Virus record (IMG/VR): IMGVR_UViG_2537562190_000019
DNA from: a virus
Lineage: Duplodnaviria > Heunggongvirae > Uroviricota > Caudoviricetes
Length of the DNA: 9,179 bases
Direction: 5' to 3' (one strand)
Positions within the stretch are counted from its first letter, which is position 1. Each line of letters opens with the position of its first letter. Both the position numbers and the translations under genes were made by a program. Below, piece after piece: positions 1-9,179 of the stretch. The notes below the pieces were generated by a model. The model saw nothing but the letters and a program-made list of their open reading frames with translations. It made no database searches and was not told where the DNA came from.

Positions 1-256
1 TGTCAGTTATCATCTTCGGTTACGGTTATCGGCAGAACGCCCTGCCGCTGACAAGAGCTTATTTGCCTGACCAATCTACTCCACATGATAGATAACTATC
101 ATTTATAACATTTCATTGATTAGTCTTTATTTTTCACTACGTTACAAATAACAACCCCGTCAAAAACAGCGAAATTAACTACACCATTAACTACACCGTT
201 TCACGAACAATATCGAACAACCACGAACAAAGATCAACACGCTTTAACCGTTATCA

Positions 257-294
257 TTTTCCGGTTAAACGTTAATCAGGCTGGTGGGCTTTAC
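257..294. repeat. 38-bp perfect direct repeat, copy 1 (TTTTCCGGTTAAACGTTAATCAGGCTGGTGGGCTTTAC)
   Basis: Identical 38-mer at 257-294 and 617-654, offset exactly 360 bp. Sequence after each copy is related but degenerate (shared blocks cggta / atgatt / acccg / gggg). Confidence 0.9.
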
Positions 295-374
295 CTGTTC
301 GGTAGGTGTTATGATTATCGTAATACCCGTTAAAGGGGCCGAATACATCACCGGATTTAGGGGATGTTCCCTGC

Positions 375-521
375 CTCCTCAAATTGAGGATTGTGGAAGA
401 ATCAATGGGTTAGTCTTACTTTCCCAACATCCCCCAATGGGGGTTTTCGAAACAATCAATAGCTTAGGCTTACTTCCCCGATCTCCTCAAATTGAGGTTG
501 CCGGAAATATCAATGGGTTAG
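375..521. repeat. Nested imperfect direct repeats between the 38-bp copies (CTCCTCAAATTGAGG at 375-389 and 483-497; ATCAATGGGTTAG-like at 400-412, 455-467, 509-521)
   Basis: Direct reading. The CTCCTCAAATTGAGG motif is itself a small inverted repeat (CCTCA-AAT-TGAGG). The two CTCCTCAAATTGAGG copies are 108 bp apart. Confidence 0.8.
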
Positions 522-575
522 GCCATAGTGCAATTTTGCACTCTGAAACAATATCAACCAGTTACCGCCGCATCC

Positions 576-597
576 CGATATGGGAATCCCCATATCG
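576..597. repeat. Hairpin-forming inverted repeat CGATATGGG-AATC-CCCATATCG
   Basis: Perfect 9-bp stem with a 4-nt loop. A near-identical hairpin occurs 116 bp further on at 692-717. Confidence 0.75.
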
Positions 598-616
598 AGA
601 TTGGATACCTGGCTTT

Positions 617-654
617 TTTTCCGGTTAAACGTTAATCAGGCTGGTGGGCTTTAC
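617..654. repeat. 38-bp perfect direct repeat, copy 2
   Basis: Exact match to 257-294. Confidence 0.9.
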
Positions 655-691
655 ATACCCTTGATCACGGTAATGATGATTCAGGTGCTTA

Positions 692-717
692 CCCGATATG
701 GGGATCACCATATCGGG
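692..717. repeat. Hairpin-forming inverted repeat CCCGATATGG-GGATCA-CCATATCGGG, just 3' of the capsid-homologue stop
   Basis: Perfect 10-bp stem with a 6-nt loop. No U-tract follows on either strand, so it is not a canonical intrinsic terminator. Confidence 0.75.
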
Positions 718-733
718 ATAGATGCCGGAAAAA

Positions 734-1666
734 TCAGCTTTTCGCCAGAACGGTGACGGCCTTATCGAGTTTTTGCCATCCGCAATAGGTGATTGCCCTG
801 AACGCTGTAGCGTCATTCTGGAAAAGGCTAACCGCCCCTGATTCGGTTTTTATTACCGCCTCATCAGTTGGGGTTATAACCGTGGCTTCAACGTTAATAA
901 TCAGCTTTTGAGCGTCTATCAGCATCATGCGATCCGCCTGTTCGCTCACAATTACCGGTATTCTCAAAAGCTCTATCTGCCAGAACTCAGCATCAGTAAG
1001 CTGTAAAGCGTTTTCTACGGGCAAGATTAGCGACGACGTGGAAAGCGTGTTACCGTTCGCTATGTGCTTTTTGAAAAGCTCTATGAAGTTTTCGGCCTCA
1101 TCAGCACCATTAAGCACGCCCTCAGGGGATACGCCAGCCACCTCCTGATCACTGGAAAGAAATTTTTTATCTATTTCTTTCACCGATTCCGATGTGATCA
1201 AGTCTCTGATCGCTGAATTTGTACCAGGGGTGCTAAATTTGATTAGCTCGTTATTCAGCATCACAATAGCGCCAAGTTTGCACAGTTTTAGCGCGCTTTC
1301 GTTTACTTCTCCCTCTTTGACAGGGATTTCTTCGGCTTCTTTAAGCCATTTACTACCCTTGCCTGATATTGACTGCAATTTTGCGCCAAACGGAAGATTA
1401 AGCGCGCTGCTGATTAGCTTGCCTGGTACAGACTGCGAAAAAATATACTCGCCAAGCTCTCTTACTATCGGCTCTGCCACCAGCGACGGCATGTTATCCG
1501 TGTTCATTCCGGCAACAATGGATTTTTCAAGAAATAACGATACTGCCGGATCATTTCTTTTCGTCATCTCTATAGCGTCAGCATGGCTAAATTTACACGA
1601 TGCCAGCACGCTGGCGGCGCGAACTGCTGGCACGCCTTTCATGTTTTTACAGATCATCTTCTTCAT
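734..1666 (-). CDS. HK97-fold major-capsid-protein homologue (capsid-size-redirection-like); true start probably the ATG at 1657
   Basis: C-terminal two-thirds show capsid-like blocks as I recall the HK97 gp5 pattern: PEGVLNGADEAENFIEL (cf. EGQLLNGDGTGDNLEGL), RIPVIVSEQADRMMLIDAQ (cf. GLPVVPTKA...GTFTVGGF), NVEATV (cf. DATVEVS). No N-terminal delta/scaffold region. The GGAGG Shine-Dalgarno directly abuts ATG 1666 but sits 9 nt before ATG 1657. Confidence 0.55.
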   Translation of the reverse strand: MKKMICKNMKGVPAVRAASVLASCKFSHADAIEMTKRNDPAVSLFLEKSIVAGMNTDNMPSLVAEPIVRELGEYIFSQSVPGKLISSALNLPFGAKLQSISGKGSKWLKEAEEIPVKEGEVNESALKLCKLGAIVMLNNELIKFSTPGTNSAIRDLITSESVKEIDKKFLSSDQEVAGVSPEGVLNGADEAENFIELFKKHIANGNTLSTSSLILPVENALQLTDAEFWQIELLRIPVIVSEQADRMMLIDAQKLIINVEATVITPTDEAVIKTESGAVSLFQNDATAFRAITYCGWQKLDKAVTVLAKS

Positions 1667-1808
1667 CCTCCTGGAAGCACGGGTTTAGTGTTTCGTGAAA
1701 ATATGGCATCAGAACAGCGGCGGCCTGTAACCGTATTTCGGTCGACTGCTGCTTGTCGTTCATGATTTCCGTGAGTACATCAATAGGGTCTGTGATGTAT
1801 TCGCTCAT
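1647..1808 (-). CDS. Small hypothetical protein, 53 aa (MSEYITDPIDVLTEIMNDKQQSTEIRLQAAAVLMPYFHETLNPCFQEDEEDDL); below the ORF-track length cutoff
   Basis: ATG at 1808 preceded by GAGGT 8 nt upstream. It fills the gap between the terS-like and capsid-like genes and overlaps the latter's start by a few nt. Hand-translated. Confidence 0.35.
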   Translation of the reverse strand: MSEYITDPIDVLTEIMNDKQQSTEIRLQAAAVLMPYFHETLNPCFQEDEEDDL

Positions 1809-1819
1809 AGTTCGCTACC

Positions 1820-2308
1820 TCAGTGTTTTAAGTCTGTTGGTGGCTTAGGGATGGGGAACCGATTTGAGTAGACACTAGCGGCATTGAGTTTTTTAACCTC
1901 TTTTTTCCCAATGCTGCCGATCTTGCGGTGGGTGAACTGGGCCAGCTTAAACGCGGCATCTAAAGCCAGTTTTGGATCTGTGTCCATGTTGTCAATCAGT
2001 ATCCTGCCCATTGCTTTGATGGGGTCGGGTAGGCCGTTATCCATCATCTCAATGGTGTTAATTGATGCCCGTTCCGGTGTAACTTTTTCGGTAACTTTCT
2101 TTGTAACTTTTTTCGGTTTTGTAACCTGAAAAGTTACATCAGAAGTTACAGCCTTAAGATACTTTTTCACCTCAGGATCGTTGGATAGCTGCCAGCCTTT
2201 AACCCTTGCGGTCTTTTCGCTGTATCCCGCATGTATAGCGGCTTCCGTGGGATTTGCGCCCCTTGATAACGCATCAGCAAACCGCTTTTTTTTGGTCGTT
2301 AATGCCAT
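1820..2308 (-). CDS. terS: Small terminase subunit-like protein (TerS-like / packaging-redirection-like), 162 aa
   Basis: N-terminal signature KKKRFADALSRGANPTEAAIHAGYSEKTARVKGWQLSNDPEVKKYL matches the HTH-type small-terminase pattern (...AT.AAI.AGYS.KTA...). Start reassigned from the GTG at 2449 to the in-frame ATG at 2308, which has GAGG 8 nt upstream; the upstream extension crosses a C9 homopolymer and repeats and is unlikely to be coding. Confidence 0.6.
   Translation of the reverse strand: MALTTKKKRFADALSRGANPTEAAIHAGYSEKTARVKGWQLSNDPEVKKYLKAVTSDVTFQVTKPKKVTKKVTEKVTPERASINTIEMMDNGLPDPIKAMGRILIDNMDTDPKLALDAAFKLAQFTHRKIGSIGKKEVKKLNAASVYSNRFPIPKPPTDLKH
2078..2151. repeat. Cluster of GTAACTTT(T) direct repeats plus inverted AAGTTAC copies inside the 5' third of terS
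   Basis: gtaacttttt 2079-2088, gtaactttc 2091-2099, gtaacttttt 2103-2112, gtaacc 2121-2126; inverted gttac at 2133-2137 and 2145-2149. Two more TGTAACTTTT copies lie upstream of the start at 2332-2354. Confidence 0.8.
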
Positions 2309-2438
2309 GCAAAAACCTCGTTTTGAGGGGGTGTAACTTTTCGTGTAACTTTTTTGAAAAGCAAAATTTTCTACGAATGAGACGGGGGGCGGTGTCCAGG
2401 GTGATCGACTTTCCGGCCGGAACACTCCCCCCCCCATG
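2309..2438 (-). promoter_or_regulatory. terS upstream control region: two TGTAACTTTT repeats, G6 tract, 12-bp perfect palindrome TTCCGGCCGGAA (2411-2422), C9 homopolymer (2427-2435)
   Basis: Direct reading. Palindrome and motif repeats sit where a promoter/operator for the packaging module would be; no -35/-10 could be assigned with confidence. Confidence 0.4.
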
Positions 2439-2600
2439 TCATTGCTCACCGAGTAACGAGATCAGGCCTTCAACTTCATTACTCAGCTTGTTTATTCGTG
2501 TCTCAAGCTCTGCGATCTTTTCCATCAATGGCGCTATGGTGTCTCTTGTTTCCTCGCCAATGGCCTTAATGATGCTTGCCTCGCGTTCTGTGATAGCCAT
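2439..2600 (-). CDS. Small coiled-coil-like hypothetical protein, 53 aa (MAITEREASIIKAIGEETRDTIAPLMEKIAELETRINKLSNEVEGLISLLGEQ); below the ORF-track cutoff
   Basis: ATG at 2600 with GGTGAGG 8 nt upstream; begins 4 nt after the stop of the upstream gene. Hand-translated. Confidence 0.4.
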   Translation of the reverse strand: MAITEREASIIKAIGEETRDTIAPLMEKIAELETRINKLSNEVEGLISLLGEQ

Positions 2601-2603
2601 TTG

Positions 2604-2798
2604 TTATGCCTCACCTGTTGCAATGCCCAGTCTTTCGCGTAACAGCACACGTGCAAGATGACCTATTGTTGGCGTGGCGGCTCTGCCGTAGATGCCAGCT
2701 TCATTCATCCGGCGAATAACATCGAATTGAATTTTTTTAAGCTCGTTTAGGATCTCGTGATCAATCATCACGGTAGCGCTTTGCTTTATCTCTTCCAC
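2604..2798 (-). CDS. Small hypothetical protein, 64 aa, possibly a ribbon-helix-helix-type DNA-binding protein
   Basis: GTG start with AGGAGG 6 nt upstream. N-terminal SATVMIDHEILNELKKI has a beta-strand-then-helix pattern; family unassigned. Confidence 0.5.
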   Translation of the reverse strand: MEEIKQSATVMIDHEILNELKKIQFDVIRRMNEAGIYGRAATPTIGHLARVLLRERLGIATGEA

Positions 2799-2928
2799 TT
2801 TGTTTCCTCCTGATGCTTATCATCTAATAATCAGTATTTTCGATAGATTATAATCAATCAACCATTTTTTAAGATATGAGAGATCGAAAAAAAGCCGGAT
2901 TGCTCCGGCTATGTGTTCACTACTTCGG

Positions 2929-3180
2929 TTATTCTCCAGCGCTTTTAACGTTGATGGTTGTTACCTGTTCCGCTTCGGCAATCTCCCGTTCTGTCAGCGT
3001 GGCAAAGTTTGCCGCCGCTGTGGTCATGAATGCGCTTATCAGTTCGGGATTCTCCTTCGCGTATCCTTCCCGTGTGTGGCGGTCGATGATTTTTATCGCC
3101 ACCCTCAGCCAGTGCTCTGTAAGGTCAATGGCGCGGTTATGTGGTTTCTTCTGATTGTTCAATTTTCCTGATGTGTGCAT
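2929..3180 (-). CDS. Hypothetical protein, 83 aa
   Basis: ORF directly downstream of the iteron region on the operon strand, ATG at 3180 with a weak GAGGG upstream. Two overlapping plus-strand ORFs here are antisense to the operon and were discarded. Confidence 0.45.
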   Translation of the reverse strand: MHTSGKLNNQKKPHNRAIDLTEHWLRVAIKIIDRHTREGYAKENPELISAFMTTAAANFATLTEREIAEAEQVTTINVKSAGE

Positions 3181-3228
3181 TTTTATTTTTACCCTCGTGT
3201 TTAAAAAGTTTTAGGTTGTGGTGCACCT

Positions 3229-3453
3229 CCTCTACCTCTCTACCCAATCATCTTTCAGGTCAGTAATGGCGCGGCTTTCAGATGGGTAGAGGGCTTTCGT
3301 GGCCCTCTACCCATCCTCTACCCGCTCCTCACAAACGACCTTAATCATGGTGGAGGGTGTAGAGGGCTTTTATTTGCCTTCTACCTGCCCCTCTACCCAC
3401 TTATCATATTGAATAATTTATATTTATTTTCTTTAGGTAGAAGAGGTAGAGGG
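3229..3453. repeat. Iteron-type replication origin: at least 6 direct CTCTACC(C) and 4 inverted GGTAGAG(GG) copies flanking an AT-rich stretch (about 3401-3435)
   Basis: Direct copies at 3229-3245 (x2), 3303-3323 (x2), 3378-3398 (x2); inverted copies at 3284-3293, 3359-3366, 3436-3453 (x2); GTAGAGGGCTTT recurs three times. It lies immediately 3' of the primase/helicase gene, the usual position of satellite and plasmid origins. Confidence 0.7.
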
Positions 3454-3466
3454 CTTTTGTCTAAAA

Positions 3467-5221
3467 TTATAAAAACGCGTCGCAATCATCAGTTGTAATT
3501 GCGTTGGTCTGCGTTACTCCCTTAACTCTCCGCGTAATATATTCATGTCCGTAAACTTTTGCCGCTGGCTTCATGGCCTTGCTGAACTCAGCCACGTTTA
3601 GCGGCTTGCTTCTTCCTGCGTATGCCATAAACGCCAGATAGACGCGGTAAAGGCTGTTCCTGGTCGTGTACTTCACTGAATCGCCACCGCCACCCATCAT
3701 CAGGCCGCGCGCTTCCTCCAGAAAATTCAGGAACTGGCAAAACTCAATAACCGGATCCGTCTGTTGCTTTATTGCCAGTGCTTCATCACCGTCGCGCTGT
3801 TCCAGGAGTAAAGCCCGTGCCTTTTCAGGGTCGGCAAAGTTCGCCAGTAATCGGCGGATAATCACAGGGATTTCAGCCGCGACCTTCTCCGGCAAATCCT
3901 TGTCCTTTTCTGCCTCGCTAACGATATTGTCAAAGCGAAAAATCACCCGACGGCGTGACACACCTCCGGCCCGCTCGGTGAATATCATCGGGTTGTTGTT
4001 GGTCGCCAGTACCACCGCCCTTATTACCGTCGTGAATCGCTTCTCATATTTCGGGTTAATTTCGACGGGGTCGCCGCCCGTGATTTTCTTGATGCCCGTT
4101 CCTTCGCCTGTATATTTCGGTTGGTCAGCCAGGACGATAAGACGACTCCCGACAACCTGCGCACGTCCACCAGCATCATCAAGCGATGTCATTTCAGCGC
4201 TTACCGTGTTCTGTTTCCCTGCCAGAAGGCTGGCTATGTGCGTGAATGTACTTTTACCGCTACCGCCGTCTCCGGTGGCCTCAATAAACATCTGCCAGTC
4301 GTACCGGTTCGCCATAATCATGTACAGCGCGGCACATATACGCATCATCTTGCGCGGGTCTTTTCCGGCTGCGTGATCAAGCCATTTGTGAAAGTTTGGC
4401 GCGTTGTCGCGAATGTTCTCCCCAGGTGCTGGTGGCGTGTACTCAATGCCGTTGTGCGTGGTGATCCAGTTCTCCGGCGTGTGCGGGGAAAATTCCCCCG
4501 TTTTCAGGTCAAGCGCACCATTGGCGAACGGCAGCAAATCGCCGGACGGCTCCCCCATTGGTTCGGCAATAACTTTTAACGCTTCAACGGCGTTATTGAT
4601 CACGCGTTTGCTGAAAGTGGCCCTGTGCTCTGAATAGATCGCCACCATTTCGCGGCTAAGTTCCATTGTGCTGACCGGACACCATAACCCGCCGCGCCAT
4701 ACGTGAACGATTTCACTTTCAGGATGTACGCAAACGCCATCAAAGCGATCGGAAAGCAGCTGAGCGCGTTCACTGTCCGCCATCTGCGAAAGTTGCGCCT
4801 TTTGCTTTACCGGAAGCTCAACGACCAGACCTTCAGAAAGATTCTGGCGCTCACGGGCAAGATATTCGCGCCAGTTCTCCACCTTCTGACCGTGCATTCC
4901 TTCGGGGTAAAAATTTGCATCCTGTACACCTGCCGCCGCCAGCTTCTGACCAATCTTTTTGGTCTCCACCAAGTCCAGTTCTCCTGCCTGGTACAGCCTT
5001 ACGCGTTTTTTTCCATCAGGAACAATTTGCAGTGCATCAAGTTCGGCAAGCTGATTTGGCCCAAGCCACACAGGAGGCACATTATCGCCGGATGCGGGGC
5101 CGTCCTGCTCCTGCCACTGTTTTGCATGTGCCCACGCATCACTACCCGCGAAAATAATCACCTCTGTGTCTTTGTGTTTTATTCCGCGTGGCTGTTTTTT
5201 TACGTTCGGTGCCAGTTTCAT
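3467..5221 (-). CDS. Replicative primase/helicase (P4-family primase C-terminal / D5-like SF3 NTPase domain)
   Basis: Walker A GDGGSGKST, Walker-B-like RLIVLADQ, and the P4-family primase C-terminal signature IKKITGGDPVEINPKYEKRFT (cf. LTGGD...F). ATGA overlap with the upstream 99-aa gene. Confidence 0.75.
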   Translation of the reverse strand: MKLAPNVKKQPRGIKHKDTEVIIFAGSDAWAHAKQWQEQDGPASGDNVPPVWLGPNQLAELDALQIVPDGKKRVRLYQAGELDLVETKKIGQKLAAAGVQDANFYPEGMHGQKVENWREYLARERQNLSEGLVVELPVKQKAQLSQMADSERAQLLSDRFDGVCVHPESEIVHVWRGGLWCPVSTMELSREMVAIYSEHRATFSKRVINNAVEALKVIAEPMGEPSGDLLPFANGALDLKTGEFSPHTPENWITTHNGIEYTPPAPGENIRDNAPNFHKWLDHAAGKDPRKMMRICAALYMIMANRYDWQMFIEATGDGGSGKSTFTHIASLLAGKQNTVSAEMTSLDDAGGRAQVVGSRLIVLADQPKYTGEGTGIKKITGGDPVEINPKYEKRFTTVIRAVVLATNNNPMIFTERAGGVSRRRVIFRFDNIVSEAEKDKDLPEKVAAEIPVIIRRLLANFADPEKARALLLEQRDGDEALAIKQQTDPVIEFCQFLNFLEEARGLMMGGGGDSVKYTTRNSLYRVYLAFMAYAGRSKPLNVAEFSKAMKPAAKVYGHEYITRRVKGVTQTNAITTDDCDAFL

Positions 5222-5517
5222 TTCTTACCCCTGAATACGTTAAGCATCTTTTTTATTTCCTGAATATTGGCGCGTGCTTTCTCCCTGCTGGTGGGCACGT
5301 TACGCGGTACAGCCTGCACCAGAGAAAAATCACGATCGAACTGATAAACAGGCATAACGCAATCATATTCGTAGCCTTCACGGCGGTAAGTTACGCGCCG
5401 TTCCTCCACGCCCTTAATCATTACCGTGCCGCCGTACTTATCGCGGTAAATATCCCCGCACATGAATTTAGTGCGAGTTTTGCCGCTGGCAGTTAAGCCA
5501 GGATATTTAAGTTTCAT
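5218..5517 (-). CDS. Hypothetical protein, 99 aa
   Basis: GGAGA Shine-Dalgarno 6 nt upstream of ATG 5517; 4-bp overlap with the primase start suggests translational coupling. Confidence 0.6.
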   Translation of the reverse strand: MKLKYPGLTASGKTRTKFMCGDIYRDKYGGTVMIKGVEERRVTYRREGYEYDCVMPVYQFDRDFSLVQAVPRNVPTSREKARANIQEIKKMLNVFRGKK

Positions 5518-5522
5518 TATTT

Positions 5523-5786
5523 TTATTCTCCGATAGCGTGACCTGATAAGCCGTTAATCTTCTCTGATATGCTCTCTATTTTGCTGGTGGAAATATTCAG
5601 TAATTCAGAAATGGCAAAGGTTAATCTTGTCGTTGACTCGTCACGCTCGCAATTTGTCAGCGATTCAAACCAGACGTTAATAATCTCACTTACGGCATTG
5701 TTGTAAGATATTGCGCTTTGTGTGAGTTCATTCAATTCGCAAATTACGCGTTTGTTATTGTTCATAGCGTTTAAATCTCTCATCAA
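5523..5786 (-). CDS. Hypothetical protein, 87 aa (start uncertain; in-frame alternative ATG at 5765)
   Basis: Operon-strand ORF in a visibly AT-richer stretch; it overlaps the upstream gene by 32 nt at 5786 or 11 nt at 5765. Confidence 0.5.
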   Translation of the reverse strand: MMRDLNAMNNNKRVICELNELTQSAISYNNAVSEIINVWFESLTNCERDESTTRLTFAISELLNISTSKIESISEKINGLSGHAIGE

Positions 5787-5946
5787 TTAACCACAGCGCA
5801 ACACTTCCAGAAAGTTTTGCCAGAAGGCCAGCTAATGCGGATATATCGTCATCCGTAAGTTTGTCAGGGTATACCTCAAGAAGGCGGCAAATGATTTCAA
5901 CCTGCTGCGCTCTTTCCGCAATTTCGTTTAATGTAAACTCCTGCAT
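5755..5946 (-). CDS. Hypothetical protein, 63 aa
   Basis: GAGGAG 6 nt upstream of ATG 5946; tightly packed in the operon. Confidence 0.55.
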   Translation of the reverse strand: MQEFTLNEIAERAQQVEIICRLLEVYPDKLTDDDISALAGLLAKLSGSVALWLIDERFKRYEQ

Positions 5947-5949
5947 TAA

Positions 5950-6135
5950 TTACTCCTCATCCTGAATACATGTCACTGTGTGGATAATTACGCCGGATAA
6001 ACCGGCTTTAGCTGATTTGTTAATTACTGTGCTGATTGCAGCCTGGACGTTTTCGGCCTTCACGTTCTGCGTGATGCCAACGGTATAGCCGCGCTTGTTA
6101 ACAGCACGGGAAAAAACGCGGAAGGTTTTAAGCAT
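5950..6135 (-). CDS. Hypothetical protein, 61 aa
   Basis: ATG 6135 with a G-rich Shine-Dalgarno; overlaps the end of the upstream 67-aa gene by 8 nt. Confidence 0.5.
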   Translation of the reverse strand: MLKTFRVFSRAVNKRGYTVGITQNVKAENVQAAISTVINKSAKAGLSGVIIHTVTCIQDEE

Positions 6136-6331
6136 GACGCACCCCCTGACGAATACGAGCGGCGAATACCATCACGCAGCCAGCCGGAGATTGCTGGCGC
6201 GCTTCCTGTTCGCTGGTGGCCTCGATGGTAATCACGCGCGGCTGTGCCGTGCTCAGGGCGATAAAACGCCAGATGTATTTATTCAGGTTGTGCGAGTCCC
6301 GCCCTTGCGGGTGTGTGGTATGATTTCTCAT
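6128..6331 (-). CDS. Small protein, 67 aa, possibly Icd-like (host cell division inhibitor-like); first gene of the leftward operon
   Basis: The C-terminal 67 codons of the 243-aa track ORF, starting at ATG 6331 with GAGGT 4 nt upstream. The rest of that track ORF runs through the divergent promoter and antisense to the regulator gene. The pattern IWRFIALS...ITIEATSEQEARQQ...VMVFAARI recalls Icd-like proteins of P4-type prophages; this is from memory, not a search. Confidence 0.45.
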   Translation of the reverse strand: MRNHTTHPQGRDSHNLNKYIWRFIALSTAQPRVITIEATSEQEARQQSPAGCVMVFAARIRQGVRHA

Positions 6332-6428
6332 AGCTACCTCGATACTTTCGCTATCGTTGGTTGTTAGACGCCCTGCATGTGTTGCGAGCACTGTAGGGCG
6401 TTGCTTAATTTGAGTGACAAAACTCAAA

Positions 6429-6509
6429 CTGTGCGCACAGATTAAAATCATGTGTGCGCACATGTCAATACTTAACATCTCATTTTTTTTGCTGTATTGT
6501 GTGCGCCCA
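6429..6509. promoter_or_regulatory. Divergent promoter/operator region with TGTGCGCACA palindromes
   Basis: Perfect palindromes CTGTGCGCACAG (6429-6440) and TGTGCGCACA (6453-6462), centres 23 bp apart; a degenerate third copy TGTGCGCCCA (6500-6509) about 28 bp before the regulator ATG. An interrupted inverted repeat ACGCCCT-N20-AGGGCGT lies at 6368-6401. Confidence 0.6.
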
Positions 6510-6536
6510 TAAAGTCCATTTAAGTGAGGTGCATCA

Positions 6537-6734
6537 ATGTCTAGCGGTAACACAAACAACAAATCAGCAAAGAAAAATATTCGATTCCCACATGAGCTTA
6601 TAGATGGGATTGATGCCAGCGTTGAACAAGAAAAATTAACTAATCCTAGTGCTAATTTTTCCGCATGGGTCTTAGATGCCTGTGGACGCAAATTAAAATA
6701 TGAACAGCGCCGCAAGGCCAAAGAGCAGGAATAG
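6537..6734 (+). CDS. Small DNA-binding regulator, 65 aa, putative ribbon-helix-helix (Arc/CopG-like); the only plus-strand gene
   Basis: GAGGTG 6 nt upstream of the ATG. KNIRFPHELIDGIDASV...NFSAWVLDACGRKL has an RHH-like strand-helix-helix pattern. Divergent from the operon with operators between, and followed by a clean intrinsic terminator. Confidence 0.6.
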   Translation: MSSGNTNNKSAKKNIRFPHELIDGIDASVEQEKLTNPSANFSAWVLDACGRKLKYEQRRKAKEQE

Positions 6735-6822
6735 TCCACCAGCAAGCCAGCACACTGAGCACATTGCCCACCAGACAGCAAATCGCTATGATGTTCTGGC
6801 TTATGTTTAGTGTTTTCCCATT

Positions 6823-6851
6823 GGCGACCGCCACAGGTCGCCTTTGTTTTA
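6823..6851 (+). terminator. Rho-independent terminator of the plus-strand regulator gene
   Basis: GGCGACC-GCCACA-GGTCGCC (7-bp GC-rich stem, 6-nt loop) followed by TTTGTTTTA. Confidence 0.7.
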
Positions 6852-6869
6852 TGTGTCATATGCTCCCCT

Positions 6870-7094
6870 TTACACTGCCTTACCTGAATTAATGCGATCC
6901 CGGCTTTTAACCCATTCCATAACCTCGGACAGCAGCCACCCTACAGAACGACCGCCCAGATTAAGACGTGACGGAAAGCGCCCTTTTTTCTCCAGTTCGT
7001 AGCGTGTAGTGCGGCACACTCCTGTTAACTTACGGCATTCATCCTCACGGATTACGCGATCTGATAGTGATTGAAATTGTGTATTTTGATTCAT
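6870..7094 (-). CDS. alpA: AlpA-family phage transcriptional regulator / excisionase-like protein, 74 aa
   Basis: LNLGGRSVGWLLSEVMEWVKSR matches the AlpA signature (...GxRSVGW...E...EW...) and the small HTH size fits. GAGGA lies 9 nt upstream of the ATG. Confidence 0.75.
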   Translation of the reverse strand: MNQNTQFQSLSDRVIREDECRKLTGVCRTTRYELEKKGRFPSRLNLGGRSVGWLLSEVMEWVKSRDRINSGKAV

Positions 7095-7129
7095 AAAAAA
7101 ACGTCCTCGAACGTTGCCGAACGAGGACG
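7095..7129 (-). terminator. Intrinsic-terminator-like hairpin plus U7 immediately 5' of the alpA start; its 3' arm contains the alpA Shine-Dalgarno
   Basis: On the mRNA strand: CGUCCUCG-(12-nt loop)-CGAGGACG-UUUUUUU-AUG. Perfect 8-bp GC-rich stem; 5' arm is CCUC (anti-SD), 3' arm is GAGGA (SD). Confidence 0.6.
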
Positions 7130-7156
7130 ATTCTAGGCGGTAGTAAAACGCCGTTT

Positions 7157-7189
7157 GTGTGATATCACACTACCAGCACGTGATATCAC
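7157..7189. promoter_or_regulatory. Paired palindromic operators GTGTGATATCACAC (7157-7170) and GTGATATCAC (7180-7189), centres 21 bp apart
   Basis: A perfect 14-bp palindrome and a perfect 10-bp palindrome two helical turns apart; the second overlaps the TGA stop of the 257-aa gene. A possible -10 (TAGAAT, minus strand about 7135-7130) lies just downstream. Confidence 0.55.
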
Positions 7190-7959
7190 TTTTTACGTTT
7201 TTGTTGAGATTCACGCCCCAAATACTTTTGCCATGTCTGCCAATGTGTTTTTGGAAATTCTATCCCTCTGGATGCAGCTATAGAATCAATTAAATCTGCT
7301 ATTTTAGGTAATGATTCCGTGTCCAGGTCTACATCACCCATTTCTGGAATAAGTTTAATTAAAGAGTAAATAACCTCATTCCTTTTTGACGATGCTTTTG
7401 GGCTATCTTCTGTTATCTTCGGGAAGTCTCCCGTATTTTTTATATTATCTAAATCACTAGCCATCACACACAAATAGTTAACATCAAATTCATAACCACC
7501 CTTACAAAAAACATACATGAGATTATCATCACCATACTTATTCGTAAGATGAGAACATTTTATATATTGTCTCATGCTAAATTCGACATCAGCAAAAACA
7601 TATGCCGGAGTATAATAAAACCCTGATAAGCTGCTAACATAATAACATTTGATAGAATTCCCTACAGGACCAATAATGGCACTATCTAAAAATTCAGTGT
7701 CACCAGTTAAACCAACTGTAAAATTACTTCCAAAAACAGCAGATTCATCATTGAAAGGATATTTTATTAATTCTTCCTCATTACAACCATTGATAAAATG
7801 ACATAATGAAAAATTGAATTTTTTAGCATCAATTTTTGGTATATATACAGAAATATTAAGAGCACCTATATATGCGTAATGATAAAGATCTTTTATTGCA
7901 CAGCCTAACTTTTCTGCCGCTTCAGGTAACGGATAATAGAGTCTTTTAGGTAATTTCAT
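7186..7959 (-). CDS. AT-rich hypothetical protein, 257 aa, unassigned family; N-terminal HTH-like segment plus a ~210-aa domain of unknown function; candidate accessory/defence cargo
   Basis: ATGA start/stop overlap with the integrase stop (7956-7959) and AGGTGG upstream. Composition is strikingly AT-rich (roughly one-third G+C by eye) against roughly half for flanking genes. N-terminal LPEAAEKLGCAIKDLYHYAYIGAL resembles excisionase/AlpA-type HTH. Confidence 0.7.
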   Translation of the reverse strand: MKLPKRLYYPLPEAAEKLGCAIKDLYHYAYIGALNISVYIPKIDAKKFNFSLCHFINGCNEEELIKYPFNDESAVFGSNFTVGLTGDTEFLDSAIIGPVGNSIKCYYVSSLSGFYYTPAYVFADVEFSMRQYIKCSHLTNKYGDDNLMYVFCKGGYEFDVNYLCVMASDLDNIKNTGDFPKITEDSPKASSKRNEVIYSLIKLIPEMGDVDLDTESLPKIADLIDSIAASRGIEFPKTHWQTWQKYLGRESQQKRKK

Positions 7960-9179
7960 TTGGCCACCTTCAGCATAACAATATTTTCATGATTTCCAGC
8001 CAGCACATCGAGACGCTCAACCCATAGATTAAGAGCGTCACGTTTTGCATCAAGATAACGGGAGTGATTATAGACTCGTTGCATTCCTGGCAACTGGTGC
8101 GCGGTAAGCTGCTCCACAACGTGCGGTTCCACGCCTAAATCGTTCAGCATCGTTGTAAACGTGTGCCGGATGTCGTGCAACGTCCAGGGGGCTTGATTAA
8201 TGCGTCTGTGTGCCGTTCTTCCGTACTCTGATACGGATGATTGCCCTTTCAGTTCTCCGAGCAATAATCCCGTGTGCCTGTTCTGCTCCACCAGCTTCAT
8301 GACAAACGGCAAGATCGCTTCCGGTATTGGCCTGAATATTGCTACCTTCGTTTTGCTGTGTTCTTTCGGCACGGTCCAGAGCATTTCTTTAAAATCCCAT
8401 TCCTGGACCTCAGAGCGTCTTAGCTCAGTGGTACGACATCCGAAGACAATCAGGAGGCGAATCAGGGCGCTGTAGTACGGTGGGTAAATTTTTTCATCAA
8501 GGGCGCGTAGTAATTCCCCAAGCTCCTTGTTTGTTAGTACGCGCTCGCTTATTTCTGCTTTTTTCCCAACATCACCGACAACCATATCATCAAGAACGTT
8601 GCTGATTGCGTATCGTCGTTTTCGGCAGTACTTAAGCGCCTGTTTGCATACCTGTAGCAAAAATCCGGCTGATACCGGATTACGCTTAGCAAGCTGGTCA
8701 AAACAGGCCAGCCAGTGGCGTAGCTCGCATTTTTCCAGTGGCATAGCGCCAATCTGGCTAATTATGTGTTTATTGATCCGGCTTTTCAGTGATTCGTAGT
8801 CAGTGCGCTTTTCCTTTGCGTACGATTCAAGCCAGTAAGTGAGCGCTTCCTTAACCGTCACGGGGGCTAACGCGTCCTGTACAGCATGATTAAGTTCATA
8901 GCGCGGATTTTTCCCCTCAGCCAGCCAGGCGCGACACTGTGCCGCTTTTTCCCTGGCAGCTTTCAGGCTCAGATCGGGATAATTGCCCAGCCTCAGACGT
9001 TCCGGTGATATCTGCCTACCAGTTCCGGCCCTGTAAGTGAAATACCAGGTTAACAGGCCATTGGTTGAATGCCTTACGCTAAGGTTGCCACCATCATTAA
9101 AAAAGGTGTTTTTTGTGGTTGGTGATCCGCTTAATTTTCGTAAAAGAGTGTCGCTAAGTCTATGAATTGCCCTGCTCAT
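7956..9179 (-). CDS. int: Tyrosine site-specific integrase, P4-like family, 407 aa
   Basis: N-terminal arm-binding-like region (TWYFTYRAGTGRQ...), catalytic signatures CRTTELRR (Arg), LHDIRHTF (HxxR) and VYNHSRYLD (His...Tyr nucleophile). The ORF starts at the last base of the window, so its promoter and any attL/tRNA lie outside. Confidence 0.85.
   Translation of the reverse strand: MSRAIHRLSDTLLRKLSGSPTTKNTFFNDGGNLSVRHSTNGLLTWYFTYRAGTGRQISPERLRLGNYPDLSLKAAREKAAQCRAWLAEGKNPRYELNHAVQDALAPVTVKEALTYWLESYAKEKRTDYESLKSRINKHIISQIGAMPLEKCELRHWLACFDQLAKRNPVSAGFLLQVCKQALKYCRKRRYAISNVLDDMVVGDVGKKAEISERVLTNKELGELLRALDEKIYPPYYSALIRLLIVFGCRTTELRRSEVQEWDFKEMLWTVPKEHSKTKVAIFRPIPEAILPFVMKLVEQNRHTGLLLGELKGQSSVSEYGRTAHRRINQAPWTLHDIRHTFTTMLNDLGVEPHVVEQLTAHQLPGMQRVYNHSRYLDAKRDALNLWVERLDVLAGNHENIVMLKVAK

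Follow-up and report, generated by a model that had tools for sequence, protein, structure and literature searches.

A phage satellite between clpS and yljB

The 9,179-bp stretch of DNA analysed here, which we refer to as the window, corresponds approximately to one whole small phage satellite of the PICI type, with all genes on the minus strand (Table 1). Near-identical copies of this island are found in E. coli chromosomes between clpS and yljB/cspD, and the window is 99.4–99.96% identical to those loci; the element is a PICI-type phage satellite of E. coli, ~9.7 kb long, inserted at ATAACTATCAT between clpS and yljB. The island's integrase is a tyrosine recombinase whose arm-binding domain forms a separate N-terminal unit; the protein shows full-length homology to P4 Int and KplE1 IntS, and its N-domain matches PDB 3jtz/3rmp (CP4-like integrase). 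It also encodes a small winged helix-turn-helix (wHTH) protein of the recombination directionality factor (RDF) family, AlpA, which is 43% identical to P4 Vis/ORF88 (E = 4e-18) and 31% identical to TorI, and which matches PDB 8c3t, an AlpA-family protein (7e-08). In the chromosomal locus L004, from an APEC strain, a type I-F CRISPR-Cas system (1384–1772 and 10833–11160) adjoins clpA near the satellite insertion site.

Table 1 Features of the satellite and of its integrase-distal end, in window coordinates
Feature	Position	Strand	Description
Extended imperfect core	86–106		TGATAGATAACTATCATTTAT, 21-bp imperfect repeat enclosing the 11-bp core
att core/crossover region	92–102	.	ATAACTATCAT, 11 bp; left island boundary
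Possible IHF-type bend site	109–121	-	AATCAATGAAATG, one mismatch to WATCAANNNNTTR; between core and 12-mer pair
Tandem 12-mer pair	174–197	-	Int-strand reading GGTGTAGTTAAT GGTGTAGTTAAT; candidate site for the Int N-terminal (Arm-DNA-bind_3) domain
Heptamer array	204–230	-	Int-strand reading TTGTTCG tgg TTGTTCG ata TTGTTCG; candidate cooperative site for an AlpA-family excision factor
HK97-type capsid protein	734–1666	-	
Small terminase subunit (terS)	1820–2449	-	Pfam Terminase_2, 2.7e-10
Primase	3467–5221	-	D5_N/DUF5906
alpA	6870–7094	-	74-aa winged-helix protein, AlpA/Vis family; Pfam Phage_AlpA, E = 1.9e-16
int	7956–9179	-	407-aa P4-type tyrosine integrase; Pfam Phage_integrase 1.6e-17, Arm-DNA-bind_3 1.5e-16

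Several other repeats and palindromes were observed within the island. Between the att arm and the capsid gene lies a repeat-rich non-coding block (240–735) that contains an exact 38-nt direct repeat (257–294 and 617–654), a 54-nt tandem repeat in three copies (367–528), each unit containing a hairpin, as well as palindromes at 572–601 and 692–719; the RNA fold of its minus strand has a z-score of -5.8. Pieces of 48 nt from this block are 92–94% identical to phage roi and antirepressor genes, and similar pieces were seen at the far end of other PICIs, with up to six matches to a 760-base query in some genomes. Directly downstream of the primase gene, at 3225–3460, at least 10 copies of GGTAGAGGG are arranged in both orientations around an AT-rich centre; this cluster is likely the satellite's replication origin, and it explains spurious weak Rfam matches at the same position. 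On the minus strand at 7095–7185, a GC-rich hairpin (CGTCCTCG...CGAGGACG) and then a run of seven T residues directly precede the alpA start codon; the hairpin holds two GTTCG motifs 11 bp apart and is kept in a related island, L013, and two GTGATATCAC palindromes lie just upstream of it. These elements may represent leader or operator control of alpA.

The island boundary and the att core

The initial annotation had placed a likely island boundary close to a set of short tandem repeats near the left end of the window, and the empty-site comparison bore this out. The core was placed by base-by-base alignment of the K-12 empty site with both junctions of an occupied site; the empty site is identical to the window through position 102, and a second copy of ATAACTATCAT at the int-side junction marks the point from which the occupied and empty sites match again. 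The 760-base query was matched in 5425/5426 complete E. coli genomes, and in the listed genomes with an empty site the match spans positions 1–106 of the window only. The att core and the stop codon of yljB, a very small gene, overlap, and integration regenerates this stop at the int-side junction (L003, 1592–1602). The integration target is not a tRNA, and scans of the whole window with Rfam (E-value mode) and for tRNAs returned nothing at or near the repeat site. Given a core at 92–102, the repeats lie ~70–135 bp inside the island (72–128 bp for the exact copies) and therefore on its integrase-distal att arm.

Repeats on the integrase-distal arm

The tandem 12-mer and the three CGAACAA copies described in the initial annotation could be read exactly in the window. 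The 12-mer ATTAACTACACC occurs in perfect tandem at 174–185 and 186–197, and CGAACAA occurs at 204–210, 214–220 and 224–230, with a period of exactly 10 bp and a degenerate fourth unit, TCAACAC, at 234–240. No further copies of CGAACAA were found when both strands of the 9179-bp window were searched, and neither composite pattern (three mismatches allowed) appeared in 200 dinucleotide-preserving shuffles. A phased-array score, itself derived from the heptamers, reached 36.2 at this site, compared with a maximum of 23.6 in 100 mononucleotide shuffles and 13.0 at the next best site of the window. The stretch is AT-rich and non-coding, as had also been proposed: GC content is 0.33 at 103–240 versus 0.46 for the whole window, and no gene is annotated here in the RefSeq copies of the island.

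Read in the orientation of int, the distal arm consists of TTGTTCG tgg TTGTTCG ata TTGTTCG, a 6-bp gap, GGTGTAGTTAAT GGTGTAGTTAAT, 71 bp, and the core; the 12-mers are thus 72–95 bp from the core, within the range of tens to ~150 bp expected of arm-type sites. The exact IHF consensus was sought on both arms of this island and was absent, the only candidate being the one-mismatch site at 109–121. At the homologous position, islands of two related types (types II and III, Table 2) carry an exact consensus, AATCAATGGCTTG or AATCAACGTGTTA, and we take the window's version to be a probable IHF-type bend site.

The integrase-proximal arm

Because the window stops at the first codon of int and so excludes the int-proximal att arm, we read this arm from the near-identical loci L001 and L002. 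Beginning at the core, it comprises TGTTCGtggGTGTTCG (TGTTCG tgg GTGTTCG), ~55 bp of AT-rich DNA, TTGTTCG ccc TTGTTCG tca CAGTTCG ccc TTGTACG, a 6-bp gap, GGTGTAGTCAAT GGTGTAGTTAAT, and 23 bp leading to the int ATG. A second 12-mer pair therefore stands 23 bp upstream of the int start codon, accompanied by heptamers in 4 + 2 copies, and the complete attP measures ~290 bp. On both sides of the core, a heptamer array precedes a 12-mer pair, and this two-part module has the same orientation in each arm. The 12-mer, which is unlike the core sequence, is present on each attP arm in L001, L002 and L004. The motifs of the arms are kept and the spacers between them are not: the 3-bp heptamer spacers differ both between arms and between islands. 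A scan of both arms for sigma-70 promoters and terminators revealed no convincing int promoter, and for this reason we make no claim that the sites overlap Pint.

Distribution and conservation of the modules

Using blastn with the int-side arm and the start of int, we found relatives in 1217/5426 E. coli genomes; a search of species-representative genomes returned a single real relative, in Shigella, at 78% identity. Representatives were compared from five other chromosomal sites (roxA-phoQ, tqsA, rcnR-thiM, allE and abgR), together with a different island at the yljB site and the Shigella locus, which stops before the far island end. Wherever a locus contained both ends of an island, each end carried the tandem 12-mer pair and the phased heptamer array. 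These islands include EcCICFT073 (L009) and an O157:H7 island (L010), both at roxA-phoQ, and capsid-forming islands in tqsA (L011, L014) and at rcnR-thiM (L013). The module was also present on the int side of the allE and abgR islands and in IMG/VR contigs.

Comparison with the L004 island showed that substitutions avoid the motifs. In the distal arm, we counted 0/45 within motifs and 14/113 elsewhere (p = 0.007), with no substitutions in the 12-mers at 174–197; in the int arm, the corresponding values were 2/66 and 14/107 (p = 0.02).

Tandem pairs of GGTGTAGTnnnTGGTGTAGT with other 3′ tails were observed near the ends of unrelated viral contigs (IMG/VR L027, L029, L034, L048, L053 and others). 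Many of the contigs bearing GGTGTAGTnnnTGGTGTAGT derive from sample 3300045988, and other matches are coding tandem repeats. The arm motif GGTGTAGT may be used by further integrase families.

The two motifs follow different proteins

The islands compared could be sorted into four integrase types, which differ in the 12-mers and heptamers that they carry (Table 2). Three 12-mer variants pair with three variants of the Int N-domain, the pattern expected of arm-site specificity. Between types II and III, all four 12-mer copies switch together; little else distinguishes the arms, and the AlpA proteins of the two types show 0–3 residue differences with no consistent change. The heptamers behave differently: types I and II hardly differ in their N-domain strands but do differ in heptamer, whereas types I and IV agree in heptamer type and AlpA allele (88% identity) despite very different integrases. 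The two heptamer types pair with two AlpA alleles, a sample of n = 2 for AlpA, and assort independently of the four integrase types. No such correspondence was seen for either motif with primase type, packaging module or YlcI/YnfO allele, or with the gene that some islands carry between int and alpA. Given that the att arms, int and alpA lie within ~2.5 kb of each other in the circle, part of this co-variation could reflect linkage rather than co-evolution.

Table 2 Integrase types among the islands and the 12-mers, AlpA proteins and heptamers found with them
Type (site)	Int N-domain	12-mer	AlpA	Heptamer
I (yljB)	SVRHSTNGLL	GGTGTAGT(T/C)AAT	69/74 aa	TTGTT(C/T)G
II (roxA, allE, abgR)	SVRHSTSGLL	GGTGTAGT(T/C)AAT	62 aa	TTGTTCC/TTGTTTC/TTGTAGC/TTGTGCA
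III (tqsA)	SVKYLTSGKL	GGTGTAGTCA(C/T)T, all four copies	62 aa	As type II
IV (rcnR)	LEIKHSKGGKL..FRYRTGG	TGTGTGGTCA(G/T)T	74 aa	TTGTT(C/T)G

Islands encoding the 62-aa AlpA have a third array, inverted and composed of 5–6 copies of the same heptamer, between int and alpA. This 10-bp-phased array of xAACAAy (the reverse complement of TTGTTC) lies at ~18370–18435 in L009 and at the same place in L010, L011 and L014–L017; in EcCICFT073-type islands it directly follows the int stop, ~290 bp upstream of alpA. This array fits the reported activation by AlpA of its own promoter (PMC6092414). A search for a heptamer array near alpA in the window's island found none above background. Upstream of its own alpA, the L004 island has CGAACCT tag CGAACAA.

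A proposed function for the repeats and alternative explanations

We consider it probable, with a likelihood of roughly 70% as judged from sequence comparison, that the 12-mers are arm-type sites of Int and that the heptamers are operators of AlpA acting as excision factor (RDF), the two forming one arm of attP together with a probable IHF site. The suggestion in the initial annotation that the repeats are recombinase arm-type sites is thus retained for the 12-mers, which track the Int N-domain, and revised for the CGAACAA array, which tracks the AlpA allele and forms a separate class. According to this model, the N-terminal domain of Int would read the tandem 12-mers (GGTGTAGTTAAT twice on the int strand), and AlpA, as recombination directionality factor, would bind cooperatively to the three TTGTTCG copies, which are spaced by one helical turn and separated from the 12-mers by 6 bp. 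Both modules would flank the core in direct orientation in the excised circle; integrase bound at the core would be bridged to both arms via bent DNA, and AlpA would set the direction of recombination. The boundary, the anatomy of the repeats and their presence on both arms, the retention of motifs between diverging spacers and the separate co-variation of each motif with one protein can be read from the sequences themselves; we infer the binding and bending in this scheme, along with the effects on integration, excision and int expression. Apart from the two-armed placement and the Pint-lacZ result discussed below, points that weigh against the model are the missing array near alpA in this island, the lack of a sigma-70-like int promoter in the int-side arm and the single mismatch of the IHF-like site.

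The heptamers have the layout of RDF operators in one respect and depart from it in another. Three exact copies at 10-bp intervals constitute adjacent direct repeats with one-turn spacing, as is typical of such operators, but arrays occur on both arms wherever both arms were examined, whereas confinement to one arm is typical of lambda and KplE1, although it does not strictly define such operators. This two-sided arrangement, similar to that of Int arm sites, favours an alternative in which both motif classes are arm-type sites, the heptamers being read by Int as well and AlpA having no direct role at att. A precedent exists in lambda Int, whose consecutive arm-type sites P′1-P′2-P′3 are spaced at roughly one turn. 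The same alternative could account for the observation that expression of a Pint-lacZ fusion of EcCICFT073 is unaffected by AlpA (PMC6092414), despite the four-copy heptamer array that we find just upstream of int in that island. Nevertheless, we view it as unlikely, since heptamer type follows AlpA and not the integrase in the comparisons of type I with II and of type I with IV, and islands of the second AlpA allele (AlpA-2) have the array outside att as well, on the upstream side of alpA. This association with the AlpA allele, together with the one-turn spacing typical of RDF sites, indicates that the heptamers are probably not bound by integrase.

One may also postulate that the heptamers are bound by a host nucleoid protein or by another protein of the island, that they are replication iterons, or that they are a neutral duplicate of the int arm; their co-variation with AlpA does rest on two AlpA alleles, which leaves some room for another partner. 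Host sites, however, should not switch type among islands within one species, as the heptamers do, and the array type is independent of the primase (584-aa, 605-aa or RepA), of the YlcI/YnfO allele and of the ORF between int and alpA. The candidate origin iterons are instead the GGTAGAGGG copies adjoining the primase gene; as the heptamer array neither adjoins nor co-varies with that gene, we rejected it as a set of replication iterons. Against neutral duplication, the heptamers are retained across arms and islands whose 3-bp heptamer spacers have diverged, which argues for selection. Taken together, we hold explanations of this group to be quite improbable.

The initial annotation had also raised the possibility of a packaging-protein site, that is, a packaging signal (pac site) bound by the TerS-like protein of the island. 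Packaging sites are often short direct repeats, and the island does encode a TerS homologue (Terminase_2). The same modules are found, however, in islands with entirely different packaging genes: the heptamer array, with the same or closely related 12-mers, is shared by the cos-type EcCICFT073, by the O157 island, which is TerS-only (terS and no large terminase gene), by capsid-forming islands with a P27-type TerS, TerL and HNH, and by L004, with DUF1441 and a protease-capsid fusion. The association with the packaging module that a pac/TerS site at the att arm would entail fails across these cos, TerS-only, TerS+TerL+HNH and DUF1441 islands, and we discarded this candidate. In addition, the repeats are duplicated beside int and not beside terS, and terS and the DNA just upstream of it hold a cluster of another repeat, AAAAGTTAC (six matches versus 0.72 expected). 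We therefore regard packaging signals at the att arm as very improbable indeed.

The copies of AAAAGTTAC(A) themselves lie at 2079–2117, 2128–2150 and 2333–2354; three are in 12-bp tandem inside terS with inverted copies nearby, and two are just upstream of the RefSeq terS start (window position 2308). It is plausible that this cluster is a TerS/pac site or an operator of terS, and it is a better packaging candidate than the att-arm repeats.

AlpA as a possible excisionase

Assigning the heptamers to AlpA bears on the biology of this protein, which is reported as the helper-induced master activator of Gram-negative PICIs and has not yet been described as an excisionase. Excision of EcCIMP1 requires alpA (PMC11773190), and over-expression of AlpA leads to int-dependent excision and replication of EcCICFT073 (PMC6092414). 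We tentatively suggest, at somewhat less than even odds, that AlpA may be the missing excisionase of Gram-negative PICIs, polymerising on phased heptamer arrays on both att arms. Were this the case, a single phage-induced protein would drive both transcription and excision, the latter via an intasome of unusual symmetry, each arm bearing RDF arrays, and EcCICFT073-type islands would add the third array upstream of alpA to the targets of AlpA.

A search of the accessible literature on PICI arm-type sites and on the 12-mer returned nothing relevant and no prior description for PICIs. The present analysis yields a concrete attP map for the E. coli family of PICIs and capsid-forming PICIs that includes EcCICFT073, showing the core, a probable IHF site and, on either arm, the two-part module, and it offers a candidate reason why excision needs alpA in islands that have no annotated xis. 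A tandem 12-mer pair with a phased heptamer array at both ends provides a simple signature for delimiting such satellites, and the independent assortment of 12-mer with integrase and of heptamer with AlpA makes these islands a natural set for swaps.

Comparison with known systems

The feature described here is of a well-known kind, mapped for a family in which the literature searched gave no earlier map, and it leaves the general picture of the tyrosine-integrase mechanism unchanged. The closest resemblance in layout is to satellite P4, whose GenBank record annotates tandem 12-bp pairs as 'attP arm sequence repeat', the first at 16 bp from the int start codon and the second on the other side of the core. 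Similar to the island, the attP of P4 (with the arm repeats of Pierson & Kahn) has a tandem 12-bp pair on each side of the core, the pairs sharing one orientation, and in both elements one pair is located 16–23 bp upstream of the int ATG. The proteins correspond as well: P4 Int is a P4-type tyrosine recombinase with an Arm-DNA-bind_3 N-domain and 22% full-length identity to the island Int, and the island AlpA shares 43% identity with Vis, a small wHTH protein. Papers citing the P4 work state that Vis is needed for excision and that Int and Vis repress Pint. Our reading of the P4 sequence further identified a 10-bp-phased array of four copies (xxxxTCC) that abuts the int-proximal pair on its core side. 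P4 differs in its arm motif, GGGGGCA as opposed to GGTGTAGT in the island; the island core, moreover, is not a tRNA end. P4 also has extra inverted arm copies at and inside int, of which none were found in the island, and no phased array was seen on its int-distal arm, whereas the island family has one per arm.

The KplE1 (CPS-53) recombination module of E. coli K-12 (IntS, TorI) provides a second point of reference. Its attL is composed of the core, GTTCG sites for TorI (a two-site block and then a three-site block with a 10-bp period), Int arm sites and the intS ATG (PMC2951348). The IntS arm sites are spaced at 12 bp, and IntS and TorI bind and repress Pint (PMC2951348). The order on the int side is the same in the island, namely core, two-site RDF block, phased RDF block, 12-bp-spaced arm sites and int ATG, and the RDF motif GTTCG is contained in the island's TTGTTCG. 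KplE1 likewise has an int-distal pair of arm sites (GGGTAAAAT twice, at 12-bp spacing) and an int gene that points outward through its own att arm. The proteins are more distant, IntS and TorI being 21% and 31% identical to their island counterparts, and no GTTCG array was seen on the int-distal arm of KplE1. Binding and repression of Pint by IntS and TorI have been demonstrated, whereas the island sites are putative binding sites.

More generally, the operators of RDFs consist of direct repeats with a spacing of one helical turn, and RDFs with a dual function carry further arrays at promoters (PMC7498355). Dual-function RDFs such as 186 Apl, P2 Cox and P4 Vis have similar arrays at att and in a regulatory region, an arrangement comparable to the third array of EcCICFT073-type islands; the window's island differs in that no third array was found in it. 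The family also departs from these systems in the placement of the arrays: canonical RDF arrays (those of lambda and KplE1, and that of P4 by our sequence reading) occupy one arm only, whereas those of the island occupy both.

Follow-up and report, generated by a model that had tools for sequence, protein, structure and literature searches.

Tandem IHF cores and roi-like dyads in the non-coding end of a putative PICI-type phage satellite of Escherichia coli

The site that most resembles the repeats described here lies within the roi gene of lambdoid phages. Work by Clerget and Boccard in 1996 (J Bacteriol 178:4077, a paper cited in PMC3430580) is said to have shown that the Roi protein binds within its own gene, at a site close to one for IHF; IHF reportedly stabilises Roi binding there. 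The HK022-type arrangement of a dyad and an IHF core is presumably this Roi/IHF composite site. In HK022, roi contains the sole perfect IHF core of the 6-kb stretch between P and Q, and this core is found 17 nt after the dyad. In IHF mutants, proteins of the pRha family prevent phages from growing (PMC4936722). Products of the roi genes display a Phage_pRha domain together with an ANT/KilAC domain.

Other described systems share part of this organization. The RIB/RIP element (BIME-1), reportedly described in 1993 both by Boccard and Prentki and by Oppenheim et al., is said to lie at the 3′ ends of operons and to have REP palindromes on either side of an IHF site. The datA locus of E. coli is a cluster of sites that requires IHF and titrates DnaA, and the iterons of the lambda origin lie inside the O gene. 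IHF assists the terminase at P1 pac, where an IHF site is present between hexamer repeats. It also assists the terminase at lambda cosB (PMC9026076), which has the IHF site I1 and R sites. In addition, Chi-rich lambdoid phages that are without recombination genes show a clustering of Chi at the phage genome ends (Zheng et al., PMC12315714).

The DNA analysed here (termed the window) is a stretch of 9,179 nucleotides which appears to be a phage satellite of the PICI type, inserted between clpS and cspD. Its satellite genes encode an integrase, an AlpA-like protein, a D5-type primase, a Terminase_2 small terminase and a capsid-like protein, whose gene carries the RefSeq label phage major capsid protein. 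No tRNA genes were found, and no recombination genes were detected in the element. The features of the non-coding end are as follows.

92–102, no strand assigned: att core ATAACTATCAT at the left island end, an 11-mer that is repeated past the integrase gene
172–199, plus strand: two direct repeats ATTAACTACACC, candidate integrase arm-type sites (Tandem Repeats Finder, period 12, two copies)
202–239, plus strand: CGAACAA repeats with a period of ~10 bp; similar repeats are in the other att arm
257–294, plus strand: 38-mer copy 1, with Chi GCTGGTGG at 280–287
375–428, plus strand: array unit 1, with dyad CCTCAAATTGAGG at 377–389 and IHF core AATCAATGGGTTA at 400–412
429–482, plus strand: array unit 2, with dyad CCCCCAATGGGGG at 431–443 and IHF core AATCAATAGCTTA at 454–466
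483–526, plus strand: array unit 3, with dyad CCTCAAATTGAGG at 485–497 and IHF core TATCAATGGGTTA at 508–520
527–564, plus strand: array unit 4, with even-centred palindrome AGTGCAATTTTGCACT at 527–542 and IHF core TATCAACCAGTTA at 552–564
572–601, no strand assigned: palindrome ATCCCGATATGGGAATCCCCATATCGAGAT, a conserved upstream part of the 38-mer module
617–654, plus strand: 38-mer copy 2, with Chi at 640–647
692–719, no strand assigned: second copy of the CCCGATATGGGG..CCATATCGGG palindrome (from a repeat search)
734–1666, minus strand: capsid-like gene, the gene closest to the non-coding end (Pfam Phage_capsid, E = 1.2e-6)

A second copy of ATAACTATCAT is present ~180 bp past the integrase gene in the matching chromosome (L233), thus the att core is found at both ends. 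The ATTAACTACACC motif is also found in the other att arm and beside other integration sites in L006 and L009. Integrase arm sites had been proposed for the 38-mers in an earlier reading made from the sequence alone (the sequence-only reading); the candidate arm-type repeats are at 174–197, outside of the region of the 38-mers and the array, and form part of its context. The CGAACAA repeats at 202–239 are candidate AlpA/excisionase sites.

Further repeats within the 322-nt segment between the 38-mers, noted in the sequence-only reading, are present as three copies that start at positions 375, 429 and 483. Tandem Repeats Finder gives a 54-nt period with 2.8 copies at 374–523. Four perfect IHF cores (WATCAANNNNTTR) are found at 400, 454, 508 and 552, all on the plus strand; the number expected in the whole window on both strands is 0.52, and none of 200 shuffles reached four. 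Each core has a dyad palindrome ~17 bp upstream, whose sequence varies from unit to unit, and an A/T-rich tract at its 5′ side (TTTTCGAAAC or GGAAGA/GGAAAT). In 50 units, GAAA at positions −5 to −2 of the core is highly conserved. The 38-mer had been read as a protein-binding site, with IHF as one candidate. Predicted IHF cores are clearly present, however they are in the nested 54-nt repeats and not in the 38-mer. The satellite end does carry a non-coding cluster of protein-binding-type sites, but the 38-mer itself is without IHF cores.

The position of the dyad relative to the core was determined in 50 distinct satellite units. A dyad with at least five of six pairs is centred exactly 17 nt before the core in 36 of them, and an even-centred dyad half a base off −17 is found in 12 more. 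Four other units are within one base of −17 (three at −18), and the sole further offset is −25, in one unit. Complementarity is displayed at pair distances 1–6 by 29–36 of the 36 units, and beyond these distances by 16, 5 and 3 of the 36. Stem mismatches show no strand bias, i.e. there are 11 A–C and 8 G–T. These properties favour the dyad being a feature of double-stranded DNA, and the units being putative double-stranded protein-binding sites.

Phage sequences that match the units are single sites inside roi or antirepressor genes, with 92%–94% identity, and different satellite units resemble different roi alleles. Unit 1 has 93.9% identity over 49 nt with a roi-type anti-repressor gene of phage phi330, and unit 2 has 91.7% identity over 48 nt with roi of HK629, VT2-Sakai and other Stx phages. 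Unit 3 resembles roi alleles of the PQIEV type, and one unit of L006 shows 93.8% identity to the HK620/H-19B type of roi. Unit 4, together with other even-centred units of the GCAATTTTGC type, has no phage counterpart in the collections searched. The roi alleles matched by satellite units are PQIED, PPMVV, PALQV and PQIEV/PQFEV, with APMAN matched loosely. One satellite dyad (TTCCACAGTCTGTGGAA) was without a phage partner in the first allele set; a partner had been predicted, and the prediction held in that the dyad was later found with FPQ[ST]VEI roi-like genes.

In the phages, the longest perfect dyad is centred at nucleotide 102 in 20 of 28 distinct Roi N-domain variants, and an IHF core is present 17 nt past this nucleotide in 15 of the 28. 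The codon choice in roi gives the largest palindrome that the amino acids permit (P = 0.01–0.03 per allele). A relation between dyad type and the predicted recognition helix may be one of simple linkage, since both are in the same gene. The identity between phage and satellite is limited to the block from dyad to core, and the flanks vary freely; in L008, the homology runs upstream into the roi coding sequence (AAAAATGGTGTTATCCGGC). The PPMVV-type dyad is perfect in the satellite (CCCCCAATGGGGG) but imperfect in the phage (CCCCCAATGGTGG), and the change that perfects it would be non-synonymous in the phage gene. The FPQSVEI-type dyad has an IHF core attached in satellites, but this core is missing from the phage allele. 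A scan of viral contigs for the TTCGCCGCTGGCGAA dyad was swamped by chance matches in GC-rich contigs. When a Roi N-domain profile was compared with the six-frame open reading frames of the window, only the array's own translation was matched, and no encoded Roi-like domain was found. With the island lacking a Roi-like domain of its own, a dyad-binding protein would have to come in trans.

The array thus resembles the composite site of HK022 and other lambdoid roi genes in its 13-bp dyad 17 bp before a perfect IHF core. The phage site is single and in coding DNA, whereas the satellite sites are non-coding and tandem, with 3–6 units in an array, a 54-bp period and mixed allelic dyads. RIB/RIP also has an IHF core beside palindromes and downstream of a transcription unit, however the array units are tandem, their dyads are heterogeneous and they are homologous to a phage gene; we know of no sequence similarity between the array and REP. 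The iterons of the lambda origin are likewise sites for a phage protein inside its own gene, with a sequence that varies by allele, but the satellite has a separate primase-type replication gene and Roi is, to our knowledge, no replication initiator.

Arrays of this kind occur in several satellite families and in many genomes. The same units are seen alongside a Terminase_2 small terminase, a Nu1-like protein, and a P27-family small terminase with TerL, and also at the end of a PICI whose last gene is perC, where no terminase gene is present in the island stretch examined. Arrays are found without the 38-mer, and the 38-mer is found as a single copy elsewhere. Array orientation relative to att differs by island type (the window compared with L008), and orientation relative to the flanking transcription unit varies between islands. 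The window and the O121 island (L002) have a common small terminase, and their arrays differ in composition. EcCIMP1, an experimentally studied PICI, has no array, though its att core also adjoins the L008 array; the array is thus not essential to the PICI life cycle. One scan for two adjacent units, with one genome per species, gave 28 chance-looking matches in taxa outside the Enterobacteriaceae, and no such array outside E. coli was accepted. In an unrelated viral contig (L044), five IHF cores at 54–55-bp spacing precede a Terminase_2 small terminase gene by ~250 bp. No description of such arrays was found in the literature searched, and the PICI literature read (including PMC6092414) makes no mention of them.

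The 38-bp sequence that encloses the array, TTTTCCGGTTAAACGTTAATCAGGCTGGTGGGCTTTAC, is identical at 257–294 and 617–654, with starts 360 nt apart and 322 nt in between. By our own estimate, ~1e-15 repeats of 38 nt are expected by chance in 9.2 kb (~4e7 position pairs × 4^-38). As the sequence-only reading had it, the repeats are in the non-coding terminus, i.e. between the end of the capsid-like gene (734) and the att core (92–102). That reading also described the sequence after each 38-mer as related but diverged, and the 38-mer as a selectively conserved core. The relationship is present only loosely, the two stretches being alternative variants, both of which are found after single 38-mers in other islands. 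As a conserved element of satellite ends, the 38-mer is found in 951 of 5,426 E. coli genomes, but it is not invariant. Because 2–3 positions differ in other satellites, the 38/38 identity in the window points to a recent duplication or gene conversion and not to an absolute constraint.

Both 38-mers contain the exact Chi octamer 5′-GCTGGTGG-3′, which is intact in 13 of 13 contexts from other satellites. There are 10 Chi sites in the 9.2 kb of the window, and the two in the 38-mers are near the element end. In this respect, and in having no recombination genes detected, the satellite resembles the Chi-rich lambdoid phages (PMC12315714), but it is not a phage and its Chi forms only part of a conserved element of 38 bp.

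Most of the other satellites have the ATCCCGATATGGGAATCCCCATATCGAGAT palindrome ahead of their 38-mer. A run of seven T (614–620) leads into copy 2, whose final bases are a weak −35-like TTTACA, and a promoter-like match is present at 650–677 (the promoter scan gave one site, with 2.3 expected in that 1 kb). A promoter at the end of the 38-mer, with TTTACm as −35 and a −10-like hexamer 16–17 bp on, is a weak proposal, and the −10 candidates are unaligned between the variants. Copy 1 has a left edge that looks like a deletion junction: in comparison with the O121 island, 71 bp that lie between two TTTTCCGG repeats are absent.

The sequence-only reading listed a structured RNA among its candidates. 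This is disfavoured, as there is no Rfam match in the whole window at the gathering score (positions 1–1000 gave only noise at E > 1), the two strands fold equally (z-scores of −3.95 and −4.01), and the dyad includes the pair next to the central base, which is impossible in a hairpin. With respect to coding capacity, the open reading frame at 284–628 is in the roi frame, which stays open through the units. However, no Pfam family matches the array open reading frames, this one included (E ≤ 1), and the frame changes from one unit to the next. Consistent ends and a conserved start are lacking in the long open stretches examined, several of which continue into the antisense of real genes. A protein-coding gene at 284–628 was rejected on these grounds. 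A CRISPR-like array, suggested by the regular period and the variable segments, was also rejected: what varies is a palindrome whose distance from the IHF core is fixed, what stays constant is a protein-binding consensus, and there are no cas genes. It is very improbable that the region produces either a hairpin-rich non-coding RNA, e.g. one antisense to helper roi mRNA, or an 18-residue-repeat protein from 284–628. Such products would fit the compensatory changes that preserve the stems, the fold z-score of about −4 and the open frame; moreover, read-through of the minus-strand operon could yield a roi-antisense RNA, and antirepressor genes are under antisense control in P1, P7 and P22. Yet there is no G–U versus A–C bias, the invariant feature is a DNA-binding consensus, and the orientation to the flanking transcription unit is not constant between islands.

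A role in packaging, with the array, the 38-mer or both as a pac/cos region at which the small terminase and bending by IHF start packaging, is suggested by the location directly downstream of packaging genes, by the IHF cores upstream of the terminase gene in L044, by the use of IHF at lambda cosB and P1 pac (both likewise have repeated protein sites with IHF bending beside packaging genes), and by PICI cos sites that map to island ends in other elements (PMC6092414). A resemblance to lambda cos was also proposed in the sequence-only reading. The local alignment with lambda positions 1–200 scores 22–24, which is the chance level, since 13 of 193 other windows of the sequence score at least 22. 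No match to a cosN-like GGGCGGCGACCT with three or fewer mismatches was found in 1–1700, and its total count is at the chance level. The lambda cos likeness of the 38-mer module was thus rejected. R-like sequence is also absent from the array. The site does not co-vary with the small-terminase type, which argues against pac: the same units accompany three unrelated types as well as the perC-ended PICI. One terminase could not read all of the dyads, since these differ within one array, and the units match phage roi and not phage terminase regions. With arrays that lack the 38-mer and single-copy 38-mers elsewhere, a packaging site is considered unlikely. A small probability is given to an IHF array of architectural function that is bound by other proteins than Roi (e.g. 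satellite or host regulators), with the roi homology reflecting origin only; its role would be in shaping the att-proximal end (for excision or integration), in blocking transcription or in compacting DNA. In every unit the perfect IHF core is what stays invariant, a core is joined even to the FPQSVEI dyad, some dyads are without a phage partner, and the array is at least ~130 bp beyond the candidate arm-type sites and the CGAACAA repeats. On the other hand, the dyads correspond one-to-one with distinct roi alleles, with their symmetry kept or improved, and are too different for any single satellite or host protein; the array also lies beyond the arm-type sites, and its direction with respect to att varies. 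It is quite unlikely that the array is a non-functional relic, i.e. roi fragments captured by recombination, amplified by slippage and now drifting. The upstream homology in L008, the open roi frame and the fast turnover of arrays between the window and L002 are in keeping with a relic. But the 50 distinct units retain core, dyad and spacing while flanks vary, identity with phages is confined to the dyad-to-core block, the PPMVV-type dyad has been perfected by a change that is non-synonymous in the phage gene, and arrays recur across several families of satellites and in many genomes. The innermost-pair symmetry, the lack of strand bias and the unrelated small terminases together argue for double-stranded protein sites over an RNA, a gene or a pac/cos region.

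The balance of the evidence, i.e. the observed site architecture, roi homology, allele matching and distribution, tips toward a binding array of multiple specificities for IHF and helper Roi proteins. The non-coding end contains two separable modules, the Chi-bearing 38-mer, duplicated around the array, and the array itself. The array units (13-bp dyad, ~17 bp, perfect IHF core) are copies of the composite site that is single in lambdoid roi. Host IHF is predicted to bind and bend each unit, and a dimer of helper Roi, with its pRha-type DNA-binding domain and KilAC antirepressor-type domain, may bind the adjacent dyad. The dyad-binding protein would be supplied in trans, and the different dyads would serve Roi alleles of different helpers, so that one satellite could bind Roi from several helper types.

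The preferred function of such a Roi/IHF array is that of a high-affinity sink or antenna, which would catch helper Roi once the helper enters lytic growth. Capture of Roi may then shift helper regulation, or signal the presence of a helper, to the benefit of the satellite; whether sink or sensor, this outcome is a guess. The proposed mode is similar to datA in that a cluster of regulator sites with IHF acts on the pool of a trans-acting protein, but here the target would be a helper-phage protein, with several specificities in one array. On linear satellite DNA, the Chi sites of the 38-mers would serve to attenuate RecBCD and favour recombination, a role that is modelled on the proposal for Chi-rich phages without recombination genes of their own. 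It should be noted that several observations count against the Roi reading: the relation of dyad type to recognition helix that may be mere linkage, the even-centred units without phage counterpart, the variable orientation to att, the lack of an array in EcCIMP1, the IHF array by the terminase gene in L044, the roi frame that is still open through the units, and the absence of accepted two-unit arrays outside E. coli in the scan.

A broader proposal, which is tentative and which we hold as possible and not as probable, is that phage satellites of E. coli, from several satellite families, carry fast-evolving operator libraries. Each module would come from the autoregulatory Roi/IHF site of a different helper roi allele and be tuned to a perfect dyad. 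Capturing or sensing the Roi of many helpers would then be a cis determinant of helper range or interference that is formed from stolen sites and not from proteins.

Little is settled on the way in which PICIs of Gram-negative bacteria recognise a helper, and the helper factor that activates them has been named as unidentified (PMC6092414). If the array binds helper Roi, this would represent a new coupling between satellite and helper, by IHF-assisted tandem decoy or antenna sites and not by a protein. For roi, a lambdoid gene that is widespread yet poorly understood, such binding would also supply a function and explain the palindromes of up to 25–27 bp that are kept in the coding sequence. 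Two observations, Chi inside the 38-mer and the nested repeats as copies of a site within phage roi genes, had been missed in the sequence-only reading. The Chi-bearing 38-mer, in an element where no recombination genes were detected, extends the pattern of no recombination genes and many Chi from phages to satellites. In EHEC strains, the composition of an array might make it possible to predict, for a given island, the Stx and other lambdoid phages that can mobilise it or that it affects.

Gene order in the window is that which PMC6092414 gives for Gram-negative phage-inducible chromosomal islands (PICIs), and the minus strand is the coding strand of all its genes:

7956–9179, minus strand, integrase
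6870–7094, minus strand, AlpA-like excisionase/regulator
6128–6859, minus strand, protein with a repressor-like C-terminal part
5218–5517, minus strand, DUF4222
3467–5221, minus strand, D5-type primase
1820–2449, minus strand, Terminase_2 small terminase
734–1666, minus strand, capsid-like protein, the last gene before the non-coding end

For an open reading frame of 257 aa between int and alpA (7186–7959, minus strand), neither Pfam nor PHROG gives a match. The insertion site in complete E. coli genomes is between clpS and cspD/yljB. The 11-bp att core ATAACTATCAT is at positions 92–102, with a second copy beyond int. Both att arms display AAATTAACTACACCATTrACTACACCGT and CGAACAA repeats with a period of ~10 bp (window positions 172–199 and 202–239; positions 165–330 of L233, the matching chromosome), and paired ATTAACTACACC repeats are present in each arm. 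The ATTAACTACACC pairs and CGAACAA repeats probably represent sites of the integrase arm type and sites for AlpA/excisionase. The positions of the att core and arm repeats thus place the 38-mers and the repeat array just inside one att arm.

The sequence-only reading had described two identical 38-mers that enclose nested repeats in the non-coding terminus, and this holds. The 38-mers are at 257–294 and 617–654 (start-to-start distance 360 nt) and between them are a 54-nt tandem repeat (2.8 copies, positions 374–523) and further palindromes; the whole region is non-coding and the nearest gene, encoding the capsid-like protein on the minus strand, terminates at 734. By our own estimate, the chance of such a 38-nt repeat in 9.2 kb is ~1e-15.

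The 38-mer is a piece of a longer conserved non-coding module, formed by the palindrome CGATATGGGGATCCCCATATCG, a T run, and then TTTTCCGGTTAA...AATCAGGCTGGTGGGyTTTAC. Among 5,426 complete E. coli genomes, 951 have the module; a single genome can have it in as many as four places, nearly always unannotated. No copy was found in the phage collection searched. Several types of satellite have it, usually as a single copy, and its position (the att side of the array) and orientation are constant. There are mundane reasons why the element measures exactly 38 bp. On its left side, copy 1 begins at a point where 71 bp that lie between two TTTTCCGG repeats in the O121 island L002 are missing (window position 257 vs. 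L002 positions 3255–3333); the missing segment contains a Chi-like ACTGGTGG and a palindrome. The right edge is the start point of two alternative downstream variants. Other satellites show 2–3 differing positions inside the 38 bp, thus the perfect 38/38 identity in the window suggests a recent duplication or conversion.

A 26–30-nt palindrome, CCCGATATGGGnATCCCCATATCG, is present in two copies, one on each side of 38-mer copy 2 (positions 572–601 and 692–719); in other satellites, too, it is conserved ahead of the 38-mer. Two records of small, non-mobilizable E. coli plasmids, NZ_CP148430.1 (12,152 bp) and CP088587.1 (32,560 bp), also include portions of the array or the 38-mer module; these could be circular satellites that had been excised and were then assembled as plasmids.

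The 38-mer includes a Chi octamer, GCTGGTGG, which is intact in 13 of 13 contexts examined while neighbouring bases vary. There are 10 Chi sites in the 9.2-kb window (plus strand: 280, 640, 4428, 5287, 5583, 6212; minus strand: 1477, 4167, 6736, 8288), where base composition predicts ~0.09 per strand and the E. coli genome average about two. EcCIMP1 (L236), a related PICI, has 16 in 20.8 kb. Chi-rich lambdoid phages that lack recombination genes have been described (Zheng et al., PMC12315714), and the satellite in the window fits the same pattern. The Chi sites in the 38-mers probably serve to shield linear satellite DNA and to favour its recombination.

A perfect IHF core, WATCAANNNNTTR, is what is conserved in all of the 54-nt units; the window has it at positions 400, 454, 508 and 552, each time on the plus strand. 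Four cores are observed vs. 0.52 expected for the whole window on both strands, which agrees with the earlier proposal of IHF sites. Ahead of each core is a palindrome that varies in sequence by unit but keeps its symmetry: CCTCAAATTGAGG in units 1 and 3, CCCCCAATGGGGG in unit 2, and AGTGCAATTTTGCACT in unit 4. The three-unit arrangement of the window is found in 88 E. coli genomes. E. coli chromosomes together with IMG/VR contigs provided about 44 arrays; the 29–30 distinct arrays analysed comprise 50 distinct units. The dyad centre is exactly 17 nt before the core in 36 units; 12 further units have an even-centred dyad half a base off, four others deviate by one base or less, and the sole further offset is –25, in one unit.

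Dyad symmetry at pair distances 1–6 is present in 29–36 of the 36 units and then drops to 16, 5 and 3. The comparison indicates that the conserved palindrome is a 13-bp dyad of double-stranded DNA, since a hairpin cannot form the conserved pair beside the central base. In agreement with this, stem mismatches show no strand bias, both strands fold equally well, and Rfam gives no match; the same observations speak against a structured RNA, one of the earlier candidates. An open frame through the units was considered as protein-coding, but it has no family match and its frame and ends are inconsistent. The sequence-only reading was partly right, about protein-binding sites and IHF, but not about a likeness to lambda cos: the alignment is at chance level and no cosN is present.

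The phage genomes searched match the units in one kind of place only, a single 48–49-nt site ~130 nt into the roi/antirepressor gene of lambdoid phages. These genes encode pRha-type N-terminal and KilAC (ANT) C-terminal domains. The link to roi, as well as the Chi site in the 38-mer, was missed in the sequence-only reading. Unit 1 shows 93.9% identity to the phi330-type allele (IRHPQIEDCGRINGLGL), unit 2 91.7% to the HK629/VT2-Sakai-type allele (IRNPPMVVFEKINNLGL), and a unit of the L006 island 93.8% to the HK620/H-19B-type allele. The identity is limited to the dyad-to-core block. In the PPMVV type, the dyad is perfect in the satellite copy and imperfect in the phage copy. A phage partner was predicted for the dyad TTCCACAGTCTGTGGAA of the L002 satellite, which had none in the earlier roi set; roi-like genes proved to have this dyad, at identical codon positions. 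Phages have one site each, whereas satellites carry tandem arrays of mixed types.

Viral contigs provided 28 distinct variants of the Roi N-domain. The same gene nucleotide is the centre of the longest perfect dyad in 20 of them, and the IHF core is 17 nt past that usual centre in 15. The dyads differ by allele (CCTCAAATTGAGG, CCTGCATTGCAGG, CGCCAATGGCG, and up to 25–27 bp around TTTCCACAGnCTGTGGAAA), and codon choice gives the largest palindrome that the amino acids permit (P = 0.01–0.03 per allele). Dyad position, allele variation and codon choice together indicate that the palindrome within the phage roi gene is selected at the DNA level. In HK022, the phage where Roi was studied, the sole perfect IHF core in the 6-kb P–Q stretch lies within roi, 17 nt after the dyad CTGCATTGCAG. 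Roi reportedly binds within its own gene, at a site with an IHF site close by, and IHF is said to stabilise the binding. PMC3430580 cites Clerget and Boccard (1996) solely in connection with lytic growth. According to PMC4936722, pRha-family proteins prevent phages from growing in IHF mutants.

The roi-like genes of the comparison sequences L351, L377 and relatives display perfect 25–27-bp palindromes (CAATTTCCACAGnCTGTGGAAATTG) in coding sequence (residues IQFPQ[ST]VEIEN), a dyad symmetry unusually long for coding DNA. The prophage roi genes of L148, L174, L186 and L188 have an A run between dyad and IHF core that is longer by one A (GAAAAAAATCAAT), which results in a frameshift and a dyad-core spacing of 18; these variants could represent a slippage-prone inactivation or a switch.

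Satellites that share these unit types at their ends have unrelated packaging proteins: Terminase_2 in the window, a Nu1-like protein in islands L005–L007, and a P27-family small terminase with TerL in L009, probably a capsid-forming PICI (cf-PICI; gene order compared with that in a bioRxiv paper). L008 and L010 are PICI ends with perC as the last gene and no terminase gene within the stretch fetched. This distribution is evidence against recognition of the units as a pac or cos site by the terminase of the island itself. Array composition also differs between islands with an identical small terminase protein (window vs. L002). A packaging-related role is nevertheless kept alive by L044, an unrelated high-GC viral contig, where five IHF-core repeats (AATCAATGrCTTAGC) with 54–55-nt spacing (~8460–8740, minus strand) precede a Terminase_2 small terminase gene (terS, 8986–9468) by ~250 bp. 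They occur with GTGACCACGTGGTCA-type palindromes and adjoin three ~35-nt direct repeats; the region may be a pac region or origin. Two of the Nu1-like islands sit within prophage late genes; the array-bearing islands L005 and L007 are inserted in prophage portal or major capsid genes, which fits helper-embedded PICIs (PMC10111431).

The window encodes no Roi-like domain, so that any protein that reads the dyads has to be supplied in trans. What sequence comparison establishes is the architecture of the composite site, its homology to the site inside roi, the matching of units to alleles, and the distribution. Some units are without a phage partner among the collections searched, array orientation relative to att is not constant between islands, and EcCIMP1 has no array. 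The open-access papers searched, on PICI discovery/Rpp, helper-embedded PICIs, cf-PICIs and EcCIMP1, and the Feiss review, do not mention the array or the 38-mer; an earlier description is possible.

The array is classed among cis-acting, IHF-assisted clusters of regulator sites. IHF would bend the units, and every dyad would be bound by a dimer of allele-matched Roi; the array may therefore serve as a platform for Roi proteins of several specificities. The preferred function, held loosely, is a sink or antenna for helper Roi once the helper is lytic and the satellite is amplifying. Since roi is upstream of Q, capture of Roi would disturb helper regulation, or it may report the presence of the helper.

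What the first reader, a model, noticed from the sequence alone, without database searches (positions are those of the whole stretch)
572..717. Two copies of a conserved hairpin (CCGATATGGG stem) about 120 bp apart
The hairpins at 576-597 and 692-717 share the same stem sequence with different loops, suggesting selection on the stem or on an inverted-repeat binding site. Neither has a U-tract, so they are not simple terminators. The second lies immediately after the capsid-homologue stop codon; they could be RNA stability elements, a binding site for a dimeric protein, or part of a packaging signal.
Basis: seen in the sequence. Interest (0 to 1): 0.4.

Follow-up and report, generated by a model that had tools for sequence, protein, structure and literature searches.

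The report
Phage-type palindromes in satellite tail
The two hairpins are real, but they are copies of a 22-base palindrome shared by many E. coli phages and phage satellites, and they lie in a non-coding "tail" of the island that looks like a collection of binding sites borrowed from helper-phage regulator genes, next to Chi recombination signals.

Summary
Both hairpins exist as described: 576-597 (extendable to 572-601) and 692-717. Their stems are 9-10 bp, their folding energy is about -17 to -21 kcal/mol, and neither is followed by a U-tract.

They are not specific to this island. The window is a PICI-type phage satellite inserted between clpS and cspD. The palindrome CGATATGGG-RATY-CCCATATCG occurs at about 4,000 places in 1,115 of 5,426 E. 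coli genomes, always in phage or satellite DNA:
- inside phage KilA-N genes, where it encodes DMGIPIS and is kept by compensatory substitutions;
- next to terminators in lambdoid phages;
- in an iteron-rich region of virulent Dhillonviruses;
- in 59 of 79 PICI tails, 10-21 bp upstream of a 38-mer that contains Chi.

Between the two 38-mer copies lies an array of units, each a variable palindrome followed 17 nt later by an IHF consensus box. These units copy the segment inside phage roi genes that carries a palindrome and an IHF box. From memory, HK022 Roi binds its own gene beside an IHF site.

My best reading (confidence about 0.4) is that the hairpins are operator-like DNA sites for helper-phage regulators. 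The rivals are a 3'-end RNA hairpin and a recombination joint. A packaging site and a REP element are rejected.

The parts
572..601 (.). Palindrome H5, the finding's first copy. The core 576-597 is the exact 22-mer CGATATGGGAATCCCCATATCG.
   Evidence: The same 22-mer occurs in many unrelated phage contexts.
692..717 (.). Palindrome H6, the finding's second copy: CCCGATATGGGGATCACCATATCGGG. It ends 16 nt before the capsid-homologue stop codon.
   Evidence: The same position next to the capsid gene is seen in related satellites L002, L095, L098 and L205.
257..294 (+). Copy 1 of the perfect 38-nt direct repeat. It contains Chi (GCTGGTGG) at 280-287.
617..654 (+). Copy 2 of the 38-nt repeat, with Chi at 640-647. 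Together with H5, the 15 nt between them and the following 37 nt it forms the recurrent module [H - about 15 nt - 38-mer - 37 nt].
376..412 (+). Array unit 1: palindrome TCCTCAAATTGAGGA (376-390) and IHF consensus box AATCAATGGGTTA (400-412). The palindrome centre is 17 nt from the start of the box.
   Evidence: The stretch 370-418 is 94% identical to a stretch inside a phage roi/antirepressor gene.
431..466 (+). Array unit 2: palindrome CCCCCAATGGGGG (431-443) and IHF box AATCAATAGCTTA (454-466).
   Evidence: The stretch 429-476 is 92% identical to a stretch inside VT2-Sakai roi.
485..520 (+). Array unit 3: palindrome CCTCAAATTGAGG (485-497) and IHF box TATCAATGGGTTA (508-520).
527..564 (+). 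Array unit 4: palindrome AGTGCAATTTTGCACT (527-542) and IHF box TATCAACCAGTTA (552-564).
562..571 (-). TTACCGCCGC, a remnant of the stop codon and last codons of the terminal ORF of EcCICFT073-type satellites. It marks a recombination joint that abuts H5.
   Evidence: Window compared with L003 and other tails.
734..1666 (-). Capsid-homologue gene, the last gene of the island's operon.
92..235 (.). Island end: att core (about 96-106, ATAACTATCAT) and integrase arm-type repeats (TAACTACACC twice at 176-199; ACGAACAA three times at 203-235).
   Evidence: Only window 1-106 is conserved in 5,425 of 5,426 E. coli genomes.

Best explanation
The two hairpins are two copies of a portable 22-26 bp palindrome that I call H (CGATATGGG-RATY-CCCATATCG). 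I read H as a double-stranded DNA site for a symmetric, sequence-specific protein, not as an RNA terminator or a packaging site.

H is the same element that lies inside the N-terminal, DNA-binding-domain part of phage KilA-N genes. It also serves as an operator-like site in non-coding phage DNA.

In this satellite, H sits in a 630-bp non-coding tail between the last gene and the att site. The tail has three kinds of part:
1. H copies.
2. A 38-mer carrying Chi, present twice.
3. An array of units, each a variable palindrome followed 17 nt later by an IHF box. These units copy the segment inside phage roi genes that carries a palindrome and an IHF box. I take that segment to be the Roi operator with its IHF site.

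Proposed mechanism (inferred, not shown). When a helper lambdoid phage is active, its KilA-N and Rha/Roi-type regulators, together with host IHF, occupy the tail of the replicating satellite. That would either titrate those regulators or build a nucleoprotein block at the end of the satellite's operon, next to att. The co-oriented Chi sites would protect the same end from RecBCD.

The duplication of H in this particular island comes from a recombinational join of two tail types. The joint lies exactly at H5.
For: SHOWN
1. The window is a PICI-type satellite: integrase, AlpA-like regulator, D5-type primase, TerS and a capsid homologue, all on the - strand. It is inserted between clpS and yljB/cspD.
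2. H occurs at 3,984 places in 1,115 of 5,426 E. coli genomes and in at least 120 IMG/VR contigs. Of 122 occurrences classified by my script, 38 were next to a terminator, 26 were in KilA-N coding sequence, 16 were in satellite tails and 42 were left unclassified. Several of the unclassified ones are also terminator-adjacent or tail-like by eye.
3. In an unbiased sample of KilA-N genes, the palindrome is kept by paired substitutions that change amino acids symmetrically: DMGIPIS, DAGIPAS, ETGIPVS, DVGIPTS and SMGIPID. Overall 95.5% of cells are paired, 8 of 9 pairs show changes on both sides, and 0 of 500 shuffles reach this.
4. Phage roi genes (Pfam Phage_pRha + ANT) carry an 11-15 bp palindrome at a fixed codon position. 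Its sequence goes with the recognition-helix allele. It is followed 10 nt later by an IHF consensus box. In HK022 that box is the only IHF consensus in the nin region, and it lies inside roi.
5. The satellite array units have the same geometry. The palindrome centre is 16.5-17.5 nt from the box in all but 2 of the 58 units that have a recognisable palindrome (63 distinct units in all). There are at least 10 palindrome types. IHF boxes number 190 on the + strand against 2.8 expected. Two window units are 92-94% identical to different roi alleles. Adjacent units share the same palindrome in only 1 of 30 adjacent pairs.
6. In 13 of 90 distinct phage contexts, H itself is followed by an IHF-like box exactly 17 nt from its centre. 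No such box is found at any other distance from 8 to 25 nt. In L100, H lies 24 nt upstream of a gene start.
7. H lies 10-21 bp upstream of the 38-mer in 59 of 79 tails.
8. Across the tails, 123 Chi sites are co-oriented with the 38-mer and 6 are opposite. Of the co-oriented ones, 42 lie outside the search pattern.

FROM MEMORY, NOT VERIFIED HERE
Clerget and Boccard 1996 (J Bacteriol 178:4077; cited in PMC3430580) reported that HK022 Roi binds a site inside its own gene, closely linked to an IHF site. The paper was not held.
Against: - No binding was tested. No KilA-N or Roi homologue is encoded by the island, so any binding protein must come from a helper phage.
- Virulent Dhillonviruses carry two perfect H copies but no detectable KilA-N or Roi homologue in 36.5 of 43.9 kb. 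H may therefore be read by something else, or act as a structure.
- H5 and H6 have no IHF box at +17 in this window.
- From my own knowledge, lambda, a working helper of EcCICFT073, has no roi. The tail therefore cannot be required for induction or packaging by every helper.
- Six of the nine stem pairs of H in KilA-N genes are forced by the peptide DMGIPIS, so part of the palindromy is a coding by-product.
- H6 sits just after a stop codon, which equally suits an RNA role.
Confidence: 0.4

Rival explanations
1. H acts as a structure, either an RNA hairpin or an extruded DNA hairpin. At the 3' end of the operon it would stabilise or process the transcript, or act as a barrier to read-through. 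Its sequence would matter only for pairing.
For: - H6 lies 16 nt after the capsid stop codon.
- The stems are strong, -17 to -21 kcal/mol.
- In other phages H also follows gene ends. It comes right before a tR2-like terminator in the lambdoid nin region and right after the primase/helicase stop codon in Dhillonvirus.
- Pairing in KilA-N genes is kept by compensatory changes, and many different arm sequences occur around GGGAATTCCC in diverse phages.
Against: - The identical 22-mer recurs in unrelated non-coding contexts, which a purely structural element does not need.
- The satellite copies differ by single uncompensated mismatches.
- There is no excess of G.U intermediates: 1 G.U against 9 other mismatches.
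- The fixed 17-nt spacing to an IHF box is a DNA-level feature.
- There is no U-tract.
- H5 lies a further 120 nt downstream, past the Chi site.
- No Rfam family matches.
Confidence: 0.25
2. The hairpins are recombination joints or hotspots. H and the Chi-bearing 38-mer would be linker sequences at which satellite tails and phage DNA are shuffled. On this view the second copy is a scar of such an event and has no function of its own.
For: - H5 abuts the remnant TTACCGCCGC of another satellite type's terminal ORF.
- The 38-mer is duplicated without a single change.
- Truncated H copies exist, as in L002 and L208.
- The tails are highly mosaic: 25 distinct unit orders.
- Chi sites flank H, sometimes as an outward-facing pair, as in L012 and L022.
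Against: - This does not explain why H keeps a fixed distance to the 38-mer in 59 of 79 tails.
- It does not explain why the palindrome is maintained by compensatory change in KilA-N genes.
- It does not explain the sharply delimited palindrome-plus-IHF-box units.
Confidence: 0.2
3. The hairpins are part of the satellite's packaging signal, either a cosN-like cleavage site or a pac site for the island's TerS.
For: - cosN sites have partial two-fold symmetry.
- The tail lies close to cos1 in EcCICFT073.
- The island encodes a TerS.
Against: - EcCICFT073 has the same H plus 38-mer module at L003 11990-12080. Its exact lambda cosN sequences lie at 12689-12700 and 13428-13439. These are presumably the functionally mapped cos sites of PMC6092414 and PMC6739421.
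- No lambda-like cosN is present in the window's tail.
- H also occurs in phages with unrelated packaging systems.
Confidence: 0.03
4. The hairpins are a generic host REP/BIME-like repeat with no link to phages or satellites.
For: - The motif is a palindrome found at many places per genome, up to 12.
- BIME-1/RIB elements also combine palindromes with an IHF site at the 3' ends of operons (my own knowledge).
Against: - The motif is absent from 4,311 of 5,426 genomes at this sensitivity.
- Of the sampled contexts that could be classified, all are phage or satellite DNA; about a third of the IMG/VR sample could not be classified.
- The sequence is unrelated to the REP consensus (my own knowledge).
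Confidence: 0.05

Closest known systems
HK022 Roi binding site with linked IHF site inside the roi gene (Clerget and Boccard 1996; recalled from memory, citation seen in PMC3430580)
   Same: The array units next to the hairpins reproduce the segment inside roi: a palindrome, 10 nt, then WATCAANNNNTTR. Two units are 92-94% identical to roi alleles. H shows the same 17-nt geometry to an IHF-like box in 13 phage contexts.
   Different: In the satellite the sites are non-coding and arrayed, each unit has a different palindrome, and no roi gene is present. H5 and H6 themselves correspond to the palindrome of KilA-N genes rather than roi genes, and they have no IHF box here. Binding of the satellite sites by any protein is untested.
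Lambda ori iterons inside gene O (an initiator binding palindromic sites within its own gene; my own knowledge)
   Same: In both cases a DNA-binding protein's gene contains the palindromic sites. The sites vary with the allele of the DNA-binding domain.
   Different: There is no evidence that KilA-N or Roi proteins are replication initiators. The satellite's likely ori is elsewhere (iterons at 3268-3460).
REP/BIME elements, especially the RIB/RIP class (two palindromic units flanking an IHF site at 3' ends of operons; my own knowledge)
   Same: Both combine palindromes with IHF sites, lie downstream of the last gene of a transcription unit, and are dispersed in many copies.
   Different: The sequence is different. 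H is carried only on phages and satellites rather than the core chromosome. The satellite palindromes are allele-matched to phage genes.
Terminally clustered, co-oriented Chi sites of lambdoid phages that lack a recombination module, such as LLS (PMC12315714)
   Same: The 38-mer carries Chi. Chi in the tails is co-oriented 123 to 6. In EcCICFT073 the Chi site lies about 630 bp from cos1, in the orientation recognised by RecBCD entering from the free end.
   Different: This applies to the 38-mer, not to the hairpins. The packaging direction of the TerS-type island in this window is unknown. Over the whole island the Chi sites point both ways (6 and 4).
EcCICFT073 cos1/cos2 and Rpp-directed packaging (PMC6092414, PMC6739421)
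   Same: It belongs to the same satellite family and has the same tail module.
   Different: Its cosN sequences are separate elements several hundred bp away. The present island has a TerS and a capsid homologue instead.

Membership tests
Intrinsic (Rho-independent) terminator | G+C-rich stem-loop immediately followed by a U-tract | tested here: not met
   One search found 0 terminator-like sites in 1-1000. The T7 run at 611-617 starts 10 nt or more after H5.
Lambda-type cos site | A cosN sequence (GGGCGGCGACCT or a close variant) with cosQ and cosB flanks | tested here: not met
   One search found no match with 3 or fewer mismatches in the tail. In EcCICFT073 the cosN sites lie outside the homologous module.
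REP/BIME host repeat | Dispersed in core chromosomal intergenic regions of essentially all E. coli | tested here: not met
   One search found the motif in 1,115 of 5,426 genomes. The contexts that could be classified are phage or satellite DNA.
KilA-N-type portable palindrome (H) | Match to CGATATGGG-RATY-CCCATATCG, the palindrome over the DMGIPIS codons of KilA-N genes | tested here: met
   Window 576-597 is the exact 22-mer seen in phages. H6 differs at 3 positions.
KilA-N-type portable palindrome (H) | Selection on two-fold symmetry, shown by compensatory change | tested here: met
   Met in KilA-N genes (8 of 9 pairs covary, 0 of 500 shuffles reach this). Among the satellite copies themselves only uncompensated single mismatches are seen.
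Roi-operator plus IHF module | Palindrome centred 17 nt upstream of a WATCAANNNNTTR box | tested here: not met
   H5 and H6 have no such box at +17. The feature is met by the four neighbouring units at 376-564 and by H in 13 of 90 phage contexts.
Roi-operator plus IHF module | Bound by Roi and IHF | not testable with these tools
   This needs EMSA or footprinting. The published binding data could not be read here.
Chi hotspot | The octamer 5'-GCTGGTGG-3', co-oriented | tested here: met
   Chi lies at 280-287 and 640-647 inside the 38-mer that flanks the hairpins. This applies to the neighbouring element, not to the hairpins.
Known RNA family (Rfam 15) | Covariance-model match | tested here: not met
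   Searches gave only sub-threshold chance hits to eukaryotic or viral families, plus a tRNA elsewhere in L104.
CRISPR, type III toxin-antitoxin (ToxI-like) or integron attC arrays | Identical repeats with variable spacers; or a repeat array upstream of a toxin gene; or R''/R' cores with an integron integrase | tested here: not met
   The array units have variable palindromes and a conserved linker, the reverse of a CRISPR array. No toxin gene or integron integrase is nearby.

The most novel reading that the evidence does not exclude
E. coli PICI satellites carry, in their non-coding tail, a multi-specificity library of operator mimics. The mimics are KilA-N-type H sites and at least 10 kinds of Roi-type palindrome paired with IHF boxes. 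They would let one satellite sense, titrate or exploit the antirepressor-like regulators of many different helper phages, with Chi sites guarding the same DNA end. A corollary is that KilA-N and Rha/Roi genes carry self-encoded operators whose symmetry is kept even at the cost of paired amino-acid changes.
Probability: 0.3. Interest if true: 0.85.

Novelty: new variant of a known kind. Interest (0 to 1): 0.6.

Why it matters
If the tail sites do bind helper-phage KilA-N and Roi proteins, this would be a new layer of satellite-helper interaction: a cis-acting array of binding sites rather than a protein.

It would give a first functional handle on two very common but poorly understood families of phage regulators.

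It would also explain a conserved, mosaic, non-coding region found in hundreds of E. coli satellites, including the model element EcCICFT073.

Separately, the compensatory, amino-acid-changing evolution of a palindrome inside KilA-N genes is a clear case of nucleic-acid-level selection overriding protein sequence.

The Chi-bearing repeat suggests that satellites manage RecBCD in the same way as lambdoid phages that lack a recombination module.

Tried and rejected
1. cos-site idea. The flanks GTTAC ... TTTTCCGGTT resemble lambda cos flanks. I dropped this after finding the exact lambda cosN sequences of EcCICFT073 outside the homologous module.

2. Coding region. ORF 284-628 (+) spans the array with 18-codon periodicity. 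However, the frame is broken in L002 and differs in L003. The periodicity is inherited from the roi coding sequence.

3. att duplication. The 38-mer is not the att core. Only window 1-106 is chromosomal.

4. Type III toxin-antitoxin, CRISPR and integron attC arrays do not fit (see the membership table).

5. Rfam gave nothing.

6. Three collection scans used a mis-specified 38-mer pattern with one base too many. Their empty or random results mean nothing. One local scan was mis-specified in a similar way and was redone correctly.

7. The Roi paper could not be read. Literature searches for the motif sequences and for PICI combined with Chi or IHF found no description of these elements.

8. A PDB sequence search of the terminal ORF of EcCICFT073 found nothing. 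I therefore do not call that ORF Rpp.

9. The promoter scan found only one weak + strand hit, at 650-677.

10. I considered matching tail unit types to the roi alleles of co-resident prophages through shared IMG genome ids. I abandoned this because only about 6 genomes overlapped.

Full report
THE OBSERVATION

Both hairpins are present at the stated coordinates. The first has a perfect 9-bp stem (576-584 with 589-597) and the loop AATC. It extends to 572-601 with one C.A mismatch. The second has a perfect 10-bp stem (692-701 with 708-717) and the loop GGATCA. They are 89% identical over 28 nt. Each folds at -16.6 to -21.5 kcal/mol on either strand, and 0 of 200 shuffles fold as well. The window has three such stems against 0.28 expected. 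No terminator-like site was found. The second hairpin ends 16 nt before the stop codon of the capsid homologue, which is encoded at 734-1666 on the - strand.

WHAT THE WINDOW IS

All large ORFs lie on the - strand: integrase, an AlpA-like excisionase/regulator, a D5/P4-type primase, TerS and an HK97-type capsid homologue. In a 100% identical genome the element sits between clpS and yljB/cspD. Only window 1-106 is conserved in 5,425 of 5,426 E. coli genomes. The island therefore starts at about 107, next to an att core and integrase arm-type repeats that are mirrored beyond int. This is a PICI-type phage satellite. The finding lies in its 630-bp non-coding tail (107-733), downstream of the last gene.

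ANATOMY OF THE TAIL

The tail contains three kinds of element.

- A perfect 38-nt direct repeat at 257-294 and 617-654. Each copy contains the Chi octamer, at 280-287 and 640-647.
- Four units of about 54 nt between the two 38-mers. Each is a different palindrome followed by a box matching the IHF consensus WATCAANNNNTTR. The palindrome centre is 17 to 17.5 nt from the start of the box.
- H5 directly after the array, and H6 37 nt after the second 38-mer.

The + strand ORF that covers the array is not conserved in relatives, so the region is non-coding. Related islands have the same parts in other numbers and orders. These include the model PICI EcCICFT073 (L003). Window 562-571 (TTACCGCCGC) is the stop codon and last codons of the terminal ORF of EcCICFT073-type islands. 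The present tail is therefore a recombinant of two tail types, and the joint lies exactly at H5.

THE HAIRPIN IS NOT ISLAND-SPECIFIC

In complete E. coli genomes it occurs at 3,984 places in 1,115 of 5,426 genomes, with a median of 4 and a maximum of 12 per genome that has any.

My script classified the 122 IMG/VR occurrences as follows:
- 38 next to an intrinsic terminator, for example between an upstream gene and ninB in L033;
- 26 inside the coding sequence of KilA-N-domain genes (Pfam), where the palindrome encodes DMGIPIS;
- 16 in satellite tails;
- 42 unclassified, of which several are terminator-adjacent or tail-like by eye.

The same palindrome also occurs in virulent Dhillonviruses. 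There, two perfect tandem copies lie in an iteron-rich region right after the primase/helicase gene.

SELECTION ON SYMMETRY

I took an unbiased sample of KilA-N homologues down to 54% protein identity. In these the palindrome persists through paired substitutions that change amino acids symmetrically:
- GAT ATG GGA ATT CCC ATA TCG
- GAT GCG ... GCA TCG
- GAA ACG ... GTT TCG
- GAT GTC GGA ATT CCG ACA TCG
- TCT ATG ... ATA GAC

Overall 95.5% of cells are paired, 8 of 9 pairs show changes on both sides, and 0 of 500 shuffles reach this. A broader scan around GGGAATTCCC found 34 of 120 hits fully complementary at four free positions. Chance would give well under 1%. Of 78 distinct sequences outside recognised KilA-N genes, 17 were fully complementary against 2.1 in shuffles.

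Part of the palindromy is a by-product of coding: six of the nine stem pairs follow from the peptide itself. But the perfect version needs rare codons (ATA and CCC), and the covariation shows selection at the nucleic-acid level.

THE NEIGHBOURING ARRAY EXPLAINS THE CLASS

Two window units are 92-94% identical to a 48-nt stretch inside phage roi/antirepressor genes. Across roi alleles, an 11-15 bp palindrome occupies a fixed codon position. Its sequence tracks the recognition-helix allele. It is followed 10 nt later by an IHF box.

In HK022 that box is the only IHF consensus in the nin region, and it lies inside roi. This fits my recollection of Clerget and Boccard 1996, who reported that Roi binds its own gene next to an IHF site. 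That paper was not readable here.

In 79 unique satellite tails I found 63 distinct units and at least 10 palindrome types. In all but 2 of the 58 units with a recognisable palindrome, the centre lies 16.5-17.5 nt from the box. Two-fold symmetry peaks only at that centre: 0.63 against 0.2-0.3 at most other centres, with shuffles at 0.48 +/- 0.016. IHF boxes number 190 on the + strand and 64 on the - strand, against 2.8 expected. Adjacent units almost never repeat a palindrome (1 of 30 adjacent pairs).

H fits the same frame. In 13 of 90 distinct phage contexts an IHF-like box starts exactly 17 nt from the centre of H. None starts at any other distance from 8 to 25 nt. In L100, H lies 24 nt upstream of a gene start. 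In L104 and L120 it follows a tR'-like terminator downstream of Q.

In satellite tails, H lies 10-21 bp upstream of the 38-mer in 59 of 79 cases. Its two main variants (...ATATCG and ...ATAACG) mirror the DMGIPIS and DMGIPIT alleles of KilA-N genes. Differences among the satellite copies are single uncompensated mismatches.

CHI

Across the tails, 123 Chi sites are co-oriented with the 38-mer and 6 are opposite. Of the co-oriented ones, 42 lie outside my search pattern. About 1.4 per strand would be expected by chance.

In EcCICFT073 the Chi site lies about 630 bp to the left of cos1, in the orientation recognised by RecBCD entering from the free end. This is the arrangement described for lambdoid phages that lack a recombination module (PMC12315714).

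Whole islands are Chi-rich: 10 sites in 9.2 kb here and 11 in 11.5 kb in EcCICFT073.

INTERPRETATION

The evidence favours a DNA site for a symmetric, sequence-specific protein over a merely structural hairpin. The reasons are:
- exact sequence identity across unrelated contexts;
- the DNA-level coupling to IHF boxes;
- allele-matched palindromes in the array;
- operator-like positions in phages.

I therefore read H5 and H6 as operator-mimic sites for helper-phage KilA-N-type regulators. They would be part of a tail that collects such sites for many helper specificities, beside Chi. Binding, and what the satellite gains from it (titration, a read-through block at the operon end next to att and int, or sensing), are inferred and not shown.

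Weak points:
- No KilA-N or Roi homologue is present in the island, or in the Dhillonvirus that carries H.
- Lambda, a known helper, has no roi as far as I know.
- H5 and H6 have no IHF box in this window.
- H6 lies at a gene end, which equally suits an RNA role.

I give the main reading 0.4, the structural RNA or DNA hairpin 0.25, a recombination joint or linker 0.2, a packaging site 0.03 and a host REP-like repeat 0.05.

NOVELTY

I found no description of these tail elements in the PICI papers I could search or read, and none by searching for the motif sequences. The components have precedents: the Roi site with its IHF site, and Chi clustering. Their assembly as an array in a satellite tail appears to be new, as does the compensatory palindrome in KilA-N genes.

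Noticed in passing
window 257-294 and 617-654: A perfect 38-nt direct repeat, each copy containing Chi (280-287 and 640-647). Chi is co-oriented 123 to 6 across 79 related satellite tails.
   Followed up: yes
window, whole (Chi + strand starts at 280, 640, 4428, 5287, 5583, 6212; - strand at 1477, 4167, 6736, 8288): There are ten Chi octamers in 9.2 kb, about five times the E. coli average density as I recall it. EcCICFT073 has 11 in 11.5 kb. These satellites are Chi-rich on both strands.
   Followed up: partly
window 376-564: An array of four units, each a palindrome followed 17 nt later by an IHF consensus box. The units copy a segment inside phage roi genes, and each has a different palindrome.
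   Followed up: yes
window 3268-3460: GGTAGAGGGCTTT iterons and a 27-nt inverted repeat lie just downstream of the primase gene. This is probably the satellite's replication origin.
   Followed up: no
window 2072-2153 and 2329-2355: Direct and inverted GTAACTTT(T) repeats lie inside the terS gene. This is a candidate pac site for the island's own small terminase.
   Followed up: no
window 92-235; L001 21175-21340: The att core is ATAACTATCAT. Integrase arm-type repeats (TAACTACACC and ACGAACAA) occur at both ends of the island. The insertion lies in the clpS-cspD intergenic region, directly upstream of clpS.
   Followed up: partly
window 562-571: TTACCGCCGC is the stop codon plus last codons of the terminal ORF of EcCICFT073-type satellites. 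The tail is therefore a recombinant of two satellite tail types, joined at H5.
   Followed up: partly
L211-L290 (KilA-N genes); L491 and later loci: KilA-N genes of very different phages keep a palindrome over the xGIPx motif by paired substitutions that change amino acids symmetrically (M/I, A/A, T/V, V/T, G/P).
   Followed up: partly
L490 16380-16570 (Dhillonvirus vB_EcoS_PNS1): Two perfect tandem copies of CGATATGGGAATTCCCATATCG alternate with GGCAACCAATGCGCGC iterons right after the primase/helicase gene. No KilA-N or Roi homologue was found in the 36.5 kb examined. What reads the palindrome there is unexplained.
   Followed up: partly
L024, L038, L204, L207, L210 tails: Some satellite tails carry an extra segment of about 250 nt that is rich in GTCAC repeats (...gtcacggtgtgtcactggttgtcactctccgtcacg...). 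Its function is unknown.
   Followed up: no

Follow-up and report, generated by a model that had tools for sequence, protein, structure and literature searches.

Gram-negative PICIs (Fillol-Salom et al. 2018; SatelliteFinder, de Sousa et al. 2023), of which EcCICFT073 is the prototype, are satellites of about 9-15 kb that combine an integrase, an AlpA regulator, a primase with a downstream origin, and a capsid homologue. Their genes, including those of EcCICFT073, are near-unidirectional, and terL, portal, and tail genes are absent. The island described here, which occupies 9,002 bp and was analyzed within a 9,179-nt window (the whole stretch of DNA under study), resembles them in all of these respects. 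Integrase, AlpA, primase, capsid gene, and terS have been defined as the five core components of proteobacterial PICIs, with a median size of 9.5 kb vs 9.0 kb for the island (PMC10085698), and 21 of 29 reference Gram-negative PICIs include a capsid gene (PMC10111431). EcCICFT073 and the island also share a helper-like cos cutting site adjoined by a different recognition region. They differ, however, in several ways: EcCICFT073 lacks terS and redirects packaging through Rpp bound to phage TerS, its helpers are of the lambda/phi80 type, and its capsid homologue has been described as a relative of lambda gene E, whereas the island encodes a full-length TerS and an HK97/PF05065 capsid homologue, has likely HNH-cos helpers, and places terS ahead of the capsid gene, a variant order noted by de Sousa et al. 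(PMC10085698).

Other satellites resemble parts of this arrangement. SaPIbov5, a cos SaPI, uses helper phi12, which is, like the island's candidate helper, an HNH-cos phage whose capsid protein has its own scaffold domain. Like the island, it combines a helper-type cos with an HK97-fold capsid homologue, Ccm, that is 24% identical to the helper's protein (PMC8569155). Ccm retains an 87-residue delta domain, whereas the island protein has no coiled-coil scaffold. Occupancy of pentons by Ccm and the associated size shift were seen by cryo-EM (PMC8569155), both being hypothetical for the island protein. Unlike the island, SaPIbov5 has no TerS of its own. A terS homologue is also encoded by PmCI172, a PICI of Pasteurella multocida. 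Like the island, PmCI172 includes a homologue of major capsid proteins, and it makes small capsids (PMC6092414), although it has a different host and a contractile-tailed helper, and its small-capsid gene was never identified. In pac SaPIs (SaPI1 and SaPIbov1), a satellite TerS homologue directs the helper TerL onto the satellite's DNA, while Ppi, a further small protein, interferes with the helper TerS (PMC6739421). The island resembles them in having a TerS homologue, while its own second small protein is a homologue of the TerS hairpin with a hypothetical role, and these SaPIs use headful (pac) packaging rather than a cos system.

Capsid-forming PICIs (cf-PICIs, e.g., EcCIEDL933) share with the island an E. 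coli host (O157), an AlpA and primase backbone, HNH-cos helpers, and their own capsid protein and TerS, but their gene set additionally covers protease, portal, head-tail connectors, HNH, and TerL, and they assemble heads of their own. No member of this set (terL, portal, protease, head-tail adaptor/connector, HNH) was matched in the window using Pfam and PHROGs. Helper-embedded PICIs (PMC10111431) sit inside a late gene of a presumed helper prophage, as does a Salmonella sibling of the island (in terL). In the published ones, which have no terS, the targets are lambda-type late genes (gpA/Terminase_1, capsid gene E; PMC10111431), and the island in the window is chromosomal. Finally, P4-like satellites are marked by psu, sid, delta, and epsilon genes alongside an alpha primase. 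The Psu, Sid, and Delta families had no matches in the window (Pfam, PHROGs), and a P4-like satellite was rejected based on gene content and order, the D5/P4-type primase-helicase domains and AlpA being all that the two share.

Based on RefSeq flanking genes, the island sits between clpS and cspD. Its features are listed below, using window positions, with (-) for the minus strand:

172..198: att direct repeat of 27 bp, AAATTAACTACACCATTAACTACACCG (repeat analysis, spacing 9,002 bp)
734..1666 (-): capsid-protein homologue, 310 aa (PF05065, PHROG 617/10, AF2, Foldseek)
1647..1808 (-): 53-aa protein with an acidic C-terminal tail (PHROG 641; hhalign)
1820..2308 (-): small terminase TerS, 162 aa from the ATG that is also the RefSeq start (Pfam, PHROG, AF2/structure match)
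2079..2149: AAGTTAC array within the linker-coding region of terS (motif count; codon choice)
2333..2351 (-): pair of direct AAGTTAC(AC) repeats with 12-nt spacing, in the gap that separates the cos-like block from the terS start codon
2363..2435 (-): cos-like block upstream of terS, with a G9 run, then GGACACCGCCCCCCGTCTCA, then GTAGAAAATTTT (homology to a phage cos block)
2439..2798 (-): two small conserved ORFs heading the late module, of 64 aa (2604-2798) and 53 aa (2439-2600)
2893..2910 (-): terminator-like hairpin, then a T-run (consensus match only)
3229..3460: putative replication origin with many GGTAGAGGG/CCCTCTACC copies in both orientations, directly downstream of the primase gene
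3467..5221 (-): D5/P4-type primase-helicase, 584 aa (PF08706, PF19263, PF03288; PHROG 864, E 9e-173)
6870..7094 (-): AlpA-family regulator (PF05930, E 1.9e-16)
7956..9179 (-): tyrosine integrase (PHROG 1, E 1e-68; RefSeq annotation)

The partner copy of the att repeat starts about 9,002 bp from the first, at or just past the window end, and the island is thus about 9.0 kb long. All but one of the RefSeq-annotated island ORFs lie on one strand, and the ORFs are intact. Within the primase, Pfam identified the D5_N, DUF5906, and Pox_D5 domains, and the placement of the putative origin agrees with that of a PICI origin described previously (PMC6092414). The terminator-like hairpin may divide the replication region from the late (packaging) module; terminator-like sites across the scanned region numbered 5 vs 4.3 in shuffles, i.e., no excess. 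Family matches for the two small ORFs were weak (Pfam, PHROGs), those of the 2439-2600 ORF being to coiled-coil families, and in islands from Salmonella, Hafnia, and Serratia, cos and terS are likewise preceded by small ORFs that are homologous or in an equivalent position. Integration at a tRNA or tmRNA was rejected since the window contains neither and the island occupies an intergenic site. Rfam matched no family across the whole window, so that the repeat-rich 257-734 region corresponds to no known RNA.

An initial first-pass annotation had proposed a satellite in which a P4-family primase is paired with AlpA, without large terminase, portal, protease, or tail genes. Both members of this pair were recovered by their Pfam families, and terL, portal, protease, head-tail connector, tail, and lysis families had no match among the other ORFs tested in the window (Pfam, PHROGs). 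The satellite reading also fits the anatomy of the element, its conservation in other genera, and its tie to one phage family. The "minimal" design is not an unusual one, however, as the gene set is exactly the five-component PICI core (PMC10085698). Because all five components (integrase, AlpA, primase plus origin, capsid gene, and terS) are present, the element represents a fresh example of a known PICI kind and no new system. Similarly, the description of the module as TerS plus capsid protein only is right in that there are no other morphogenesis genes, but it overlooked the cos-like site, the repeat arrays, and the 53-aa mimic of the TerS hairpin. Taken together, we estimate a probability of about 75% that the region represents the late module, for packaging and capsid functions, within a canonical ~9.0-kb Gram-negative PICI, seemingly tailored to the BP-4795/Stx1/Stx2c/1717 type of HNH-cos lambdoid prophages.

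The product of the 1820-2308 gene, previously considered TerS-like, is confirmed as such by both profile searches and structure comparison. Pfam PF03592 (Terminase_2) matched the N-terminal HTH only (E 2.7e-10, 41.5 bits for a cutoff of 26.1), PHROG 641 "terminase small subunit" matched over the whole profile (1-156 of 162, E 3.7e-43), and annotated terS genes located directly upstream of terL in Stx-converting phages encode proteins 46% identical over 96% of the length. An AF2 model built from 12 island-type sequences and of moderate confidence (pLDDT 69.5) had small terminases as all of its best 11 PDB matches, the top one being the SF6 G1P DNA-binding domain (4zc3, TM 0.87, rmsd 1.5 A). The predicted layout includes an HTH (residues 5-56), a low-confidence and probably disordered linker (57-83, pLDDT below 50), a helical hairpin (96-126), and a basic tail, i.e., both features of PF03592 (SPP1/SF6-type) small terminases, an N-terminal HTH and a predicted helical core. 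Identity to the Stx1 phage TerS is unevenly distributed, with 58% in the HTH, 17% in the linker, 72% in the hairpin, and 39% in the tail. Separately, an Rpp-family identity was rejected: phmmer against all PDB chains (E up to 1) returned weak small-terminase matches and a few unrelated proteins, with no Rpp (RppA structure, PMC6739421) among them.

The 53-aa protein starts 11 nt past the terS stop and overlaps the start of the capsid gene. It matched positions 89-125 of the same TerS profile, PHROG 641 (E 4e-7), and aligned to the TerS alignment with a probability of 85% (hhalign, E 6e-6), indicating homology to the TerS helical hairpin (residues ~90-131), which it mimics. A word-index homologue search recovered only close E. 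coli relatives, and distant members were collected from syntenic loci; the protein is kept at the same place in the Hafnia, Serratia, and Salmonella islands. This extra hairpin-only protein suggests that the make-up of TerS oligomers is manipulated, and it raises the alternative that island TerS does not replace helper TerS but forms mixed oligomers with it via the near-identical hairpin, i.e., an Rpp-like heterocomplex which would lose affinity for the phage cos and gain affinity for the island cos. The high identity of the two hairpins and the precedent of Rpp, which acts in complex with phage TerS (PMC6739421), are both consistent with this scenario. We nonetheless consider it unlikely, as island TerS is full-length with its own C-terminal tail and could act alone, no Rpp chain was matched in the PDB search, and SaPI TerS operates by replacement (PMC6739421).

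The region upstream of terS provides candidate packaging sites. Over 68 nt, the cos-like block matches the sequence between HNH and terS in the Stx1 phage at 78% identity, and it is conserved in the Hafnia, Serratia, and Salmonella islands. The record of the Stx1 phage Lys8385Vzw is linearized within the homologous block, and PhageTerm analysis of this phage identified 3' cohesive ends CGCCCCCCCT (PMC7946995). The island counterpart of this 10-nt helper cohesive end, CGCCCCCCGT at 2391-2382, is one base apart from it, and the Hafnia and Serratia copies differ more. The phage cos mapping is from a single PhageTerm report (PMC7946995).

Next to this block, the AAGTTAC(AC) repeats at 2333..2351 stand where the helper-type phage has GTTAAC repeats. 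The same motif recurs within terS as two inverted copies (2131-2137 and 2143-2149), then three direct ones (2103-2109, 2091-2097, and 2079-2085) at 12-nt spacing, with a partial GTTAC at about 2121-2125. Overall, AAGTTAC occurs 8 times in the window vs 0.97 expected, a count reached in none of 200 shuffles, and 7 of the 8 matches fall in 2079-2351. The codon choice underlying the array is kept in the E. coli, Hafnia, and Salmonella islands, where the first two Val-Thr pairs are encoded by GTA-ACT and later ones by GTT-ACA/C, which preserves the orientation of the motif within the low-confidence linker of TerS. We propose that these repeats are TerS-binding sites and, judging from these sequence features, redirection of packaging toward the island is well supported.

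The same comparisons point to HNH-cos lambdoid prophages of the BP-4795/Stx1/Stx2c/1717 type as the likely helpers. These phages carry HNH, TerS, TerL, an S78-protease-capsid fusion, and portal, and candidate helper genomes are 48-62 kb long. In Salmonella, the sibling island borders on codon 88 of a terL 85% identical to that of the Stx1 phage, and the interrupted terL is followed by a protease-capsid gene 77% identical to the one of the same phage; one junction of this insertion is on the contig, and the other junction and the integrase are off it. Across 5426 complete E. coli genomes, the phage cos-terS segment was present in 1253. A chimeric query combining the island module and the phage segment matched just as many genomes (1253) and records (1258) but at 226 additional places, so that genomes with the island module appear to be a subset of helper-bearing ones, a reading based on equal totals rather than a per-genome match. 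This co-occurrence is also confounded by lineage, since most carriers are STEC clones. Along with the common cos block, it gives indirect backing to a putative helper-dependent induction, replication, and high-frequency transfer of the island.

The first-pass annotation had further proposed that the 310-aa protein is an HK97-fold capsid homologue without the N-terminal scaffold, and had named structure prediction as a possible refutation. The prediction instead yielded an HK97-like fold with high confidence (AF2, pLDDT 90.7, pTM 0.87), for which Foldseek recovered HK97-fold capsid proteins (E 1e-11 to 1e-8, probability 1.0), including those of Bxb1, Muddy, 80alpha/SaPI1, the Ccm-containing SaPIbov5 procapsid, and HK97, along with encapsulins. 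An encapsulin identity was rejected given the satellite setting beside terS and cos, with no cargo gene. At the sequence level, the protein (307 aa when using the RefSeq start at 1657) matched Pfam PF05065 Phage_capsid above the curated cutoff (E 1.2e-6) and PHROGs 617 and 10 "major head protein", and phmmer against PDB gave no match. The S78-protease/coiled-coil/capsid fusion of the Stx1 phage, 645 aa long, aligns through its residues 291-633 with residues 10-307 of the island protein (24% identity, E 1e-18). As this alignment begins at residue 291 of the helper-type protein, neither the protease nor the coiled-coil scaffold is present in the island protein, the missing scaffold having been proposed before, and it keeps a short helical N-terminal subdomain common to the helper-type protein. 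Compared to Ccm, homology to an HK97-fold helper capsid protein is thus present, and the N-terminal delta (scaffold) domain, which in Ccm-type proteins is removed by the helper protease, is absent. Identity to E. coli and Salmonella phages is 24-25% and the top matches, from Burkholderia and Rhizobium phages, reach 26-27%; the capsid sequence alone is therefore no pointer to an Stx-type helper, since Burkholderia and Salmonella phages (25-27%) are at least as close as Stx phages (24%).

By analogy with Ccm, this protein may redirect capsid size. A sizeable though lesser share of our confidence goes to a version of the same satellite-helper relationship in which heads are not resized: concatemers, with about 5-6 units between used cos sites, would be packaged into full-size heads, and the capsid homologue would poison helper shells, stabilize shells, or have no role. 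Six copies of 9.0 kb make 54 kb, inside the size range of the candidate helpers, which fits as readily as a small head, and the island protein itself carries no scaffold domain. In EcCICFT073, an island with a marker in place of the capsid homologue c1499 was still transferred, and deletion of c1499 did not restore normal lambda plaque formation, with packaged DNA all phage-sized and heads phage-sized as well (PMC6092414). However, c1499 is described as a homologue of lambda capsid gene E, i.e., another type than the PF05065/HK97 protein, while Ccm, which shows the same 24% identity to its helper's protein, and the PmCI172 capsid homologue are tied to small capsids (PMC8569155, PMC6092414). 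The island capsid gene is also intact, encodes a confidently predicted fold, and is 45-51% identical from genus to genus, where the mini-ORF and terS invariably accompany it, which counts against this alternative.

The late module is found beyond this island. The cos, TerS, ~50-aa ORF, and capsid gene close ~9-kb int-alpA islands in Hafnia, where an AAA_25 replicase stands in place of the primase, and in Serratia, and the architecture is common to four genera at 45-58% protein identity. Window positions 734-3103 recur at 94-98% identity in E. coli islands whose remaining similarity to the window is limited to a short stretch of ~460 bp. An IMG/VR search returned only near-identical E. coli copies, and a survey of species-representative genomes with a narrower capsid-family alignment recovered only Serratia aquatilis, the first capsid-family alignment having been too divergent for pattern design; cross-species distribution is thus poorly sampled in these data.

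The spread of the late module among different island backbones bears on whether it serves chiefly in host defense, blocking helper packaging or assembly while island transfer is inefficient. Helper interference is common among PICIs (PMC6092414), and both the hairpin mimic and the scaffold-less capsid subunit would be plausible dominant-negative poisons. We nevertheless regard a mainly defensive role as improbable: in addition to this spread, defense alone would give no purpose to a helper-type cos with its dedicated repeats next to terS, the island has an integrase, AlpA, and its own replicon, and PADLOC found no defense-family matches among the eight ORFs submitted (the 257-aa ORF, TerS, the 53-aa protein, the capsid homologue, and four small ORFs).

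A degenerating remnant derived from a prophage or cf-PICI, functionless after losing terL, portal, and protease, is more improbable still, to the point that we give it very little weight. A capsid gene and terS also occur in the cf-PICIs of E. coli O157, which likewise exploit HNH-cos phages and whose gene order is capsid, protease, portal, connectors, hnh, terS, terL (bioRxiv 10.1101/2022.09.08.507074); in addition, the mini-ORF is missing from one E. coli variant locus that includes HNH, TerS, and a capsid protein of 281 aa. Yet no simple deletion in the cf-PICI order would give an island end consisting of terS, mini-ORF, and capsid gene, the ORFs are all intact, the architecture recurs in four genera at the identities given above, and the capsid and TerS trees of PICIs and cf-PICIs separate almost perfectly (PMC10085698). 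A cf-PICI remnant was thus rejected based on both gene content and gene order.

For the PICI reading that we prefer, known PICI biology suggests that helper induction would lead to excision of the island and its replication from its own primase and origin. The resulting concatemers would bear a putative cos cutting site, homologous in sequence to that of the helper. Island TerS may then read its private AAGTTAC repeats via the diverged HTH, in place of the phage GTTAAC repeats, while its hairpin stays helper-like, and would recruit the helper TerL and HNH to cut and package island DNA. SaPI TerS and the Rpp/cosB swap in EcCICFT073 serve as models for this step (PMC6739421, PMC6092414). The 53-aa hairpin mimic would probably join or poison TerS oligomers, thereby biasing packaging to the island, and the scaffold-less HK97-fold protein probably co-assembles with the scaffold-bearing helper capsid protein to change the geometry of the shell, in the manner of SaPIbov5 Ccm. 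We tentatively extend this to a broader scenario, which as a whole we consider rather doubtful. The island would be a member of an uncharacterized cos-type PICI sub-family specific to STEC HNH-cos lambdoid prophages, including Stx1- and Stx2c-converting ones, and would use a three-part device: a helper-type cos with private TerS-binding repeats in the terS linker codons; a 53-aa hairpin copy that poisons or remodels the helper TerS ring, i.e., a new class of packaging interference; and a scaffold-less capsid subunit.

PICIs with terS and a capsid homologue have already been catalogued in the thousands, and the basic finding is in this respect ordinary. The 53-aa hairpin mimic and the binding-site-like repeats in terS codons are, however, concrete candidates for a packaging-specificity switch. 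Likewise, the three-gene cassette and a helper with a scaffold-bearing capsid protein offer a clean system for a Ccm-like mechanism, c1499 of EcCICFT073 having no known phenotype. Finally, the helper family indicated by these data is specific and of medical relevance: the HNH-cos lambdoid prophages include many Stx1- and Stx2c-converting phages. A satellite competing with Stx phages for packaging could affect the release and spread of toxin phages in STEC and, if the three-part device is real, Stx-phage yield and Stx transduction would be lowered in island carriers.

The window, which is E. coli DNA, holds an island of ~9.0 kb with the anatomy of a PICI, a phage satellite. It is bounded by a 27-bp direct repeat (172-198, with a second copy 9,002 bp away), and in E. 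coli strain OkiPb01700 the neighbours of this DNA are clpS and cspD. All substantial ORFs of the window except one are carried by the minus strand, and neither tRNA genes nor Rfam matches were found in the window.

Features of the island, from the integrase end to the capsid end
7956-9179, minus strand, integrase, its start overlapped by the stop of the 257-aa ORF
7186-7959, minus strand, 257-aa ORF without a family match
6870-7094, minus strand, AlpA
between AlpA and the DUF4222 protein, an Icd-like repressor and several small ORFs with PHROG matches only
5218-5517, DUF4222 protein, just before the primase-helicase
3467-5221, minus strand, D5/P4-type primase-helicase
3229-3460, iteron field, after the primase-helicase in transcription order
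between the iteron field and the TerS-like gene, three small ORFs
1820-2308, minus strand, TerS-like gene
1647-1808, minus strand, 53-aa ORF
734-1666, minus strand, capsid-like gene (310 aa)

Every feature of Gram-negative PICIs that can be checked on sequence (PMC10085698; PMC6092414) is found in the island, and the PICI definition itself includes terS together with a capsid homologue (PMC10085698). The island does not fit the definitions of cf-PICIs, P4-like satellites or Rpp, the packaging redirector of EcCICFT073. The slot between integrase and alpA is low in GC (31-33% vs ~47% elsewhere); its 257-aa ORF (7186-7959) has no match in Pfam, PHROG or PADLOC, and unrelated ORFs of 198-230 aa occupy the slot in related Serratia and Hafnia islands. 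Accessory or anti-phage cargo has been suggested for PICIs, and this slot may carry such cargo. At the opposite end, the ~480 bp that separate the stop codon of the capsid gene from the att repeat (257-734) are apparently non-coding and have no Rfam match. Here two identical 38-nt direct copies (257-294 and 617-654) frame a 54-nt tandem repeat (2.8 copies, 374-523) with a CCTCAAATTGAGG-type hairpin in every unit, and there is also a 28-nt repeat pair (574-601 and 692-719); the Hafnia island has a 193-aa gene there instead.

The first-pass annotation had read the late module, i.e., the packaging and capsid end of the island, as a TerS-like protein and an HK97-type capsid homologue lacking the scaffold/delta region, with no other morphogenesis genes, and each part of this reading was borne out. 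For TerS (1820-2308), profiles, phage homologues and predicted structure agree. The protein exceeds the Pfam cutoff for PF03592, matches PHROG 641 over the full profile (E 4e-43), and is 46% identical over 96% of its length to the annotated TerS encoded directly upstream of terL in Stx-converting phages. The helix-turn-helix (HTH) of its AF2 model (pLDDT 69.5) fits onto the DNA-binding domain of SF6 G1P (TM 0.87, rmsd 1.5 A), and all 11 of the 11 best PDB matches of the model are small terminases. Identity to the phage TerS is uneven, at 58% in the HTH, 17% in the linker, 72% in the helical hairpin and 39% in the tail, as would be expected had DNA specificity diverged and protein-protein contacts been preserved.

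The 310-aa protein scores above the PF05065 cutoff, and its AF2 model (pLDDT 90.7, pTM 0.87) matches HK97-fold capsids at E 1e-11 to 1e-8, including those of Bxb1, 80alpha/SaPI1, HK97, encapsulins and the SaPIbov5 procapsid containing the capsid redirection protein Ccm. In the 645-aa capsid precursor of Stx1 phage, an S78 protease and a coiled-coil region accompany the capsid domain, and the island protein aligns to residues 291-633 only (24% identity, E 1e-18), hence lacking protease and scaffold; both proteins share a short helical subdomain at the N-terminal side of this region. No morphogenesis-family match was obtained among the other ORFs tested. An exhaustive profile search recovered full-length relatives (315-332 aa) that fall into about a dozen clusters at 50% identity, past which matches shade into ordinary phage capsid proteins, many of them protease-fused.

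The likely helper family is that of the HNH-cos lambdoid prophages of STEC, on four independent lines of evidence: the best phage matches, the uneven TerS identity given above, co-occurrence in genomes and a Salmonella insertion. This group includes BP-4795, phages 2851 and 1717, Stx1a-, Stx2c- and some Stx2a-converting phages, and PPompW, with a late region ordered as HNH, TerS, TerL, S78-protease-capsid fusion and portal, and the island TerS and the capsid homologue both find their best E. coli phage matches within it. Directly upstream of terS, window positions 2363-2435 are 78% identical over 68 nt to the HNH-terS block of these phages, and the islands of Hafnia, Serratia and Salmonella retain this cos-like block as well. 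For Stx1 phage Lys8385Vzw, the break point of the linear GenBank record falls within the homologous block (...GGACACCGCCCCCCCT / CTCACGCAGAG...), and its authors report from PhageTerm that packaging is of the cos type and that the 3' cohesive ends are CGCCCCCCCT (PMC7946995). The equivalent in the window is CGCCCCCCGT (2391-2382), while the cohesive-end sequence of the Salmonella island is exactly that of the phage. In PPompW-type prophages (LC567818, LC567822, LC567824, LC567828 and others), the cos-block match begins 13 nt later than in other phages; the IS110-family element ISEc20 is annotated beneath it, and seems to be placed immediately next to the cos-region G-run.

Of 5426 complete E. 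coli genomes, 1253 contain the phage cos-terS segment, and a chimeric query of island module and phage segment returned the same totals (1253 genomes, 1258 records) with 226 more places. Genomes with the island module thus appear to be a subset of helper-bearing ones, as judged from equal totals rather than a per-genome comparison and with the island-helper association confounded by lineage. Among the carriers listed, 60 of 60 had at least two places. On a Salmonella contig (AAINIL010000071.1, region 1-4800), a sibling island has an SSB gene, two small ORFs, the exact cos core, TerS, a 51-aa ORF and a 334-aa capsid homologue. It stops ~270 bp short of codon 88 of a prophage terL; this terL shares 85% identity with that of Stx1 phage, and the protease-capsid gene after it shares 77%. 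Codons 1-87 of terL are missing from the contig, and the integrase end of the island lies off it. The arrangement resembles a helper-embedded insertion, here into a terminase gene of HK97 type. Helper-embedded layouts are known from other PICIs, and this apparent target is not among the lambda-type sites listed for them (PMC10111431).

Between cutting site and terS, the phage has five GTTAAC repeats where the island has AAGTTAC instead. The window contains eight AAGTTAC copies vs 0.97 expected, a count reached in 0 of 200 shuffles, and seven lie within 2079-2351 at a spacing of 12 nt throughout: two direct copies before terS, then two inverted and three direct copies inside it. The in-gene copies encode Val-Thr repeats of the TerS linker (residues 57-83), which is probably disordered (AF2 pLDDT below 50). 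Across E. coli, Hafnia and Salmonella, GTA-ACT (inverted motif) invariably encodes the first two Val-Thr pairs and GTT-ACA/C (direct) the later ones, a codon pattern that speaks for constraint at the level of DNA, not of protein. We infer that these island-specific repeats are putative TerS-binding sites, the island counterpart of cosB.

The island TerS would bind its own repeats and recruit helper TerL and HNH, leading to cleavage at the shared cos site and packaging of island DNA. A mixed TerS ring, as for Rpp, is a plausible second rival given the 72%-identical hairpin; Rpp and the island TerS have no sequence relationship. By analogy with Ccm, which is likewise 24% identical to its helper capsid protein (PMC8569155), the scaffold-less subunit may co-assemble with scaffold-bearing helper capsid protein and alter shell geometry. 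It is this capsid step that the main rival concerns: concatemers could instead be packaged in phage-sized heads, a possibility that we hold at somewhat below even odds. EcCICFT073 DNA enters phage-sized heads and no phenotype was found for its capsid homologue: an island with a marker in place of this gene is still transferred, and deletion of the gene does not return lambda plaque formation to normal (PMC6092414). At 9.0 kb each, six island copies would amount to a full ~54-kb head. PmCI172, which also encodes a capsid homologue, forms small capsids (PMC6092414). Given the EcCICFT073 data and the six-copy fit, capsid-size redirection is plausible but far from established.

The 53-aa ORF starts 11 nt past the terS stop, overlaps the capsid gene start, and keeps its position in all four genera. 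It matches positions 89-125 of the TerS PHROG (E 4e-7) and the helical hairpin of the TerS family alignment (hhalign probability 85%, E 6e-6), lacks the HTH and has an acidic C-terminal tail. As the simplest hypothesis, it would be incorporated into TerS oligomers or cap them, and it could either poison helper TerS (Ppi-like in function) or tune the island's own. Two small ORFs right before the cos block (2439-2798, minus strand) encode 64 and 53 aa, the latter with weak coiled-coil-family matches only; the islands of Salmonella, Hafnia and Serratia also have small ORFs here, and these are conserved late-module components. That a small helical protein before cos could be a CpmB-like internal scaffold is pure speculation.

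In the literature searched, we found no description of a link between this PICI sub-family and Stx-type HNH-cos phages, of a classical (non-capsid-forming) PICI that carries both a full-length TerS of its own and a cos cutting site of helper type, of a hairpin-mimic protein, or of repeats embedded in terS codons; all four are leads, not results.

The same order of small ORFs, cos-like block, TerS, ~50-aa ORF overlapping the next gene, and capsid homologue (311-334 aa) ends ~9-kb int-alpA islands in three other settings: a Hafnia island whose replication gene encodes an AAA_25 protein in place of the primase, a Serratia backbone with a D5-type primase, and the Salmonella contig. A variant locus on two E. 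coli contigs (L011, 6206-8281, and L012) encodes a 162-aa HNH protein, a TerS of 62% identity and a shorter capsid homologue (281 aa), with no 50-aa ORF between the latter two; AAGTTAC repeats lie upstream of its terS, and no cos core was seen within 175 nt. The locus adjoins what appears to be a type III secretion gene cluster (secretin, HrpJ, FHIPEP). Another IMG/VR record (UViG_2695420855_000011) carries a late-module copy (1235-3642), ~4 kb unrelated to the window and, at the contig edge, the 3' end of a second capsid-homologue gene (7812-8050), and may represent two islands in tandem. Module proteins of the Hafnia, Serratia and Salmonella relatives are 45-58% identical to the E. coli copies, with every ORF intact. 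Readings of the island as a remnant, or as purely a defence element, are unlikely in view of this conservation, the cos site and the lack of PADLOC hits; the late module is a conserved unit, not debris. Window positions 734-3103 are 94-98% identical in E. coli islands whose only other similarity to the window is a short stretch of ~460 bp, which suggests that the late module moves as a cassette.

Follow-up and report, generated by a model that had tools for sequence, protein, structure and literature searches.

The GTAACTTT words that surround the start of the small terminase gene (terS) of this E. coli island are probably cosB-like TerS recognition elements of a cos site and not parts of a headful pac site, and they would give the island a packaging specificity distinct from that of co-resident Shiga toxin (Stx)-type prophages. 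Comparison of the sequences suggests that these words are most likely the DNA "address label" for the satellite's own TerS, placed beside a phage-like cut site. The window (the whole stretch of DNA that was analysed, 9179 nt) is a PICI-type satellite of about 10 kb from Shiga-toxin-producing E. coli (STEC), and this satellite is found in O157, O26, O103 and O111 STEC.

Eight copies of AAAGTTACA (in terS-strand reading) are spread across positions 2078–2352, two of them upstream of the terS ATG and the others inside terS (two inverted, one partial and three direct). The exact word GTAACTTT occurs six times in the window (plus strand at 2079, 2091, 2103, 2333 and 2345; minus strand at 2130) against 0.28 expected, a number that none of 200 dinucleotide shuffles reached, and seven of the eight matches to TGTAACTTT with one mismatch also lie inside 2078–2352. 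The features of the array are as follows:

2344–2352, minus strand: U1, upstream repeat AAAGTTACA, non-coding, 37–45 nt 5' of the terS ATG
2332–2340, minus strand: U2, upstream repeat AAAGTTACA, 25–33 nt 5' of the ATG
1820–2308, minus strand: terS, 162 aa, Terminase_2 (PF03592) / phrog_641
2069–2152, minus strand: linker-coding segment hosting the in-gene repeats, hypervariable in length and sequence among homologues
2142–2150, plus strand: I1, inverted copy, GAAGTTACA on the plus strand and TGTAACTTC on the gene strand
2130–2138, plus strand: I2, inverted copy, AAAGTTACA on the plus strand and TGTAACTTT on the gene strand, codes D-V-T-F
2120–2128, minus strand: H, partial direct copy CAGGTTACA (7/9), codes Q-V-T
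2102–2110, minus strand: D1, direct copy AAAGTTACA, codes K-V-T
2090–2098, minus strand: D2, direct copy AAAGTTACC, codes K-V-T
2078–2086, minus strand: D3, direct copy AAAGTTACA, codes K-V-T

The spacing is 12 bp between U1 and U2 (the pair lies 24–45 nt 5' of the ATG), between I1 and I2, and between successive D copies; I1 codes A-V-T-S at the end of helix 4 of the TerS DNA-binding domain. A sequence-only reading had counted at least five direct and two inverted copies, in agreement with these elements, and the odd KVT-rich peptide (AVTSDVTFQVTKPKKVTKKVTEKVTPE) that it attributed to the repeats is indeed encoded there. The in-gene copies occupy codons 53–77 of 162, so that they lie between about a third of the way and halfway into terS and not strictly in its first third, and the terS ATG is to be corrected to 2308, in agreement with the 489-nt RefSeq CDS. 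The number of D repeats varies from one to three among near-identical E. coli alleles (P0003, P0004), therefore not every copy is essential. Replication-origin iterons, in which repeats adjoin the initiator gene, were considered and rejected for this array: another repeat family (GGTAGAGGG/CCCTCTACC) fills 3225–3460, directly 3' of the primase gene, and the GTAACTTT array lies 1.1 kb from these primase-side iterons.

Probable cut site and clade-specific words

Upstream of the first repeat lies a block that is shared with phages, with these parts:

2360–2437, minus strand: cos block, a 9-G run (2427–2435), a spacer and then GGACACCGCCCCCCGTCTCA..AGAAAA, alignable in 12 loci
2382–2391, minus strand: probable cohesive-end (cut) sequence CGCCCCCCGT, homologue of a mapped phage end
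2353–2381, minus strand: A/T-tract spacer TCTCATTCGTAGAAAATTTTGCTTTTCAA that separates U1 from the cut site, of conserved length across relatives

Positions 2355–2434 align at 79–81% identity with the DNA of Stx-converting phages between HNH and terS (the gene order in Stx phages being HNH, terS and terL). The Stx1 phage Lys8385Vzw is a cos phage with 3' ends CGCCCCCCCT, as determined by PhageTerm (PMC7946995); its record breaks within the phage block homologous to the island cos block, and the island CGCCCCCCGT differs from the mapped end by one base. By homology, the island is probably cut at 2382–2391. A full-text literature search for the conserved cut-site string returned unrelated papers only. 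U1 begins about 30 bp past CGCCCCCCGT, on the terS side, and since the spacer length is conserved across relatives, the first repeat stands at a fixed distance from the cut site.

The repeats had been suggested to be the packaging initiation (pac) site of the island. Comparison strongly backs a recognition site of the small terminase, although the label "pac" is probably wrong, because the island's closest relatives among phages are HNH-associated cos phages whose 3' cohesive ends have been mapped. As the cut-site homologue is at 2382–2391, outside the interval taken for that site, the repeats would be the cosB-like recognition part rather than the initiation (cleavage) point itself.

While the cut site is Stx-prophage-like, the repeats are not (GTTACA vs. 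GTTAAC), which argues that the island has a packaging specificity of its own. All five GTTAAC words found in 3.5 kb of the Stx phage sit between cos and terS; the island has no GTTAAC near cos but GTTACA in its place, and the Stx-type phage has no GTTACA near cos. The same arrangement recurs in 12 aligned loci from several gammaproteobacterial genera, where the cut-site block is kept and a clade-specific motif stands at a fixed distance from it. The cut-site block is retained in relatives with 53–65% identity, among them a Hafnia alvei prophage (HNH-terS-terL-protease/capsid-portal), and so are AAAAGTTACAC, some 35 nt 5' of the start (at about 50 and 38 nt in locus L083), and both inverted and direct linker copies. 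In relatives with 30–45% identity (Proteus, Morganella, Ignatzschineria, Pseudomonas, Acinetobacter and Atlantibacter) the layout persists with other motifs, i.e., AAGTTAAC, GGTTAACC, ATGTTAA, TGTTAAA, AAAGTGCA and GTAAACA. In 19 of 42 loci, compared with 24 of 810 control windows, a 7-mer taken from −70..0 came back two or more times within +140..+330, and in those 19 loci the recurrence falls in the TerS linker-coding segment. Since only these 19 loci have two clusters at this 7-mer threshold and the Stx phage repeats are all upstream, in-gene copies are not obligatory for the terminase family.

TerS as the candidate reader

No TerL or HNH ORF was found in the island between int and the clpS junction, so the source of a packaging specificity differing from that of the phage has to be an island protein. 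Among the packaging proteins, TerS alone has a DNA-binding domain that motif-carrying islands and phages have in common. We infer that the reader of the repeats is the N-terminal helix-turn-helix (HTH) domain of the island's own TerS. The protein matches PF03592 (E = 1.4e-10), and as phmmer against the PDB gave only non-significant matches to SF6 TerS DNA-binding-domain structures (2cmp, 3zqp, 4zc3), the family assignment rests on Pfam and PHROGs. Codons 1 to about 52 encode a helical DNA-binding domain, which is modelled confidently, codons from about 59 to 84 a linker predicted to be disordered (AF2 pLDDT < 50 for residues 60–85), and the rest an oligomerisation core and tail. Directly behind the conserved KG of the HTH, every GTTACA locus has one of W/W/C/C/Y and every other locus has S, a covariation with the motif that is confounded by phylogeny. 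TerS position 39 is a candidate specificity residue.

The island TerS is 46% identical to TerS of Stx1a-, Stx2a- and Stx2c-converting phages and 57% identical to that of a Hafnia prophage. Islands and Stx-type HNH-terS-terL prophages share genomes (e.g., NZ_CP020106.1, NZ_CP074781.1), and the Stx-type terminase module is present in 1253 of 5426 complete E. coli genomes. These co-resident prophages may nevertheless not be the real helpers, because the C-terminal tail of the island TerS (..PPTDLKH) resembles that of Hafnia-type phages (..LTKH) and not that of Stx phages (..LVVNN..).

In the proposed mechanism, the excised and replicated island would form concatemers, on which island TerS oligomers would bind U1/U2 just past the cut site, together with the I/H/D cluster, which lies within terS another 180 bp on; a phasing of 12 bp would suit a ring whose DNA-binding domains contact the repeats one after another, or DNA that is wrapped. 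Bound TerS would then recruit the large terminase of the helper phage and its HNH partner, the cut would be made at the phage-like CGCCCCCCGT about 30 bp upstream, and packaging would run into terS and beyond.

It seems unlikely that the repeats are mainly an operator, where TerS or another regulator (e.g., from the small ORF 2604–2798) would bind U1/U2, loop to the in-gene cluster and control terS, with packaging specificity residing elsewhere. U1/U2 do lie over the terS leader, beside a small hairpin in which the Shine-Dalgarno sequence is paired, the SPP1 terminase reportedly represses its own synthesis and SPP1 pac overlaps the gene 1 promoters (PMC6316719), and PICI-type loci have two conserved small ORFs just upstream, one of them RHH-like by eye. 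However, the motif layout is also seen in L085, a bona fide prophage, and in Stx phages (as GTTAAC), where terS belongs to the late operon, following the lysis and HNH genes, and the small ORFs are lacking; the fixed distance of the first repeat is to the cos cut site, not to a promoter; and a sigma-70 promoter scan around the repeats found none, and "terminator-like" matches were on the wrong strand or trivial. Autoregulation of terS could coexist with packaging recognition. As a separate observation, the RHH-like small ORF could bind the repeats, which counts against TerS as the reader.

Reading by a helper-phage or host protein (the HNH partner, TerL or a DNA-bending nucleoid protein) instead of by the island TerS is quite unlikely, even though cos phages of this class need HNH proteins as partners (bioRxiv 10.1101/2022.09.08.507074) and A/T tracts flank the repeats. 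The island motif is unlike that of the co-resident Stx-type prophages although the island has neither HNH nor TerL, motif and TerS change jointly from one clade to the next, and a host factor would not account for motif turnover within one host genus.

DNA-level selection and the KVT peptide

At identical residues, codon identity is 85% inside the repeats and 48% outside, across proteins that are 53–65% identical, and the V-T codons are always GTA-ACT at inverted positions and GTT-ACA/C at direct ones. In the Acinetobacter locus L034, the same AAAGTTAAC occurs in two reading frames, giving KKLT and PKVNS, and the motifs of other clades give different peptides (KVN, EVN, VK, KSA) in the same layout. 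Across the loci compared, codon choice, frame changes and the non-coding copies thus show that selection acts on the DNA and not on the peptide, which strongly backs the earlier suggestion that the repeats impose the KVT stretch on the protein. We propose that the disordered TerS linker is the place where the DNA motif is kept at the cost of a KVT-rich peptide.

These data make it very improbable that the array arose as a side effect of a low-complexity peptide, i.e., that slippage in 12-bp units expanded a protein-selected K-V-T linker and the non-coding copies are coincidental. The 12-bp period does equal four codons, and a unit number of one to three among near-identical alleles is typical of slippage, but two perfect copies are non-coding, the synonymous codons are kept in an orientation-specific manner, and the linker is predicted to be disordered. 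Equally improbable is an RNA-level role, in which UGUAACUU (I1/I2) would pair with AAGUUACA in the leader (U1/U2) or linker (D1–D3) and alternative mRNA structures would tune terS translation: 2129–2153 and 2329–2353 are complementary over 25 nt (84%), the I and D copies over 21 nt, and an I2:D1 hairpin appears in the minimum-free-energy fold, but the leader-to-linker mRNA folds with z = −1.8 (5 of 100 shuffles fold equally well or better), the leader with the cos stem-loop is not distinctive (z = −0.97), no Rfam family matches, pairing is not conserved in L026, L025 and L034 (which have direct copies or palindromic cores only), and the Stx phage copies are all in upstream non-coding DNA.

Known packaging systems and occurrence of the signature

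Returning to the recognition reading, a close functional parallel is lambda cosB, where R3-I1-R2-R1 elements bound by gpNu1 anchor the terminase for accurate cutting and for packaging of the adjacent end (PMC4856287). Both sites have short repeated elements on the terS side of the cut with a conserved A/T-rich spacer between, and at least three elements in mixed orientation (eight in the island, two inverted). Unlike lambda, with a gpNu1-family winged-helix TerS, an IHF site between the elements and all elements upstream, the island has a PF03592/phrog_641 HTH protein and most of its elements inside terS, 230–310 bp from the cut, its relatives have 10-nt 3' cohesive ends and an HNH partner, and no IHF site has been noted in it. 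By this analogy, the island site would work like cosB, outside the lambda family.

SPP1/SF6 pac, in which pacL-pacC-pacR is bound by G1P (PMC6316719; PMC4856287), resembles the island site in the small terminase of the same Pfam family (Terminase_2, PF03592), in recognition DNA that overlaps the leader/RBS and the terS coding sequence, making autoregulation possible, and in a bipartite site that suggests oligomeric-ring binding and DNA wrapping. The two SPP1 binding regions, however, flank the cut and have no common sequence, whereas both island clusters are downstream of the probable cos-type cut and repeat one word; the in-gene site of SPP1 is in the part coding for the DNA-binding domain, that of the island in the linker-coding part; and in contrast to headful packaging in SPP1, the phage relatives of the island have HNH beside terS and defined 3' cohesive ends.

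Among satellites, Rpp-type E. coli PICIs (EcCICFT073) have a helper-like cosN and a different cosB, with satellite DNA preferred (PMC6092414, PMC6739421), and the island likewise combines a helper-like cut site with its own recognition region. Unlike that type, which has no TerS and where Rpp re-programmes the lambda/80 TerS, this island encodes a complete TerS homologue, its cos is HNH-dependent, and its recognition word is explicit and repeated. A phage-like TerS homologue without its own TerL recalls the SaPI TerS, which pairs with the helper TerL and reads an island-specific site, and a recognition word (GTTACA) distinct from that of resident Stx-type phages (GTTAAC) recalls SaPI/PICI redirection. 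SaPI TerS systems are headful (pac), whereas the island evidence points to cos ends, and host phylum and TerS lineage differ.

Tentatively, and with rather less confidence than in recognition as such, the stretch of about 320 bp that starts at the cut site and takes in the whole TerS linker could be a self-contained, portable specificity cassette, in which the coding sequence of the DNA-binding domain is bracketed by the words that this domain would read, some in the leader and some in the part coding for the disordered linker. If so, one recombination would move reader and address jointly between phages and satellites, with the cut site and TerL-docking core staying compatible, which would account for the clade-by-clade motif turnover (GTTACA, GTTAAC, GTGCA, GTAAACA) and for satellites gaining private packaging specificities. 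A 53-aa TerS-core mimic (1647–1808) would be joined to the cassette in this reading, and may poison helper TerS rings.

If the recognition reading is correct, there is an explicit code (a 9-bp word, its phasing and the candidate residue at position 39) for a very widespread terminase module, which covers Shiga-toxin-converting phages and an STEC satellite, and it would account for a TerS-encoding Gram-negative PICI that competes for HNH-dependent cos packaging machinery. It would also be a clean case in which a DNA site that acts in cis constrains what a disordered linker can be made of, and motif swaps could re-target packaging, e.g., in engineered transducing particles.

Close relatives were gathered by exact-protein look-ups; they were absent from a scan of species-representative genomes (best 45%). 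The cos-terS region of the Hafnia prophage gave no blastn match in the phage collection, and no GTTACA-word phage was identified there. A pattern scan of viral contigs for two phased AAAGTTAC words gave mostly single, probably chance, matches, and three short contigs (L105, L132 and L154) carry an island-like double signature of 242–254 bp.

Repeat array within the island

The window corresponds to an island of approx. 10 kb between clpS and cspD of E. coli O157:H7, with all genes on the minus strand. Of 5426 complete E. coli genomes, 220 carry its terS region (O157:H7, O103:H2, O111:H8, O26:H11 and others). The gene content matches that of phage-inducible chromosomal islands (PICIs) of Gram-negative bacteria (PMC6092414). 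Neither a large terminase nor an HNH gene is found among the island genes, which are as follows:

9179-7956, minus strand: integrase
7094-6870, minus strand: AlpA-like HTH gene
minus strand: Icd-like gene
5221-3467, minus strand: D5/primase-type replication gene
between the primase-type gene and terS, minus strand: small ORFs
2308-1820, minus strand: terS (PF03592, E=1.4e-10; phrog_641, E=1.5e-43)
1647-1808, minus strand: 53-aa ORF directly 3' of terS
1666-734, minus strand: capsid-family protein, 310 aa

Six exact copies of the word GTAACTTT are present in the 9179-nt window (plus strand 2079, 2091, 2103, 2333 and 2345; minus strand 2130) where 0.28 is expected, and at least six copies were reached in 0 of 200 dinucleotide-preserving shuffles. 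Allowing one mismatch to TGTAACTTT brings in 2142-2150, and 7 of the 8 matches then lie inside 2078-2352; a repeat finder recovered the same families, plus long imperfect inverted repeats arising from them. Word counts and repeat finder thus bear out the array described in the sequence-only reading, and the peptide AVTSDVTFQVTKPKKVTKKVTEKVTPE is encoded exactly as stated there. The array had been placed upstream of and within the first third of terS; its location stands, with the corrections that the start codon is at 2308 and that the in-gene copies occupy codons 53-77 of 162. Read on the minus (coding) strand, the elements are:

2352-2344: U1, AAAGTTACA, non-coding
2340-2332: U2, AAAGTTACA, non-coding, 12 bp from U1
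2150-2142: I1, inverted copy TGTAACTTC
2138-2130: I2, inverted copy TGTAACTTT, 12 bp from I1
2128-2120: H, partial copy CAGGTTACA
2110-2102: D1, direct copy
2098-2090: D2, AAAGTTACC, with D1, D2 and D3 spaced by 12 bp
2086-2078: D3, direct copy

U1 and U2 lie 24-45 nt 5' of the terS ATG at 2308. E. coli strains differ in having 1 to 3 copies of the 12-bp D repeat (alleles of window 2078-2110), which is consistent with slippage and some redundancy among copies. Near-identical E. coli TerS alleles (P0003, P0004) have one or two K-V-T units instead of three.

A second, dense repeat family (GGTAGAGGG/CCCTCTACC, both orientations) lies at 3225-3460, directly 3' of the primase-type gene (end 3467), where a PICI is expected to have its replication origin, and is likely that origin. 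Because this family is distinct, the GTAACTTT array was ruled out as replication iterons.

Cut-site block and clade-specific words

Many Stx1a-, Stx2a- and Stx2c-converting phages encode a TerS with 46% identity to that of the island; their terS lies between the HNH endonuclease gene and terL. Window 2437-2360 is homologous to the HNH-terS intergenic DNA of an Stx-type phage locus (L002, 1213-1290), each with a run of G followed by a spacer and GGACACCGCCCCCC(C/G)TCTCA...AGAAAA, and blastn of the block gave 79-81% identity to 73 phage records, with E down to 4e-8. The GenBank record of the Stx1 phage Lys8385Vzw, whose 3' cohesive end was mapped with PhageTerm (PMC7946995), starts with CTCACGCAGAG... 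and ends with ...GGACACCGCCCCCCCT; the island counterpart of this cohesive-end sequence is CGCCCCCCGT, at 2391-2382. Judged by the homology of the CGCCCCCCGT region with the Stx-phage cos block, the island very probably has a cos-type cut site approx. 30 bp upstream of U1.

Following the cut-site block, the Stx phage carries GTTAAC five times (as CAGTTAACATGTTAACTG, AAATGTTAACTG, AAATGTTAAC and CAGTTAACATTT), all within 125 nt before terS and none elsewhere in the 3.5-kb locus. The island has GTTACA words and zero GTTAAC at the matching place, while the Stx phage has zero GTTACA words, so that by this comparison the cut sites appear to be alike in kind and the addresses to differ. For Rpp-type PICIs it was shown experimentally that cosN is the same as that of the helper and cosB is different (PMC6739421); the island resembles them in joining the same cut site to another recognition site, but differs in using a full TerS homologue. 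Of 5426 complete E. coli genomes, 1253 contain the Stx-type cos/HNH-terS-terL module. Because a genome may contain as many as 8 copies, many prophages within a single STEC cell have a common packaging specificity.

Four relatives have 53-65% TerS protein identity: an E. coli island (L083, HNH-terS-capsid), a Hafnia alvei prophage (L085, HNH-terS-terL-protease/capsid-portal), a Salmonella locus (L087) and a metagenomic locus (L089). All keep the cut-site block, have AAAAGTTACAC approx. 35 nt before the start (in L083 a pair, approx. 50 and 38 nt before), and carry 1-2 inverted TGTAACT(T) and 2-3 direct AAAGTTACA copies in the linker. Relatives at 30-45% identity have the same architecture with other words (positions from the terS start):

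L006, Proteus: AAGTTAAC, -34, then five copies from +172 to +304
L007, Morganella: GGTTAACC
L017, Ignatzschineria: ATGTTAA
L025, Pseudomonas: TGTTAAA, +176, +188, +200
L026, Acinetobacter: AAAGTGCA, -32, -20, +168, +195
L029, Atlantibacter: GTAAACA
L034, Acinetobacter: AAAGTTAAC

In a 12-locus alignment, the G run and ..ACC.C.CCC..TC.CA....A.AAAAAA are kept from Enterobacterales to Acinetobacter, with the first variable word at a fixed distance from the conserved block. In 19 of 42 family loci, a 7-mer found at -70..0 appears again two or more times within +140..+330, compared with 24 of 810 equal-sized control windows from the same 42 loci. The repeat array is a real, non-random and evolutionarily conserved cis element.

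At 5800-6000 of L083, terS is preceded by an HNH-like ORF and the cos-to-terS spacer is longer, with approx. seven GTTACA-type words, a palindromic pair AAAAGTTACACGATGTAACTTTT and one phage-type ATGTTAAC; this spacer may be an intermediate or dual-specificity site.

Predicted role in packaging and reader of the word

We consider it rather probable that the repeats are the TerS recognition part of the island's cos site. Island TerS oligomers would bind U1/U2 beside the cut site and, at a distance of 180 bp, the I/H/D cluster, and would position helper TerL/HNH for a staggered cut at 2391-2382, with packaging onward from the repeat-bearing end, as in lambda. Wrapping and looping models have been proposed for ring-shaped small terminases of this family (PMC4856287), and the 12-bp phasing and bipartite arrangement fit these models.

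In lambda, cosB lies between cosN and Nu1 (PMC4856287), and the island site would functionally be a cosB. It does not belong to the lambda cosB family, as its TerS has another fold family, an HNH partner is involved, the ends are 3' and an IHF site was not identified. It is like the SPP1 pac in TerS family and in overlapping the terS leader and coding sequence. The sequence-only reading had suggested a pac or autoregulatory site imposing a KVT-rich peptide; the class of function and the peptide constraint appear right, while pac is probably wrong because, unlike in SPP1, both clusters are on the same side of the cut and cohesive ends are defined in the relatives. With its own TerS the island resembles SaPIs, and it would combine this with the Rpp-type split between cut and recognition. 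A non-exhaustive literature search found no description of the repeat word, of its placement in the segment coding for the TerS linker, or of a TerS-type Gram-negative PICI acting on HNH-cos machinery.

A purely autoregulatory operator is disfavoured, since phage late operons have the same layout, and its position is tied to the cut site; an autoregulatory role in addition to packaging recognition is possible by analogy with SPP1.

As for the reader of the word, it should be encoded by the island, because the island encodes neither TerL nor HNH and still has a word unlike that of Stx-type HNH-terS-terL prophages in the same genomes (e.g., NZ_CP020106.1, NZ_CP074781.1); recognition by a helper or host protein would leave this island-specific word unexplained. 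Among DNA-binding packaging proteins, TerS alone is shared by the islands and the Hafnia prophage that carry the word. Its HTH region is highly conserved except for the residue after an invariant K-G, which reads W, W, C, C and Y across the five GTTACA loci and S in all loci with a different word, a covariation with the word that is suggestive and confounded by phylogeny. An Stx-type prophage may not be the true helper, because the C-terminal tail of the island TerS (..PPTDLKH) is like the Hafnia type (..LTKH) and unlike the Stx type (..LVVNN..).

Selection on DNA, and neighbouring ORFs

RNA-level pairing of the repeats is a weak explanation: the fold has z=-1.8, the pairing is not kept across relatives, and no Rfam family matched. 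Two perfect copies (U1, U2) are non-coding. All five GTTACA-type genes spell Val-Thr as GTA-ACT at both inverted positions and as GTT-ACA/ACC at the direct ones. Where amino acids are identical, the codons also match in 85% of cases within the repeats (80/94) and in 48% elsewhere (386/798), with a nominal Fisher p of 2e-12 for compared pairs that are not independent. In the Acinetobacter locus L034 one word, AAAGTTAACT, is read in two frames (KKLT/EKLT and PKVNS), and the peptide repeats of other clades differ with the word (KVN, EVN, VK, KSA). The repeat-bearing segment is hypervariable in length among homologues and predicted disordered (pLDDT <50, model residues 60-85), between a confident helical N-domain and C-terminal helices. 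These comparisons indicate that selection acts on DNA rather than on the peptide and that the repeats impose the KVT-rich peptide, as proposed earlier; a peptide-level repeat is refuted by the non-coding copies, orientation-specific codons, two-frame reading and clade-specific peptides.

The 53-aa ORF 3' of terS matches positions 89-125 of 162 of the small-terminase profile phrog_641 (E=4e-7) and aligns with the TerS oligomerisation core (hhalign E=3.8e-5), without the DNA-binding domain; a 50-51-aa ORF lies at the same place in three compared loci (L088, L089, L090). It could act as a decoy, co-assembling with helper TerS rings and poisoning them in a Ppi-like manner. For the 310-aa capsid-family protein, the match to profiles of phage protease-capsid fusions is confined to their C-terminal capsid portion (phrog_617, 386-592 of 626); in related phages the fusion is a 645-aa Peptidase_S78+capsid protein. 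The island protein may redirect capsid size, by analogy with SaPIbov5 Ccm.

Just upstream of the cos block are two small minus-strand ORFs, 2439-2600 (53 aa) and 2604-2798 (64 aa), with counterparts in the PICI-type loci L087 and L089, where the first ends ..VEGLISLLGE, and none in the Hafnia prophage. The 64-aa protein is ribbon-helix-helix-like by eye, without Pfam or PHROG match. An 83-aa ORF ends at a strong intrinsic terminator (2893-2910, minus strand; AGCCGGAGCAATCCGGCT, then a T run). The AT-rich stretch after it (2800-2890, TATAAT at approx. 2848-2853) probably holds the promoter of the small-ORF/terS/capsid operon, although a consensus scan called none there. In the terS leader, directly after U2, a small hairpin at 2315-2332 (CCCCTC-AAAAC-GAGG) pairs with the Shine-Dalgarno and could couple TerS binding to translation.

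Follow-up and report, generated by a model that had tools for sequence, protein, structure and literature searches.

Three candidate operators that change in concert with a YlcI/YnfO-family gene at the divergent promoter of an Escherichia coli phage satellite

Three closely similar 12-bp sites between two divergent promoters of an E. coli phage satellite are probably operators bound by the 65-aa YlcI/YnfO-family protein of the island itself, which, judging from the comparative sequence evidence, would act as a repressor. The sites lie at fixed positions relative to the promoters, their sequences change in concert with the small protein, they are exchanged together with its N-terminal coding region as a cassette whose boundaries can be located, and individual residues of the protein track the operator sequence. 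The autoregulated-repressor layout put forward in the original prediction is borne out in that both the fixed positions and the concerted change with the small gene were found in 37 islands and in EcCICFT073. From these observations we infer binding by YlcI, the direction of regulation, the fold of the protein and how many copies of it occupy a site. The protein itself is, on the evidence of its sequence, most likely an Arc-like ribbon-helix-helix repressor.

The DNA analyzed, here called the window, is a stretch of 9,179 bp (IMG/VR record IMGVR_UViG_2537562190_000019) and is an E. coli phage satellite of the Gram-negative PICI type. It has the PICI gene set in PICI order (int, alpA, D5_N/DUF5906 primase, terS and one capsid-like gene), a length of ~9.2 kb and a chromosomal insertion. 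A tyrosine integrase gene (7956-9179, - strand) is followed by orf257, encoding a 257-aa protein (7186-7959, -), and by alpA (6870-7094, -; Phage_AlpA family, PF05930, E=1.9e-16). Between alpA and icd lies ylcI, the 65-aa YlcI/YnfO-family (DUF3950) gene (6537-6734, +), with the ribosome-binding site GAGG at 6526-6529 and, 3' of the gene, a terminator-like hairpin with a T-run (6823..6852, +); the T-run is absent on the alpA strand. The leftward operon begins with an icd-like gene (6128-6331, -; phrog_6196, E=1.6e-46), whose product is named in RefSeq "host cell division inhibitor Icd-like protein", and continues on the same strand with small ORFs, DUF4222 and then the D5_N/DUF5906 primase gene (3467-5221). 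The small terminase subunit and the one capsid-like protein are also encoded on the - strand. An island in E. coli OkiPb01693 was 99.8% identical to the window over the 1.2 kb compared (6100-7300); its annotated genes match the ORFs of the window, and it is inserted between clpS and yljB/cspD. The model island EcCICFT073, in its current RefSeq annotation, has the identical order int-alpA-ylcI-icd-primase, and induction and transfer by helper phage have been demonstrated experimentally in the relatives EcCICFT073 and EcCIEDL933 (PMC6092414 among the sources).

All three sites fall inside the 205-bp gap that separates the icd-like gene from ylcI. Two exact copies of the 10-bp core TGTGCGCACA, with centres 23 bp apart, lie at 6430-6439 and 6453-6462, and the third site, TGTGCGCCCA at 6500-6509, differs from the core by one mismatch; the TGTGCGC-type trio predicted between the 65-aa gene and the leftward operon is therefore present, as two exact copies and one with a single mismatch. 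At a tolerance of one mismatch these were the only three matches to TGTGCGCACA in 9179 bp, against a mean of 0.47 in shuffled sequence, where three matches were reached in 2 of 200 shuffles. At two mismatches the count was unremarkable (7 matches vs 4.9 expected), and so the signal lies in near-perfect copies clustered within 80 bp. In full the sites are 12-mers with centres 23 and 47 bp apart: O1, the perfect 12-bp palindrome CTGTGCGCACAG (6429-6440, core TGTGCGCACA at 6430-6439); O2, GTGTGCGCACAT (6452-6463, core 6453-6462); and O3, GTGTGCGCCCAT (6499-6510, core 6500-6509 with the one mismatch).

The leftward promoter, P_L, was read from the sequence as a -35 element TTGACA (6463-6468, -) with a candidate -10 element TAATCT (6439-6444, -; 18-nt spacer) or, alternatively, TTTAAT (6441-6446, -; 16-nt spacer). 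An automatic promoter scan made no call for P_L in the window, its -10 being weak or ambiguous, so the assignment rests on comparison: 31 of 37 loci have TTGAC(A/G) in the corresponding position, and loci L032 and L038 share TAATCT despite a differing spacer. The promoter of ylcI, P_R, was called by the promoter scan, with -35 TTAACA (6472-6477, +) and -10 TATTGT (6495-6500, +) separated by a 17-nt spacer. O1 overlaps the edge of the -10 element and the predicted start of P_L, O2 occupies the -35/-10 spacer of P_L and adjoins its -35, and O3 overlaps the last 2 bp of the -10 element and the predicted start of P_R. Core elements of both the target promoter (O1 and O2) and the regulator's own promoter (O3) are thus covered by cognate sites, and sites at spacer and -10/+1 positions are suited to blocking RNA polymerase, not to activation.

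Related loci were collected from three sources, namely E. coli islands with the same flanks, Enterobacterales loci found via the Icd-like protein, and IMG/VR contigs found via the YlcI family. After removal of duplicates 37 loci were retained; L014, L015, L027 and L052 (other small-protein types or a deletion, with no motif call) were left out of the statistics. The 37 loci share one plan, in which a hairpin lies beside icd and repeats stand at fixed distances from the ylcI ATG: repeat 1, the equivalent of O1, at ~100-126 bp; repeat 2, adjoining TTGAC, at ~73-103 bp; and, in most loci, repeat 3, the equivalent of O3, at 27-39 bp. An operator copy directly adjoins GTCAA (TTGAC on the icd strand) in 31 of the 37, and a TAnnnT hexamer adjoins the proximal operator in at least 27. 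This layout recurs in the E. coli islands L002-L007, in other Enterobacterales, in IMG/VR loci and in EcCICFT073, while the repeats themselves differ. EcCICFT073 has GGTGTGGCCCAC twice and CTGTCCCCCACC (repeat type GTGTGGCCCAC), the O157:H7 island L002 has GTCAGCCAC three times, and the variants found between islands include GTCAGCCAC, TGAAACACAC, GTGTTGAACAC, TGGATTCCA, GTGTTTAAACAC and GTGTGTATACAC. The copies of one locus disagree with each other at 12% of positions, the operator consensuses of different loci at 39%.

The sequence of the sites follows that of the small protein. Operator distance was correlated with YlcI N-terminal distance (Mantel r=0.67, p=2e-4) and not with the distance of the adjacent upstream flank (r=-0.03, p=0.64); these tests, like the per-position tests given below, ignore kinship (no phylogenetic correction), and given the adjacency of operators and ylcI some correlation would be expected from co-inheritance alone. 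Locus L055 combines different operators and a YlcI of only 37% identity with an Icd and an AlpA that are 96% and 99% identical to those of the window; in L002 the AlpA is 96% identical and the operators are unrelated. Near-identical AlpA and Icd proteins beside differing operators exclude both as the specificity determinant. Conversely, four loci on separate backbones (L032, L036, L038 and L039), with small proteins 67-78% identical to that of the window, retain the TGTGCGCACA core. Of the first 60 YlcI residues, 47 are identical to the window's in L032 and 43 in L038; the operator positions are conserved at 33/36 and 32/36 in these two loci, and the other intergenic bases at 30/57 and 34/57.

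The exchanged unit was delimited by comparison with L002, in which homology to the window ends at 6391 (89.5% identity leftward) and returns at 6705 (99.0% rightward). The sole contents of the swapped 313-bp segment (6392-6704) are the operators, the two promoters and codons 1-56 of ylcI. Taken with the Mantel results and the Icd and AlpA identities, these boundaries show that variation in the sites goes with variation in the regulator and in no other gene. The window's cassette was found in 69 of 5426 complete E. coli genomes, whereas some part of 6100-7300, mostly the icd-like gene, was matched in 1392 of the 5426. In strain UMNF18 one island has the window's cassette and a second island has a different one, a state that fits, and does not prove, a role in preventing cross-regulation between co-resident islands.

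The cassette bears directly on the proposal that a helper-phage or host protein recognizes the repeats, for instance as an induction switch. Helper phages do induce PICIs (PMC6092414), but the many repeat classes switch with the adjacent island gene inside the 313-bp segment, and a host factor predicts one conserved sequence, as is seen at the pair of sites near alpA described next; this explanation is considered unlikely.

Upstream of alpA lies a pair of the form GTGATATCAC-N11-GTGATATCAC (7159-7189), separate from the YlcI operator set. The two exact GTGATATCAC copies, at 7159-7168 and 7180-7189, are 21 bp apart; 0.21 occurrences would be expected. Two TGTG-ATAT-CACA palindromes had been described here; the first copy has this form, and the second reads cGTGATATCACt. 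The pair is identical in L002, L055 and L056, which have three other YlcI/operator types, and unchanged in L054, where the annotation has no YlcI gene; L005, with an AlpA 93% identical to that of the window, lacks it. A pattern scan of IMG/VR recovered it, 100% conserved with a variable inter-site spacer, in 8 further PICI-like loci. Seven of these have orf257 homologues of 30-52%, AlpA of 50-99% and integrase of 52-69% identity, and the eighth, L061, has the window's own orf257. The distal GTGATATCAC site always adjoins the stop codon of the orf257-family gene. The orf257 family has a conserved helix-turn-helix-like N-terminal segment, a variable middle and a conserved C-terminal domain; in Pfam neither orf257 nor its variants matched a family, and the DUF6387 proteins that occupy this position in other islands are unrelated to orf257. 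With the start taken as that implied by a conserved TAGAAT, the centres of the two sites fall 40.5 and 61.5 bp upstream of it, at positions typical of activators. On this sequence pattern the pair is a separate, invariant switch of the orf257-alpA module; candidates for the protein that binds it are orf257, AlpA and a factor from the host or helper.

A hairpin with a U-run in front of alpA (7102-7129) was also considered as a leader attenuator for a Q-like AlpA, the AlpA of Pseudomonas being an antiterminator (PMC7969949). If TAGAAT is the -10 element, the start falls inside the 5' arm of the hairpin, which on the same assumption would more simply be the terminator of the int-orf257 transcript.

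The original prediction also linked the two site sets, through one regulator with flexible spacing (YlcI or AlpA) or through two paralogues of distinct specificity, so that the replication operon would be coupled to alpA. Both sets do consist of 10-12-bp palindromes with GTG/CAC ends and include pairs 21-23 bp apart; the YlcI family uses N6 and N5 spacings in different subfamilies; and the proximal alpA site of the window also fits GTG-N6-CAC in an asymmetric register. That register is, however, lost in other islands, which read GGGTGATATCAC or AGGTGATATCAC. In symmetric register the conserved alpA-side core is GTG-N4-CAC, against GTG-N6-CAC or GTG-N5-CAC in YlcI operators, and 4 of the 6 central bases differ from TGCGCA, a gap equal to that between specificity classes of the family; the GTG/CAC ends common to both sets occur generally in operators of the YlcI family. 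No second YlcI-like gene or ORF was found in the window. The alpA pair stays the same beside other YlcI/operator types and in the 8 more islands with diverged proteins, and is missing from L005 despite the similar AlpA, so the O sites and the alpA-side sites do not behave as a common regulon. The linkage does not hold up against this invariance, and a shared regulator is very unlikely.

Binding of the three sites by AlpA, with activation or antitermination of the leftward operon, would agree with the finding that AlpA of EcCICFT073 is needed for induction and activates island genes as well as its own promoter (PMC6092414). It is nonetheless highly improbable, since AlpA is 96-99% identical in L002 and L055 with operators unrelated to TGTGCGCACA, and since the sites, in the spacer and over -10/+1 of a promoter whose -35 matches the consensus, are placed for occlusion and not for activation. 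Improbable to the same high degree is a function of the repeats as replication iterons or as a packaging site. Short repeats at a spacing of about two turns are typical of iterons, but in 37 loci the sites keep a fixed relation to the -35 and -10 hexamers, and the window has a separate iteron-like cluster of about ten copies of GGTAGAGGG/CCCTCTACC (3225-3460) directly 3' of the primase gene, the place at which the ori of EcCICFT073 was put (directly downstream of the primase gene; Mol Cell 2019 paper).

The operator region had been given as 6368-6510. Its right part carries the three sites; 6368-6428 has no operator and contains two hairpins of the leftward transcript instead. The first, in the leader at 6368-6401 (-), is conserved, with compensatory changes in 10 of 12 pairs among 24 sequences; the second is a small hairpin near the 5' end of the transcript (6409-6428, -). 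The leftward leader as a whole has ordinary stability (z = -1.5), and covariation supports the middle hairpin only. A scan of the whole window against Rfam at E up to 1 returned chance matches to eukaryotic and viral families only, with no match in the icd leader; at the same threshold no match to the C4 and isrK RNAs (RF01695, RF01394) was found in the window. Inverted repeats CACCTTG..CAAGGTG, analogous to the 6409-6428 hairpin, were seen in other loci. That the palindromes themselves act as RNA hairpins at the 5' ends of the two transcripts is hardly credible: O1 and O3 are predicted to be transcribed, but spacer-less palindromes would give very short stems at best, the repeats of several islands are direct or asymmetric (L002, GTCAGCCAC three times), O2 lies upstream of both start points, and the actual leader hairpins lie elsewhere, at 6368-6401 and 6409-6428.

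The preferred reading, binding by the 65-aa protein, was examined from the side of the protein. Residues 22-53 match PF13132 (DUF3950) at 28.3 bits against a cut-off of 25, which places the protein in the family; phrog_949 matches over the full length (E=9e-28), the identical RefSeq protein is named "YlcI/YnfO family protein", and 115 homologues were found. Ribbon-helix-helix proteins have an N-terminal strand, of which every other residue points towards the DNA, and two helices, and they form an obligate dimer whose two-stranded ribbon enters the major groove and binds DNA sequence-specifically. In a single-chain model (pLDDT 75) residues 13-18 (KNIRFP) are extended coil in place of a strand, and two helices follow at 19-35 and 41-64; the predicted secondary structure fits a strand-helix-helix arrangement. 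When a profile built from all small-protein subtypes was searched against solved structures, P22 Arc ranked first at a marginal E=0.077, with a collinear alignment of residues 9-54 to Arc 6-50 that places NIRFP on Arc NLRWP. Individual family members gave weak Pfam matches to ribbon-helix-helix families (Arc, HicB_lk_antitox, NikA-like). Searched against solved structures, a profile from the narrow DUF3950 alignment had no match, and Foldseek returned none in the PDB for the monomer model; in hhalign the narrow alignment paired with Arc at a probability of 3.5%, and apart from the weak Arc signal no sequence similarity to characterized repressors was found. A ribbon-helix-helix fold is thus suggested, at a level that is not statistically secure.

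Per-position tests were run on the 26 loci of the IRFP subfamily. Loci with the same residue at position 12 or 14, which are K and N in the window's protein, tended to have similar operators (p about 0.001 for either position), and the association extended to N-terminal arm positions 3-5; helix A (19-33) showed no association, and R16 was invariant. Positions 12, 14 and 16 form the i, i+2, i+4 pattern expected of a ribbon-helix-helix strand, and in the profile alignment (E=0.077) they fall on Arc Q9, N11 and R13, the base-contacting residues in the Arc-operator structure. Operators of the IRFP subfamily have the form GTG-N6-CAC, with conserved ends and a variable centre, and those of the ARVP-like subfamily, which includes EcCICFT073, the form GTG-N5-CAC. 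No GTG-N6-CAC operator triad was seen in the upstream region of the K-12 DLP12 ylcI, and the proposed function is therefore not extended to the whole DUF3950 family.

These observations can be assembled into a model of regulation. P_L would drive the icd-like gene, the small ORFs and the primase gene, and P_R (TTAACA-N17-TATTGT) would drive ylcI itself. Occupation of the perfect sites O1 and O2 would block RNA polymerase at P_L; O3, with its one mismatch, may be weaker and would be occupied at a higher protein level, giving negative autoregulation at P_R. One exchangeable specificity cassette (6392-6704) unites the operators with the proposed N-terminal reading head. One possible route of derepression would be antisense transcription through ylcI from alpA; such read-through is possible because the T-run of the intervening hairpin is present on the ylcI strand only.

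Among known systems the closest analogues appear to be P22 immI Arc/Mnt by mechanism, staphylococcal Stl by role, and the lambdoid immunity cassette by evolutionary behaviour. In P22 immI, Arc and Mnt are ribbon-helix-helix repressors acting at the divergent Pant/Pmnt promoters. The likeness extends to a protein of ~53-83 aa with an N-terminal strand (NLRWP in Arc; NIRFP, predicted, here) followed by two helices, to an operator that lies within or overlaps the core of a strong promoter opposite a divergent one, and to a repressor that limits its own synthesis, as proposed here; in addition, Arc ranks top among solved structures, and the operator-tracking positions align with Arc Q9/N11/R13. 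The sequence similarity is nevertheless marginal (E=0.077), the present region has three 12-bp sites 23 and 47 bp apart where P22 has one 21-bp operator bound by a tetramer, and the setting here is a phage satellite with an icd-to-primase operon whereas the P22 target is an antirepressor gene. Lambdoid immunity regions (cI-OR-cro, imm434/imm21) similarly have three graded operators over two back-to-back promoters, and their repressor and operators are swapped together as a mosaic cassette that confers distinct immunity specificities; they differ in that the lambdoid repressor is of the helix-turn-helix type, as against ribbon-helix-helix-like here, and in that the present cassette has neither a Cro-like partner nor any sign of RecA-dependent cleavage. 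Stl proteins are far larger than 65 aa, and no sequence relationship of SaPI Stl/Rpr to the 65-aa protein was found. The resemblance to SaPI Stl/Rpr lies in a repressor gene divergent from the replication operon of an integrated, helper-dependent island (PMC6092414). Stl is documented to be relieved through binding of a protein from the helper phage, and deletion of an Stl-type repressor leaves island replication uncontrolled. Gram-negative PICIs also require the activator AlpA.

Two further comparisons concern the genes on either side of the sites. As in P1/P7 immI (c4 RNA-icd-ant) and with the CI RNA of P4, an icd-like gene heads a tightly silenced operon of a phage or satellite. Matches to C4/isrK RNAs have been reported in some Gram-negative PICIs (HE-PICI paper, PMC10111431), but none was found here at E up to 1, and control is apparently exerted by a protein, although a conserved leader hairpin is present. 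The K-12 proteins YlcI (DLP12) and YnfO (Qin) belong to the same Pfam family, DUF3950, and K-12 YlcI has the RNIRFP...NFSAWV pattern; in K-12 DLP12, however, the gene opposite ylcI, on the other side of the cos region, is the terminase gene nohD.

The global repressor of Gram-negative PICIs was described as "unclear" in 2018, and the contrast with the repressor-based Gram-positive islands as a mystery, AlpA being an activator switched on by the helper phage (PMC6092414). In later open-access papers and bioRxiv preprints no mention of a repressor of the island cycle was found, and none assigned a function to YlcI/YnfO; one lists it simply as a "prophage-associated protein". YlcI is a concrete candidate for this missing PICI repressor, also in the experimentally tractable EcCICFT073, and if the reading is true it would supply a function for a DUF family present in E. 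coli K-12. Tentatively, and with more doubt than confidence, the proposal can be widened: YlcI/YnfO (DUF3950) proteins may be overlooked master repressors of enterobacterial PICIs, EcCICFT073 included, that silence the icd-to-primase genes through three operators; the exchangeable classes would then be immunity groups among co-resident islands, and helper-triggered AlpA might override or shut off the repressor, for example by antisense transcription through ylcI. The 37 islands offer many natural protein/operator pairs with a visible recognition code. As a further step, the specificity code, in which positions 12 and 14 and the N-terminal arm would correspond to the central hexamer of GTG-N6-CAC, may be readable and open to re-engineering, and the YlcI specificity classes could explain how related islands share one genome without cross-regulation.

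Upstream of alpA, the pair of sites GTGATATCAC-N11-GTGATATCAC (7159-7189) was also found in eight other compared loci (L061, L070, L079, L104, L111, L112, L115 and L117), where it was 100% conserved and where identity of the orf257 product, AlpA and the integrase fell to 30-69%. The stop codon of orf257, the gene for a 257-aa protein (7186-7959, minus strand), adjoined the distal GTGATATCAC site in every case, and the site centres were located at -40.5 and -61.5 relative to a conserved TAGAAT. In an alignment of the orf257 family (A4), conservation was seen in an N-terminal segment and in a C-terminal domain of ~70 aa, with a highly variable stretch between them; no Pfam match was obtained for the family. 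The N-terminal segment, RxYYPLxxAAxKLGCxxxDIxH, looks like a helix-turn-helix, and the orf257 product is a candidate for regulating the neighbouring alpA promoter. Arrays of TGTGATATCA(C/T), with 4-6 repeats each, were located beside a TTGACA...TATAGT promoter in L063, L065, L066 and ~40 similar IMG/VR loci (sample 3300045988), all within a group of phage contigs of ~35-60 kb; the arrays resemble those of operators for an unrelated phage repressor and have a core in common with the alpA-side sites.

Between this site pair and alpA, a GC-rich hairpin on the minus strand (7095-7129), formed by CGTCCTCG and CGAGGACG and followed by U7, runs directly into the alpA AUG, with a ribosome-binding GAGGA in its 3' arm. 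The hairpin was maintained via compensatory changes in the E. coli islands L003 and L005, and could be either the terminator of an int-orf257 transcript or a leader element of alpA, the start point deciding between the two. A second hairpin (6368-6401, minus-strand RNA), kept across islands, lies between the leftward promoter and the icd-like gene, and compensatory changes were found at 10 of its 12 pairs in 24 sequences. A conserved TCTAACC follows it; the mRNA strand carries no U-run beyond the hairpin, and Rfam gave no match to it. The conserved form of the Icd-like protein has 67 aa. The RefSeq annotation of some genomes has "Icd-like" coding sequences 135-246 aa long that cross the operator region and overlap ylcI (L005, 1368-1775; L006, 1015-1755); they share their reading frame with a 243-aa ORF of the window (6128-6859, minus strand) and look like over-extended gene calls.

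Directly 3' of the primase gene, ~10 copies of the repeats GGTAGAGGG/CCCTCTACC were located in both orientations (3225-3460), and this cluster is probably the replication origin of the island.

Upstream of its ylcI, the IMG/VR locus L027 has a variant of the window's cassette from which the 23 bp separating operators O1 and O2 are missing; a single fused site remains, and the leftward promoter has lost its -10. The deletion looks like recombination between these two operator repeats. The GTGTTTAAACAC-class islands (L030, L034, L042, L043 and L048) carry four operator copies rather than three, the extra copy being placed between the two promoters. At its C terminus, the small YlcI-family protein has a basic tail, RRQRRKAKEQE (6705-6734), that was common to otherwise unrelated cassettes (L002, L006, L007 and L008) and whose coding region coincides with the right-hand recombination boundary. 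In the DLP12 prophage of E. coli K-12 (L059, 4252-4834), ylcI and the terminase gene nohD are divergent across a 388-bp region in which no GTG-N6-CAC triad was visible, and prophage copies of the YlcI family may have a different role. E. coli UMNF18 carries two islands of the window's family with different YlcI/operator cassettes (NZ_AGTD01000001, 1115748-1116056; L056), and this pairing of unlike cassettes fits the existence of distinct immunity groups among co-resident islands.

Follow-up and report, generated by a model that had tools for sequence, protein, structure and literature searches.

How a phage satellite could keep its own master activator silent immediately downstream of an operon that probably reads into it is the question raised by the alpA locus of the DNA analyzed here, a stretch of 9,179 nt that we refer to as the window. 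The window matches E. coli O157:H7 strain F6321 with 100% identity; in this strain, the island is approximately 9.5 kb long, is located between yljB/cspD and clpS, and carries terS and a gene for a major capsid protein, as annotated in RefSeq. It is a satellite of the Gram-negative PICI type (phage-inducible chromosomal island; PMC6092414), with co-directional int, alpA, and primase genes, packaging and capsid genes, a small size, and a specific chromosomal site; Pfam matches in the window were found for Phage_integrase, Phage_AlpA, D5_N/primase, and Phage_capsid. The genes on the minus strand are arranged in the order int, hyp257, alpA, an icd-like gene, DUF4222, a D5-type primase gene, terS, and the capsid gene, and a single divergent gene in the window, YlcI/YnfO, is located on the plus strand. 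Because the int stop codon overlaps the start of hyp257 (Table 1), these two genes are probably co-transcribed and represent the source of read-through into alpA. Over-expression of AlpA alone results in runaway excision and replication and in impaired growth and viability (PMC6092414), so that a leak-proof lock would be expected at this gene. Helper phages induce alpA, and the phage-encoded inducer was still under study in that work (PMC6092414); the PICI literature that we searched identifies no inducer and describes no hairpin or operators at alpA.

The gap between hyp257 and alpA is 91 nt long and represents a compact control region. Read along the minus strand, it follows the end of hyp257 in the order ...AAAAAG-TGA (the hyp257 stop), TATCAC, GTGCTGGTAG, TGTGATATCACAC, AAACGGCGTTTTACTACCGCC, TAGAAT, CGTCCTCG, TTCGGCAACGTT, CGAGGACG, TTTTTTT, and ATG, which corresponds to a sense layout of GTGATATCAC, 11 nt, GTGATATCAC, 23 nt, TAGAAT, CGTCCTCG, a 12-nt loop, CGAGGACG, U7, and AUG. 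The coordinates of these features are summarized in Table 1.

Table 1. Features of the alpA control region and its flanking genes, in window coordinates.
Feature	Position	Strand	Remark
Tyrosine integrase (int)	7956..9179	-	Stop overlaps hyp257 start by 4 nt
hyp257, uncharacterized 257-aa protein	7186..7959	-	Candidate dyad binder
Dyad 1, GTGATATCAC	7180..7189	.	Centre at ~-61.5/-62.5 from the predicted start; contains the hyp257 TGA stop (7186-7188)
Dyad 2, 14-mer GTGTGATATCACAC, core GTGATATCAC	7157..7170 (core 7159-7168)	.	Centre at ~-40.5/-41.5 from the predicted start
-10-like hexamer TAGAAT, putative PalpA	7130..7135	-	Adjoins stem; best -10 PWM match
5' arm CGUCCUCG	7122..7129	-	Predicted alpA start (7122/7123) at the 3' end of the arm
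12-nt loop UUCGGCAACGUU	7110..7121	-	Two inner pairs close a GCAA tetraloop (RNAfold)
3' arm CGAGGACG, contains GAGGA	7102..7109	-	Sole Shine-Dalgarno of alpA
U7 tract, terminator tail between stem and AUG	7095..7101	-	Sequence read
alpA ATG	7092-7094	-	Sequence read
alpA, 74 aa, satellite master activator	6870..7094	-	Pfam Phage_AlpA E = 1.9e-16; RefSeq AlpA-family / HTH regulator

The most prominent element of this region is a hairpin with a perfect 8-bp stem, including six G-C pairs, formed on the minus strand by positions 7129-7122 and 7109-7102. The hairpin alone folds at -17.0 kcal/mol, and the 41 nt from 7135 to 7095 fold at -19 kcal/mol (z = -4.8), a stability reached by none of 200 shuffled sequences; folding of a 121-nt region gave z = -4.7. 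From the stem to the start codon, the sequence has no purine-rich element other than the GAGGA of the 3' arm, 9 nt from the alpA AUG, and no alternative in-frame start codon was found for alpA. An initial annotation of this region, made from the letters of the window, had described a perfect GC-rich hairpin whose U7 tail ends at the AUG and whose 3' arm is the only Shine-Dalgarno sequence (SD) of alpA, and both descriptions proved right, coordinates included. With a stable GC-rich stem-loop directly followed on its 3' side by U7, the hairpin looks like a canonical intrinsic terminator and should, as predicted from its sequence, act as one in the lineage of the window. A simple terminator scan made no call at the hairpin, because its loop limit of 8 nt is exceeded by the 12-nt loop. 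An Rfam scan of the whole window (E ≤ 1) gave no match to a curated RNA family (riboswitch, leader, or thermometer) in or near 7095-7189.

Homologues of hyp257 were identified in Salmonella, Klebsiella, Providencia, and metagenomes, always in the order int-hyp257-alpA and with a gap of 88-91 nt. Our comparison set, drawn from E. coli, Salmonella, Klebsiella, Providencia, and metagenomes, contained approximately 25 distinct int-hyp257-alpA junctions, and all of these presented a stem whose 3' arm includes an SD-like core at a distance of 4-10 nt from the AUG; depending on the lineage, this core is GAGGA, GAGGG, AGGAG, AAGGG, GGAGG, or AGGTGG. The loop is 12 nt long in 22 of the 25 tabulated hairpins and belongs to one of two orientation classes that are reverse complements of each other, with recurring ends AAC...GAA / UUC...GUU. 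The arms differ between lineages in ways that preserve pairing, the variants including CGTCCTCG/CGAGGACG, GCCCTCG/CGAGGGC, GCTCCTG/CAGGAGC, ACCCTTG/CAAGGGT, GCCTCTAC/GTGGAGGC, and CCACCTG/CAGGTGG, as well as several more with G-U pairs. Covariation was counted in a gapless alignment of 16 distinct sequences, which was anchored on the loop of the hairpin already located and thus leans towards structure; in this alignment, 98.4% of stem cells formed standard pairs, and changes on both sides were present in seven of eight pairs. The observed covariation score was reached by none of 500 shuffles, and sliding the partner by 1-3 columns left pairing at 32-45%. Read on the opposite strand, the G-U pairs would turn into C-A mismatches, so that the selected structure is the sense-strand RNA. 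The distance from the stem to the AUG is likewise constrained among relatives. Covariation shows, as far as sequence comparison can, that an SD-pairing hairpin has been maintained by selection ahead of alpA.

The tail that follows the stem varies among the same lineages. It consists of U6-7 in E. coli and Salmonella, of U5 in DUF6387-type islands and in lineage L098, and of UUUAUCU in Klebsiella; the U-run is absent or degenerate in Providencia (AUCAUUU), L072 (UAUCCAU), L078 (UGCCCCA), and L081 (AAC), and likewise in L082-L084. In total, about half of the related lineages have no U-run, and covariation retains the SD-containing stem there. Since only part of the lineages have kept the U-run, the family-wide function of the hairpin appears to be SD sequestration, and termination is, as judged from the tails, an extra layer present in some lineages, including that of the window.

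The hairpin was also found outside the hyp257-type islands. E. coli islands with a gene between int and alpA have a gap of 79-103 nt, in which a homologous GC-rich hairpin immediately precedes the AUG, and the last 63 nt before the AUG of these gene-inserted islands fold at -18 to -24 kcal/mol. Islands in which alpA lies ~417 nt after int presented only weak AT-rich structures (-5 to -9 kcal/mol), and no GC-rich hairpin was found before alpA in EcCICFT073. Across the islands compared, presence of the hairpin is correlated with presence of a gene directly upstream of alpA. This inserted gene is either hyp257 or a member of the unrelated DUF6387 family; a shared upstream-gene cassette was considered as the origin of the hairpin and was rejected, as the hyp257 and DUF6387 proteins are unrelated. 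Sequence similarity between hyp257-type and DUF6387-type islands starts inside the hairpin and runs on into alpA, suggesting that the hairpin belongs to the alpA module.

Directly against the stem lies the hexamer TAGAAT, which scores 6.9 bits with a -10 PWM, as compared to 1.3 bits for the next best match between dyad 2 and the loop, and is the sole good -10 in the intergenic region. A consensus promoter scan found nothing on the minus strand at the locus, and no -35 element is recognizable; the scan gave no call because the putative promoter is too weak for the 9-of-12 rule. Hexamers of the form NANNAT that adjoin the stem include TAGAAT, TACAAT, CAGAAT, CAAAAT, AATAAT, CAATAT, TAAGAT, and AAAAAT. 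The six positions that adjoin the stem are -10-like in the loop-anchored alignment, in contrast to the 8 nt lying upstream of the stem region, which show no conservation, and the equivalent hexamer is the best or second-best -10 match at the same offset in most lineages. In Klebsiella and L072, the A/T-rich hexamer partly doubles as an extension of the stem, and its conservation is to that extent not independent of the hairpin. Five distant lineages (L080, L082-L084, and L098) have their best -10-like hexamer 13-21 nt upstream of the stem, which would place the whole hairpin in the alpA mRNA itself and would require active opening in these lineages.

The start of alpA transcription is predicted at 7123/7122, 7 nt downstream of TAGAAT and at the last bases of the 5' arm. 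Since this predicted start lies inside the 5' arm, the mRNA made from it would be without the inhibitory arm. The calculated probability that the SD is unpaired is 0.00-0.13 in read-through RNA, as compared to 0.3-0.6 for RNA that begins at the end of the 5' arm; in the window, it rises from ~0.00 in read-through RNA to ~0.5 in RNA from the predicted start. The predicted leader of the alpA mRNA folds at -4.2 kcal/mol with z = +1.06, and is thus no more structured than random sequence. The initial annotation had proposed that the hairpin both terminates read-through RNA and masks its SD; the U7 tract and these pairing probabilities predict the same. The comparative data also favor its suggestion of a transcript starting inside the hairpin, as a -10-like hexamer adjoins the stem in most lineages and lies at a fixed distance from the dyads upstream.

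In the window together with 18.5 kb of the source genome, the exact 10-mer GTGATATCAC is present at the two dyad sites only, and an exact 10-mer palindrome recurring within 40 bp was obtained in 2 of 2000 Markov simulations of the window. Seven close relatives carry both 10-mers unchanged but have 3-4 substitutions in the 11-nt spacer between them. The dyads are twinned across genera at 20-22 bp (21 bp in the window), which is about two helical turns, and the dyad type drifts by lineage (GTGATATCAC, GTGAATTCAC, GTGAAATCAC/GTGATTTCAC, GTGGGAATTCCCAC, TGGAAATTTCCA, and TGGAATATTCCA). The distance from the centre of dyad 2 to the last T of the hexamer is 32.5-33.5 nt across lineages, with unconserved filler in between. 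In some lineages, both dyads are located within the 3' end of the upstream ORF, suggesting that they are positioned relative to alpA and not to the stop codon. The locus thus combines perfect and conserved dyads, drifting flanks, helical-turn spacing, and a fixed distance to a promoter element, as expected for an operator pair of a dimeric HTH regulator, and the two palindromes behave as the conserved operators for which they had initially been taken. Sites at about -41 and -62 would be typical of an activator, or of a repressor that covers the -35 region; there is no -35 hexamer here.

Every hyp257-type junction carries the dyads, and neither DUF6387-type nor long-spacer islands do; in the DUF6387-type islands, the hairpin occurs without them. 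When viral contigs were scanned for twin dyads with an 11-nt gap, 8 of the 11 matches were hyp257-alpA junctions. With a 12-nt gap, the scan yielded 42 matches, which come from an unrelated group of phages that have TGATATCA boxes in arrays; the dyad motif is therefore a generic operator type and provides no link to a helper phage. The TATCAC/GTGATA halves were also compared with lambda operator half-sites, and this identity was rejected, as the relative order and spacing of the halves are opposite to the lambda arrangement. A second, different twin dyad is located at 6430-6462.

Three proteins had initially been put forward as binders of the palindromes, i.e., AlpA, the 65-aa YlcI/YnfO protein, and the N-terminal domain of the hyp257 protein. 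Residues 12-72 of AlpA are identical in L003, which is without dyads, and almost so in L004, where the spacer is long and unrelated; as the same DNA-binding region is found in islands without dyads, AlpA was set aside as an unlikely dyad binder. YlcI/YnfO more plausibly goes with the twin dyad at 6430-6462. The likeliest binder, still as a candidate, is hyp257, because the dyads co-occur with the hyp257 gene and not with an AlpA allele. In this protein, an N-terminal segment of 40 aa and a C-terminal segment of 70 aa, the latter a helical domain, are conserved, and the beta-rich middle is hypervariable; its AlphaFold model (pLDDT 79) presents an N-terminal beta-alpha-alpha-beta unit. The N-terminus is winged-HTH-like, which is a weak assignment. 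Neither a Pfam nor an NCBIfam family was found for hyp257, a Foldseek search of the whole model against the PDB gave no significant match, and a profile of the N-terminus retrieved nothing significant from PDB sequences and Pfam; PADLOC reported a weak match to mad1 (E = 0.015), and a scan of genome contigs with AlpA returned only four distant, uninformative relatives. Co-occurrence of dyads and hyp257 is perfect. The N-terminal HTH, however, is conserved even among different operator types, and a C-terminal motif changes with the operator type. Either terminal module may read the dyads, with the N-terminal HTH being the one without co-variation support.

We judge it slightly more probable than its opposite that the locus represents a read-through lock, consisting of terminator and SD mask, placed over an operator-controlled alpA promoter that is embedded in the hairpin, with hyp257 as the prime candidate regulator. 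In transcripts that enter from the int-hyp257 operon, the SD would be paired and AlpA would not be translated; in the lineage of the window, the U7 tract would in addition terminate read-through RNAs 1-7 nt before the AUG, resulting in a double lock against accidental induction. The promoter of alpA itself, with its -10 hexamer TAGAAT against the stem and its start at ~7122/7123, would give rise to an mRNA that is neither terminated nor masked. The two dyads would be operators at which a dimeric regulator tunes this weak promoter without a -35 element, and the protein encoded immediately upstream, hyp257, would be the best candidate for this regulator. Induction would be decided at the promoter and operators, and the hairpin would serve as a passive insulator. 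In relatives without a U-run, untranslated alpA would probably still be silenced. Rho-dependent polarity would be plausible as an additional effect.

An extension of this scheme, which we regard as possible and put forward tentatively, is that the hyp257 family comprises the master regulator and helper-phage sensor of this PICI sub-family. One of its terminal modules would sit on the dyads, the hypervariable beta-rich middle would be engaged by helper proteins so as to switch alpA on, and the hairpin would leak-proof the switch against the regulator's own operon, making hyp257 a functional counterpart of Stl. In Gram-positive PICIs, SaPI Stl-type master repressors are encoded by a regulator gene next to int and have their operators at the promoter of the induction cascade (in part in PMC6092414). 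hyp257 likewise lies beside int, and its variable, sensor-like region would fit helper-specific de-repression; however, hyp257 is co-directional with int and alpA rather than divergent, it has no homology to Stl, and its role as a regulator is that of a candidate.

Other readings assign the hairpin a different task. It may simply be the terminator of the int-hyp257 operon, with the SD overlap as a by-product of tight packing and alpA transcribed from elsewhere. The GC-rich stem with U7 only 54 nt after the hyp257 stop would fit this reading, as would the restriction of strong hairpins to islands with a gene directly upstream of alpA. We consider it unlikely, however, as compensatory changes have kept the SD-containing stem in Providencia, L072, L078, and L081, which are without the U-run, as the distance from stem to AUG is constrained, and as the hairpin accompanies alpA rather than the gene upstream of it, which may belong to an unrelated family. 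A reading in which the hairpin is part of the functional alpA mRNA and is opened by a trans-acting RNA or protein, from the island or the helper, that recognizes the 12-nt loop could draw on the near-constant loop length with its recurring ends, and on the several distant lineages in which the best -10-like element precedes the whole hairpin. Two loop orientations that are reverse complements of each other would nevertheless be hard for a sequence-specific partner to tolerate, a search for loop complements in the island yielded matches at chance level, no Rfam family was found, and a stem of -17 kcal/mol would be hard to open, so that we regard a translational riboregulator as improbable, although a trans-acting opener is conceivable in the distant lineages.

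The hairpin could also be a regulated attenuator, with alpA transcribed from upstream, the terminator bypassed by an antiterminator (AlpA itself or a helper protein of the N/Q type), and the dyads serving as its loading site. The terminator in the window is strong, and PICI AlpA autoactivates and is induced in trans by helper phages (PMC6092414). Furthermore, the AlpA of P. aeruginosa works as a Q-like antiterminator, and the operons it targets carry intrinsic terminators right ahead of their first gene (PMC7969949); that system (PMC7969949; PMC9371919) shares with the present locus a small regulator named AlpA and a terminator just before the first regulated gene. The two systems differ, however, in that the P. 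aeruginosa element, GGGACG-N5-GGTA, is asymmetric and located between -35 and -10, whereas the dyads described here are perfect and lie upstream of the -35 position; this non-palindromic element was not seen in the intergenic sequence. The terminator of our locus, moreover, precedes alpA itself, and its family has kept the SD pairing and not the U-run. A phmmer search with the window AlpA against all PDB chains (E ≤ 1) retrieved nothing beyond a spurious match and 8c3t, which is a phage regulator of the AlpA family, and thus no AlpA from an RNA-polymerase complex, from a PDB set that may not include P. aeruginosa AlpA; within that search, AlpA has no detectable relation to a solved antiterminator. 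RNA that had been read through past the terminator would still fold and its SD would still be masked, islands of the EcCICFT073 type, whose induction by a helper was demonstrated by experiment (PMC6092414), have no hairpin, and the same AlpA DNA-binding region occurs without dyads. Taken together, these observations make an attenuator quite unlikely, and the initial idea that the hairpin itself is an induction switch responsive to a helper antiterminator is disfavored along with it.

The alpA control region builds on known regulatory devices rather than on a new principle. As compared to Rho-independent terminators of E. coli, the hairpin shares the GC-rich stem, the run of seven U, the location downstream of a stop codon, and the orientation of the upstream operon; it differs in that its 3' arm is the SD of the next gene, its tail adjoins the AUG, its 12-nt loop is long and includes a 2x2 internal loop, and relatives are often without the U-run. 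A parallel to the read-through lock is provided by insertion sequences. IS50 protects its transposase gene from read-through by fold-back inhibition. IS10/Tn10 shields its transposase gene from external read-through in the same way (Davis, Simons & Kleckner 1985, Cell 43:379, as cited in PMC13181058). In these elements, and by prediction at alpA, a dangerous gene of a mobile element is shielded, only the longer external RNA carries the 5' segment that pairs with the RBS, and transcription from the gene's own promoter begins within the structure and yields a translatable RNA, the start at alpA being a putative one; as in such fold-back occlusion of an RBS, the alpA SD is paired in a selection-maintained stem in all lineages. 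Differences are that alpA encodes a satellite transcriptional activator and not a transposase, that the alpA hairpin also has a U7 terminator tail, and that no antisense RNA partner is evident at alpA. The locus may thus represent a natural case of isoform-specific translation, and a terminator plus RBS mask that is bypassed by an internal start could serve as a synthetic insulator part.

An RNA lock, a probable embedded promoter, twin operators, and a candidate regulator gene are therefore found in one compact region of a widespread island sub-family, in which every element is small enough to mutate, offering an experimental entry point into the silencing and helper induction of Gram-negative PICIs. 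EcCICFT073-type PICIs (PMC6092414) share with the island described here the one-directional arrangement of int, alpA, an icd-like gene, DUF4222, primase, terS, and capsid genes, as well as alpA as a master activator that is helper-induced and autoactivated (PMC6092414). EcCICFT073 and its relatives, in contrast, have a gene-free int-alpA spacer of 360-420 nt with neither a GC-rich hairpin nor GTGATATCAC dyads, whereas the island in the window carries the extra gene hyp257 and the compact 91-nt control region.

The 257-aa protein gene hyp257 and its homologues (P0001–P0019) carry no database annotation, and in every case, in the window as well as among the homologues, the gene occupies the interval between int and alpA. 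Both termini of the encoded proteins are conserved, and the middle is hypervariable and β-rich. The C-terminal motif (GIEFPKTHWQTWQKYLGR and variants) varies in step with the operator type; the N-terminal HTH-like domain does not change with it. In the window, the int stop codon and the hyp257 start codon overlap (ATGA), suggesting that the integrase and this putative regulator are translationally coupled and transcribed together.

In related islands (L002, L003, and similar loci), the same position is filled by an unrelated gene of the DUF6387 family, which is represented by two variants with a mutual identity of 36%; these islands retain a homologous hairpin upstream of alpA and lack the operator-like dyads. 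The int–alpA gap looks like a variable slot for cargo or a regulator.

In two IMG/VR contigs (L083 and L084), both operator dyads are located within coding sequence, at the 3′ end of a hyp257-like ORF, where they are translated as a short peptide repeat (LEISK...MEISK), so that this DNA has to satisfy the constraints of both a protein-coding sequence and an operator. Arrays of six to nine (G)TGATATCA(C) boxes were also found in an unrelated group of phages (L105, L108–L114, and about 35 more IMG/VR contigs of 35–60 kb), in a divergent regulatory region adjoining a Firmicutes-type ribosome-binding site; the same dyad serves as a repeated operator in these phages.

A second twin palindrome (TGTGCGCACA) was identified in the window near the YlcI/YnfO gene. 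It has TGTG...CACA half-sites in common with the alpA dyads, with a centre of 2 bp as compared to 4 bp in the latter. Because islands without hyp257 (L031, L039, and L052) also carry this twin palindrome, it is part of another regulator module, plausibly YlcI/YnfO.

Features identified in the window
Feature	Position	Strand	Remarks
TGTGCGCACA palindrome, two copies 23 bp apart	6430–6439 and 6453–6462		Between the divergent YlcI/YnfO gene and the icd-like operon
14-bp palindrome ATGTGTGCGCACAT	6449–6462		Core is the 6453–6462 copy of TGTGCGCACA
Third, degenerate TGTGCGCACA copy	about 6499–6510		
YlcI/YnfO gene	6537–6734	+	
Terminator-like hairpin GGCGACC..GGTCGCC	6823–6842	+	Just 3′ of the YlcI/YnfO gene; followed by a T-rich tail
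Hairpin loop (12 nt)	7110–7121		
hyp257	7186–7959	−	
int/hyp257 overlap	7956–7959		

The hairpin GGCGACC..GGTCGCC lies 28 nt past the stop codon of alpA, which is on the opposite strand; it is a predicted terminator of the convergent plus-strand gene, and alpA transcripts have to cross it. A mechanically called ORF in this region (6128–6859, minus strand, 243 aa) is not a gene; the RefSeq annotation of the interval is limited to small hypothetical genes and an Icd-like pseudogene, which is truncated. The loop of the hairpin preceding alpA, compared between the window and other loci (including L003, L066, L070, and L072), falls into two mutually reverse-complementary classes (UUCG..CGUU and AACG..CGAA); this loop, located between inverted-repeat arms, appears to have been inverted in the course of evolution.

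Follow-up and report, generated by a model that had tools for sequence, protein, structure and literature searches.

The gene at positions 7186-7959 (minus strand), which we label X, lies between the integrase gene int and alpA of a phage satellite and encodes a 257-residue protein of an uncharacterised three-domain family. Comparison of the loci that carry it leads us, on balance, to favour a role for X as a regulator of the alpA promoter in a subfamily of enterobacterial satellites (PICIs and capsid-forming PICIs, cf-PICIs), that is, as a core regulatory part of an int-alpA control module rather than as cargo.

The satellite and gene X

The window, by which we mean the whole stretch of 9,179 nucleotides analysed here, covers most of a ~9.5-kb phage satellite that sits between clpS and cspD in E. 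coli O157:H7 and other STEC. The main genes of the satellite are all on the minus strand in the window, in the order int, X, alpA, an icd-like pseudogene, small ORFs, a DUF4222 gene, a D5-type primase, a small terminase and a capsid-like protein. The tyrosine integrase (407 aa, 7956-9179, minus strand) matches Pfam Phage_integrase and Arm-DNA-bind_3, and alpA (74 aa, 6870-7094, minus strand) matches Pfam Phage_AlpA with an E value of 1.9e-16. AlpA is the activator that starts the satellite cycle and serves as excision and induction factor (PMC6092414).

An initial annotation, made from the sequence of the window, had singled out X as an AT-rich gene that overlaps the integrase stop and ends inside a palindrome, and on these points our analysis agrees with it. 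The 257-aa ORF is a real gene with homologs in many satellites. With a GC content of 0.32 it is poorer in G and C than int (0.49) and alpA (0.47); the stop codon of int and the start codon of X share 4 nt (7956-7959, ATGA), and the TGA stop of X falls inside the palindrome GTGATATCAC (7180-7189).

Several other features of the island were recorded. The stretch 734-2449 holds only the small terminase gene and a gene for a capsid-family protein of 310 aa, which matches Phage_capsid weakly (E 1e-6), while of the relatives at the same att site one (L009) has a full cf-PICI head module and another (L065) a ClpP-capsid fusion; the island in the window may be a reduced or a different type of satellite. 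A 243-aa ORF (6128-6859, minus strand) overlaps the annotated icd-like pseudogene, and a YlcI/YnfO (DUF3950) gene (6537-6734, plus strand) lies on the strand opposite to this ORF, directly downstream of alpA, a position that the gene keeps in those related E. coli islands of which the annotation was examined. Beyond the capsid-like gene, the far end of the island (1-733) is non-coding and rich in repeats, with an 88-nt direct repeat (22-109 and 559-646, 95% identical), a 47-nt repeat (212-258 and 266-312) and a 28-nt palindromic unit (527-554 and 645-672). It could be a packaging site or the remnant of lost morphogenesis genes.

Domain organisation and family of X

An AlphaFold model of X with 19 homologs as input (mean pLDDT 78) consists of a β-α-α-β unit (aa 8-40), a beta-rich domain (aa ~50-166), a disordered linker (aa 178-186) and a four-helix C-terminal domain (aa 187-255). 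We refer below to the N-domain (aa 1-45; 7825-7959, minus strand), predicted to be a winged helix of the excisionase/MerR type, with R6, Y8, A14, D24 and H27 invariant; to the middle domain (aa 46-177; 7429-7824, minus strand), which is beta-rich, hypervariable and the proposed sensor; and to the C-domain of four helices, here of type A (aa 187-257; 7189-7401, minus strand), the type of which covaries with the type of operator described below.

The suggestion that the N-terminus resembles an excisionase or AlpA stands as regards predicted fold: the N-domain contains a β-α-α-β winged helix of ~50 residues, and a fold search with it matches excisionases and RDFs. It does not stand as regards sequence, where neither the Phage_AlpA nor the HTH_17 profile matches; hhalign of the N-domain with AlpA gives a probability of 0.2%, and isolated N-domains gave only MerR_1, at an E value of 0.17 and in one of 12 cases. 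Full-length X had no match in Pfam or NCBIfam and only marginal matches, over its first 30-50 residues, in PHROGs and PADLOC, the best in PADLOC-DB being mad1 (E 0.015, 13.6 bits) across 27 residues of the HTH region (aa 8-34). Nothing usable came from searches of isolated N- and C-domains and of ten relatives of variant architecture against Pfam, NCBIfam, PADLOC and PHROGs. For the middle domain no known fold was found, for the C-domain neither an HTH signature nor a fold match, and in X as a whole no enzymatic or toxin-like domain or fold. The earlier statement that the remainder of the protein matches no recognised family is upheld in these four collections and, beyond the N-domain, by structure prediction and fold search.

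In a word-indexed search X matched 19 clusters (90% identity), every one of which comes from Enterobacterales and carries the label "hypothetical". A profile run against 1.84 billion representatives returned 390 clusters (at 50% identity) with E ≤ 1e-3, 54 of them with E ≤ 1e-30; the set includes proteins with only N- and middle domains and proteins with only the C-domain, and no known domain was found in its members. The family, taken as these 390 clusters, is confined to chromosomal satellites, and X was found in none of 50,697 phage records and none of 72,556 plasmid records. A literature search found no paper that describes X. Having no described family and, in that search, no published description, the gene remains the good candidate for an undescribed function that it was first taken to be, and we rate it as a member of an undescribed family of the mobile-element switch regulator kind.

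The three domains have diverged to different extents, with mean pairwise identities of 54% (N), 26% (middle) and 55% (C). C-domains of at least 94% identity occur in combination with at least five types of middle domain, which are 12-48% identical to each other. The N- and middle domains are inherited as a unit (r 0.73), the C-domain is uncoupled from the N-domain (Spearman 0.09), and the correlation of N-domain identity with that of Int is weak (r 0.34). Mantel tests of domain identity against the identity of Int and AlpA were set aside as not discriminating, everything tracking overall divergence.

Traces of exchange are also visible in the DNA. Similarity to the E. coli island L010 extends from alpA through the last ~58 codons of X and ends at 7359/7360, a recombination breakpoint relative to L010 and L007 which is inside the C-domain, ~14 codons past its start, and which leaves the N- and middle domains on the int side. 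A larger cassette (6981-8012), comprising X, the operators, a leader hairpin and the 5' end of alpA, is 100% identical to the island of E. coli O145:H28 RM12581 (L065), with 0 mismatches in 1032 bp, whereas outside it the two islands differ by 5.8% in the rest of alpA and by 1.2% in int, and elsewhere are 87% identical or cannot be aligned. This distribution of mismatches indicates that the cassette was recently exchanged between the two islands. In L009, which lacks X, 472 bp of unrelated non-coding DNA stand in place of the segment 7063-7976. An Enterobacter vonholyi locus (L043, 2603-3570) has X as two ORFs, one for a 71-aa HTH-like protein and one for a 225-aa protein with the C-domain; this split X adjoins a split integrase gene and is still followed by twin GTGATATCAC and an AlpA-like gene, and represents either decay or a natural two-gene version.

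X keeps its place between int and alpA

The order int-X-alpA is found in every X-carrying locus that is long enough (of more than 30 examined, from at least seven genera), the most divergent member, L062, being the sole X-carrying locus in which AlpA was undetected. The loci were found in E. coli (at least three att sites), Salmonella, several species of Klebsiella, Providencia, Pantoea and Enterobacter, and also in metagenome contigs and satellite-sized contigs of IMG/VR. An overlap of int and X, usually of 4 nt, or a near-abutment of the two is kept in most islands. The replication and packaging modules downstream differ widely among X-carrying islands, which places X with int and alpA and not in the cargo region. 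Likewise, in all eight lineages tested the GC content of X is below that of int and alpA, whatever the GC content of the host; hence low GC is a trait of the family and not a sign of recent import.

We also inspected individually a handful of related islands without X. In these the gap between int and alpA measures 364-472 bp (364-419 bp in two of them), is non-coding and holds no alternative cargo. The closest comparison is L009, which occupies the same att site (cspD/yljB) with an int 91% identical and an alpA body 98.5% identical to those in the window, and which lacks X, the palindromes and the hairpin; the same is true of L064. Where a hotspot would show many unrelated gene sets within the same flanks, we find either an X-family gene or a non-coding gap.

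Two genes in the corresponding position of other elements were considered and dismissed as relatives. YfjH, encoded between intA and alpA in K-12 CP4-57, is on the opposite strand and unrelated to X, and EcCIMP1_002, between int and alpA of a published PICI, is a small protein mislabelled as UvrB that falls outside the X family.

The initial annotation had proposed that X is a foreign accessory gene, perhaps with an anti-phage function, in a variable slot between int and alpA. That guess was a reasonable one, as accessory genes of PICIs often lie between int and the regulator (PMC10085698), but the cargo interpretation is now largely rejected: X has the same position across genera, its low GC content belongs to the family, the slot has no other occupants, and no defence-system model of PADLOC matches. 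Invariance of the gene in all related islands, which was to count against cargo, is seen in its position, but not in its presence, some islands being without X, nor in its middle domain, which is hypervariable.

Twin palindromes upstream of alpA

Two copies of the 10-bp palindrome GTGATATCAC form a candidate operator. Palindrome 1 (7180-7189) contains the stop codon of X and is conserved in all 16 type-A loci; palindrome 2 (7159-7168), 21 bp from palindrome 1, ends 64 nt before the ATG of alpA. Across the family the twin palindromes are 21-22 bp apart and read GTGAWWTCAC or GGAAWWTTCC according to the type of C-domain. Sites of the GTGAWWTCAC type occur in 16/16 type-A loci, as two copies in 15 of them; L054 has one clear palindrome and a degenerate second copy. 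In type-B loci the corresponding place is taken by GGAAATTTCC or GGGAATT(T)CCC, and the more distant branch of L059 and L061 has two copies of GGAATATTCC. The spacer between the two palindromes is 10-12 nt throughout type A, type B and L059/L061.

The notion that type-B islands lack operators proved wrong, for there the sites are inside coding sequence. The type-B site GGAAATTTCC is read as 'EIS', repeated 7 codons apart (L057, 2205-2249; C-termini of P0041 and P0037), and this repeat is where the constraints of protein and putative operator overlap.

In 15 of 17 loci palindrome 2 ends at a distance of 60-64 nt from the ATG of alpA, and in the remaining two this distance is 83 nt (62 + 21), whereas the start of palindrome 1 varies between 42 nt upstream and 29 nt downstream of the end of the X stop codon. 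Since the distance to alpA is fixed and the position of the X stop varies, the sites are placed for alpA and not for X.

The C-domain is 41-95% identical within type A and 15-21% identical between types A and B, and the three operator variants pair with three C-domain variants. The recognition helix of the N-domain is not split in this way (KDIIHFGATG in L057, type B; KDIIHYGAIG in L054, type A). We therefore dropped the N-terminal HTH as the binder of the palindromes, as the operators of type B and of L059/L061 follow the C-domain and not the recognition helix, and we take the C-domain as the preferred candidate for operator binding. As the sequence that encodes the C-domain contains or adjoins the operators, covariation could come from linkage alone. 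The sole recognisable DNA-binding fold in X is that of the N-domain, which shows no covariation with the operator, and a palindrome of 10 bp is short for a classical HTH dimer.

Among related satellites the palindromes are found only where X is present. Neither the palindromes nor the −10 hexamer nor the hairpin described below was found in the X-less islands L009 and L064, and as L009 has a near-identical AlpA, these cis elements track X and not AlpA or Int.

Outside this group the motif is more widespread. A contig scan for twin GTGATATCAC with spacers of 10-13 nt found 34 genomes (L015-L048) where ~1 was expected by our own estimate, among them several Myxococcales MAGs and archaea in which no X-like gene lies close by. 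The scan hence fails as an X-specific marker outside the Enterobacterales, with copies in unrelated phyla. Five to six TGATATCA(C) boxes also occur between two ribbon-helix-helix-like (RHH) genes in L066 (8690-8780), which has ~40 similar contigs of 35-61 kb in IMG/VR and belongs to a ~57-kb phage lineage with a GC content of 0.40. No X-like protein was found in this lineage, and the proteins next to the boxes are unrelated. With a GTGATATCAC-type motif in unrelated phyla and the TGATATCA box in an unrelated phage, the motif is not diagnostic of the X family. Mimicry of a helper-phage operator was also considered and found no support, the sole phage lineage with the box having RHH-type neighbours and a GC content of 0.40.

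The putative alpA promoter and its leader hairpin

A −10-like hexamer, TAGAAT (7130-7135, minus strand), can be read 23 nt past palindrome 2. Hexamers of the NANAAT type, picked by eye in other type-A islands and in one type-B island, L057, share this position (TAGAAT, CAGAAT, TACAAT, CAAAAT, TTAAAT and others, 22-23 nt past palindrome 2), without a −35 consensus. We infer that the hexamer at 7130-7135 is the −10 element of an alpA promoter, which a consensus promoter scanner did not call; the centres of the two operators would then be at about −40 and −61 relative to the start of transcription, which is predicted ~7 nt beyond 7130.

The hexamer abuts a leader hairpin (7102-7129, minus strand) with an 8-bp stem and a 12-nt loop, the 3' arm of which holds the alpA Shine-Dalgarno sequence GAGGA. 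RNAfold gives the hairpin −19 kcal/mol, and compensatory changes are found at all eight stem pairs among 15 islands. In the window it is followed by a run of seven T (7095-7101), and a T-run after the hairpin is seen in the E. coli and Salmonella islands. The loop (7110-7121) contains a GTTC-N7-GTTC doublet like the doublets of the att arms. Its orientation in the window, L010, L011 and L050 is opposite to that in the other islands (GAAC...GAAC), as though the loop could flip by virtue of its palindromic stem, and it is possibly an AlpA site.

The att arms themselves have GTTC-N6-GTTC doublets and GTGTAGTCA arm repeats near both ends of the island. Both also occur in L009 and belong to the Int/AlpA machinery, and the GAAC/GTTC doublets were rejected as sites for X because of their presence there. 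No X-specific repeats were found at the island ends; the only ones are those at the alpA promoter, at a distance of ~2 kb from the att end. Just outside the ends of the window, the island is flanked by an imperfect direct repeat of 73 nt (L001, 7076-7148 and 16397-16469). The repeat contains GTGTAGT(C/T)A arm-type repeats and GTTC-N6-GTTC doublets, islands with and without X have the same layout upstream of int, and it is similar to the 'doubled motif' described in the attP of HE-PICI.

A proposed model for the control of alpA by X

We propose that X is made together with the integrase by way of the overlapping stop and start codons and that it binds the twin 10-bp palindromes, probably through its C-terminal helical domain. 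Once bound, X would control transcription of alpA, the gene of the activator with which the satellite cycle starts. By analogy with Stl of the SaPIs, the hypervariable N- and middle part would be the most plausible sensor of a helper-phage product. The hairpin that covers the ribosome-binding site, with its T-run in E. coli and Salmonella, would insulate alpA from read-through: a transcript running on from int and X would form the hairpin, with termination and a hidden Shine-Dalgarno sequence as the outcome, whereas one from alpA's own −10 would start inside the 5' arm and escape it. In this model DNA binding by X, the domain that binds, the start of transcription, the sensing of a helper and the sign of regulation are all inferred from sequence.

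If X is made constitutively with Int, it cannot be an unconditional activator of the induction gene, and should instead be either a repressor relieved by the helper or an activator that depends on a helper signal. Given that X regulates alpA, a repressor has about an even chance in our view, and a conditional activator is the less probable of the two. The lack of a −35 in the promoter and the placing of the sites at −40 and −61 would suit an activator; constitutive co-expression with int and the analogy with Stl would suit a repressor.

Rather more tentatively, X could be the missing helper sensor and master regulator of a large class of Gram-negative PICIs and cf-PICIs, with an exchangeable N- and middle part that reads the helper and a C-module that holds the alpA promoter; we regard this wider role as possible and would not yet call it probable. 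Were it true, swaps of the middle domain would re-target a satellite to new helpers, the cassette of X, operators and hairpin would move between satellites as a plug-in induction switch, and the middle domain would represent a new sensor fold. More generally, the X family sits with a matched putative operator at the control point of helper sensing, an open question for Gram-negative satellites, and X is a concrete and cheaply testable candidate for the satellite switch. Confirmation would explain helper specificity, offer components for the engineering of delivery vehicles based on PICIs and add a sensor domain without a known fold. Even if X were a mere local repressor, an annotation could replace 'hypothetical protein' and X would no longer be counted as cargo.

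Alternative explanations

The fold of the N-domain, which matches those of excisionases and RDFs, allows X to be read as an integrase accessory factor or RDF that acts with Int at att and promotes or blocks excision, the C-terminal part and the palindromes being secondary. The conserved 4-nt overlap would then couple its translation to that of int, and the co-inherited N- and middle domains do lie on the int side of the breakpoint. We consider such a role unlikely nonetheless. The island ends have no repeats specific to X, their doublets and arm repeats being present equally in L009, and islands that share the att site and have a 91% identical int do without X. Moreover AlpA is already the known excision and induction factor (PMC6092414), known RDFs are small single-domain proteins while X has 257 residues and two further domains, and N-domain and Int identities correlate weakly. 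As an accessory cargo gene, on the other hand, X would be an anti-phage, abortive-infection or helper-interference effector in an int-alpA hotspot, its middle domain would recognise phage, and the palindromes would be autoregulatory or incidental. This we hold to be very unlikely: the operators are positioned relative to alpA, the synteny is strict across genera and across different replication and packaging modules, related islands offer no diversity of occupants, and X contains no enzymatic or toxin-like domain, with a best PADLOC match of only E 0.015 on 27 residues. The hypervariability of the middle domain and the lack of a family match do speak for an effector, as does AT-richness, which is however a trait of the family.

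The palindromes could also be the landing sites of a helper or host regulator that switches on alpA, X being a neighbour with another role such as modulator or decoy. Helper phages induce alpA through an unidentified factor (PMC6092414), a promoter that lacks a −35 and has its sites at about −40 and −61 would fit an incoming activator, the same box serves as an operator-like repeat in an unrelated phage lineage, and operators that adjoin the C-domain would be co-inherited with it anyway. Set against this are the restriction of the palindromes, among related satellites, to those with X and the match of three operator variants with three C-domain variants; moreover, the phage lineage with the box has a GC content of 0.40 and no X-like protein, and X is missing from the 50,697 phage records. 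Pure linkage of this kind seems to us quite unlikely, and regulation of the alpA promoter by X is the reading that we retain.

Comparison with known systems

Published maps of Gram-negative PICIs show an integration zone of int and AlpA only (PMC10111431), and the global repressor of these elements has been called 'unclear' and the helper-derived inducer of alpA is unidentified (PMC6092414). The X-less zone of PICIs and cf-PICIs (int, gap, alpA; EcCICFT073 and EcCIEDL933 by description) shares with the window the int clade, the att site (cspD/yljB in L009), a near-identical AlpA, the GTTC doublets and arm repeats, and the downstream icd, ylcI, DUF4222 and primase genes. It differs in that the non-coding region upstream of alpA is swapped in the window for X, the twin palindromes, the −10 hexamer and the Shine-Dalgarno hairpin.

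The N-domain of X resembles in predicted fold the excisionases of the AlpA/Vis/Xis/RdfS type (MerR-superfamily winged helix; PF05930 Phage_AlpA, PF12728 HTH_17), with no match in sequence. X is three to four times larger than these proteins, has two extra domains and is followed immediately by a bona fide AlpA gene; they are small and act at att-arm repeats, and X shows neither property. X likewise departs from the architecture of the MerR family, in which an N-terminal winged helix is followed by a long coiled-coil dimer helix and a C-terminal effector domain and the operator lies in a 19-20 bp spacer between −35 and −10.

In phage lambda, CI acts at PRM/OR from tandem operators, activating or repressing from ~−42 and further upstream. 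Taking the transcription start proposed here for alpA as reference, X would share with CI two operators on the same face of the DNA, about two helical turns apart and abutting the −35 region of a weak promoter, and also a modular build with separate parts, predicted in the case of X, for DNA binding and for oligomerisation or sensing. The two proteins are unrelated, the CI operators are of 17 bp as opposed to 10 bp, and X has no RecA-cleavable domain.

A closer parallel is found in Stl/Rpr of SaPIs and Gram-positive PICIs, with which no relationship in sequence or fold was detected. These regulators are divergently transcribed from operators in a shared intergenic region, whereas X is co-directional with and upstream of its supposed target, which is the promoter of an activator (alpA), and the putative operators overlap the 3' end of the regulator's own gene. 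In other respects the two are alike. The genes of both adjoin int and separate it from the genes that start the cycle, both show allelic diversity among otherwise similar islands, and both are modular, with a DNA-binding part (predicted for X) and a highly divergent part, which in Stl binds a helper-phage protein and in X may by analogy do the same. Stl/Rpr are gatekeepers of induction (summarised in PMC6092414), as we propose for X, and appear to be its closest analogue in both function and position.
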